NCBI GenBank assembly: GCA_951406725.2
Contig: OX597822.1
Location: 115,258,001 to 115,322,000 of the forward strand
Reading direction: 5' to 3'
DNA from: Octopus vulgaris
Taxonomy: Eukaryota
Length of the DNA: 64,000 bases
Part shown: piece after piece, positions 1 to 64,000 of the stretch
Layout: each line of letters opens with the position of its first letter
Position numbering within the stretch: the stretch's first letter is position 1
The notes under the pieces: generated by a model
Told to the model about the DNA's origin: nothing
The model's database searches: none
What the model saw: the letters and a program-made list of their open reading frames with translations, nothing else
Position numbers and translations under genes: made by a program

Positions 1-680
1 AAAACTGCGTTTTATGCCTTTTTCTTCTATACAACTTTTCAAATCTTTAAGGATAGTCCCTAATGCACTTATAACTGCTGGGGTACATTTTACCCGCACT
101 TTCCATAGTCTCTGTAATTGAGTGGTCAGGTCCTGATACTTTGCTATTTTTCTACACTTTCATATTAATTTTTACATCCTTTGGGACTGTAAAGTCGCTT
201 ATCTGGCACTTTCTATTCCCTTTATCTACTACTACCAAATCAGGCCTTCTAGCTTCTATTACACTGTCAGTCTGAATGTTAAAGTCCCATACGTTTCTTA
301 CTTTCTAGTACTTTACTAGGTTCATGTTCATACCATCTATCAGTAGCTTTCTACATTACTCCCAGTGGATTACTCTGCCTAGATTGTCATGTCCTTCCTT
401 ATATTCTTTCTGTGCCAGCATGCTACATTCACTTACTATATGAGTAACGCTTTCCTCTTTTGATTTGCATAATATCTACATTGAAAATCTATTTGGCTAT
501 CTTAGCTTTCATCAAATTAGTCTTTAATGTTTGATCATATGCTGCTACTAACACACTTCCTGTCTCCTTTTTCAGCCTTCCTTTCTGCAACTATAACCAT
601 GTCTCACTACTACTATTTACTGCAACTATCTTTGGGAATCTACCATGCAAAGCCTTCTCCTGCCAATATGACATCTACCT
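1..680 (-). mobile_element. Decayed C-terminal part of an R4/Dong-like non-LTR retrotransposon (zinc knuckle plus restriction-like endonuclease)
   Basis: Manual minus-strand translation gives, in the expected order and with frameshifts: WQEKALHGRF, GRLKKETGSVLVAAYDQTLKTN, CKSKEESVTHIVSECSMLAQKEYKEGHDNLGRVIHWE, WDFNIQTDSVIEARRPD, PAVISALGTILKDL. Runs off the window edge. Confidence 0.85.
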
Positions 681-707
681 TTACATTGTAACAGAGAGAG
701 AAATATG

Positions 708-802
708 ACAGATAGACAGACAGATAGATGGATGGATAAATAGATAGATAGAAAGATAGTTAGCTAGCTAGCTAGCTAGGTAGATAGATAGGTATATTGA
801 TT

Positions 803-839
<37 letters not shown>

Positions 840-840
840 G

Positions 841-914
<74 letters not shown>

Positions 915-915
915 T

Positions 916-946
<31 letters not shown>
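708..946. repeat. (GATA)n microsatellite abutting the 3' end of the Tx1-like LINE
   Basis: Direct tandem repeat. Confidence 0.97.
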
Positions 947-947
<1 letters not shown>

Positions 948-1990
948 GTTTCTTTATTGGCCACACAGGGCTGCACACAGATGGGACAAGTTACAAGGTA
1001 GAGCTTTTCTTTTGGGGGATGAAAAAAACAAAAGAAACAAAAAAAGGGGTGGCGTAGGTTTTCGATCAAGAGGGATCGTAAAAGGGAAACAAAAAAAAAA
1101 AAATAAAAAAAAAAAAAGAAAAATTTAAAAAAAAAGAAGAAAAAAGGAAAAGGAACAAAAGAAAAGAGAAATGAAAAAGAAGAAAAAATGGGAAGAAAAG
1201 GGGAAGAGGAAAAAAAACCGATCAATAGGGATCGTGTATCACAGTGTTATGATATATGGTGTAAAGGGGAAAGCAAGTAAGGTTTATCCATGGGAAGAAA
1301 AGCCTACGAAAAAGACCACGGTAACCTTGGTCAATATTGTTATATGTTACCACATTTGTTTGCAAGTGGGTAACCCTCTGTTTTCAATTTCTGGGTTCAT
1401 AGGATTATGCTCAAGGTGGCTTCGTCATTCATACGTGCCATCCTTGCTACATTCACCCATCTTTTTTTAAAACATTCGCTAGACAAAACATTGCCTCTCT
1501 ACTCTCACTTTCCTTTTCAAGTGGTACTTGAAGAAGTTGATGAGAGATTGACCAGAGAGGAAAGTGTTTGTCTCCAATCCTTTCAGACGCGTCCACCAGA
1601 TACATTCTTTCGCCATAGCCACAAGGATGATGAAAATAGCTCTTCCTTCCCGTTTGAAGGAAGGAGGCGTGACAATATTGACGATAGACTCAGCTGATAA
1701 ACCGACTCGTCCCACACGCGACAGCAGTTGTTCGACATAAGCCCACAGGTCGGAAATTGTTGGACACTGCACGAGTGCGTGCAGAACGGTTTCGTCGCTC
1801 TGACCGCATCTCGGGCAGGTCGGCCCCGTGTTTCTCGAGCCGTGTCTGTAGAGCTTATCCCGAACGGGTAGCGCTTCTCGGTAGCACTGCCAGGCCAGGG
1901 ATCTCTGGAAGTTGTCCATGGGCCCTGGCCCGAAAGTCGTCCCGAACAGGCGGGTCAGGTACTCCTCGTCGACGTCCAGGTTCATCCCTC
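947..1990 (-). mobile_element. 5'-truncated Tx1/L1-clade LINE: ORF2 C-terminus plus 3' UTR
   Basis: ORF 1479-1985 has a zf-RVT-like motif (LAWQCYREALPV...CPRCGQSDETVLHALVQC...LW). It is followed by a T-rich 3' UTR, AATAAA near 953-958 on the minus strand and a (TATC)n tail. Confidence 0.85.
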
Positions 1991-2542
1991 TGATGCTAAT
2001 AAAATAAAGATTCAGTCAAGTACTGGAATCGATGTAATTCACTTGCACACCGCTCCCACTCAAAACTGTAGGCCTTATGCCAACATTAGAAAGAATTATT
2101 CCCTGATTAACGAAAGAGGCAGCACATAGATATTCAAAAAATATTTAGCTTATTTCATTTTCTTTATGCAACTTATGTCAGATATGTGCCTAAGTAGTGT
2201 TTATTCACCGTATTTATTCATTTTATTTGTATATCTATTTATTTATTTATTGTTGAAGTTATACGAGTTTGCTATATTTGTGGTCGTTGCTGATTGATTG
2301 TTCCCTACAACCTCGGCATTCATGAAGTATACGACACGATTGAAGCAGACGACAACGACAAAATCAGACGACAGCGACAAAAGCTGGCGACAGCCAGAAA
2401 TAAAGGTGTGGTTTGTATGTAACAGTGACTATATCCGTTTCGGAAAATCCCACCGGAAGTTCCTGTCATGATCAATCCAGATAAAACTATTTTCTCAGCT
2501 TGAATATTCAAGTTCAATTTCTTTCCATCATGTTTATATTGC

Positions 2543-2726
2543 AGCACGCCAGGGGAAATGCTTAGTGGTATTTCGTCTGCCGTTACGTTGTGAGTTCAAA
2601 TTCCGCCGAGGTCGACTTTGCCTTTCATCTTTTCGGGGTCGATAAATTAAGTACCAGTTACGCACTGGGGTCGATGTAATCGACTGGCCCCCTTCCCCAT
2701 AATCTGTGCCTAGAGTAGAAAAGAAT
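2543..2726 (+). mobile_element. SINE family A (tRNA-like head, core GCCTTTCATCCTTTCGGGGTCGATAAA..AAGTACCAG), representative copy
   Basis: Same sequence recurs more than 20 times, e.g. 17914-18135+, 18146-18350+, 18843-19052-, 19410-19585-, 19905-20090-, 30980-31150+, 36492-36670+, 43830-44026-, 45580-45805+, 45890-46103-, 56343-56500+, 56835-56970+, 61498-62000+, 62205-62415+. B-box-like GAGTTCAAATTCC. Confidence 0.9.
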
Positions 2727-2879
2727 ATGTTTACATTGTTCAAGCTATCTTTAACTTGCTTCAGTCATTTGATGGGGCACCATTTTCAATAATTTTTAGA
2801 CAAGTGAATCGACCCCAGTAAATAGAGAAAAGAGCATAGAGCTAACTGACAAATCTTTCCTCACTAATCATATATCTTT

Positions 2880-3260
2880 TATTCTTTACTTATTTCAGTC
2901 ATTGGACTGTGCCCATAGTGGGACACTGCACTCAAGGGATTGGTCAAAGAAATCGGCCCCAATACTTTTTTGGGTTTTTTCGTAAGCCTGAAACTTATAT
3001 CGGTCCCTTAGTTACAGAGACGTAAATATTCCAACATCAGTTGTTAAGCGATGGTGAGATACAACGAGAGGTATAAAGTCATACACAGGTAAATATATAT
3101 ATATTTATTTACGACAGGCTTCTTTCAGTTTCCGTCTACTACATCCACTTACATGTCTTTGGCCGGCCCGAGGCTATAGTAGAAGAAACTTGCCCAAGGT
3201 GACACACACTGGGATCAAACCCGGAAGCAAGCTTCTTACCACACAGCCACGTCTGCCCCT
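2880..3260 (-). mobile_element. SINE family B copy (bipartite, internal TA/TG microsatellite)
   Basis: Matches the copies at 28920-29290, 31265-31665, 41038-41420 and 52218-52530. Confidence 0.85.
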
Positions 3261-3528
3261 ATATATGCATTTACACACACGCACACACACATATATATAT
3301 ATATATATATACACACATGCTCACACTTATCTTCATATGCATACACACATATAATTGTATGCTTTGGTGAAATACATATTACGAGAATAATTTGACTTAA
3401 GGTCCGGTTAACTATTCCACTCCTACATCTTTGTTCTAGGTGCGTATATATATGTGTGTGTGTGTATGTGTGCGTGTATGTGTGTGTGTGTGTATGTATG
3501 TATATATGTATGTATGTATGTTTGTATG

Positions 3529-3561
<33 letters not shown>

Positions 3562-3775
3562 GTAGGATCAAGAGAACGAGGTGTATGAAGAAAGTTAGCT
3601 TCGAGCAATCCGTAGTCAATATAAAAAAAACAACTTCCAGGAACAACAGTGGTTTATTGAGACAGAAGGTTTCGGATTTTTTTCCCTTTATCGTAGGATG
3701 ATGAGCTGAAAAAATGTTCTTTTTATATTCCACGGTAGGCAATAAGGGTTGCTGGCTGTGCAAAAAAGAATGCAA

Positions 3776-4152
3776 GTGTTATGGAACTGGAATATGGAAA
3801 ATCCGGGCTACATATGTTTCAAAGCGAGTGGAACCTCAGAATTGGTAAAATCCAAGTGAAGTGTATACCACCGGCTACTCTTGGGGGCGCAGGATATCTT
3901 GATTAGATTAAAGTTTACATTGTCGCAAAGAGGTACATGTTGACGCAAAATGGATTCAATCAGGATGTGTGGAGTCTGAGTGAATCCTCTTCGCGTCTAC
4001 ATGTACATGTAGAATTTAATCTAATAAAGATATCCTTGGCCTGAAGAGTAGCCAGCGGTGTACACCTCACTTGGATTTTACATACTTCTGAGGTTCCACT
4101 CACTATGAAACATATGTAGCTCGGATTTTCCATACTCCAATTCCGTAACTCC
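3776..4152. mobile_element. Foldback/MITE-like inverted repeat, arms about 145 bp, spacer about 85 bp
   Basis: 3776-3920 (GTTATGGAACTGGAATATGGAAAATCCGGGCTACATATGTTTC...) is the diverged reverse complement of 4007-4152. Confidence 0.85.
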
Positions 4153-4274
4153 TATATATATATATTTCAATAGGTGAATGAATTATCCTATGTTTATCGT
4201 CAGCATGGAAAATTCGTTGAACCGATACCAGGGTAGCAAATTAACATCTTCGTTCGACTCCATTCTTTCATTTA

Positions 4275-4313
<39 letters not shown>

Positions 4314-4659
4314 CGATATGCTTTGGTGCAATACACGTTACCAAATTACTTTGGCCCAGGATCCGGTTAACCAACCATTCCACTCCTATATCCTTTTCCT
4401 GGTATGCATACATGATATGTTGATATGTGTGCGTTTCTATGTATCATGGGATCGACCAAGAAATCGGATGCTGCTATAGATAGCTAGTCATGATGCATGA
4501 ATGTGTGTATGTATGTATGTGTGTATGTATGTATGTATGTATGTATGTGTGTGTGTGTATGTGTGTATGTATGTATGTATGTATGTGTATATGTATGCAT
4601 GTATGTATGTATGTGTGTATGTATGTATGTATGTATGTGTGTACGTATGTATGTCCGTG

Positions 4660-4970
4660 CACGGCTTAATTACTAGAGTATTCGGCTCTCAATGGAAAGG
4701 TCGTGAGTTCGATTACCGACGGCGCATTGTGGCCTTGAGCAAACACTTTATGTCTCGTTGCTCTATTGCTATCAACTAGTAAACATGTACATGCAAATCA
4801 AAGGGGCCGTCCTTGTTACATTCTGTGTCACGCTGAATCTCCCTGAGACTAAGTTGAGGGCACGCGTGTCTGTAGAGTACTCAACCAGTTGAACTTTAAT
4901 TTCACGAACAGGCTGTTCCGTAGGATAGATCAACTAAAATACTCGTCGTCGTAACCGACGGAGAGCCGGT
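4660..4970 (+). mobile_element. SINE family C (tRNA-derived head) copy
   Basis: Related copies at 24903-25200+, 27627-27950+, 44830-45120-, 54299-54600+ and 55980-56290-. Confidence 0.75.
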
Positions 4971-5624
4971 CTTGTTTGTATGTGTGTATGTATGTATGTA
5001 TGTATGTATGTATGTATGTATGTATGTATGTATGTATGTATGTATGTATGTATGTATGTATGTATGCATGCAGATAATTATACATCAACGTTTAATATCA
5101 TTAAAGCTCCTGCAAGAATCCAGAACATTTCATATATATATGTTGTTGTTGTTTTTTGTTTTTGTTTTTGTTTTTGTTTTTGTTTTGTTTTTTTGTGGCT
5201 GCAATACATTTCAGAGATAGAAATTCAGATCGATTGTACTCAGATGAAGAGACCGAATTTACCTAAAACCTTTGCTCTTTCTTAATTATTATTTTTAATG
5301 TCTGGCGTACAATGATCCTATGTGTTCCTCTTTTGAATGTTTATATACACTATTTCATGCCAATTATTACCACTTCTAGCCTTGGATCCTGCGGTATTCT
5401 TTATGCTTCAACAGTTTCATTACTTTGTTTCAACACTGTGATCTTGGATATAGGACGCACAGACAAGGTCAAGTAACGTAGGTGCGTATGTGTAAGTGTG
5501 TGCGAGCATGAATATGCATGTATGTCATTATTCAACTTTATTTCAAGATTTCTTGCCAATAAAGTAAGACCTGGTTTCTAACCTAGTTCCGAAGCTACTT
5601 CACTGGAATTTCAACATCAACAAC

Positions 5625-6018
<394 letters not shown>

Positions 6019-6514
6019 GACATGAGTTGAAAAATCTTTGCGCGCACAAATTCTTCGACAAAGCGGAACGTGCAAATAGAATGAGATTTCTTATATAAAG
6101 ATAGAATGAAAGATGCTCTTCGTATTTGAGTTGTTTTTGTGTTAAACACGTTTCGCCTTGTTTAAAAATGTAAGCATGTATTCACCGCTGAAACCTAGGA
6201 TAACCAGCGCATGCGCACACATGTATATATATTTGCGTGGGAGAGTTTGTGCGCGAGTCATTAAACGCATGTATAAATGATATCTCATGCACAGGCTTCT
6301 AACAATTAGCCAATCTTTTTAGAGTATCATTTCGATATTCATGGAAGAATTTCTGGAAACAAACTCCTCGCCAAAATACTTGATTTTTTTATATATTCTT
6401 AAAGATATTTTTTTTAAACCTCTCGTTCGTTGTTATAAATTAATGACTGTAACCAATGGCAATAGTCCCTTGAAATTTCAAAAACGGGTCTCATGTTTTC
6501 ACATCTTTTAATTT

Positions 6515-6728
6515 TCTACTTGTTTCAGTCATTAGATAGCGGCCATGCTGGGGCCACATTCTAATGAAGGATTTCTCGTACAATTTTTCTCTAAACCTGG
6601 TACTTATTTTATTGGCTTCTTTCTGCTGAACTACTAACTTACGGGAACGTAAACAAACCAACACTGACTGTCATGTGGTAGTAGAAAACAACCAGAAACG
6701 CATACACGCACATATACAGTCACGCCCG

Positions 6729-6760
<32 letters not shown>

Positions 6761-6890
6761 CATATACTCCACTCACAAGGCTCGAGGCTACAGTAGAAGA
6801 CGTTTGTCCAGCATCCGCAGAGTGGGACTGAACACAGAACCATATGTTTAGGGAGCAAACTTCTTACCCGACAGCCACTCCTGCACCTAC
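6515..6890 (-). mobile_element. SINE family B copy
   Basis: Similar to other family B copies; a more decayed + strand copy lies at 7160-7560. Confidence 0.8.
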
Positions 6891-7939
6891 ATTTTAGTTT
6901 TTCCATAGATTTCTCTTTTTCTTTGCCCAATTACAATCTTCAAGGATTTGTTGTGAGATTTTCTTTTGATTAAAGTTAGAATTTATTTTTCATCATCTTT
7001 TACTTAATAAGATAACACAAATAGTTCTGGTGGTTATCTTGAAAAACTAACAAATTGCTGAGAGTTAATAAAGATCCATAAAATTCATAATTTCGTTTGA
7101 AATTGTGTTTTGTCTGAAATGGTTGATTTTTATTGATGATATGAAGTCCACGTACACATCAGGCGTGGTTAGGAATCTTCTTTTCTAACAATATGGTCTT
7201 GGGTTCAATACCACAGCGTGACACCTTGGGCAACTGTCTTCTAGTATAGCTCCAGGCCGACTATGCCCTTGTGAGTAGGTTTGCTAGGCGGAAATTGAAA
7301 GCCCGGTATGTATATATACAAATGTATGTGTGTGCGCGCGCGCTTGTGCAGTCTTTATATTTGTGATGTGATTGTCCTCACCGCCACAAAACTGGTGTTC
7401 GTTTGTTTACAGCCCCTGACTTCAGCTCTTCAGTGTAAAATACCGCTACCATAAATACTAGCTATTAAAGCATGTATGTACTGCGGTCGATTTGTTCAAC
7501 TACACCCTCTAAGGCGATAAGCCCAGCATGGCTGCAGTCCAATGACTGAAACATGCGAACACAGTCTTAGAGTAGAAAATCTTTGGAAACTTTCTTTATT
7601 TTATGTTATCAGTTATTTTTACACCAAGAAGTAAGCGTGCTATAGAAAGAACTATATTCAATTCTTTATGATTAAAATTAGTAAAAATCTGTTGATTGAA
7701 ATACGTATCCAGATAATGTTTGAAACAGTCTCGACTATGGAAAGAAATTGAATACATTACTGAACTGTAATATTTTGCATTATAAACATTTCAGCAAATC
7801 TTCATCTGACTTCATATTTTCATAACAGAACATTATATATCACTGGACTTGAAAGAACCCCACAGACCTAGGGAACAAGGTACCGTGAAAGATTCATTAA
7901 ACTAGTAATTTTACGATATATAAGTAATAATTCAAAATA

Positions 7940-8156
7940 TGATAAGTTGCTGAAAAGTTCCTGGCTTTAAGGGTTTCGTAAAAGGCCTGGTTAGAAGCCC
8001 ATCCGACCGAGTTCTTTTACAGGGTTTAGAAAAACTGAAGGACTGCTGTAATAAGTGTGTGGATCTGAGAGGGGAATATGTTGGATAAAATCATAATTAA
8101 CTGATCCTCCGGTATTTTCTTTTAGCCAAAGCCAGGAACTTTTCAATACCCCGTCG
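7940..8156 (+). mobile_element. Mariner-derived MITE
   Basis: TIRs TGAAAAGTTCCTGGCTTT / AAAGCCAGGAACTTTTCA, flanking TA, and the last codons of a mariner-like transposase (GLEKLKDCCNKCVDLRGEYVG*). Second copy at 62013-62193. Confidence 0.85.
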
Positions 8157-8628
8157 TATATCAGAAATACATAGAATTCAGTTTATTTTAAATATTCAAT
8201 CGCTGTATCCGCTGAAAACGGCATAGCCGTGCTAATTACTACACAAAAATACACACACACGTAAACACAAATACTCTACGAACGAATTATAAGCGCTCAG
8301 TCGTTAGATCAGCTGAACGACTTTTTCCATTGAATTAGCATATAAAATATTTGTGAGAAATCCATAAATACATGTGCTATTAATATAATCTTTAAATAAA
8401 ATCACTGTGACACAGTATAGCAAGGGTGGAACTCTGAATCAGAGGTGAGGCTCATCTGATTGGCTTCGACAGAGATTCCGTCTAAGGAAATCCCATCACA
8501 AAAAATGGAACGAACTGATGCTATATTAAAAGCGAAACGATACTTGTATAAGGTACCACGCAATGCGATCAAATTCTTGGTTTCGAAGCAAACTTCTAAA
8601 ACTCAAATTCAGGCTTTCATATGTGTGT

Positions 8629-8703
<75 letters not shown>

Positions 8704-8709
<6 letters not shown>

Positions 8710-8930
8710 TACTAAGGGCAACTACTTTCAGCCCGTGTCTTTGTGATAAAGATAAGATAGTTTTTGAGCCATTTGGCGTCTTCTAGCATGTGGCACTACT
8801 CAGTAGTTGCCCTTTATATAATTATATTTACAAAATTAAATACTTAGTATTAATTTTTTACCTAAATGGTTTTTTACATGTTAGCTACTTGATAAAACCA
8901 TATATAGATTTTATCCCTAACTATAATTAT
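8704..8930 (+). mobile_element. Short PLE-type terminal remnant with inverted 5' piece, embedded in (TA)n
   Basis: TAATTATACTAAGGGCAACTACT (8704-8726) is inverted at about 8802-8826. Shares CCATTTG..GTC..CTAGCATG and a terminal motif with 24290-24450 and 16700-16840. Confidence 0.5.
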
Positions 8931-9008
8931 ATATATATATATATACATATCGTTTTTATTATGCAAAAGTGTCTAAAACGATAGTCCAAAACGTTGCTTT
9001 TTCAATTG

Positions 9009-11289
<2,281 letters not shown>

Positions 11290-11369
11290 TAAGTAGATCA
11301 ACGATTTAAAACATTCTATCTATGGCTATTCCATCTTAATTATTTAATGTGTCTTTTTTTTAAAGGTTG

Positions 11370-11808
11370 TGGCGTGTTATTCGAAGTAGATTTTGTTGCC
11401 GAAAGACCTCTCAGTGTCTTCTCCTCAGCTTTTCTAACTATAATTTTATATATTTACACATATATATACACACACACACATATTTAATAGTAAACACGAA
11501 TGGTTTTTAGAATTTACTACTGGGGTTTCGGAAAGAATTTTATTTAATGTAGTCGTAGATAGATTACATCATTACATCATAATATCCTATGCAATCCGCT
11601 ATCATCAGTTAAGATTTCAAACAGTCGACCTAGACATCGCCAACATATGTTGGGCTGTCCAGATCGACTGGATTGTCTAGAATCTTACTTGTTTAAAGCT
11701 TCACCCGATCGTTGATTCTGTATTATGATGTGCAATTTTACGAGTAAATCAAGTAACATTCTATCAAGATAGCTGTCGTATATTTCATGTCGTATATTTC
11801 GTGTTTAC

Positions 11809-11844
<36 letters not shown>

Positions 11845-11849
11845 CAGAC

Positions 11850-11898
<49 letters not shown>

Positions 11899-14577
11899 TA
11901 GATAGACAGACAAGCAAACAGACAGACAGACAGATAGATGTACATATATATGTGAGTGTACCTAGCTATTTTCTGATATACCTTGATTCTTAAACAATCC
12001 TTATAACTAAATTATATATATATATGATACATTTAGCAATTCAACCACCACCGGCTGCTACACACTTTAGGTCTGCTTCTGATACATTCCTGTGTTTGTA
12101 CGCTAAGTATGATTTATAGAATGCTATTTTGAACATAATTCTGCTTCCGTTGTTAATAACGAATTTTTATCCAGTTTGCTGGCTAACAGCGATTTCTCAA
12201 TCAGTGTTTTTCTTTATCAGCCATGGCAAAATTTGTCTTCAGCGTTCTAACAATTGTGCTAATCTACTGTCCTTACGTACCTTAATAATAATGTTTACTT
12301 ACATACACACAAGATCTCAAGCTTTAAGTAAAAGGAACAGTCGATTACCCCAGGTCCAGTAATTAACTGGTGCTGTATTTTATCTATCCCCAAGAGGCAG
12401 TTGGATTTGAACTCAGAACGCAAATAGCCAGAACAAATACCGCAATACGTTTTGCCCGATGCTCTAAAGCCTTTACCAATGCACTGACCTTATATCAGTA
12501 ATAATTTAGATACAAGATCTTCAATTTCCAAAGGAGTGTTTAGCGGATACCATTGAGTTCAATACTTTAGTGTCTAGTTATTTTACCGTCCGCGGAGGGA
12601 TGAAAGGCAAAATTTACCAAGGAATATAATCATAATTAAATATCCCTTTCACTTGACTTCAGTAGGGTGTCTTTTACAAAGGCGGCGAATTGGCGAAGTC
12701 ATGAGGACAACGGAAGAAATTTCTTGCGGTATTTGTTTCGGATTTCTACGCTCTTAGTTCAAATCTCACCGAGGTCAACTCTGCTTCCTAACCGTTGGTG
12801 GTCGATACGAGCAAACTACCAGTCTAAAGCATCGAATTGGTAAAACAGTTAAAGTCGAAAGAGATGCACGGTGGCATTTGTTCTCTGCCCACCGAGTTCA
12901 GATCCCTCCAAGTCCAAATTAACCTTTTATTCCTTTGGGGTCGATGGACAAAGTACCAACCTGAGATGGCGTTTTTTTGGCGTGTTATTCGAAGTAGATT
13001 TTGTTGCCGAAAGACCTCTCAGTGTCTTCTCCTCAGCTTTTCTAACTATAATTTTATATATTTACACATATATATACACACACACACATATTTAATAGTA
13101 AACACGAATGGTTTTTAGAATTTACTACTGGGGTTTCGGAAAGAATTTTATTTAATGTAGTCGTAAAAGATTACATCATTACATCATAATATCCTATGCA
13201 ATCCGCTATCATCAGTTAAGATTTCAAACAGTCGACCTAGACATCGCCAACATATGTTGGGCTGTCCAGTCGACTGGATTGTCTAGAATCTTACTTGTTT
13301 AAAGCTTCACCCGATCGTTGATTCTGTATTATGATGTGCAATTTTACGAGTAAATCAAGTAACATTCTATCAAGATAGCTGTCGTATATTTCATGTCGTA
13401 TATTTCGTGTTTACTAATTTATACCTACGCTACATTAAGTTCCACTGGTGAGTCGGATCGAAGATTACAAATTAAATTTGCTACTTGTATATCTACAGTA
13501 TCCTGCCAACACTTGAAATCTATACTGCTGTTTTATTTCACTGTCAGCTCTAAGTGTTTGTACCTAGCTATTTTCTGATATACCTTGATTCTTAAACAAT
13601 CCTTATAACTAAATTATATATATATATGATACATTTAGCAATTCAACCACCACCGGCTGCTACACACTTTAGGTCTGCTTCTGATACATTCCTGTGTTTG
13701 TACGCTAAGTATGATTTATAGAATGCTATTTTGAACATAATTCTGCTTCCGTTGTTAATAACGAATTTTTATCCAGTTTGCTGGCTAACAGCGATTTCTC
13801 AATCAGTGTTTTTCTTTATCAGCCATGGCAAAATTTGTCTTCAGCGTTCTAACAATTGTGCTAATCTACTGTCCTTACGTACCTTAATAATAATGTTTAC
13901 TTACATACACACAAGATCTCAAGCTTTAAGTAAAAGGAACAGTCGATTACCCCAGGTCCAGTAATTAACTGGTGCTGTATTTTATCTATCCCCAAGAGGC
14001 AGTTGGATTTGAACTCAGAACGCAAATAGCCAGAACAAATACCGCAATACGTTTTGCCCGATGCTCTAAAGCCTTTACCAATGCACTGACCTTATATCAG
14101 TAATAATTTAGATACAAGATCTTCAATTTCCAAAGGAGTGTTTAGCGGATACCATTGAGTTCAATACTTTAGTGTCTAGTTATTTTACCGTCCGCGGAGG
14201 GATGAAAGGCAAAATTTACCAAGGAATATAATCATAATTAAATATCCCTTTCACTTGACTTCAGTAGGGTGTCTTTTACAAAGGCGGCGAATTGGCGAAG
14301 TCATGAGGACAACGGAAGAAATTTCTTGCGGTATTTGTTTCGGATTTCTACGCTCTTAGTTCAAATCTCACCGAGGTCAACTCTGCTTCCTAACCGTTGG
14401 TGGTCGATACGAGCAAACTACCAGTCTAAAGCATCGAATTGGTAAAACAGTTAAAGTCGAAAGAGATGCACGGTGGCATTTGTTCTCTGCCCACCGAGTT
14501 CAGATCCCTCCAAGTCCAAATTAACCTTTTATTCCTTTGGGGTCGATGGACAAAGTACCAACCTGAGATGGCGTTTT
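11370..14577. repeat. Tandem duplication with a unit of about 1.6 kb (11370-12975 / 12978-14577)
   Basis: Identical ORFs at 12129 and 13731 (offset 1602). Copies are near-identical except for block 11808-11958. Confidence 0.92.
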
Positions 14578-15023
14578 CGCGAAATTGACAGAGGGTCGAG
14601 TAAGATGCTTGTCGTATTTGTACCGGCTCTTTTCAGACTGAGTTCAAATTCCACTTTTTATAACCGACGCCCTACTGGTGGTGGGAAATAGCCTCACCGA
14701 GATCCGGGTAAAAGTAATACATACCTTTAATGTCAGACAGGACGATTGGCGGGAAGCAATATGTCGGTCAGGTTATATAAAATATATTTAGAGTAAGGAT
14801 GAATGAGCGGACCCTGCAAAACGGGATAAACGCTGGGACGGAAACCAAATATATAATAAATGTTATGACTCGTTACACAAGAATTAATTAAGGAGAAATA
14901 AATACATATTATTCCGTCATCAGACAAGTCATTATGCTCCACTTCTTCTAACCCTTCCAACTCCCTCGACCTCTCTCACTCCCCTCACCCCTTACTACAG
15001 TCATTAGCATATTCCCCACTCCA

Positions 15024-15083
<60 letters not shown>

Positions 15084-15507
15084 CCCTTTCACCGCCATCG
15101 CCCTCATCATTTTTACTACATTCCAGGGTGTTTCCCTTTTTTCGCGAAAGATATAAAGACTGTCGAAAAGTTCGTTGATAATCTTATATTTTTCTTTCTT
15201 TCATTCTTTCTTTTTTCCCTTTCTCTCATTCATTTATGTTTATATTTTCTATTTAGGATTTTTATTTTTATTGGGGTGGGCCTTTTTAAAAGTTTTGAAC
15301 ACGTTTTAGAAATTACTAGAATTATCTGCACCGTCTGATATATTCATATGTTTTGTTTTGAAGGCTGCCTACGTTTGGTTGTGTTTGTTTGTTATTACGT
15401 TTATAGATTTATATAAACATTTGTAAACACACACACACACTCACAGAGGTAGATCCACATACAAACGCACAGAGACACATGCCCACACATATACCAGTCA
15501 TACACAA

Positions 15508-15550
<43 letters not shown>

Positions 15551-16099
15551 TACATACATACATACATACATACATACATACATACATACATACACACACA
15601 CATAGACATTACACATGTGTGTGATTGTGCGTACATGCTTACATATAGATAGATACAGAGAGAGTGAGCGGAGGGAGAGAGAAAAGGGAGGAAGAAAAGA
15701 CGGATAGAGAGTCAGGGAGTGGAAAGGTCATGCGATTCTCTTTCACAATTATGAGTTTTCGGGTTCGATCACAAACAGAGACGTGTTAAGTAAATTTCTT
15801 TTAAGATAGCTTCTGGACGCTCGAATATTTGTGACGAATCAACAACACAGACTGCGGTCATACTGGAGCACCAACTTGAATGGTTTCACTTAAACAAGAA
15901 ATCGATCCCAGGACTCATTCTTTGTAAGATTAGTACTTATTCTATCGATGTGTTTTGCCGAACTGGTAAGTTACGGGGACATAAACACACCAGCATCGGT
16001 TGTCAAGCGATGGCGAGTGGACAAACACAGACCACAGATACACACACACACAGACCACACACACACACACACATACACACACACACACACACACATATG

Positions 16100-16280
16100 T
16101 ATATAGTGAGAATTTACAAAAAGCGAAAGACGAAGACGGGTGTGTAAAGAACAAACAGATGTATTAGTTTAAGTGAGAAAGTCTTTACGTTTCGAGCCGA
16201 CGCTCTTCGACAGAAAGGAACACAAAAATAAACAGGGAGAGAAAATAGAAAAAGGTTTAGTGGCTAACGATCTATCATGC
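16100..16280 (-). mobile_element. PLE pseudo-LTR-like remnant with hammerhead motif
   Basis: Homologous to 22720-22880, the 3' end of the GIY-YIG-bearing PLE. Confidence 0.75.
16182..16218 (-). ncRNA. Minimal type I hammerhead ribozyme motif, variant core
   Basis: Minus strand: cuuu CUGUCGA a GAGC gucg GCUC GAAA CG UA aag. Confidence 0.65.
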
Positions 16281-16322
<42 letters not shown>

Positions 16323-16339
16323 CGGACGGGCTTCTTTTA

Positions 16340-16835
16340 TAATAATAATTTTTTACCGTTAAGGGGTTTTTACGCATGCTAAACCACTGATATTATTATT
16401 GACAGTAATATTCTCATATGTATTTAAATAATTTTTATTCACATCGATTACCTTTTTTAAATTTTCTGCGGCATTAAATATGGTCATCATACACATTGGT
16501 GGGATGAATAATCTCTATAACCCAGGGTCAGTAAGACTCGCTAAAGATGAACTAAGAGTTTTTCTCAGTTCGAAATCACGGTGATACGGGTATGTCTGGC
16601 ATTTTCAATTTTCGACTATTTTCGTCATTGGTATGGGGTTTTATGATTTATATTCTTTTACCCGCTTTCACCTTTGTGTTTGAGTGAAAACTTGTGGTTT
16701 GGTCATTTTGACTGCTATTTTTAGCATGCCGGTATTGTTTGTTAGTTCCCTTAATTATTAACTGATAGTTTTTTTTTACTATTATGGGCTTTTTACGTAT
16801 GCTAAGCCTCTGATATTATTATAAATAATAATATC

Positions 16836-16840
<5 letters not shown>
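16340..16840 (+). mobile_element. Non-coding PLE-type element with direct terminal repeats and an internal hammerhead
   Basis: TTTTTACG.ATGCTAA.C..CTGATATTATTAT occurs at about 16367 and 16790; (TA)n flanks. Confidence 0.6.
16536..16591 (+). ncRNA. Type I hammerhead ribozyme motif with G5A core change (probably inactive)
   Basis: ACUCG CUAAAGA U GAACU aagaguuuuucuc AGUUC GAAA UCAC g GUGA UA CGGGU: all three stems pair. Confidence 0.75.
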
Positions 16841-16886
<46 letters not shown>

Positions 16887-19066
16887 TATATATATATACA
16901 ACAGGCTTCCACACAGTTTTCGTCAACCAAATTCACTCACAAGGAATTGATTGGCTTGGGGCTATAGTAGAAGAGACTTATCCAAGTTGCAGCTGAGTGC
17001 GACGGAACCACATGGCTGAAAAGCGAGCTTCTTCACCACACAGACATATATTTTGAGGACACTAAAAGAAAATTCACCCTCCTACTTTAGAAATTTGTTT
17101 TGTTGCTTAGCAAAAGAAATTTGTACGAAATTATTTCATCGTATGTTTTGGAGCAGAGGCTGTTTTCTCTAGCCTAAATCTATGACACGGTTTCGATTCA
17201 TAATCTGAAATTCTTTAGGTTGTGTCACTAAAGCATCATGCAACATATATTACTTCACCTCAGTAATTCTGAAATTCTTTGCTTATGAAAAGAAATCGAT
17301 ATTTATTCGTTTTTGTTTTGTTACAGGAGCCGGTTGCTAACAGAGTAACCAGATTTTTATATATTTATTTATTGAAGTTCAGAGAGCGTGAAGCCGTTTT
17401 ATTCATGTCTCTGAATGCGTCGAGCTATGATGTGTGTGTGATGTGTTGGACAATCCTTTGAAAGTATCTATTTAGATCTTCAATGGTCGACTGGATGATT
17501 TAATCTGCTCGGCGAGTTTCTTTTTGTTATTCTTTTTAAAAAAAAATCTCTCTCATTCTTTCTCTCTCTTGTAAACATGTATGCAAGCATGCATGCACTC
17601 ATTAATGCATACATGTATGTGATATGTTCGTAACATATATGTGTATATGGTAGTAATAATATGCGTGTAAGAGCCAATCGATAACAATGTGACAAAACTC
17701 TTTTGTTAAAGTTAAGACGTAAGTAGACATACGTGCTTGAATCACTGAATGCGCGAACATATTCATGCTCATGCGCGAACATTATTTCCATTAGGTACAA
17801 ATGATATAAAGATTTTGAAACGCTTCACAAAAGTTTTGACTAATCAGAGGAAACGGTATTTTCTTTTCTATAAAGAACGAGATAAAGAACGGCCGTCAAT
17901 ATTTCTGGCTTTAGAGGCGGCGGTGAGCTGGCAGAATCGTCAACACGCCAAGCAAAATGCTTAGCGACATTTCGTCCGTCTTTACTTTCCGCGTTCAAAT
18001 GCCTCCGGGGTCGACTTTGCTTTTCGTCCTATCGGAGTCAATAAAATAAATACCAGTTGAGCCCTGGGGTCGATGTAATCGATTTACCCACTGCCTCGAA
18101 ATTGCTGGCCTTGTGCCAAAAATTTAAACCAGTATTTCTTACTTTATGGTGGCGAATTGACAGAATCGTTAGCGCGCCGGGCAAATTACTTAGCGATATT
18201 ACATTCTGCGTTCAAATTCCGCCGTGGTTGACTTTGTCTTTCATCCTTTCGAAATCGATAAAATAAATACCAATTGAGTACTGGGTTCGATGTAATTGAC
18301 TTACCCCTCTGACAAACTCGGTGTCCTTGTACCAAAATGCTGAAACTAATATTTCTAGCTTAGACTTTTGCTATAATTTTGAACCGATTATCAACACAAC
18401 ACAGGAGCGATAGATTCACAGTTATTATCCAATTCCCTAAGATCCCAAATCTGTTTTGATACTTATATTGCTGTACTAGATAGCCTGAGTTTTAGGGGAG
18501 AGAAAGGGGTCAGCAATATTCTTGAAATGATATTTAATTCTGTATACTAAGCAAAATGTCTTATTGTCATCTTTGCCAATCCCGTTACTTTGATTTTGGT
18601 GTATTCCGGCTTTGTTTCTGATCCCTTAACCCAGTCAGAATTTCAGTTGCATAATATATATGGTAAGTATTTCCTGCAGACGAATGGTGAGATAAAAATG
18701 CAATGTCGAAACTGCCTAACAGGATTTGAATTAATTACTACCCACCCCCTCAAACCTACAATCTGTTGTAACGCTATTGCCAGTGCAGACTTGACGATAG
18801 TAACAGAATCAGTTGTACTAAGATAATAATAATAATAACCCGTTTTACTATAGGGACAAGGAGTGATATATGATGGGAAGGATCAGTCGATTGCATCTAC
18901 CCCAGTGCGCAATTGGTGCTTATTTTATTAACTCTCAAAGGATGGAAGGCAAAGTTGAACTCGGTGAAATCTGAACTTAGAACCGTTTTGACGGACGAAA
19001 TTCTGCTAAGCATTTTTTCCGGCGTGTTAACGATTCTGCCAGTTCGCCACCTTTATAAAAGAAGGA

Positions 19067-19150
19067 GAAGAAGAAGAAGAAGAAGAAGAAGAAGAAGAAG
19101 AAGAAGAAGAAGAAGAAGAAGAAGAAGAAGAAGAAGAAGAAGAAGAAGAA
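19067..19150. repeat. (AAG)n microsatellite
   Basis: Direct tandem repeat. Confidence 0.97.
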
Positions 19151-19189
19151 AATGCCGCTAATAATAATTGAATCCGTATGGCATAATGT

Positions 19190-19380
19190 ACACCAGCTGA
19201 CAACAAGGTATGCGATAAGGAAGAAAAAAAAGTCAATAGATATGATAGGTTAGCTTGGGAGGTTAAGCAATTGTGGTCAATGAAAAAGGTGGTAGCAATA
19301 ATTGTCGGAGCCCTAGGAACAGTGACTAAAAATCTTGAGAAGTACATGGAACAAATAGGGGCTGCAATAAGGGTGGATCA
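19190..19380 (+). mobile_element. R4/Dong-like LINE 3' fragment (end of restriction-like endonuclease domain)
   Basis: Translates to PADNKVCDKEEKKVNRYDRLAWEVKQLWSMKKVVAIIVGALGTVTKNLEKYMEQIG, followed by (TAA)n. Confidence 0.8.
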
Positions 19381-21284
19381 TAATAATAATAATAAAACAT
19401 AATAATAAACCTTTCTATTAAAGGCACAAAGCCTGAAATTTACGGGGAATGGGTAAGCCGATTACAACGATCCCAAATGTGCGTAACTGGTACGTATTTA
19501 ATTTGAACTCAGGACGTAGTGGCAGACGAAATACCGCGCAGTATTTCGCCCGGCGTGCTAACGATTCTGCCAGCTCGCCGCCTTAAATAATAACAATAAT
19601 AATAATAATAATAATAATGATAATAATAATAATAATAATAAAGGCACAAGATCTGAAATTTTGGTGGAAGGGGATTACATTGACCCCCGTATTCAAATGG
19701 TACTTACTTTACCAACTTGAAAAACATCAAAGGCAAATTCGACCTCACCGAAATTTGAACTCAGAGTATGAAGCCAAAAGAAATGCCGCTGGGATTTTCG
19801 TCCGGCGCACTAAAAATTCTGCTGGCTCGCCGCCTTGGTAATAGTAATAATAATTTTTACAATAGGTACAAAGCCAGCAGTTAATAATCGTGATTTCATA
19901 TTTTGGCACAAAGCCAGCAAGTTCGGAGCAAGTCGATAGCATTGACCCTGGAGCTCAACTGGGGCTTATTTTACCAATCCCGAAAGGATGAAAGATAAAA
20001 ACCAATCTCGGCGGAATTTTAACTCAGAACGGACGAAATGATCCTAAGCATTTTGCCCGGCGTGCTAACGATTCTGCCAGTTCCCCGCCTTAATTATTTC
20101 AATTTTTTGCCACAAGGGCAGCTTGTGGAGCGCATCATAGCAAACGAGCTTACTAGTGGTGCATTACGTTAATTCCAGTTATGTTAAATTTTCTGATCGA
20201 TATATCATAACGTTCAGAGAAGCAATTTTGCAGGCATTTTCACTTGTGTCACCGTTCATCATATAATGACTGTTATTATACATTATCACAACGTTGTCAT
20301 ATAATGATAACGTTGTTATCACATGATAGTAATAAGGATATAGGTAATATTTTCCACATCACACTTGTACAAATGATATTTTCTATATCAGCAAGGTGTT
20401 TGTGCTTGTTGCTTTTACTTTGTTTTTTTGTCAAATAGATATCTACACACAGTTTAACGGAAGTGAAATTGTATCCTTCGACAATGGATCTACGAGATAC
20501 TATTCTTTTCTTTTGCTTTCTTACCAGCTCTCTCACTATTTCTTCCTCCTTCCCTCCCCCCTCTCTCTGTTTATGAGGATGAGGAGCGAGAAATTGTCAA
20601 TGTCAGTCTTGTTTGATTAATATATTTTAATCTCCGTTTCTCTCTCTCCGCCTCTATTCTTCTCAATTTTTCTATATATATATACATGCATTTCTGAGTA
20701 CGCTTGCGTGCTTCTGTGAATATGGTTGCCTCTAGTGTCAATACATATTGTCGCCAAAACAGGCTAAAATGTCCTCTCAGTTCTACCAAATAGTTACTGT
20801 CCAAACAATCGTGTCCGATTTCGCTAAAATTCTATTGGTATATTGATGTTTATATATATATATATATCAAATTCTTAAATATGTATGTAGATACGTATGC
20901 GCGTGCGTACAAATACAGGTGCACACGCACATACACAAACACACGTATATGGTGTGTGTATATATATATATGTGTGTTTGTGTGTGTACACGTGCGTGAG
21001 CGTGCGCGTGTGTATATATGTGTATATATAGATATATACATACACACACACATACACACACACACACTAGCATATGTATGTCTATGCATGTATGTACAGA
21101 GAAGGAACTGGATTCTAATCCAGAAGCAAGTATTTCTCTTGGGAATTCAGACAGAATCAACTTGTTCGTCTTCAACATATGTCTGCAGTCATGCATGACA
21201 TCGCATATGGGAATCCATATATACACATATATACATATATGTATGTATGTTTGAATGTATGTATAGATTCTTTTTATTCTTTTA

Positions 21285-21456
21285 TTATTTTACTTGTTTC
21301 ATTCACTTGACTGCAGCTATGCTGAAGTACCGACTTTAGTCGGGCAAATCGACCCCAGGACTTATTCTAGCGGCCTGTTTTGCCAAACAGCTAAGTTTAC
21401 GGAGACGTAAACACACCAACATCGGTTGTCAAGCGATGGCAGGGGGACAAACACAG

Positions 21457-21504
<48 letters not shown>

Positions 21505-21660
21505 GATATATAAGACGGGCTTCTTTCAGTTTCCGTCAATCAATTCCACTCATAAGGCTTTGGTCGGCCAGGGACTATAGCAGAAGACATTTGCCCAAGG
21601 TGCCACGCAGTGGGACTAAATCAGGAACAAACTTCTTACCACACAACAACGCCTGCGCTT
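21285..21660 (-). mobile_element. SINE family B copy
   Basis: Similar to other family B copies. Confidence 0.85.
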
Positions 21661-21740
21661 ATGTATATGTATACATACACACTAACATAGACACACATAA
21701 CAGAGACATATATACTTATATATATATATGTGTGTGTGTG

Positions 21741-21772
<32 letters not shown>

Positions 21773-21774
21773 AA

Positions 21775-22878
21775 TGCAAATGCTTGGGTTTCTATAAGGG
21801 TGTACGCACTTACCACTACCTCTCCAACAGCACCACCCTCACAGGCACCCATCATTGTCCCTATCATATAGCCGACTCCTTTTCCTGCACTTCTAGCAAC
21901 GTCATTTACTGCATCTCTTGCTTTTTCAGGCCTTCTCTGTACATCGGTCAAACGGGACGCCGCTTTGCTGACGGGTTCGCGGAGCACCTCCGAGACATCA
22001 GACTCAGCAATAACACCCAGGTCTCGCGCCATTTCCGCTCTACCGATCCTTCACCACAACACCTGTCTGTGTTTTGATTATCTTTGCACAGGGGCCATCC
22101 GGACTCCCCCCTTCGCTGTGAACAAGAATTAATCTTCTCTCTGCGCTCTTTTGCTCCACGAGGGCTAAACCCTCTCCCTTCTTCATCTAACTCCCCTCCT
22201 CTCTTCATGTGACACCTACTTCCTGTCTTCACTGCTACCCACCTTCTCTCTTCATTAGTACCACCCCCTCCACTCGCACCCACCACTATTCCCACGCCTC
22301 CACACCAATGTCCTCATCCTACATCCCACCCCACACTCTTACCCCTCACTCCCACACCAGCATACCACACCACCACAGCCACATCACACACAACACATGC
22401 TACTCCGCACACACTAGCACGGACCACTTCCCTGTACCCACACCACACCATCATCCGCACACCACTCACCATCATCCGTACACACACGAACCATCATCCA
22501 CACGCCCACACGTTACAGACGCACTCACACACGGACACATCCACACACGTCGAAGTTACTAGCCCCTATCCCCACATGCACGCTTACACATTCTCACATA
22601 CACATACGCGCGTTTTAGGATCACTAGTACTTATTATCTTCCCTTCTTTCAACCTCTCCTGTCAAACCTCTTTTTCCCAACCAGTCACCATGCTTGACCG
22701 CTAAATCCACGAGGTTTATTTATTCTCTCTCTGTTTATATTCTCGTATTCCTTCTGTTGAAGGGCATAGGCTTGAAACGTAAAATACTTTCTCACTTTCC
22801 CGAGCGTCAAACTAGTACACCACCTGCTTGTTGCTCATACACCTGTCTTCGCCTTCTGTTTTTCCGTAAATTTCAACT

Positions 22879-22880
<2 letters not shown>
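21775..22880 (+). mobile_element. 5'-truncated Penelope-like element: GIY-YIG endonuclease pseudogene plus 3' UTR/pseudo-LTR
   Basis: YHIADSFSCTSSNVIYCISCFFRPSLYIGQTGRRFADGFAEHLRDIR...VSRHF...LSVF*...EQELIFSLRSFAPRGLN (about 21800-22170, one in-frame stop), then a C/A-rich UTR and a hammerhead motif. Confidence 0.88.
22750..22785 (+). ncRNA. Minimal type I hammerhead motif, variant core, in the PLE 3' end
   Basis: cuu CUGUUGA a GGGC auag GCUU GAAA CG UA aaa. Confidence 0.6.
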
Positions 22881-23099
<219 letters not shown>

Positions 23100-23540
23100 G
23101 AGACAGACGCGTCTTTATGTGTGTGCATATATCTAAAATAGCCTAATTTTCTGAACGTCTATAAATGGCTTGTAATTGTCGTGTCTTAATAAGCCGTGTC
23201 CTTTCTTTTGCAAAAGCTCTGATTCTCAAGATAGCGCCGATGCGGTTAATTACATAACTAAATGGCCCAATGAACACAAACATACCGGTATAAACTTAAA
23301 GTGTATGGTTGAGGTGCCATATACTCTTTTGCTCTTTTACTTGTATCAGTCATTTCACCGTGGCCATGCTGGAGCACCGCCTTTAGTCGACCAAATCGAT
23401 CCCAGGACTTATTCTTTGTAAGCCTAGTACTTATTCTATCGGTCTATTTTGCCGAACTGTTAAGTTACGGGGACGTAAACACACCAGCATCTGTTGTCAA
23501 GCTATGTTGGCGGAGACAAACACAGACACACAAACATATA

Positions 23541-23606
<66 letters not shown>

Positions 23607-23757
23607 AATTAAGGACTGAACACGAAAAGTGGACAGTCAACATGCTAGATATAGACGTCAAATCGCCATTCACCACAAAAGATTATGTTCTCAGATCAAA
23701 CTCAGCACAAAACCATAGCAATAAACAAGTGAAAAATATACGAAATAAAATAATTAC

Positions 23758-23821
23758 CCATGTACTAATTAGTTTCGACTGTTATTTTCCGCAAGGAAAA
23801 CTGCAGCCATCATCAGCATGG
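23758..23821 (-). ncRNA. Canonical type I hammerhead ribozyme
   Basis: Minus strand: CCAUG CUGAUGA U GGCUG cag UUUUCC uugc GGAAAA uaa CAGUC GAAA CUAAUUAG UA CAUGG. Full core, 5-bp stem I, palindromic stem III, GUA cleavage triplet. Confidence 0.9.
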
Positions 23822-24155
23822 TCCGTTATAAATGTAATTTGCTGGACTAGATGCAAACACGATACCGAAATATCGCGTGCATGGAGTTCAGCCTATTACA
23901 TTTGAATATATCTTTCAAATGCCTTCACTTTGGCGCGTTGAGACCCGGGTCTCAACGCGCCAAAGTGAAGGCATTTGAAAGATATATTCAAATGTAATAG
24001 GCTGACTCCATGCACCGATATTTCGGTATCGCGTCTCAACGCGCCAAAGTGAAGGCATTTGAAAGATATATTCAAATGTAATAGGCTGAACTCCATGCAC
24101 GCGATATTTCGGTATCGTGTTTGCATCTAGTCCAGCAAATTACATTTATAACGGA

Positions 24156-24209
24156 CCATGCTGATGATGGCTGCAGTTTTCCTTGCTGTCGAAACTAATT
24201 AGTACATGG
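24156..24209 (+). ncRNA. Canonical type I hammerhead ribozyme (mirror copy, stem II shortened by about 10 nt)
   Basis: CCAUG CUGAUGA U GGC u GCAG uuuucc UUGC u GUC GAAA CUAAUUAG UA CAUGG. Confidence 0.82.
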
Positions 24210-24902
24210 GTAATTATTTTATTTCCACTTGTTTATTGCTATGGTTTTGTGCTGAGTTTGATCTGAGAACATAATCTTTTGTGGTGAATGGCATTTGACG
24301 TCTATATCTAGCATGTTGACTGTCCACTTTTCGTGTTCAGTCCTTAATTGGTATATATAAATATTTTAATCTTCGGATTCTTTTTTAATATGCTAGACCA
24401 CTGGTCTTAATTGATAAATATCAATTTCTACCCTTAATTAATTTTATATATTTATATATATATATATATATATACGATGGGCTTCTTTCAGTTTCCGTCG
24501 ACCAAATCCAGTCACAAGGCTTTTGTCGGCCCGAGGCTATAGTAGAATACACTTGTCTAAGGTGCCACGCGGTGGGACTGAACCCAGAGCCATGTGGCTC
24601 TTAAGCAAGCTACTTACCATACAGCCACTCCTACGCCTATCTGTATTTTTCATATTTGTTTCTCGAGGACTTTGTCGTTACAGCTACTTCACAACCGATT
24701 TCTGCTGCTTTTAACGCATTTTTCGGTTCGTCCCAAAGCACTGCGCCTGGGTTCTTATTATACATTGGTTTCGACAGAGACATTGCATCACCATTTTTTT
24801 CATATTATGAGTATACTTCCACATTGCAGACAACTTCGTATCGTTTGATATTAAAGCTTATCCTTTGTACAGAGATTATTGTGTAGTGTTTGGGCCACGG
24901 TG

Positions 24903-25200
24903 GGAGCGCGTGACTTAGTGGTCAGGGCGTTAGACTCATAACTGTAAGATTGTGGTTTCGATTCCTGGACCGGGCGATGTGTTGTATTCTTGAGCAAAAC
25001 ACTTCATTTCACAATTGCTCCAGTCCACTCAGCTGGCAAAAATGAGTAATCGTGCGACGGACCGGCGTCTCGTCAAGGCGAGAAATATATACGTCATGAA
25101 AACTGGAAAACCGGGAAACCGGTCATTATGAGTTAGCATATGGCTCAGGGGTTAGAGCGTCGGGCTCACGATCATGAGTTCGATTCTCAGAGCGGGTTCT
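24903..25200 (+). mobile_element. SINE family C copy plus a second partial head
   Basis: A-box-like TGACTTAGTGG, B-box-like GTTTCGATTCC, body TTGAGCAAAACACTTCATTTCAC. Confidence 0.8.
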
Positions 25201-25834
25201 GTGTTCTGTTCTTATATATATATAAATGTTACTTGTATAGAGTCCTGTAACTTTATGCCCCCTCCCCTTTCTTACTCACGTCTTTAGCTTTCTGTTGCTT
25301 ATAAGATAGTTACTTTCTCGTTTCTTCCCCCTCCTTGGGTTATGCTTATAGTCTCTATGTATACACCAAGTGATTTTTGCATGCAAGCAAGATTGCGTAT
25401 ACATATGTGTACATGTATTTGTGTGTATATTTTCGTTTTGCCTTTATATGTCTGTATATGTATGTGGTCTGCGCACATCTATCTGTGTATTTTGATGTAT
25501 ACATACATGTATATTGATGGTTTAGTGTGAGTATGTACTGTTGTGAAATATCTTAATATATTTTAATTTCAATTTTTATGTATTAATTGTATTAATCGAA
25601 TTCTATATTCTACATAATTTATGACGATATGTATTTGAATCAAATCTTCGATTTAAAGTTTTTCCTCGATTTTTATAATTTTATATTGAGCCCATTTATT
25701 TGTTTTGTTCATTTTTGTTTATCGCTCGCATATGACCGTTATTTGAAAGGACCAATCAAACAAATCCATTTTTAAAGGTGTGTCGTTTATACTAATCTGA
25801 ATAGAATTGTAATCTCGGTTCTATTTTAACAAAA

Positions 25835-25872
25835 CTGTCCGACGAACGGGAACGTGAAACTCCGAGTAACAG
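25835..25872 (+). ncRNA. Minimal type I hammerhead motif (U4C change)
   Basis: CUGU CCGACGA ACG ggaa CGU GAAA CUC c GAG UA ACAG: stem I 4 bp, GNRA-capped stem II, near-palindromic stem III. Lies about 35 bp before a (TA)n junction. Confidence 0.78.
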
Positions 25873-26081
25873 CTTCTGTTGAATTTCTGCTGCTTTTAAA
25901 TAAAGTATATATATATCTATATATACGATAAGCCTCTTTAAGTTTCTGTGTACTAAATCCACTCACAAGGCTTTGATCGGCCCGATGTCAAAGTAGAAGT
26001 CACTTACATAAAGTTCCACGTAGTGAGACTGATCCCGGAACCATGTGGTTGGATAGCAAATTTCTTATATATATCTATATA

Positions 26082-27099
26082 CAGGGGTTGAACAAAGTAA
26101 TGGAAACACCTAGCATAATAGCATTATAATTTTGAAATATCTATAAAGCCTTCAAGAGCTTGTTTATTTTTATGGTTTTTGATTAATTATTAGTGTTGCT
26201 TAAAATGTTTTGCTAAAATTGCTGTTTCTTTTCAGATGTCATCCGAAGAAGGTAATTTAAATTCATTAAAAAGACAGATCTATCAGACTTTCAAAGAGAT
26301 CAAATTGTTGGTGCTCGTATGGCAGTTGCTAGCGTAACGGAAGCAACCGAAATGTTTGGTGTATCATGAAATACTGTCTAGAAAGTAATTACAGCTTTTG
26401 AGAAAGATGGAAAAACCTCCTCTTGGAAACAAAACTCCGGAAGAAAGCCAAAACTTTCAGATAGGGACCGTCGGACTCATGCGAATTGTTAGAAAGAATC
26501 ACAAAAGCACAGCTCCCAAAATTACTGCAGAGCTTAATGACCACCTCGAGAACCCAGTTTCCACAAAAACTGTTCGCTGGGAGCTGCACAAAGCCGGATT
26601 TCAGGGAGAGCTGCACAAAGCCGGCCCAGTGGTTTCCCTTCATAGCAGAATTAATTGTCGAGATTATTTAAGCATTTTATCTGATCAAATTCATCCTATG
26701 ATTGCGGAACTGTTTCCGCAGGGAGACGCAATCTTTCAGGATGATAATGCACCAATTCACATAGCTAAAGTTGTTACTAAATGCCACGAGAAACATTCTA
26801 ATGAAGTTGAACATCTTATCTGGCCACCACAGTCCCTAGATCTCAATATTATTGAACATTTATGGTGCATTTTAGAAAAATAAGTAAGGAGTCGATATCC
26901 TCCACCATAATCACAACAAGAACTGGAGACTTTTTAGCCGAAGAATGGACAAAAATTCCTTTGGAAACAATTCAGACTTTGTACGAGTCCATACCTCATA
27001 GAATTCAAGCTGTAATTACTGCCAAATGTGGTCCTACCCCATATTAAAATAAATTTGTTTGAAATTTTAAGGTGTTTCCATTATTCTGTCCAACCCCTG
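26082..27099 (+). mobile_element. Tc1-family DNA transposon, internally deleted, non-autonomous
   Basis: TA target duplication (26080-81, 27100-01). TIRs CAGGGGTTGAACAAAGTAATGGAAACACCT / AGGTGTTTCCATTATTCTGTCCAACCCCTG. Confidence 0.95.
26270..27046 (+). pseudogene. Tc1-like transposase pseudogene
   Basis: N-terminal HTH-like region DLSDFQRDQIVGARMA...FGVS*NTV*KVI. Catalytic C-terminal half FQDDNAPIH...WPPQSLDLNIIEHLW...AVITAKCGPTPY. Stops, frameshifts, and the first catalytic D region is missing. Confidence 0.92.
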
Positions 27100-27626
27100 T
27101 ACATATATTACCTGTATCCTTATCCTTTTCTGCATCAGATGTTTTATAATTATTTCGCGTTCCTGCATTTCAAAAGCACGCCATTTAAAATATGAGCCAA
27201 CGGCTGATGGTCCAAGAAAACCTACTTCAGTTATCTACGTTACTGTCAATGAAGTTTTCTGGCAATATAACTGCACATGACATCCTGCTGATAAGCTGTT
27301 AACATTTAACAGCTTATGTTCTGTTTTAACAGAGATGTTCTGTTGCAGTAGGTCTGTGCAACATCTCTGAGTGTGTATCAATGGTTATCAGACGTAATAT
27401 TTTCTGAAGAGTTTCTTTCCAGCCCGTCTCATGAGTTCAAACTTGATCATTGGATGCACTTCGACGCATGGAAATTTGTTCAAGAGATATGATGCGACAA
27501 TCAAAAGCTGTTTGAATCAATGTTAAGCTTTTGTTACCTTGCTTTGTTTTTCCTTTTGGAGGCGGTCGATATCACTAATTTCTGATGATGTTTTTACTGA
27601 GCTCTAACATCTATAGTTGTGTTAGA

Positions 27627-27950
27627 ATGGCCCAGTGGTTAGAGCGTCGGGCTCACAATCATGAGATAGTGAGTTCGATTCCCGGACCGAGCTCCGTGTT
27701 GTGTTCTTGTGCAAAACACTTTATTTCACGTTGCTCCAGTTCACTCAGCTGTTGAAATGAGTTGCGACGTCATTGGGGCCAAGCTGTATCGGCCCCTTTG
27801 CCTTTCCACTGTACAACATCGTTGGCGTGAGCAGGGAGGCTGGTTTGCATGTGTGACTGGTGGCCTTCTATAAACAACTTTGTCCGCACCTGTGCCTCGG
27901 AGGATAACTTCTTAGGTGCAATCCAATGGCCATTCGTGACCGAAAGAGGT
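27627..27950 (+). mobile_element. SINE family C copy
   Basis: TGGCCCAGTGGTTAGAGCG...GAGTTCGATTCCCGGACC tRNA-like head. Confidence 0.85.
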
Positions 27951-28264
27951 CTTTACACTATTATATTTTAACATCAATGCTTGGTATTTCATCTCGTATC
28001 AAACTGAATATCCCGAATATTGGTTATACACGAACTTATTGTATGTTCAGAGCTCTAAAGACAGCATTCTTTTCCCGCTTGGTTATATTATTTGGTTCTA
28101 TATTTCTTGTTAAAAAAGCCATCATAGGATCTATTTTCATTCTTCGCTAGGAACCAGTAGCATTTGTCGGTTAGATATGGTAGAAATAGCCGGGCTTGTA
28201 ATAGAGATGTTGCTAGATTCGTTTCTAGACCTTCCTCGTTTAATAATCTGATAGCAATGTTTAC

Positions 28265-28812
28265 CATTAAGTCTTTAAACATTACTTTACTGGGTTTAGT
28301 CTTTCGACTGTCACTACGACGGGGTATCATTTCAAAAATTTGATTGATCATACTGAGCTCAGTACGTATTTCAATCTGGCATTTATTTTATAGAACTCTG
28401 CTTCAAGAACTTTGAGACGTAATGGGACACAATACTCGATTTAACAACAAATGTAAACGCGCGCGCGTGCGCGCACACACACACAAGCACACAAACACAC
28501 CCACACACATTAAGTGCAAAAACGATTACGTGGATGAGAAGTTTGCTTCCCAGCCAGATGGTTCCACGTTCAGTCCCGCTGCATGGTACCTTGGACAAGT
28601 GTTTTCTACTATAGCCCTAGGCCAACCACAGACTTGTGACTGAATTTGGTAGACGGAAAATGCAGCATTATTCATCAGAAAATGACCGAAAAACATGTTT
28701 ATAAAAAAGAGTTGTTTGCAGCATATTCCTCGTGTGCCGATTCTGCCCATAAAACGGAGCAAATAATACAATGTGGCCGTAGGTCGTAACACCCGGGCAA
28801 CACCGGGGTGCA
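28265..28812 (+). repeat. Composite block (decayed SINE pieces + CA tract + SINE B head + Helitron-like 3' end), duplicated at 53275-53812
   Basis: Colinear similarity including identical internal junctions. Confidence 0.85.
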
Positions 28813-28919
28813 TATATATATCTATATATATATATGCATACACACATATATATATATAGGGGATTTTGGGTGGGTATTTATGTATGTATGTGTATATGTG
28901 CGTATAAATATATATACAT

Positions 28920-29290
28920 AGTTGTAGGAGTAGCTGTGTGGTAAGTAACTTGCTTACGAGCCACATGGTTTCGGGCTCAGTCCCACTGCGTGGCACCTTA
29001 CGCAATTGTGTCTACTATAGCCTCGGGCCGACCAAAGCCTTGTGAGTGGATTTGGTAGACGGAAACTGTAAGAAGTCCGTCGTATATATGTATATATGTA
29101 TATATATATATATACATGTGTGTGTGGGTGTGTGTGTGTTTGTGTGTGTTTTTGCGGTTCGGCAAAAAAGACCGATAGAATAAGTACTAGGCATACAAAG
29201 AATAGGTCCTGGGGTCGATTTGTTCGACTAAAGGCGGTACTGCAGCATGGGCTACAGTCATATATCTGATACAAGTAAAAGAGAGAGTAA
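28920..29290 (+). mobile_element. SINE family B, near full length
   Basis: Head GGAGTAGCTGTGTGGTAAG...GGGCTCAGTCCCACTGCGTGGCACCTT, internal microsatellite, tail ...ACAAGTAAAAGA. Confidence 0.88.
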
Positions 29291-29339
29291 AGAATATATA
29301 TGTACGTACCTATATGTATGCATAGACGCCTATCTATAT

Positions 29340-29343
29340 AATG

Positions 29344-29377
<34 letters not shown>

Positions 29378-29676
29378 TGTATGTATGTATGTATGTATGT
29401 ATGTATGTATGTATGTATGTATGTATGTATGTATGTATGTATGTATGTATGTATGTATGTATGTACGTATGTATGTATGTATGTATGTATGTATGTACGT
29501 ACGTATGTATGTATGTATGTATGCATGTATGTATGTATGTATGTATGTATGCATGTATGTATGTATGTATGTACGTATGTATGCACATATACATACATAC
29601 ATACATACATACATACATACATACATACATACATACATACAAACATACATACATACATACATACAAACATACATAC
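29340..29676. repeat. (TATG)n followed by inverted (CATA)n microsatellite
   Basis: Direct reading. Confidence 0.95.
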
Positions 29677-30261
29677 ACGTTCTGATATATATGTTTATAT
29701 ATGAGCGTGTGCGAATGTGCGTGTATGAATTCAATTAGTTATACATACATTAGTGTACGTACAGACAGACAAACATACGTACATGTTTTAAGTCGTTTAT
29801 AATGATAGTTTGCCAAGGGTGGTGGCCAGTCATGCGCAACCTCCTTGGGTAGAAAACTTGAAAAGCCGGTTTAGACCGTAAAAGAACATAATGGATTGTA
29901 TTCATTTTAATGTGTTAAACTCTAAATAGACAGAAACCTAGCTTGGCCTGTATTAATTTCCAGCCAATCAAAATATATAAATATATCTCAAAAACTAAAT
30001 AGTCAACTTGTGTTTGTATAGTAATTTTTGTTAGTCTTGTTATTCTATTTTATTCAATCGTTTTGGGGATATTTTTGTTGTTCTTAATTTTTTATGTATT
30101 TTTTATCTGTTTGCTTGGTGTGTTTGTTTTTTGGGAAAAGGGAGGGGTCCTTTTTGTAGTTCTCTTTTTTTCCCCCTGTAGCGTAATCGATTCCCTCATT
30201 ATAGATTATTATCATTGCCGTTATTATTGTTTTTTCTTTTCTTTATTCTTTTTGTTTTCTA

Positions 30262-30852
30262 AGGTGGTGAGCTGGCAGAGTGGTTAGCACGCCGGGCGAA
30301 ATGCGTAGCCGTATTTTGTCTGCCGTTACGTTCTGAGTTCAAATTCCGCCGAGGTCGACTTTGCCTTTCATCCTTTCGGGGTCGTCTAAATAAGTACCAG
30401 TTACGCAATGGGGTCGATATAATCGACTTAATCCGTTTGTCTGTCCTTGTTTGTCCCCTCTGTGTGTAGCCCCTTGTGGGTAGTAAAGAAATACGTATTT
30501 CGTCTGCTTTTACGTTCTGAGTTCAAATTCCGCCGAGGTCGACTTTGCCTTTCATCCTTTCGGGGTCGATTAAATAAGTACCAGTTACGCAATGGGGTCG
30601 ATATAATCGACTTAATCCGTTTGTCTGTCCTTGTTTTTCCTCTTTGTGTTTGGCCCCTTGTGGGTAGTAAAGAAATAGGTAGTTCGTCCGTCTGCCGTAA
30701 CGTTCTGAGTTCAAATTCTGCCGAGGCCCACTTCGCCTATCCTTCTTTCAGGATCGATAAATCAAGTACCAGTGAAACACTGGGGTCGATGTAAACAACT
30801 AGCCCCCTTACACCAACAAATTTCAAGCTTTGTGGCTATAGTAGAAAGGATT
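30262..30852 (+). mobile_element. SINE family A trimer (unit about 184 bp)
   Basis: TTCTGAGTTCAAAT at 30331, 30515 and 30703. Confidence 0.92.
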
Positions 30853-30853
30853 A

Positions 30854-30948
<95 letters not shown>

Positions 30949-31264
30949 GCTGCTGTTGCTGTTGTTGTTGTTGTTATTTAGGGTGGCAAATTTGCAGAAT
31001 GCTTAGCAGTATTTCGTCCTCCTTTACGTTCTGTGTTCAAATTGAGCCGAGGTTGAGTTTGCCTTTCATCCTGTCGGGGTCGATGAAAATAAGTACCAGT
31101 TGAGTACTGGAATCGATATAATCGACTTATCTCCCACCACCAAATTTCAGGTATACATATATGTGTGTGTGTGTGTGCGTGCGTGTGTGTGTGCGTGCGT
31201 GTGTGTGTGCGTGCGTGTATGTGTGTATGTATATGTGTATGTGCGTATATATATGAATATACTC

Positions 31265-31663
31265 TTTACACTTTTACTTGTTTCAGTCATTTGACTGTGG
31301 CCATGCTGGAGCACCGCTTTTAGTTGAACAAATCGCCCCAGGACTTATTCTTCGTAAGCCTAGTACTTATTCTATCAGGACTTTTGCTGAACCACTAAGT
31401 TACAGGGACATAAACACACCAGCATCGGTTGTCAAGCTAAGTTGGGGGATGAACACAGACACACAAACACACACACATATATACACATATACATGTATAC
31501 GACAGGCTTCTTTCTGTTTCCGTCTACCAAATTCATTCACAAGGCTTAGGTCGGTCCGAGACTATAGTAGAAGACACTTGACCAAGGTGCCACGCAGTTG
31601 GACTGAACCCGGAACCATGTGGTTGGTAAGCAAGCTACTTACCACATATCCACTCCTGCGCCC

Positions 31664-31665
<2 letters not shown>
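31265..31665 (-). mobile_element. SINE family B, full length
   Basis: Similar to other family B copies. Confidence 0.88.
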
Positions 31666-31728
<63 letters not shown>

Positions 31729-31738
31729 TATATATGCA

Positions 31739-31782
<44 letters not shown>

Positions 31783-32947
31783 TGCATATATATATATATA
31801 TACATGCATATATAAATATCCGTGTGTATGCACAAACGGACGCGCGCACACACACACATGCACACCCAACTAGAGACAGAGGGTAGAATAGACAGAATTT
31901 CCAGTCGCTTCGACGAATGAGTGTTCTTCAAAATGCAGCTGTAAAACGACCGTCACCCTACGGCCGTCTGTACGTAGACTCAAAGCTATAGAATTCCAGT
32001 GGCATCTTCGATTTTCTTCTTTCTTGCCTCTCTCAAGTTTATCGACAAAACCCTTATGGTATGTACAAATCTCTGACACAGAATATGAAAAAGCACACCT
32101 GTGCTTGTGATGACAGTGACTTGGATATCAACCTTTTTTATTTTTTTTCATTTTTACTTAATTTTCCGCAGTGTCTTCCGTTTTCAGGATCAAGAAAGGC
32201 CTGGAATCCTCTGGTGTTCGACATTATGTAATATTCTCGGTAGTCTTCAGGACAGCTGAGTTCTCCAGCAGATCCAAGACAACAAGAACGACAACACCAG
32301 CGATTTGATGCTTTTCTCAAGAGCACAACCCGCTTCTCCGTCCAGGGATCGAACAAAGGACGTTACAGTCATGAGCCTAATACCGTAACCACTGGACTAC
32401 GCGCTTTCACTTATATATGGATACGCGTACGTTCGCGCCTGTGTATGTGTGTAGGAAAGAGAGGGAGAGAGAGGGGGGGAGAGAAAGAAAGAGAGAGAGA
32501 GAGTAGTGAGAGAGTAGAAGTTTACATGGTAACATAACTCAGTCTTTAAATTTCTCTGCACATAAGTAGAATAATGTAGAAGCAGTCATGGCAGTGTTCA
32601 ATCTCAGACCGTTCTCTCTTTGAATCCTTCGAAAATCATTCGGAAGAGCTGGTCGATTTTAAAGATCAGTGATCGATCTCCTATGACGTTGATAAAAGAG
32701 TACATAAAAGGATTATTATTATATTGACTTTCCTTGTTGCTTGGTTAATGAATAACTTAATCAATGGAATGATCGATTGTTCAGTTAATTACCCTATCAC
32801 TTTATAGATCTATCTGATTGTTGTTTAATCTGATTTAGATGAGCTATTATCGAAGGTGCACTATAAAAACAGCGTATCTAGAATCACAAGTCACACGTCT
32901 AGGGCTTCCAAAGTGCCTTCCTTTTTTTAAATATAATACTGTATCAA

Positions 32948-33170
32948 GTCACGTGTGGGGACAAGCGCCGTTGCAGCGTGTTGCTACATTCAGCATTTGT
33001 CGACATATTCCCGGGTCCTCCCAGGCTATCTCTCGAGCAGAGTCCCAATCAGCCCCTTTCTCTGCGATATACCCCATCATCTGCCGTAGTCATGTGGTAT
33101 GAGGTCGGCCAACACGAGCCGTCAGCCAAGCCTGATCCTTAGGGAAGAGAACACGGTCAGCAAGTTCTAA
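32948..33170 (-). mobile_element. RTE-clade LINE 3' end fragment
   Basis: Translates to ADRVLFPKDQAWLTARVGRPHTT*LRQMMGY...AREIAWEDPGICRQMLNVATRCNGACPHT*, resembling RTE C-termini (GRP..W, terminal ATRC...CPHT). Confidence 0.7.
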
Positions 33171-34186
33171 CACGTAAAATTAAGCAACATGGCCATGCAG
33201 TCTGAGCTGGTTCACTCGAATCATACAAGTAACAGAATTCATTCCAGTTTCTGGGTAGAGTTGTTGGTTGCATACGAAATCCGACTAATGGTAATCCATA
33301 ATCCTGCGAAACGTCCTGGTACCAAATTAATTCAGGCGGCTACTAATTTCGCTCTGTGTAATTTGCGAATATTTGGCTGCTGTCTTTAAGTTATACAATC
33401 GAAGTTCCCTCAATGGATCGGTTTCTAAATTGGTTTATTTTTAACCTGATATATTGTATAATTGATTGATAAACCATGAATTGATTGATTAATTGTTGGA
33501 CTGATCCTTTGGTTAATTACCAACTTGATTAGTTGGCTGATTGGGTGTCAGGTTGACTTGTTGGTTAGTAGTAAATTAGCTTATTAGTTGATTAGTTGAT
33601 TAATTAGTAAACCGGTTAACTAATTGTCTGGCCAAGATTCGTTGACTAGACTAATGAATATATTAACCGAATAACCTAAATAGCAGGGTTATATGTGTGT
33701 GTTTGCTTTTTTGGTTTCTGTTTGTGTTCGTGTCCATGTGTTTCATGCGTGTATGTTTGTATGTTTGTGTATGTGTGTGTGTGTGTGTGTGTGTTCTATT
33801 TTTTGTGAGTATTTTTGCACCGTGTGTGTTTGTGTGAGTGTGTCGTACTTACGTGCCTGTGTGGGAGTTTGTGAATGTACGCGCGTGTGACACATAGAAA
33901 GCTGTAGTGATTAAAGTGTTGGACAAATTATCTTGGGCTATTTTTGTTGCATCCCTTCAAACTCTGAGTTCGGACTCAGTTCCATTTAGCTTTTCATCAA
34001 CCCGGTGTTGATTAAATAAATGCTGATGATTGCACCACAGACGTCAGCGGGTCGCCATCATCCGATGGCTGAAAACTGACATAGGGAAAACAAATTTAAA
34101 AAGACAAATGGACCTCGAAGACTACATAATATGACACCGAATGTCGAGAAGTAGGTAATGAGACTGAAAACAAGCGTGCTCTCAGT

Positions 34187-34218
<32 letters not shown>

Positions 34219-34277
34219 TGTATATATGTATGTATGTATGTAAGTATTTATGTATGTATGCATGTATAATAATGATA

Positions 34278-34652
34278 ATAAGAGCATTCAGAGAGTGCAA
34301 ACCTCCGCCAAGGCAGCACCAACGTCCTCTCAACGATTAGTCGGAGATGATTTTTACAATGAGAATATCTGAAATAAACTCGACTGCTCTCACAAACGAG
34401 AATACTTAAAATGAACCCGACTGCTCTCAAAAATTAAGTAGGAAAAAATATCCAGAATCCTTGTCCGGTACTGGATCGATCCCTAAGTCTAATCAGTTCG
34501 TGCCAGTCACGAGGCCAATCATCCTTGAAAGTTTCATCCGAATCCATCCAGTGGTTCTTGAAATATCTTGTCCACGGACAAACCAACCAACAAACAAACA
34601 CACAAACGCGATTGAAAACAATACCTCCGCCTTCGCGAAGGCGGAGGTAATA
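34278..34652 (+). mobile_element. Helentron-associated (HINE/DINE-1-like) non-autonomous element
   Basis: Subterminal ACCTCCGCC at 34301 and a perfect terminal palindrome TACCTCCGCCTTCG|CGAAGGCGGAGGTA (34622-34649), with a short internal (CAAA/CCAA)n tract. Confidence 0.7.
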
Positions 34653-34712
34653 ATAATGATTTGTAGGTATTTGGTTATGCAAACACATATCTGTAGAAAT
34701 AACCGTAACAAC

Positions 34713-34771
<59 letters not shown>

Positions 34772-34809
34772 TTATTACTGTTATTATTATTATTATTATT
34801 ATTATTAAA

Positions 34810-35212
34810 AAGGCGGTGAGCTGGCAGAGTGGTTAGCACGCCGGGCGAAATGCTATGCAGTATTTCGTCTGCCACTACGTTCTGATTTCAAATTCCGCCG
34901 AGGTTGACTTTGTCTTTCATCCTTTCGGGGTCGATTAAATAAGTACCAGTTACGCACTGAGGTCGATATAATCGACTTAATCCGTTTGTCTGTCCTTGTT
35001 TGTCCTCTCTGTGTTTAGCCCCTTGTGGGTAATAAAGAAATAGGTATTTTGCCCGTCACTACGTTCTGAGTTCAAATTCCGCCGAGGTCGACTTTACCTT
35101 TTATCCTTTCGGAGTCGATAAATTAAGTACCAGTACAACACTAGGGTCAATCTAATCGACTATTCCCCTCTCCTCAAATTTCAGGCCCTGTGCCTTTAGT
35201 AGAAAGGATTAA
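34810..35212 (+). mobile_element. SINE family A dimer (184-bp period)
   Basis: Unit anchors at 34880 and 35064; same linker as the 30262 array. Confidence 0.92.
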
Positions 35213-36165
35213 TATTCTTATCAAATCTATTCATCAATTAAATCAGATAAATTCAATAAGGGAAAACTAATGTTTCAAATCTGTCCAAAAATGTTTCTAA
35301 GTTCGTTCGTTTTGGCGATGAAGGTTTTTCACGAGAATGTTCAAAGCGTTTTCCTCACCCTCCAAAACTGTAGGGAGAACGCTTGCACCCCTTGCATTCC
35401 CTGTCCCCAGGCTTATGCTTCCTCATATATTTTACATGTTCAAGAAGAAAATTAATTGCATCAATTTCAGCCGTCGTGTAGGGTCTGAGAAGGCTATGTG
35501 CAATATCCCTTCCTCCAGACACAGAAGGTAACATACTCTCTTTCCCTCTCTGCTTCTCTCTCTCCTTCTCTCTTTCTCTCTCTCTCTATCTCTCTCTCTG
35601 TTTTTCTCTTTCTCTCTCTCTCTCACACACACACTCACACATTGATTAGAGGTATGCTAAAAAGCAATAACTAAAGTCTACATCTGTACATTTATATTTA
35701 ACATGTTCGTGTACAGTCAAACGTGGAAGACCTTCGCTTCGAATACTGTCTCGAGTAAGTGATTCTCTCTATAGACAAGGTGTGTAAAAACAGACCACTG
35801 GACTGTGAATGACGTCAACGGACTGAAGGACAGGTGTTGTAGTTACGACCGATCGGCAACAGACACCGAATTTGTCATTCCAAACCCACTAAGAATTTTC
35901 GTCCTTACATTTAAAGTGCAAATAATAGAAAGGAAGTTAGCCTTTTATACATTTTCTACTGTTAAAATTCACCTCTTAAATTTTATATCATTTCAGATGT
36001 TTCTATGCAGATGTGTTTTAATACTTACGTGTTATCACCATTCATCATTCACTATCAACGAGGAAAGCCGTGGCTGACCAAACTTGAAAACTGGGCACAC
36101 ATGCACACATACATACACGCGCGCACATACACGCACATTCACACTCATACATGCATATATATATG

Positions 36166-36450
36166 TTAGTTAGTTAGTTAGTTAATTTGGCTCAAAAGCA
36201 AATAGCAAGGCCATGTAGAGGGACATGGAGTTAAGTACAGGGTGGTGTTCATGTAAAGAGTTCAGGCCACTTGAGGTCAAGGGAGGCTTTGAACAAAGCG
36301 GTCGTCGGCATCTTCACCATCTCGTCTGGCAGCTTGTTCCACGGATCCGCAACCCGGACGGAGAAAGCTCCTCTCCTTCGATTGAGATGAAATCGTCGCA
36401 GGTAGAGCTTTTCGGAATGACCCCGCAGCCGACGCTCTGGAGCAGGAGTG
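36166..36450 (-). mobile_element. CR1-clade LINE 3' end with (TAAC)n tail
   Basis: Translates to TPAPERRLRGHSEKLYLRRFHLNRRRGAFSVRVADPWNKLPDEMVKMPTTALFKASLDLKWPELFT*. Confidence 0.88.
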
Positions 36451-37036
36451 TGTGTTGCCTTAATATATAATGTAATATTAATAATATATGAAGGAGCTAT
36501 CTGGCAGAATCGTTAGCACGCCGGGCAAAATGCTTAGCCGCATTTCGTCCGTATCTACGTTGTGGGTTCAAATGCAGCTGAGGCCAGTTTTGCCATTCAT
36601 ATCTTTGGAGATCGATATAATCGACTTACTCCTTCCCCGAAAGTGATGGTATTGTGCAAAAATTTGAAATGAATAATATATCATATATAATGTTATGTTA
36701 TAATGGTATATTATTATATTATATACAGGCAACCATATGTGCGTGTGAAAAGCTATATCCATCACTTACAAGAGAGTATGAATTGCTACAAGTATCTTAC
36801 TTTCGTTAATTGCTGTGGTTGTCAGGGTGGCCGAGAAGAGATACAGAAAACACACGCTCGGTCCTCCCAATAATAATTGAACCCGTGGAATATTGTACGT
36901 GTGAGAGTAGAAAGGAGAAAATGATTGCACCGGCACGAGAAACGCATTCGTTTTGTTTTGTTTCGTATTTTTCACAAACAACATCAAAGCGCAGTTGTGA
37001 TACATAAATAATTCTGAATAGGTTCTGGAAAGCGAA

Positions 37037-37078
37037 GTATGGATGCGCAGTGTGCATGTGCACACTGCGCATCCATAC
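37037..37078. other. Perfect 20-bp-arm hairpin with 2-nt loop
   Basis: GTATGGATGCGCAGTGTGCA tg TGCACACTGCGCATCCATAC. Confidence 0.9.
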
Positions 37079-37946
37079 AACGGAAGAGAAGGATAAAAAC
37101 GCAATGCGCATGTCAAAGTAAAACAGAAGAGGAAAATATAAACAAGTTATGTAATGGTCTGCATGCTGCGTCTGACACCATTTTCATGCAGCTTTGCAGC
37201 AATTTTCTTGTGGTCTGATTCTTTTATTTTTGCTTTGGCTGAGTAAAGTGGAAAGACATGAAATGAAGGGCTTTGAAAAGGGACGCAACGTGCAACCCAG
37301 CCCCTCGACAATCGAATCTATTACCTTATGGTTGTGAGACCTACTCCGCAGCTTCAAGGCCACGCAACAATACATAAATGAATGTATATGTATATATATA
37401 CACACATACGTGCATACAGACATGCAATCATGCATTCATTTATATTCATATATGTGTGTGTGATGTGGATATGTGGGTGTGTGATGTGTATATGAGACGC
37501 TGATTGAATAACATGAAAATAATACAACTCAGATATTTATATAAGGCCACGCAATTGTTTATATACAATTATTTCGTCTGCATAACAATTTCATATCAAA
37601 TTCTTTTCTAGTATTTACATGTACAGCGCCATAGCAATTCCTAGAAGCTCCGTAATATATATCTATCTATATGCTCGTATGTATATGTGCACATATCGTT
37701 ATATGTATATATGTATTGGGAGAGAGAGAGGGGGAAGTGTGTGTGTATGTGTGTGTGTGTGTGTGTTGTGTACGAAGGTATGCGTGTGGGTGTAAATTGA
37801 CCATAGGCCGAAGTGATACTAAAAAGTGAAACCTTCTAAGCTAGACTCCAATTTGTACAAGTTGAATACCAAAAGCCTAGAGCTGAGAATGGTTACTCTA
37901 CATGCTGGGAATACTCAACTCTCTTTCTCTCTCTCTCTCTTTCTCC

Positions 37947-37997
<51 letters not shown>

Positions 37998-38086
37998 CAT
38001 ATATATATGTACACACATATATATACCTACATTTATGTATGCATATATATACATACATACGTATATATAAACATACATTCAGAGAT

Positions 38087-38121
<35 letters not shown>

Positions 38122-40249
38122 TATATGGATACATAAATATAAATATGTATACATATTTGTAAACAACCAGCATTATATTGCATGTAGTGAATACTTAATG
38201 ATATGTGTATGAGAGTGTATACATTTACATCCACTAACACATATACACACACACATACTTATGCCTATACATATTCATATATATATACATATATACATAT
38301 ACATATACATATAAGCATACATATATACATATATACATACACATACATGTATAAGCATACAGATATATACAGCTGTGCAACATAGTCACTATGCTATATA
38401 TTTTGACTGAATATTAAAGACCTTCCTTTCTTGTATGTGTTGACTTACATGAGTTGAATAATAAACAGCATCTGCTTTCATGTATGAAAATGCCTATTGA
38501 CATAGAATACAAATCTGTACATCCTGTCTTACCAGTGAATAGAATAGCATTCTTAAATATATGTTTACTCACCTTACCATTTACCAAGATCTGATGTCAC
38601 AGGTGTGACAAATCTGTTTTAAATAGCCGCCATTTTGTTTCAATAAACTGAATCTACCGTGAAATACAAAAGTTTATGGGCGACCAATAAATTTTTAATA
38701 TGAAATTCTGCTCAGACAGTGATTTCTAATCCTAGAATATGTTTATATATACACACACATAAAGGCCTTTCAAATGTTCATTCTGGAATTCTTACGCATT
38801 AATCGACCTATGTGTGTGTATGTGTGTATATAGTATATATGTGTATGTGTGTGTGTGTATATATGTGTGTGTGTGTGTGTGAGTGTGTGAGTGTATGTAT
38901 ATCAAACAGGTAACATGTCCAGGTATCAGTGCATTACGGCCGTTTCAAGCAGCTCCACTTAATCGATCAATGAAAACATTACCCAATTTGAAAGAAACCG
39001 CTTTCCTCAGACGCAGACGGCCTTATAGATATCCAATATAAAGGATACATCATTTTTAGCACAATTTGCATCAGTACTAGATATCAAAATAATTACATTG
39101 TTTCCTTTTGCTATATTTGTGGCAGAATGAATTTAAGGAGAAAAAAAAAAGCCAGCTATAATAGCAGAGTAGCAGAGGAAAATAGTGGTGGGGGTCAAGT
39201 AAATGGAATGGTGTGATAGTTAATTTATATTTGTTTTATAGTATATTTTGTAGACTATATGCAGCATATAGTCTACAATCCTTTAGAGTTAAATCCATTG
39301 GAAGTTCCAGTTGATGGTGATAAATTAATTTACGCCAGATGTTCTCCCCGACCCTTAATTTACTGGGACCATAAATCTAGCTTTATCTATATAAAAGGAT
39401 ATGTCTCAGAGCTGTTAGTAAGAGAATGACTAGTGGGGAAGAAGTAATGAGTATAAGGAGGAAAGAACGGGGGTGGCAAGCACATATTTAGATTATCAAA
39501 TAAAAGGGGGAATAGAGTGGGAGGTCGAAATAAGATCTACGAGTTGGAATTAGAACGTAGAGTTACGAGGTATATCATAACTTTGCCAAGTTAATGCATT
39601 AAAAACTTAGAATTTTAGAAAAATATAAAGGAAAAAGGATAGATAATTAAACTAAAACCTTAAAAATAAGGTACTTTAATATATGAGAGAGAGTTCATAA
39701 GGCCTATCCTAAGCATATTGCTAAAGTGGTCATGAAGAAACTATTCCACAATGAATTTCTAAGTAAATTAAATTATCATCTGAGTAGGACTACATAGGGA
39801 GTGTTTGTCCAGGATAGGACTACACAGCTACAGCAGGACATGTATCAGGACATGAAATATAAAAGCCGGACTAGACTACAAAAAAAAAAAACAAAAAAAA
39901 AAAAAACATGCGCAACTCCATTGTCTCCCGAGACAGAAAGGATGCCAATAGGACTACATAATTTATATTAAATAAATTACAGGATAGGTATAAGATATTT
40001 ACAATATAGGATCGACTGTCAGGGGTAATTAAATTAGAAGTATACTAAGCAATTACATTAGAGATGTACTAAGCAAGTAAGTATTTGAATAGAAGCAGAA
40101 GTAAAAGCTAAACCTATATGGGCATGTACCGATTTGTTGAATATTACATGCTTAAAAGCCAAAAGTAAAAAAGTATTATTTGATATCGTATAAACTAATA
40201 TATAAAAACATTGGAAAAAATCTTTACATTAAAAATTATCAGCATTCTT

Positions 40250-40980
40250 TTCTGGTCTAGGCACAAGGCCCGAAATTTTGGGGGAGGGGACTAGTCGATT
40301 AGACCTACCCAAGTACGCAACTGCTACTTAATTTATCGACCCCGCGAGGATGAAAGGCAAAGTCGACCTCGACGGTATTTGAACTCAGAACGTGAAGACA
40401 GACGAAATACCTATTTCTTTACTACCCACAAGGGGCTAAACTCAGAGAGGACAAACAAGGACAGACAAACGGAGTAAGTCGATTATATCGACCCGAGCGC
40501 GTAACTGATACTTATTTAATCGACCTCGCAAAAGATGAAAGGCAAAGTCGACCTCGGCGGAATTTGAACTCAGAACGTAGCGGCAGACGAAATATCTATT
40601 TCTGTACTAACCACAAGGGGCTAAACACAGAGGGGACAAACAAGAACAGACAAACGGATTAAGTCGATTACATCGACCCCAGGGCGTAACTGGTACTTGA
40701 TTTATCGACCCCGAAAGGATGAAAGGCAAGGTTGACCTCGGCGGAATTTGAACTCAGAACGTAGCGGCAGACGAAATATCTATTTCTGTACTACCCACAA
40801 GGGGCTAAACACAGAGGGGACAAACAAGAACAGACAAACGGATTAAGTCGATTACATCGACCCCAGGGCGTAACTGGTACTTGATTTATCGACCCCGAAA
40901 GGATGAAAGGCAAGGTTGACCTCGGCGGAATTTGAACTCAGAACGTAGTGGCAGGCGAAATACTGCATAGCATTTCGCCT
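40250..40980 (-). mobile_element. SINE family A tetramer (period 184-185 bp)
   Basis: GAACTCAGAACG at 40381, 40566, 40750 and 40934. Confidence 0.93.
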
Positions 40981-41037
40981 AGCTTGGTACCTCAATTTAA
41001 GTACCTAATTCAACTGAATCTTAATTATTATATATAT

Positions 41038-41182
41038 AGGCGCAGGAGTGGGTGTGTGGTAAATAGCTTGCTTACCAACCACATGCTTCTGGTTTCAGTC
41101 CCACTGCGTAGCACCTTGGGCAAGTGTCTTCGACTATAGCCTTTGTGAGTGGATTTGGTAGACGGAAACTGAAAGAAGCCCG

Positions 41183-41255
<73 letters not shown>

Positions 41256-41420
41256 TCCCCCCAACATCGCTTGACAACCAATGCTGGTGTGTTTACGTCC
41301 CCCGAGACCGATAAGTACTAGGCTTACAAAGAATAAGTCCTGAGGTCGATTTGCTCGACTAAAGGCGTTGCCCCAGAATGGCTGCAGTCAAATGACTGTT
41401 ACAATTATAAGAATAAAAGA
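41038..41420 (+). mobile_element. SINE family B copy
   Basis: Similar to other family B copies. Confidence 0.88.
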
Positions 41421-41479
41421 ATATATATATATAGAGAGAAAGGGGTAGAGAGATGGGGAAAAGAGAGCGACAGACAGGC

Positions 41480-41543
41480 AAATAGACAGGCATGCAGACA
41501 GATAGACGGACGGACGGACGGTTGGACGGTCGGACGGACAGAC

Positions 41544-41626
<83 letters not shown>

Positions 41627-41652
41627 GACAGACACAAACAGACAGACAGATT

Positions 41653-41730
<78 letters not shown>

Positions 41731-41776
41731 CAGACAGAGACAGACACAAACAGACAGACAGATCGATCGATCGATC

Positions 41777-41852
<76 letters not shown>
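41480..41852. repeat. Compound (GACG)/(GACA)/(GATA)n microsatellite
   Basis: Direct tandem repeats. Confidence 0.95.
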
Positions 41853-42446
41853 CTGCTTATAGTGAATCTCAAAATAATCTTCTTTTCCTTAATCTAAGGA
41901 TTACCACTCGTTCTGCAAATTATCAATTTTTGCTTCCCCAATACATGATTATATTCTATTACCCGGATTCCTTATTGGTTACCACACAAACAGAGCTTTA
42001 CCAAATCCAAGCTTCCCTGCTAGTTCCTCAACAATTACAATAGGTTTTGTTCCACCAGGGTTTGCAGGACATCCTCATCGAGCTCTGCAGATCATCCAGG
42101 ACGAGGCTAGTCTTCTAGGCTGTAGTTTTCGGCTCAGAATTTCTGGAACCACCATTGACACTGGCTTCCGCTTATTGCCCGACCCCCTTAAACTGCATTA
42201 ATATTCCTCGCGTTGTTGCCTTTATTGAACTCATAAAGCAAAATATGCCGAATATGCTCCAATATAGCTTTAAAAACATAACTGTTACAACTGAACTGCA
42301 TTCTTCAAAACTTGTATTCAGAATAAGTACAAGGTAAAATTACTACCTGCTTTTATACTAAATTGATGCAGGTAGTTTATCTCATCCCCTTCCGACTTTT
42401 AGTTCATGCAAGTGAAAAACTGCATTATTGATAGGATGACCCAGTA

Positions 42447-42479
<33 letters not shown>

Positions 42480-42524
42480 CACAAAATTTACTCGTTTATT
42501 CACTGTCCTAAACTCAGATATCTA

Positions 42525-42582
<58 letters not shown>

Positions 42583-44049
42583 GCCGTATATTTACTAAAT
42601 ATAAACATACATGAGTACCTATTCAAATTTGTCCTTAACCTAAATTCAACTATTACTAAATATATCAAGCACATGCCTTTGGTGTATATACGGGTATCTT
42701 TCAATTACATTTCTTCGTCATATGACCCCCCCCTAACCAACCCCCCTCACCGACAACTACACTATTTTCCAATTTGTTCTTCTCCTCTCCCCTCATTAGT
42801 GCATTAAGCCATACTTATCTGCACGGTTTCGCCTGCTTTGAATTATTTCGTAAATAAATTTTCAATGCCTTCCTTTAGCGTTTGAAAAAGCCGTGGCCAA
42901 TGTAAAACTTATAAGTAACTATCAATTTGCTTTTATTATTACATAAAAAAATAATTTAACGCTACACCATCCGAACTTGCACCTCATCATTTGTCGTCTT
43001 TTCCTGCATCCCACATATACACTATTGTATAGTTTTTATGTCTTATCTTTGTTGTAAAAATGAAATACTTTCATTCTTTCTTCTGTCTTTGTCACTAAAA
43101 CTTCACCTCATATTTTTCACATCCTTTGTCCTTTTCCTTCCCTCTCTGCCTCTCGCTTTCTCTCTCGTTTTTATTTCTTTCTCTCTCACTCTCTCTCTTT
43201 CTCTCTCTCACTCTGTCTCTCTCAACTGTATCTATTATTGACACCCTTAGAGTTAACAGTCTCATCTTCAGACGTCAAAACCGAGACACTCCATAGATGG
43301 ATAGCTGATGTAGGATTCATTTCATTTATTCCGTCAGATATGTGTTCACACTGTTAGTGCCTAATTCTATGAGTGCACGCGCGCGTGTGTGCGTGCGTGC
43401 GCGTGCGTGTGTGTATATGTATACACCTATACATGTATATTTATATAAACACTGTCAATGTACAGGAAATCATGGTCAGCCACGACCCACAGAGGAGTAG
43501 TTCGCATATTAGTAATGGTGAACTGGAAAAACAATTGCGCAATACAATTCGTAGTGTACAACTACTTTAGTTGGCTGAATCCATTAGCAGTCACAAGATG
43601 CTTTCTGTGTATTCAAGTATCTTCAGACAGCAACCGTAACAGAACAAAAGAGTACCAGTCGAATACAAGGGAGTGCGGCAGAGCATCGCCCTGCCCATTA
43701 GTGAAACGACGTCGAATTAACAAGGTAGGAAATCAACCATTATGCAGTGAAAATGCGTTTAGATATTGAGGAAGCTTACAGCAAGTAAGAGATAAAGTAA
43801 ATGAATCAGTCTCGAAAATATATTGAATTTCAAGGCCAGCAATTTCGGGAGAAGGGCCAAGTCGATTACATTAACCTCCAGTGTGCAACTGGTACTTATT
43901 TTATCGATCCCGAAAGGATGAAAGGTAGAGTCGACCTCGGCGGAATTTGAACTCAGAATGTAAAGACGGACGAAATGCCGCTAAGCATTTTGCCCAGCGT
44001 GCTAAATGTTCTGCCAGCTCACCGCCATAATATCGTAAATATGTATATA

Positions 44050-44275
44050 TATTCCAAATGTGACCGCGTGTGTACCGTTGGCGATTTTTTTTCGTCCGTC
44101 TTCCCTTCTTTGGATCTTTCCTTTTCCTATGTTTCTGACGAAGAGCTCCGCTCGAAACGTTAAATCCTCCTTCTTTCCTTCTTTCCTGAGCGTCCAATAA
44201 CAGTATAATTGTTCCACGTCCTCGCGTTGTTGTGTTTTCTCTTTGTGTTTTCATGTTTGGATTAACTATATACAT
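44050..44275 (+). mobile_element. PLE pseudo-LTR-like remnant
   Basis: Same layout as 22720-22880: hammerhead, CC.GAGCGTC.AA, T/G-rich tract, AACTATA terminus. Confidence 0.7.
44131..44165 (+). ncRNA. Minimal type I hammerhead motif, canonical core
   Basis: GUUU CUGACGA a GAGC ucc GCUC GAAA CG UU AAAU. Confidence 0.75.
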
Positions 44276-44313
44276 ATATAATCAAAATAAGCAACAAGTA
44301 TATCCGAGGTAAT

Positions 44314-44374
44314 GTGCTACGATCGTTTCATGCTACTTCATTTTATTAAACACTGTAAGCATTACATCAGTTTT
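44314..44374 (-). ncRNA. Degenerate hammerhead motif
   Basis: Minus strand: CUGAUGuA AUGCUuAC...GUAGCAU GAAA CGAUCG UA. Stems II and III present, stem I does not pair. Confidence 0.45.
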
Positions 44375-44829
44375 AAAATATCGAGCAATCTTCAGCCACC
44401 TTTAGAAATCTTGCAAATAACCGGACAATGCACATTCTTGTCCCTAATTCATTTGCCAACATTATAAAGAGGGTAGATATATTTAATATTATATATATAA
44501 ATAATATAACGTATACACATGTACACATGCACACACCAACATATACACATACACCATACATTCATACATTCATACATTCATACAGACAGACAGACAGACA
44601 GACTGATGTTTACCAATTAAGTATATGTTCGCATGTCTAGACATGCAAATATATACTCGCGAATATGCATGTAAATATACATTGCACACCTAGCTGAGTT
44701 AATCAACCTTGCTGCCTGTATGTATGTATGTGTGTATGTATCGTAAATATCAATACGATACTATATAGGTTGAATAGTGTACACGGCACTAAAGAGAGTA
44801 TTTTTTATGAGAGTAGTGTTGATCTAGAG

Positions 44830-45120
44830 GTTAACTAAATGAATAACTGGTTATGTGGGATTACACTTAGAAAGTTCTCCACCGAGGCACAAGTTAGAGC
44901 AAGGTTGTTTATGGAAGACCAGCAGTCACCCATTGCATACCAGCCTCTCCTCTCTACGCCACTGGTGAATTCCAAGAGAAAAGCAAAAACCAATACAGCT
45001 TGACGCCAGTGATGTCGCAACTCATTTCTACAGCTGAGTGAACTGGAGCAACGTGAAATAGAGAGTCTTGCTCAAGAACACAACACATAGCCCGGTCCGG
45101 GAATCGAACTCACTACTTCA
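44830..45120 (-). mobile_element. SINE family C copy
   Basis: Reverse complement resembles 27627-27950. Confidence 0.8.
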
Positions 45121-47537
45121 ATGAAATGAAATAGCAAATAACTAAGATAGGTTGAGTTATAATTGAATAGTGACTAAGGGTGATATGTTGTTGATGTATA
45201 TTGCATTTCGAAAGGAACATGAGATAGGGATATATTAGGGTATATATAAAAGGTAACGATATTCCAGACTTGATGTCTCATTTTGTTAAGTCCAAGATAA
45301 CTTTATTCAAAGGGTCCTTCCGTTTTGTTTTCTGAAGGATTGATATGTGCGACCTAAGGGCTATTAGAATGATATTTCTAGAAGCTTGACTGACCGTAGA
45401 GGCTTCCCTTTTTGTATGAAGGTCGTGGTGTTAAACAAGGGGATATATTAACCCAAAAATACTAGATTATTTAATCCGACTCTCAAACGTTTCTGTTATG
45501 CCGTTGAACTTAACTGCTGATATAAACGCAGACTCCTTCTATTGAAAAGATGGTTAATTTCTAACTGATACCAATTAGAAGGTGGCCAACTGACAGAATT
45601 ATTTGCATAGCGGCAGCATGCTTAGTGGCATTTCTCCCGGTTTTACGCTCTGGCCCAAATTTCTTAGGGGCCACATTTCTCAGGAGTTGACTTTGCCTTT
45701 CATCCTTTCAGAGTTTATAAAATAAGTATCAGTTGAGTATTGGGGGTCGATGTAATCGAATAACTCGTTCCCCCTAATTTCAGACATTGTGCCTATAGTA
45801 AAAAGAAAGAATTAGAAGGTGGACGCAGATGCGACCGATTGAATGGAGGTAAGTATATTACAACTCCTAACTCACGGGCCTTGCTAATTACTTCTACTCT
45901 TAGCACAAGGCCTTGAAATTTTTTGGGGGAAGGGGGCTAGTCGATTATGTCGTCCCCAGTGTGTAACTGGTACTTATTTCATCGACCCCAAAAGGATGAA
46001 ACGCAAAGTCAACCTCGGTGGAATTTGAGCTCAGAATGTAGCCGCAGACGAAATACGCTAAGCACTTTACTCGGCCTGCAAACGATTCTACGGGCTCGCC
46101 ACCTTTCTCAGTCCTTAATAATAGTAATAATATTATTACGTATCATAGTTCGTGTTGTTGATGTTGCTGTTGTTATTGTTTAGATATCTTGGGAATCATA
46201 ATTTACATGTGTCACGCTGAATGATAGCCAAACTGATCGAGAAACAATGGATCCTCACCGGCAGCTTCTTTGAATACCCTGTGGACCGAAAGTACAGTCT
46301 CTCTGTTGTCACCTTGTATTCCTTACATTTCCTCTTCTTTTTCTTTCTTTCCCAATACAGGTTAGCAACCAAACTAATTTTATTCAGTGCTGCTATTGCT
46401 TGCAACAATTAAATTGCATCTCTCTCGATATATATTTTAGTCTGAATGTAGATTTATTCTTGATATAAGGTTTGTTTCTCTTTCCCCTCCCATAATTTAT
46501 TGTAAAACCTGAGACCAAAAGAATGTGTAAATTTTATTCATCCCAATACTACCAACTATCAAAATACCCTCTTTAAGTCGTTCAGGTAAATTTAGGTCTA
46601 TTATGCTGAAGTACCCGCGGTGCAGGTGTAAGCATTTTGTAGAAGAGTAATTCTACAAAATGGTTTCACCTTCAACTAATTAACCAACAATTAAGTCCTT
46701 TATTTCCATGACAACGCTAAGTATCATTGCAGTAACCAAATCCGCTCACTCATCCCTTTCCTCTCCACCATATAATTTCGTTTAATGTTGATAAATTGAA
46801 ATTTTTGTGAGTTCTTTCCCTTACTCTTTGTAAGCAAAAGTGTTCATTGTCGCTAATTAATTGTTTTTCTTATAACGGTTATAATTACAATTGATTAAAG
46901 AATTATTTTCAGTTCATAAAATCAAGTGTGGTAACCTGCGCTTAATTTTATATTCTTCAAGACACTTTGCGAGGTTAATTTTCATTAACGCTAATAAATT
47001 TCCTTTTCATTGCGATTATAATTTCAATTAATTAAACACTTATCTTCATCTCAGTCAAGTATAATAGCCTGTATTTGACTATATTGGCTTTTATAGTCTG
47101 GATAAACATTTACCTTTTAATCCAGTATTTATTTTCGCATCTCACAAAACATTGCAACTTACCCGCTCTAACAATTTTCCCAGTCGTGTTAACCTAGATT
47201 CGGGTTAGTAGGATGACCTTGAGGTTCAGCTCCAGAAAGCTGTCAATGAAACTACATTAGTGATGATGTTTCAAGACATTTCACAATAGTTATACAGTTT
47301 GTATAGTTATTGTCCTCGAAAAGCTCATGGAGGTCACTTCTTTTCCTCTCAATAAACCTGATAACTTGAATCAAATATTGTAATATGACGTAGTGGTTAT
47401 GAGCGTGGACTACTAACCACATGATTCCGAGTTCAATTCTAAGCAGTGACTTGAACAACAACAACAACAATATTATCGAGGCCGCAGCTTCGATTACAAC
47501 CTATCAATATACTGCATATTTAAGGATTGATAAACAC

Positions 47538-47627
<90 letters not shown>

Positions 47628-47939
47628 CGACAGACAGAGAGAGAGAGAGACATAGATAAATGTCGGAGATAAAATGCTGCTGTGATCGACTTTGCCTTTC
47701 ATTCTTTCGGGGTCGATAAAATAAGTACCAGTTGAGTATAATATACATGTGTCTGTGTTTATGTGTGTGTGTGAGAGAGAGAGAGAGAGAGGAAGAGAGA
47801 GGAAGAGAGGGAGAGATACACACAGACAGACAGATTGAAATAGAGTGAATCTCCAATTGTTGAGTGGTTAACAGGTTTTTATCCCTAAGCTGGGATTATC
47901 TGGTCGACAACACTGCTTCAATATTCAGTAAATATTTAA

Positions 47940-48169
47940 TGACTGAAAAGTACGACCGTCAATACAAGCGCCGAAATAAGGTTCCTCCAAGGAATCTCTA
48001 GATCAACGTTCTTCAACGGACTGCTTAGCGGGAAGGTCAAGGGATTTCTCCAGTTCGAGCTGCTACTTCTCTGCATTGAGAGGTCACAGGTCTGGTACTA
48101 CGGACACCTAATTGGAGTATCCCAGAAGAGAATAACGAGATTAGTTCTTCAAGCCGAGCCAAATGGCCT

Positions 48170-48170
<1 letters not shown>
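47940..48170 (+). mobile_element. RTE-clade (Rex3/Expander-like) LINE fragment
   Basis: Translates to IQA/EIRFLQGISRST...FELLLLCIERSQVWYYGHLIGVSQKRITRLVLQAEPNG, matching the QAAEM.FL...LLL.IERSQLRW.GHL pattern. Confidence 0.75.
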
Positions 48171-48234
<64 letters not shown>

Positions 48235-48236
<2 letters not shown>

Positions 48237-48430
48237 AGTTCAAATTAACAGAAAACAGAAGATGAAGATAAGTGTGGGAACAACGAGCAGGTGTATTAGT
48301 TTAGCTCTCGGGAAGAATGGAAAAGTCTTTTACGTTTCGAACCAACGTTCTGCGATAGAAAGGATTAAGTGGATAAAGAGCGGAGAGAGAATGAAAAAGA
48401 AAAAAAAAACGAGCAAGAAATGTGAAGAAC
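48235..48430 (-). mobile_element. PLE pseudo-LTR-like remnant with decayed hammerhead (48327-48362)
   Basis: Minus strand: CUUU CUAUCGC a GAAC guug GUUC GAAA CG UA AAAG. Flanks homologous to 22720-22880. Confidence 0.7.
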
Positions 48431-48482
<52 letters not shown>

Positions 48483-48619
48483 GCACGCACACACACACAC
48501 ACGCACACATAATCGTACAACCATTCTTACATTAGACGCTCGCATAGAATGTTTAGCTCGGCACATAATCCTTTTATTACCATGAAAGGCCATACGATAT
48601 CTTTAAAAATCTGAAGTTC

Positions 48620-49500
48620 AGATTTACAGCTTAGTAAATTTGATCATTAGTGAATTAGATAGACTTATTAAAAATATTGCAGTCAATTATTTTTCATATC
48701 AAGTAAGCAACTATCATAGCATTATATAATAATTACACTTTGGGAATCAAGTGATTTAACAGCGTAGTTAATAAATTTTAGTGCAATTTTACACAGTAAG
48801 TTGGATTTTTTTTCAACTGTATCTAAATCGTTACTCCAAAAAACTTTAGAAATTGGAAAGCAATTTACCCCATCAAGTATCTTCGAGATTAACATCATCG
48901 TACATGCGAGAACAATTTCTATGCTTTTCAAAGGTTCTAACGGGGCATTGGAATAAAGGTAACTGGTCGACATTTTTACGGGGAAGTTTGATAGCACTGA
49001 GATAATTGAATTGATAGGGTTGTATATCCGAGGTTTATTACGTAAGAGATTCTACTATATGATTGACTTTGGTTTATACAGACACTGTGACGATTTTATT
49101 TTCCATAAATGACTTGATTATTTAGTTAGAAAAATCCTTATCAACATTTTCAAAGCATTTGATCAAAAAGTTAATGTTGAACCTAATTTTAAGTATTGTG
49201 AGCAATTTAGGTTTAAACACTAAAATTATAAAGGAATGTGAAATATATTACTGAAAATTGAATTCGCCCTCCCATAATCTTTAAAAATTTAGTAGGTTAT
49301 AACCGACAGAATTTCAAGAATCTTTGCCGATTAAAATTCATTAAAAGCATTACCATTTATTATATTCCTTCAAAGACGTGATTAATGCTGGTATATAGAA
49401 TATACCAAATAATTCTATCGCCTTAACACGAAACAACAGACAAAGGAAGACCGAACGACGTAATCACTTCTGTAATCGCAAAACCTTAACTAACATCGTA
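48620..49500 (+). mobile_element. Highly decayed PLE reverse transcriptase region
   Basis: From about 48980: GKFDSTEIIELIGLYIRGLL...DFGLYRHCD, resembling the PLE motif MGS.DGAE.CELVGLYIL...GLYRDD. Downstream PPIIFKNL / ITDRISR. Boundaries approximate. Confidence 0.65.
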
Positions 49501-50825
49501 AGAATTTAATCCAACTCCTGAGTATTTCCCGCCAGAACACAGATGTGAGAAACATTTTAATAAGAAGAATTTTATAGTTAGTTGTGCTATTAATTTTGCT
49601 GCCTTTATAGCTCAAGTAAACTGTAGGAATATTCTATGGAAGGTTGCATTTACAGCAAGCCACCGTATGATACTCGGCGATGCTGTTATGTTGACTTCGC
49701 CCTTTGTTTTCTTAACGGTGCCTGTCTTTCCTAGGTTTTAGTAAATATAATCAATGATAACACCGTGAACAATATTGAAGTCCTACATAAGTTTCACAGA
49801 GCATCTATTTGAGAGAAAGACCCAGCTAATGAACACTTTCTGATACTCAGAAATAAATGAAAACAGACTAATTACATCGTTCTCAATGTATATACAGAAT
49901 CTTAAAACATGTTGGAATCTTAGAAATAAAGTGGGCTCTGCTGGAAAACACAGCTGCATAAAACAATGTAGTTTTTTTTGTTTTGTTGTTATTGTTTTTT
50001 TTTAATGCGAATTTTACTTTATAGAGAAATACATTAACTTGATGGTAACCGCCTTCTTTGTTAATTTTTTAAAAAATCTGAGCACGTGTGTATGTATATT
50101 TCTTTCTTGTGGATTGTTAAACCCTCAATAACACGTATCATTTAAACACTCGTATTGTCGTCGTAACGTCGGGGTGGCGTACAAATTTTATAGCATTTGT
50201 TTTTGTATAGAAACGAGTTTTTTATAACTTTTATATCGTTTCTGGTTTATTAACCAAATGCTATAATAAAATGTCGTTTACATTCATACGTTCGTGGACA
50301 AAATTCGATTTAAGAGAAATCTTAGCGGTAGCTAGCATCTTACCATGTACAGGCTTCCTTTTCATGAGACATGTGGCGAAAGCAGAATCATCATCAGCAT
50401 TTCCATTTCTCTTATTTATTGCTGACTATATTTTTGTTTATATTTTTTAAGTTTTCTTTGTCACTTCATCTATTTTATTTTCTTGTATCTCTCTTTATTC
50501 TGCCATTTAATTCACCATCTCATATTCTCATTTTTACTTACTTTTTCAAAAAAAAAAAAAACTGTCGAAAATTTTCCTTTGTATGTTTTTTTTAAATTTT
50601 TTTTTATTTTTCCCCAATAGGATTTTCAGCAATCTTTTAAATGGTTATTTTTGGGGGTTTTTTTCTGTTGTTGTTTCTTTATTTTTGTTGTTTGTTTCTT
50701 TGTTTTACCAGCTTATTTCATAAAGCCAAATGTAGCGCAAATTTTACAAATGCTCGAGGATTGAAACTAGACGATAATATTCGTAACTTGCAAAGTTCAG
50801 ATTAAAATAATATGCATATGTATAA

Positions 50826-50870
<45 letters not shown>

Positions 50871-50984
50871 CGCATGTGTGTTTGTATGTATGTAAGAATA
50901 TATGTACATATGCATGTTTGTAAGTATATACATAAACACATATGTATTCGGGTACATTACATATACATTTTATTTGTCATAACA

Positions 50985-51241
50985 GTATAGTAGTAGCAGC
51001 AGCAACAGTAGTAACAGTAGTAGTTGCAGTAGCAGCAATTATAATAGTAGTAGTAGTAGTAGTAGTAGGTGGTGGTGGTGGTGGTGGTGGTGGTGGTGGT
51101 GGTGGTGGTAGTAGTAGTGGTGGTGGTGGTAGTAGTAGTAGTAGTGGTGGTGGTGGTGGTGGTGGTAGTAATAGTAGTAGTAGTAGTAGTAGTAGTGGTA
51201 GTGGTAGTGGTAGTAGTAGTAGTAGTAGTAGTAGTGGGGGC

Positions 51242-51285
<44 letters not shown>

Positions 51286-51293
51286 TGGTAGTG

Positions 51294-51324
<31 letters not shown>

Positions 51325-51365
51325 GGGCGGTGGTGGTAGTAGTAGTAGTAGTAGTTGTAGTAGTT

Positions 51366-51400
<35 letters not shown>

Positions 51401-51520
51401 GGTAGTGGTGGTGGTGGTAGTGGTGGTAGTAGTAGTAGTAGTAGTGGTGGTGGTGGTGGTAGTAGTAGTAGTAGCGGTAGTAGTGGTAGTAGTGGTAGTA
51501 GTAGTAGTAGTAGTAGTAGT
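50985..51520. repeat. Long compound (AGT)n/(GGT)n trinucleotide repeat
   Basis: Direct reading; explains the poly-S/G, poly-V and poly-Y/H ORFs. Confidence 0.97.
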
Positions 51521-52095
51521 AATATATTGATGACCATCTCAAATGTGCTAGGTCCATGTGATTCTCGATAGCGACCTGGCACATATCTTGCTATCCTCAT
51601 ATTACATGAACCTCAGCCAAGGCGCAGACGTGGCCGCGTGGCCAAGAGGTTCGCATCATAATCACATCGTCTTTAAATCCATGGCACTGCGTCGCACCCG
51701 CTCGATCAGCTGTCTCCTACAACGTCCTCTATTTGCTTAATTTACACATGCACACACACATATGCATGTATGTATATGTGGATCAAAGCGGTTTGAATCA
51801 AATTCGTTGGTACTCCTGAGTTTCGAGCGTGATGCTAGTCGTCAGCCATTAAATTAATATAAACAGCAGATTGCAATGTTTCGCCAAAAAGGAGAAATAT
51901 AATTGTCACTAAATGTGACTGGGGTGTTAGGCAACACCTAAATTGCTAGAAATAAGAGCTAAAATGCTTACTTAAGCACTAATGCTTACTTAACGCACAT
52001 GAATGAAAATATGGACACTGACAGGGACCATAACTGTCCGAAAAAATTAAGAATTCTTGGTCAGCATTTTTGGTATCAGTTACTGTATATGTTAT

Positions 52096-52133
<38 letters not shown>

Positions 52134-52178
52134 CACACACACACACGCACACACACACACGCACACACACGCACACAC

Positions 52179-52217
<39 letters not shown>

Positions 52218-52530
52218 GGTGCAGGAGTGACTGAGTGGTAAGAAGCTTCCTTCCCACATACATGGTTCCGGGTTCAGTCCCACTGCGTGGCACCTTGGGC
52301 AAGTGCCTTCTACTATAGCCTCGGGCCGACCAAAGCCTTGTGAGTGGATTTGGTAGATGGAAACTGAAAGAAGCCTGTCGTATATGCATATATATGTATA
52401 TACTTGTGTGTCTGTTTGTTCCCCTACCATCGCTTAACAGCCGATGTTGGTGTGATTATGTCCCCGTAACAAAATTCACCGATAGAATAAATACTATGCT
52501 TACATAGAATAAGTCATGGGATTGATTTGT
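52218..52530 (+). mobile_element. SINE family B copy
   Basis: Similar to other family B copies. Confidence 0.88.
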
Positions 52531-53274
52531 ATATGTATATGTGCGGATATGTTTAGGTGTATGTGTGCGTATGTGCGCGCGCGAGTATGTTTCTTATGGA
52601 TTCGAAAACTGAGTTACTGATTTTGACGTATGAGGGATCAAAAGATTCAATAATCTTTCGGCTACCAAGTCAATTATGTGTTTTGTACAACAACTTTTTT
52701 TTACTGCAAAACTCACCTCGAAAACGAGGTCAGGTCGCATAATTTTGCTAAGGGAAGCAACTCTGTCTGAACAATCTTTGTTTTACCAAGGAATGAAACT
52801 TCGAAGTAATTTAGTAGATAATATTTTAATGTGAACTATGTTTGTCTGTGTTTTATTTAGCCCATGGTTGCCTCTGATGTAGCAAACCCATCGCTACGAT
52901 TTTTGTGTTTTTTTCTTCCTGAAATACTGTAAATCTGTGTCTTTCTTTTGATGGAATGTTGTGTTTTAAGAGAGATTTGGCTGCTATTTGTTGTAGCTCA
53001 AGTTACCACAGACATATCTGTGTGTGCGTGTGTGTCTGGGAGGTGTATTGTGGTAAAAAGAAATATTTTTTCTCAAAATATTTTGTACAATTTAAAAAAA
53101 AATCTGGACATCTTTCTTACTGCTAACCATTCAACTTCAAATTACAATTGTTAATTGTTGGAAGTCAAGCAGACTGAGATCTACATATAGTGTTATCGTT
53201 TAGAGCGGAAGTTCAATAGGAAGGGTTCAAATCATTAAGTTGTGGTTAGTAATCCATTGCCTTACATTTGAAGC

Positions 53275-53812
53275 CATTAAGCATTTTGGGTTTAGTCTTT
53301 CGACTGTCGCCATGATGGGGTGTCACCTTCAAAAGTTTAATTGATCTCAGTACGTATTTCAATTTGGAAATTTATTTTGTAGACGTCTACTTCAAGAACT
53401 GCTAACTTTGAGACATAGTGGGACATAGTACTCGGTTTAACAACAAATGTAAAGCTACACACACACACACACACACACAACTACACACTCACATTCATTA
53501 GGTACAAGAATGACTGTGTGGTTGAGAAGTTTGCTTCCCAACCACATGGTTCCACGTTCGGTCCCTCTGCATGGTACCTTGGACAAGTGTTTTTTACTAT
53601 AGCCCTAGGCCAACCACAGACTTGTGACTGAATTTGGTAGACGGAAAATGCAGCGTTGTTCATCAGAAAATAACCGAAAAACATGTTTATAAAGAAGAGT
53701 TGTTTGCTGCATATTCCTCGTGTGCCGATTCTGCCCATAAGAAAGGAATAAATAATACAATGTGGCCGTAGGTCGTAACATCCGGGCAACGCCGGGGTGC
53801 ACTGCAAGTCGT
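53275..53812 (+). repeat. Second copy of the composite block, ending in a Helitron-like 3' terminus
   Basis: CCGGGCAACGCCGGG hairpin followed about 9 nt later by CAAG|T (CTAG-like). Confidence 0.75.
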
Positions 53813-54298
53813 ATATAAAATAAATACCAAAGTGGAGCAAGTACTGAGCTTGATGACAGAATAAAATGAGTGGAATGAGTGGAATGAGTAAAAGAATTTC
53901 GATTTAGTCCGACTGAATGAATTTAGATTCATTTAATGATTATTAAAATGAATTGCACGGAACGCAAAAGCAATTTAATTAGTTATTACAATGTCTGCAT
54001 AAAAAGAAATGTTTCAAAAACAAGTTTAAACATATTTATTAATTATGCAAGTCTCAATTTACATTAAATATATCCTGTATTTTATGATATATGAATGAGA
54101 CTTCAAGTAAGTTTGTTTACGGAAAGAAAATAACTTTAACAATGGATTTATGAGTTTCGTCAATATTTATTGCAAAGGAATTTTAGGGAAAAATATCCTC
54201 AAAATGCGCCTATTTTCCACTTAAGACAGTGTGGTCAAATATTTGCAAATTTTGCTTGTTTAAAATCATATTTAAAACGTCTGGCTAATTTTCTTTTA

Positions 54299-54600
54299 AT
54301 GGAGGCACATAGCCTAGTGGTTAGAGCAGCGGACTCGCGCTCGAGGGATCGCGGGTTCGAATCTCAGACTGGGCGATGTGTGTGTTTATGAGCGAAACAC
54401 CTGAGCTCCACGCGGCTCCGGCAGAAAGTAATGACGAACTTCTGCTGACTCTTTCGCCACAACTTTCTCTCACTCTTTCTTCCTGCATCTTGCAGCTCAC
54501 CTGCGACGGACCGGTGTCCCATCCAGATGGGGAACCTATATGCCAAGAAACCGGGAAACCGGCCCTAATGAGCCAGGCATGGCTCGAGAAGGAACAAACA
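54299..54600 (+). mobile_element. tRNA-derived SINE (family C-related)
   Basis: A-box TAGCCTAGTGG, B-box GGTTCGAATCT, non-tRNA body and tail shared with about 25050-25145. Confidence 0.85.
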
Positions 54601-54665
54601 ATTTTCTTTTATTTTTTCTTTTACCTCATTTGTACAAGTGTTTTCTCCAGATGCATTCTTGCAAT

Positions 54666-54709
<44 letters not shown>

Positions 54710-55275
54710 AATCTCTCCCCCTCTCAATCTCCCCCCTCTAAATATATGTATATATATATAGATATATATCTTTCCTTTTTGTTCTCTCTTCTCACTGTCT
54801 CAGAAGATTGAATTAATTGTATGGTTAGTATTTGATTAAATGTACTCGCTCAAGTCCGTCTTCAGTTTCGTCTTTGCATTAAGTCATTTCCTTATAAGGA
54901 GTGATAGTTATTAATTACCGACTGAATATGATTTCTTCATCTCTCAATACCGAAGAAAGAGATTTGCTAGTCGCCGTTCATGTTTACCCAGGTAGAAAAT
55001 TATTTCTCCTTCTCGTCAGTGACTGTTTAGATGGTCTTCGTAACACAAAAACCATTTGTACCCGGAATTCTTTCGTTCCAGCAGACCAGTCAAGAAATTA
55101 TTGAAACAATCTTTGATGCATTTATCCGGAGCATTGTTCCATTCATTCATTGTCATGTATGTCAAGAATAGTGATCAGTCTTGCCACATCCGATCACGTT
55201 CCACTTCAATTGTTTATAAGTCGAACGAACGATCATCCTCTGTAAATCTTATCTGTAAAATCTTTAAATAATTTC

Positions 55276-55749
55276 ATCAAGTGCAAAATATTGGCACAAG
55301 GCCAGCAATTTTTTGGGTGGTGGGGAGTAAGTCGATTACATTGATCCCATTGATCAAAAGGTACTTAATTTATCGAGCCAGAAATGATGAAAGGGAAACT
55401 CGACCTCGGCGGATTTTGAACTCAAAACGTAAAGACGGACGAAATGCCTCTAAGCATTTTGCACGACGCGATAACGATTCTACCACATCGCCGCTTTTAA
55501 TCAAGTGCAAAATATTGGTCTGAAATTTTAGCACAAGACCAGCAATTTTGAGGGAGGAGTCAAGTAGATGATATCGACCCCACTACTCAATTGGTACTTA
55601 TTTTATCGACCCCGAAATGATGATAGTTTAAGTTGACCTCGGCCGAATTTGAACTCAGAACGTAAAAACGGACGAAATACTGCTAAGCATTTTACCCGAC
55701 GCGCTAACGACTCTTCCAGATCGCCACCTTTAATCAAGTGCAAAATATT
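55276..55749 (-). mobile_element. Two tandem SINE A copies bracketed by three identical 17-bp direct repeats
   Basis: ATCAAGTGCAAAATATT at 55276, 55500 and 55733. Confidence 0.85.
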
Positions 55750-55979
55750 ACAAGGGTTAACCACTTGACCTAAGGCAGTGCTTCTTAGTGAAGAGGGTCT
55801 GTGAGGATGGAAAAGGAGTGAACAAATAGCTATGTTTTATGAAAAACACAGTATAATGGAGTCAAGCTTTGTCCAACATCGTGGCAAAGAAAGAACAATG
55901 ATTTGGATACAAACTCTATTCTTCTCATTAATAAAAAGGGGGAAGTGGTAATAAATATTCACTAATATTTTCCTCTGGC

Positions 55980-56290
55980 TCTTCGTCGGTAACGACGACG
56001 AATGTTCCAGCTGATCCAATTAACGGAAGAGCCTGCTCGTGAAATTAGCGTGCAAGTGACTGAGCAATCCACAGACACGAGTACCTTTAACATAGTTCTC
56101 AGGGAGATTCAACGTGACACAGAGTGTGACAAGGCTGACCCTTTGAAATGCAGGTACAACTCATTTGTTGCCAACTGAGTAGACTGGAACAACGCGAAAT
56201 AAAGTGTCTTGCTCAAGGATACAATGCACTGTCGTTTATCGAACTCACGATCATGAGTTGAATACCCTAACCCCTAAGCCACATGTCTTC
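55980..56290 (-). mobile_element. SINE family C copy
   Basis: Reverse complement of the 4660-4970 type. Confidence 0.8.
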
Positions 56291-57987
56291 ACTCACAAAT
56301 ATTTAGGACTAAAATATTTACTAATATTAAGGAATAGTTGTAAGGCAGCGAGCTGACAGAATCGTCACTGCACCGGGTCGACTTTGCTTTTCATCTTTTC
56401 GGGGTCGATAAAATAAGTACCAGTTGAGCACTGGGGTCGATGTAATAGACTTAGCTCCCATCCCCGAAATTGTTGGCCTTGTACCAAAATTTGAAACCAA
56501 TTTTATAATATTTTAGTGAAAGGACCTAGTACTTATCAGCTCAAAAACCATTCAACAAAAACAATTATTCAAATTCAAAGTTATTTTATTTTCATTTTTC
56601 TTCATTTTTACCAAATTGTTTGTCCAGGTATTTAAATAATTTGCAAAATTTTATATCAAGAGTTTTATATTTACCGTCTGCCAGGAATACGATTTCAGTT
56701 TTGCCCGCCATTTCCCCCGCCCCCCAAATTGCAGCAGGTTAAAAACACTGCTCTTCTATTGCCAATGTTCTTCCCCCCCCCCCACCAAGCGGAAGAAGTT
56801 ATACAATTTCTATTAAACAATATTTTCATCTGTTGAGGTCGACTTTGCCTTTCATCCTTTCGGATTCGATAAATTAAGTACCAGTTGCGTACTGAGGTCG
56901 ATCTAATCGACTGCACCCGCCCCCCACCGCCAAAAATTTCAGGCCTTGTGCCTAGAGTAGAAAAGACTATTTTCATCTGTTATGGTTCTACAATAAAAAT
57001 TCACTTCTTCAGAGTCAATATATTTTTGTCACATGTTTCATATAGCTTCATGTTGTTGGCAACAATTTTAATGCGTCTAGGTTTTACGCATCTATTTTCC
57101 TTACGTTTAGTTTTACCATAAGCGTTAACGCTCTTTGCACCCAGTCAATATGATTTAAAAGCCTCTACAGAGGTTTTTAAGTCATCCCCAAATGCTGCAG
57201 GAAAATTATCAGCTTTAAGCAAAATGATGTTCCAACTTATGACAGAATTCGTGGAATTTGCTCTGCCCGGCTAGAACCCCCACCCTTAACCCATCCTACT
57301 AATACATTAGCCATCTACCATGCACAAATCTCTCATCTTCTATCTCTGCTATCTAGGCTATACTCTTTAATGTTCACTCAGAAACGTGGTATCAGTGTAA
57401 ATATCACTTGCCCCGTTAACAATCTCCCTCAAATGGAATATAAACCATCTTGGCTGATAAGTAAAAACTTTCTCACTCACTCACTTCAATCTCAAGCCCA
57501 TAGATGCGCTGTCTCTACATCTCTGCCTATTATATTGCTACTACGAATGGGTGACGCTCCCCAAAGCTAACTACTTTCATACCATCTTCATCCGAGTCCA
57601 CCCATCACTCTTCTGGTTTTATCACCCATTTTTTCTCCTCCTAGGCCTCGCACTAACTTTAGTACCCAGTCTTTCCTCCCAAGAAATCAATTCCAGAGAA
57701 TTCCTTTCTCTCGTGAATCGAGAACAACCACTGTACGAGAAAGCGCATGAATATCTAAGGATATTTTTCTTGATATTTGCGATTCCAGTGCTTCATGTTT
57801 TCAACAATTCCTGAACTACAACGGCTATCAGTTTGAAGACAGGCGTTCATAAAAACAAAAGAAGATTCTGCCAGAACATTCTATAAAATTTGGAAAATGG
57901 ACTATAATAAACACTGACTCGATAATCATGTTGATGTCCCTGGACATTTTTGAGAATATTCTATATATATACATAAATACTCACTTA

Positions 57988-58090
<103 letters not shown>

Positions 58091-58759
58091 GAATGGATAG
58101 ATGGATGGATGGATGTTTATAATATCACAAGCAACATAAGCGTCGTAGGCCGGATAACGTATTTACTGGTTATAAGCACCGGACGTTTAACGAAAATAAA
58201 TATGTATGTATGCATGTATATATATATATATATAATTACGTATGTGTATATGCCTACATAGTGTGCATGTGAGCGTGTGTACATGTGTGTTTGTGTTTGA
58301 CGAACGAGTGACTGTTGCTTCTGCGTCATTGTTGGAGGTTAATGGCCTCTCTAATGTTATTATTAAACTTACTTAATTTTTTTCTTGCTGTGAAATCTCA
58401 GATTCAGTTAGGCTAATTAACCTTCAATTACTGTTGGAGACAAAATTGTCTTTGTGATGCATAATTGTGATATACGCTTCGTGTTTAGCTAAAATTTCTC
58501 ATCAATAACAAAAGTAGAAGGAATTGCGTATTAACTCGAAATAATGGCTTCAGATTTCAGTAGAGGCCAGTAATTCTGAGGGAAGTCATCGACCCCAATA
58601 CTTCGACGGGATTTGAATTTGGAATGTAAAGAGCTGGAACACCAAGAGGCATTTACTTGACGCTGAGTCAGCTTGACGAACTCTTAGGACAACAAAGACC
58701 CCGCACAAGAATGTATTCAAAACTGAAGTTACCTACAGCTCTAATAAGCCCTCCAACCT

Positions 58760-59100
58760 AAAAAGACGAAATATTATAATTTATACACCCTTTTCATTTA
58801 ATATTTAACCCCAGAATGCCTGAGCACTCATGGTTTTCACCCATAAGCATTTCCCTATTAAACATAATTGTAGAAAGGTATTTGGTGATCTCAAAAATGC
58901 AAGAGCTAAATACTCATATTGAAATTCCAAAACATGACCGTTAGCTATGTTTTGTAGTTTAGAAGTCATTGTTTAAGAAGCACAACATATCTCTACCAAG
59001 ACATATCATCGTTTGGCACGTGAATGTTACATAGGCCTGACTTATGATAAATTCGAACAAAAATACTACAACCATAATTCCACTCTTTATACATATAAGA
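58760..59100 (+). mobile_element. Highly decayed PLE C-terminal/GIY-YIG remnant
   Basis: KRRNIIIYTPFSFNI (compare R.RNIIWFNPPFS.NV) and ECYIGLTYDKFEQKYYNHNSTL (compare YIG.T...FK.RY.NH..SF). Confidence 0.55.
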
Positions 59101-59714
59101 AAGAAAAGTGCGGCAAAATCCCGGCAATTAAAAGAAAATGCTTTCTTATTACAGTATCAAATGAAAGATCAAAATTGTTGAAGAATGGATATCAAAGCTA
59201 TGATGTTTGAGTAAACGTAGAAAAAAAAAATAGAAGAAAGCGTCGTCGTTAAAAATCTGAGCATCTGTATAAATGTTAGGTCTAACATCTTTCGGAAATG
59301 TCGATACTTAGAAAGACACATCTGAAACTGGAGCACTCCGCGTCAACCTGTTATAGTCCCAAATACCTAACGTACCTCTACATAAAATGAATTATTAACA
59401 GTTGCCCTCACACACAAAAACACAAACGCACAAACACACACATACACATGCCTATAATGAGTAGCTCACGGATTTCATGTGAACAGGCTGCCTCTAGAAA
59501 GTAGGAGTCAATACAAGGAAGAGCAGGGTACATGAAATTTACGTAATGAATACCACCAGACAGTTGTTTGTAACAGGTGGAATCGTCAGGTAGAGGTTTA
59601 GTCGTTGGCTCATTTGAAGGTCTCTGGTGGCTTCGTGTACATACTCCCTCAGGATGATTTCGGAGCATATATACATATATATATATATATATACGTATAT
59701 ATATATAAAAATAC

Positions 59715-59813
<99 letters not shown>

Positions 59814-59967
59814 CATGTATGTATATGCATACATACTTACTTACATAGATGTATACTTATAAATATATATATATACATATACAAATCATACGCATTCAAT
59901 ATGTATATATATATGTATATTATTGTCTATAGATATTTTTGTAAGTGCGTATGTGTGAATGCATGTG

Positions 59968-60023
<56 letters not shown>

Positions 60024-60879
60024 CATACATACATACATACATACATACATACATACATACATACATACATGTATGCATACATACATACATGTATTCATAC
60101 ATACATCTATGCATGCATACCTGCTTAAATACATACACACATACATAGATACATACGCACGTACGCACACGTATATACATATATACATACCAACAAAAAT
60201 ACATACACACATACATAGTCGTCGAATTCCCACAGAGAATATTTATCTTGCTGTAGTAACTTGACCACCGTTCTCCTATTTATCATCTATCATGTTACCT
60301 ACCTCTGACCCCTACATCTTGACATAATACTCCCAGTAATCCTTCCCACTCTTCTCAGCGGTGTCAACCACCATAAAACTCTCTACTTCCACCACAGTTA
60401 CAACCACCTCCACCACCACTACCACCACCACCACATCGGCATTACACCTGTTTTTCATGACATCTTCTAATCCACCGTTGTATTCTTTTCAACTCATTCT
60501 TCTTCGTTTGTTAATCCTGTCTTCCGCCCCTATCCTTCGCCGTCACCATTGTTATACGCTAAACCAGCTCTATTAATACCTACTAATCGCTATCATATAA
60601 CACTATCCTTCGGCTCATTCCTAAATCTCGGCTTCATTGATTTTCGTTTCTCTCATTTATTTCCTCGTTTCTTTCTTTCTTTATTTCTTTCTTTCTTTCT
60701 TTTTTTCTTTCTTTCTTTTCTCTTTTTCTTTCTTCCTTTCTTTCTTTGCATTTTTGCTTTGTTTTCTCTTAATAAAAAGTACAGTAACAAAAAATGACAC
60801 GCCTAAATACCTTAATGAAAAGACACGAACACAATCACACACACACACACATACGCTCCCACACATACAGACATACACA

Positions 60880-60925
<46 letters not shown>

Positions 60926-61045
60926 CATATGGATATATACGTATATATATATATATATATATATATACATACATACATATGTATATACATAACCACATGC
61001 GCACACAACCACAAATACATATGTATCCATATAGATACACATGAA

Positions 61046-61086
<41 letters not shown>

Positions 61087-62012
61087 CACATTCATATACA
61101 TATACATACCTACTTGTATACACACACATACAGACACATAAACGCGTGCACACGCACACACACACATACACAAGTCTACGCACAGGATGTTTTGTTTCAG
61201 GTATTTGTCTATGTTTGTACACTTGAGTATTCATGTGTTCGTTCGTACGTGCATGGGAGCCTGTGATCAGGAAAAGGCATATTTCTGAAATGTCTGAAAG
61301 ACACGTCTGTGTGCGTGTTTGATATTTCTATTAATAATTTTTCATTGATTTGTTCGGCTTAACCCTCAAAGCGGTGCTGCGGCATGGCCGCAGTCCAATG
61401 ATTGAAACAGGTAAAGGAATATCAAAGAATCTCACTGCTAAAAGTAAAACTCTTATTAGTTAATACTTTATCGTTCTTTATTACTTATGGCATGTGCAAG
61501 GCGGCGAGCTGGCAGCATCGCTAATAACCGGGTCAAATGCTTAGCGGCATTTCGTCCGTCTTATGTTCCGAGTTCAAATTCCACTGCGGTCAGCTTTGCC
61601 TTTCATTCTTTTGGGTTCGATAAACTGAGTACTTGTGAAACACTGGGTCGATGCAATCGAGTAGTACCCTCCCCCAAAATTTCATGCCTTGCCCCCCCCA
61701 CACACATATCACTACCCACCCCATCCAACCCCACCCACCCAAAACAAATTTCAGGCCTTATGTATTTTGTAGAAAGGATTATTACATCCGACATGTCCAA
61801 GCTGGCGAGCTGGCAGAATCATTAGTAACCCGGTTCAAACGCTAAGCGGCATTTCGTCCGTTTTTACTGCGTTCGACTTTGACTTTCATCCTTACGGGGT
61901 CGATAAAATAAGCACCAGTCGAGCACTGGGGTCGATGTCATCGACTTGTCAGGTCCCAAGAAATTGTTGGCCTTATTACAAAATTTGAAACCATTATTAC
62001 ATTCGGCATGTA

Positions 62013-62193
62013 AGAAGAGATGATGTAAAGTTCCTGGTTTGGGGCAAAAGAAAATATTCCCCCTCTCAGATTCCCACACTTATTGCAGCAGTCCTCCAGT
62101 TTTTCTAAGCGCTGTAAAAGAAATCAGAAGGTTGGGCCGCTAACCAGGTCTTTCGCGATAAACTTAAAGCCAGGAACATTTCAGCTCCTCTCG
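62013..62193 (-). mobile_element. Mariner-derived MITE, second copy
   Basis: Diverged reverse complement of 7940-8156; TA flanks. Confidence 0.8.
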
Positions 62194-63237
62194 TATGAAA
62201 AGGAGGCAAAAATGACAAGTCGTTAGCACACCAGACAAACACTCTGTCCCATTTCACTCGACTTTATGTTCTCAGTTCAAATTCTGCCGAGGTCGACTTT
62301 ATCTTTCAGCTTTTTCGGGGATTGATTTAATATGTATCCGTTATCAGGGATCGATGTAATCGACTTGCCCCCTACACCAAAATCTTAGGCCTTGTCCCTA
62401 TAATAGAAATCTTTATTACATTATGCATGTAACTGCGTACTTTGAAAATAATCATTTACCTTTGGCTTGTATAAGAAACGATAATCAAGAGCGGTAGGTA
62501 TAACAGAATAGGCAGAGAGGCAGAGGCAGACAAAATGACACATAGTATTTAGTGATGTACCTTTAAATATTGGAACCGTGGTAGGGCAAAGTATTAGCGT
62601 GACTGACAAAATATCGTATGGTATATACAAACGTATGTTTGCGTTCTGAGTTCAAATTTCGCCATGAACTATTTTGATGTCACCTAACTAGGGACGATTT
62701 AATATATATCAGGTATGATAATTAAAAAAGCGCACTGGACGGAAAGCAAAACCAATGGCGCCGGTAGATAATTCTTTCAAATGCAGTCGTTGTATGATGC
62801 AGCATAGACCACCATAGACGCAGCACCACTATCAGTAGCTGATAGAGCTTCTTCGGACGCAGATCCATGGTCTCCCGACCCCGATGGATGCCTACTATAG
62901 GTTAATTAATAATAACAGAAGCAGTAAACCCACTGGTTATTTGTGACATCAGTGCCTGAATAGACACTAATATTCCATATGTCGCTGACGAGAGGTTCCG
63001 CTGTTATGTCGCTATTGGATGTCTGTCAATGAGAAGCCCAAAACGGAGAGGAATCACATGATCTGGCAGAGCGGTGGTCGTAGCATCTGTCAATGATACA
63101 AACACGAATAGTTGTATGCATCCTCTCAAGGTGAAAAGAGAAATATTTCGTGTTGTAACACAATATCCACATTACGTGGGAGATCAGATATGATAGATTA
63201 TAAATATCCGCGTGCCAGATTTGAGGGCTCGTGCTTC

Positions 63238-63294
<57 letters not shown>

Positions 63295-63301
<7 letters not shown>

Positions 63302-63634
63302 TAAATAAGAGTAGGAATTGATATTAATCAGTTAAAACCAGTGGTCTAGCAAAAATGGTGATTTTGATGTCTATATCTAGCACAGTGGTTTTCAACCAGG
63401 GTTCCGCCAATACAGTCCAGGGGTTCCGCAAGAAGTTACAAAACTGCTAAAATCGTCAGTAATTTTTAATTCTCCTGTGCAGATATGTGTGCATAAAACT
63501 ATTAAATTATTGCACAGGGGTTCCTCGAGGCAGTGGAATGTTTCCTTGGGGTTCCGCTCCAACAAAAGGCTTGAAAAACACTGATCTGGCATATAGGCTG
63601 TCTATTTTTTTAATGGTCAGTCCTCTAAATTTTG

Positions 63635-63640
<6 letters not shown>
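63295..63640. mobile_element. PLE-type terminal remnant (inverted tail piece joined to forward piece), interrupted by a hAT MITE
   Basis: 63295-63352 is the reverse complement of 24390-24450. 63353-63382 plus 63592-63640 match 24288-24355. Confidence 0.7.
63383..63583. mobile_element. hAT (Charlie-like) MITE
   Basis: TIRs CAGTGGTTTTCAA / TTGAAAAACACTG, 8-bp TSD ATCTAGCA / ATCTGGCA, repeated subterminal GGGTTCC motifs. Confidence 0.9.
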
Positions 63641-63696
<56 letters not shown>

Positions 63697-64000
63697 AAGA
63701 GAGAGAGCAATATGAAAATGGAGGGAATCAATATGTGGTTCATCAAATTTTAGACATTATATTATGACAATTTAGTTATTTATTTACTAAAATGACAATT
63801 ACAAGAATATACATACGTGTATAACATATTATGCTTTACATATAAAATATATTAATATATAAAGATACCAGTAATTATTAAAATATATAACATACAGGAA
63901 TATAAATTGGGAAAATATGTTGTAGCTGTTTCAGTCAAGAGGCAAAAATACCTCATTCTACCTTTATTCCTCCAGTAAACTGAAGTAATTAGTAGATGAA

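Follow-up and report, generated by a model that had tools for sequence, protein, structure and literature searches.

A young hammerhead retrozyme insertion in a TA microsatellite of Octopus vulgaris, likely copied by a PLE reverse transcriptase and endonuclease

Non-LTR retrozymes of metazoans have been defined and tied to Penelope-like elements (PLEs) in PMC7229834 (Cervera and de la Pena 2020) and bioRxiv 10.64898/2026.07.22.740005 (Li, Clavereau and Pollet 2026), and the latter describes a retrozyme consensus length that varies widely. The word "inverted" does not occur in the main text of the former; in the latter it occurs once, in a reference. PLEs that carry an endonuclease have been described with adjacent inverted pLTRs, and a 31-bp tail is optionally present on one inverted pLTR (PMC3846280). 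The same paper reports abundant head-to-head structures and reads the palindromes at their junctions as products of self-priming. PMC8557442 describes this layout as well, together with (TA)n targets and tandem forms that are non-autonomous, and calls the formation of these structures unresolved. The enzyme of Anolis Poseidon was studied in vitro (PMC11167929). It has two initiation sites that match the tail, both strands are cut and extended, and a dimer is predicted. Hammerhead cleavage required protein there, and the text consulted does not describe how inversions form. The literature search found no paper with a strict end-pairing rule or with twin priming by PLEs, its scope being such that subscription papers and supplements outside it may describe the rule. 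It also found no paper on hammerhead retrozymes in octopus.

The locus described here lies in a window of 64,000 nucleotides (the whole stretch of DNA that was analyzed) from the O. vulgaris genome. Two partial copies of a hammerhead-bearing repeat stand head to head between two TA microsatellite runs (Table 1).

Anatomy of the insertion and its hammerheads

Table 1. Coordinates of the features at the locus, in window positions.
Feature	Position	Strand	Description
Left (TA)n target run	23574..23604	.	Adjoins the tail of a very abundant SINE-like repeat (about 23322-23560)
Whole insertion	23605..24446	.	Two head-to-head 5'-truncated partial unit copies between (TA)n runs; both ends uncertain by a few TA bases
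Left arm	23605..23946	-	342 nt; unit positions 1 to about 345; stops at fixed site A
Left hammerhead, type I, complete	23758..23821	-	CUGAUGA, GAAA, long stem II, short stem III with AAUU loop, GUA triplet
Perfect spacer-less palindrome	23888..24005	.	59-bp stem; centre 23946|23947
Extra central copy of the first 84-88 unit bases	23947..24030	+	Two single-base deletions
Right arm	24031..24446	+	Unit positions about 1 to 440; stops at fixed site B
Right hammerhead, type I, stem II minus 10 nt	24156..24209	+	Predicted cut after 24204
One-sided tail	24352..24446	+	95 nt; unit sequence between sites A and B
Right (TA)n target run	24447..24475	.	Adjoins the tail of a second abundant SINE-like repeat, minus strand (about 24476-24640)

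The preliminary description of this DNA reported a perfect centre with no spacer, and this was borne out; the 32-nt centre motif has a single occurrence genome-wide. It also gave a palindrome of about 750 bp with near-identical arms. The left arm has the expected length, but the uninterrupted perfect stem is only 59 bp and the remaining pairing of the arms spans an 84-nt bulge. The right end had been set at 24351, but unit sequence continues for a further 95 nt. Compared with the left arm, the right arm has 84 additional nt at the centre and lacks 10 nt in stem II of the hammerhead (about 24187), 10 nt at 24226 and 1 nt at 24293. There are zero further substitutions. The copy is 98% identical to a reference unit and has no same-strand tandem.

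The view of the locus as a young, inverted, PLE-type insertion stands. The arms, which had been taken for pseudo-LTRs of a coding element, are instead parts of a non-coding tandem retrozyme unit. A "P.LN" end of a GIY-YIG domain had been tentatively seen in a frame that crosses the centre, but its D and P are contributed by the antisense arm over the junction. The peptide DPGLNAPK was rejected as a GIY-YIG C-terminus. It is a product of the junction, and the same frame in the family reads ...FSGFNAPK followed by a stop.

Both hammerheads had been placed exactly, and both had been called intact. The left motif folds as type I, with a predicted cut between 23763 and 23762, and its fold beats those of shuffled sequences (z -3.37; 0 of 200 shuffles as good). 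The right motif does not share this property: its stem II is reduced to a short, weak helix, and its fold does not surpass those of shuffled sequences (z -0.51; 54 of 200 as good). Its deleted form of stem II occurs once genome-wide. Rfam gave no hits at gathering scores over the whole window and, up to E 5, only chance matches driven by microsatellites and no hammerhead. The hammerhead was thus identified by its core motif, its fold and covariation; Rfam may miss it on account of the long stem II.

Sixteen hammerhead variants were aligned. Paired cells make up 97.2% of the total, and two-sided changes are present in four pairs, in stems II and III. The number of cells with a two-sided change exceeds that in all 500 shuffles, and the count of four pairs was matched in 56 of 500, in an alignment of related sequences whose stem I and core were set by the search pattern. 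The alignment contains CUGANGA, GAAA, a NUH triplet and stems I-III with an open stem I, as in type I hammerheads, and self-cleavage is predicted. The short stem III with its self-complementary loop matches the metazoan type I motif as described in PMC4209133.

The repeat family and the place of this copy within it

The unit is a non-coding tandem repeat of 505-507 nt. When the genome (G000; 2.8 Gb in 227 contigs) was searched with the left arm, 1,831 candidates were retrieved; the 40 that were scored are 98-100% identical, and many are about 506 nt apart. Four motifs were counted, each with a reversed control that gave 0 matches. There are at least 406 exact matches to a 23-nt hammerhead motif, at least 626 matches to a gapped hammerhead pattern, 1,013 to a motif ahead of site B, and at least 1,516 to a 26-nt motif near (ahead of) site A, all of which are counts of units and not of loci. 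Arrays reach 7 units, with a hammerhead every 505-507 nt. The three sense frames of a doubled unit are full of stops and hold no long ORF, and the unit has no meaningful tblastn match to a PLE protein of the same genome (best E 4.4). Judged by these sequence features, the family is a non-LTR retrozyme, with a predicted type I hammerhead in each tandem unit and no coding capacity.

Older relatives, with 73-88% identity, have the same layout, and one has a tandem unit junction; the lineage therefore seems to have been non-coding over a long time. An older relative is also present in the window at 63282-63655, between TA runs, with its B end on the minus arm and its A end on the plus arm. This copy is broken by a roughly 200-nt element with terminal inverted repeats, similar to a hAT-type MITE and flanked by a near-perfect 8-nt duplication.

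Insertion ends were compared in 99 distinct loci, including the one in the window, nearly all of them on contigs C1-C4. The sample comprises all 39 clusters in the first 100 listed matches of the 23-nt hammerhead motif, 25 new clusters (and 9 already in the set) from the first 100 listed matches of the site-A motif, 5 loci found with the site-B motif, and 20 of 24 further clusters of sister subfamilies, picked from the first 100 listed matches of the gapped hammerhead pattern. Thirty older-family loci were left out of the count because they had been retrieved with an A/B query.

Head-to-head inversions, in which minus copies are followed by plus copies, make up 79 of the 99 loci; the other 20 are direct. 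The 3' ends sit at two fixed places 95 nt apart, site A (unit position about 345) and site B (about 440). One A end is combined with one B end in 74 of the 79 inversions. Not one inversion is A/A or B/B, and five have one non-standard end. When the five loci chosen by the B-side motif are dropped, the A/B combination is found in 69 of 74. All readable ends, 63 A and 59 B, continue into TA-rich sequence; (TA)n as the target and TA added on insertion are not separable in these data, which include no empty site. In the window the A end is on the left and the B end on the right, so that the right arm holds 95 nt that are absent from the left. The locus is in itself an ordinary copy and is not special within the family.

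A consensus fold of the region between A and B, from 31 copies, has 30 predicted pairs, with two-sided change in only 2; a conserved structure in this region is at most suggested. The older family (L221-L250, alignment A2) has TATGTAAAA internally at site A rather than TATATATAAA. This is less like TA, and the copies still end there, so initiation seems not to need long homology to the target. Three direct insertions (L072, L080 and L091) have their 5' end at site A or B itself. They are whole-unit copies joined via the short TA-like stretch of the unit.

The indels of the right arm had been suspected as sequencing errors, and the suspicion is upheld by a strong excess over other copies. There are 4 singleton indels in 484 bp of the right arm and 13 in 36,971 bp of the direct and long-spacer inverted loci (P about 3e-5). 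In inversions whose spacer does not exceed 70 nt, 11 were counted in 12,493 bp (P 0.023 compared with the rest). The three deletions (two of 10 nt, one of 1 nt) are absent from the other copies examined. Short-read contig depth is zero over the joint of the 84-nt duplicate in 4 of 4 runs, and in the bins of the deletions it is zero in 3 of 4 runs and low in the fourth. Nanopore reads have been described to miss bases after inverted junctions (PMC7229812). The balance leans modestly toward consensus errors, rather than biology, as the source of the deletions and of the duplicate. Instability of a real hairpin is the alternative for the deletions, and the duplicate could reflect either template re-entry or an assembly error.

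The same indel excess and base loss would also fit a more radical reading, in which the whole second arm is a fold-back chimera of sequencing or assembly and the true locus has a single arm; no contig bridges the centre. This reading is very improbable. A fold-back would mirror the left flank, whereas the right arm runs 95 nt beyond the left one, to site B, and into a different flank, and A and B are paired in 74 of 79 loci. Short-read contigs from X2 and X3 join a minus to a plus family arm, several of them near unit 240-250, as in many assembled junctions; the inversions of the family are thus independent of this assembly. The contigs of six runs, none of which bridged the centre or an empty site, are uninformative on the locus either way, given its repeat and microsatellite flanks and runs that are probably from other individuals.

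An RNA that reads through the whole element would, on either strand, contain the antisense arm before the ribozyme, as had been noted from the sequence. Its predicted fold has about -606 (plus) and -613 (minus) kcal/mol and about 366 pairs. Cleavage had been expected to compete with this hairpin. Such competition is doubtful, since forcing the hammerhead fold costs a predicted 81-82 kcal/mol relative to the long hairpin, and any read-through RNA is predicted to bury the ribozyme. There is no full unit between two same-strand ribozymes; the copy therefore cannot release a monomer and is a predicted dead end, which would yield double-stranded RNA only upon read-through. Family sequence is present in two runs that are guessed to be RNA. 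It has family-type letters where the window differs, says nothing about this locus, and shows neither transcription nor circles.

The geometry, with a read-through hairpin of about 366 bp, would suit a selected device, a source of hairpin RNA for siRNA or A-to-I editing with a ribozyme switch, and small RNAs from rotifer Penelope copies are described in PMC3846280. We give this idea hardly any weight. Insertion normally leaves this layout behind (79 of 99 loci), the copy is young with a unique centre, and the ribozyme fold is disfavored by about 81 kcal/mol. An ORF scan near the locus found no host exon; the frames of at least 150 codons, three of which were checked against Pfam, are transposon remnants and repeats. 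They include a Tc1/mariner-type transposase remnant at window 26389-26883 (plus) and a zf-RVT-bearing non-LTR retrotransposon remnant at 1479-2015 (minus).

Templates, priming and the probable mover

The two arms of an inverted locus start at most 10 unit positions apart in 24 of 65 loci, where 20,000 shuffles gave 6.2 on average and never more than 18; this count is imprecise for diverged copies, and BLAST-based ends overcounted matched starts (29/65) relative to two stricter methods (24/65 and 21/65). In 65 inverted loci measured, the spacer is 0 in 5, at most 3 nt in 12 and at most 10 nt in 21; 7 loci were unmeasurable. Starts are also clustered within the unit, with 62 of 130 arm starts at positions 220-279. 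There are many short near-perfect palindromes in which both arms stop near 240-250, among them L161, L174, L175, L178, L202, L205, L208 and L210 (unit positions about 225-280). The clustering suggests that the RNA has a preferred 5' end, or that copying stalls, about 55-65 nt downstream of the cut predicted at 185.

Private variants were compared in the 39 hammerhead-selected loci and the window. Thirteen locus-private substitutions, 2 of them in the window, are present in both arms, and none of them is missing from any copy that spans its position. Another 41 are confined to one arm; 37 of these are in a single copy, and 4 are found in two or three. The shared variants suggest a single RNA molecule as the usual source of both arms and a monomer stage in the making of multi-unit arrays, in line with the rolling-circle model of retrozymes. 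A homogeneous source array outside the sample, gene conversion or polishing could also give this pattern. Variants common to two or three neighboring units of one arm only were observed in L067, L087, L092, L095 and L098, and a single error-free monomer template does not explain them.

A search with the Pfam GIY-YIG model, which scored 150 of 6,136 candidates and which divergent clades such as Hydra may escape, identified an abundant PLE family in the genome. It has an open frame of 781 codons with matches to RT and GIY-YIG, a Cys-rich linker and ends in (TA)n, and its sequence is read as putatively Neptune-like by the description in PMC8557442. The unit has no nucleotide match in 30 GIY-YIG loci (of 148 matches) or in five full loci of the 781-codon PLE, ten divergent GIY-YIG loci are without unit motifs, and no linked ORF was found in 30 older-family and 20 sister-subfamily loci. 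In none of the loci examined is PLE-like coding sequence joined to the unit. The nearest remnant (L266) is on the opposite strand about 600 nt away.

Young copies of the 781-codon PLE (L216:3745-7172 on contig C16 of G000, and L217-L220) have direct pLTRs, (TA)n flanks and two alternative 3' ends about 35 nt apart. They carry a minimal hammerhead-like motif with the core UUGAUAA, in which the usual C3-G8 pair would be replaced by U3-A8. L085:7471-8518 holds head-to-head 3' fragments of a different PLE, with 33-36% identity to the 781-codon protein; in this pair the same inversion habit is seen in a coding element.

The locus is best explained, with good though incomplete assurance, as a young insertion of a non-coding hammerhead retrozyme into a TA microsatellite, with a PLE as the likely supplier of the reverse transcriptase and endonuclease that copied it. 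The enzyme, probably as a dimer, would cut (TA)n, and both DNA ends would serve as primers. One primer would start at site A and the other at site B on the same RNA, which is probably a circular or multimeric monomer produced by the ribozyme. The two cDNAs would then be joined through their 3' ends to give divergent arms, and a perfect palindrome would result where both stop at the same unit position. Several observations sit less easily with this explanation. An autonomous partner was not found among the 30 GIY-YIG and five 781-codon loci, the tail exceeds the 30-40 bp in print and the unit the 170-400 nt of retrozyme RNAs, and a single error-free monomer template does not explain the 41 private substitutions that are limited to one arm, 4 of which recur in two or three copies. 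The pair count of the covariation was reached by 56 of 500 shuffles with stem I fixed by the pattern, and no read or contig was seen to bridge the centre of this locus.

Inversion could alternatively arise by self-priming in the same family with the same PLE mover, if one cDNA, or an antisense RNA, folded back on itself and primed its own copying. Such a process was proposed for the junction palindromes of rotifer Penelope (PMC3846280), and it would account for the excess of near-perfect palindromes (spacer of at most 10 nt in 21 of 65) and for variants common to both arms. However, a fold-back copy that runs to the end of its template should yield A/A or B/B, which none of the 79 inversions has. 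Either arm may be the longer one, by whole units, and at many junctions the arms are separated by bases that are untemplated or mismatched, which also speaks against a fold-back. Self-priming is accordingly given a small probability, and the strict pairing of ends favors double priming at two fixed sites. A stronger form of double priming is more speculative. PLE insertion could be an obligatory double event, in which the dimer always primes both ends, A and B, on one hammerhead-made circle and the cDNAs are joined head to head; this is a serious but tentative proposal, with the odds somewhat against it.

The origin of the inverted copies and tails of PLEs is an open question named in PMC8557442. 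If obligatory double priming is true, a single model would account for the tail and the inverted pLTR of PLEs, for the palindromes at junctions and for the homogeneity of retrozyme arrays, and the protein-free template of 507 nt, whose two sites are 95 nt apart, would be a compact test substrate. Strict pairing of one A with one B end, together with a long and easily scored tail, separates self-priming from double priming. The family leaves hundreds of short near-perfect palindromes in TA microsatellites, which are a possible source of double-stranded RNA and of assembly errors.

Comparison with known systems

In twin priming of L1, a single RNA is primed from the two ends of the target, and its 5' part comes out inverted; there is no overlap between the parts, and the position of the second site varies. 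In the octopus family, by contrast, the arms are copies of one and the same sequence, and the positions of the two sites are fixed.

The in vitro reactions of Anolis Poseidon (PMC11167929) share with these insertions a distance between internal sites that equals the tail, an AT-rich target, cutting and extension of both strands and a predicted dimer. The start site did not differ between the strands there. The start sites of the octopus unit are in AU-rich sequence with some likeness to TA, and the template is non-coding.

Endonuclease-bearing PLEs (PMC3846280; PMC8557442) have in common with these insertions an inverted 5'-truncated copy, partial tandems, palindromes at junctions, a tail on one end, (TA)n targets and a hammerhead in the repeat. 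The octopus units differ in having no RT or GIY-YIG ORF inside or beside them. Their tail is 95 nt long, compared with 30-40 bp in print, and it is one-sided in 74 of 79 inversions, where the papers call it "optional" or present "often".

The metazoan non-LTR retrozymes (PMC7229834; bioRxiv 10.64898/2026.07.22.740005) likewise consist of low-GC units in tandem, which are non-coding and have a type I hammerhead apiece; they have no ORF and occur dispersed, from monomers to multimers. Self-cleavage and expression in tissues as linear and circular RNAs belong to the published retrozymes, whereas the octopus family is known from DNA. Its unit of 505-507 nt, compared with RNAs of about 170-400 nt in PMC7229834, is taken as an extension of the size of retrozymes and not as a different kind. 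It differs from them in that most of its insertions are inverted, with two fixed ends in (TA)n.
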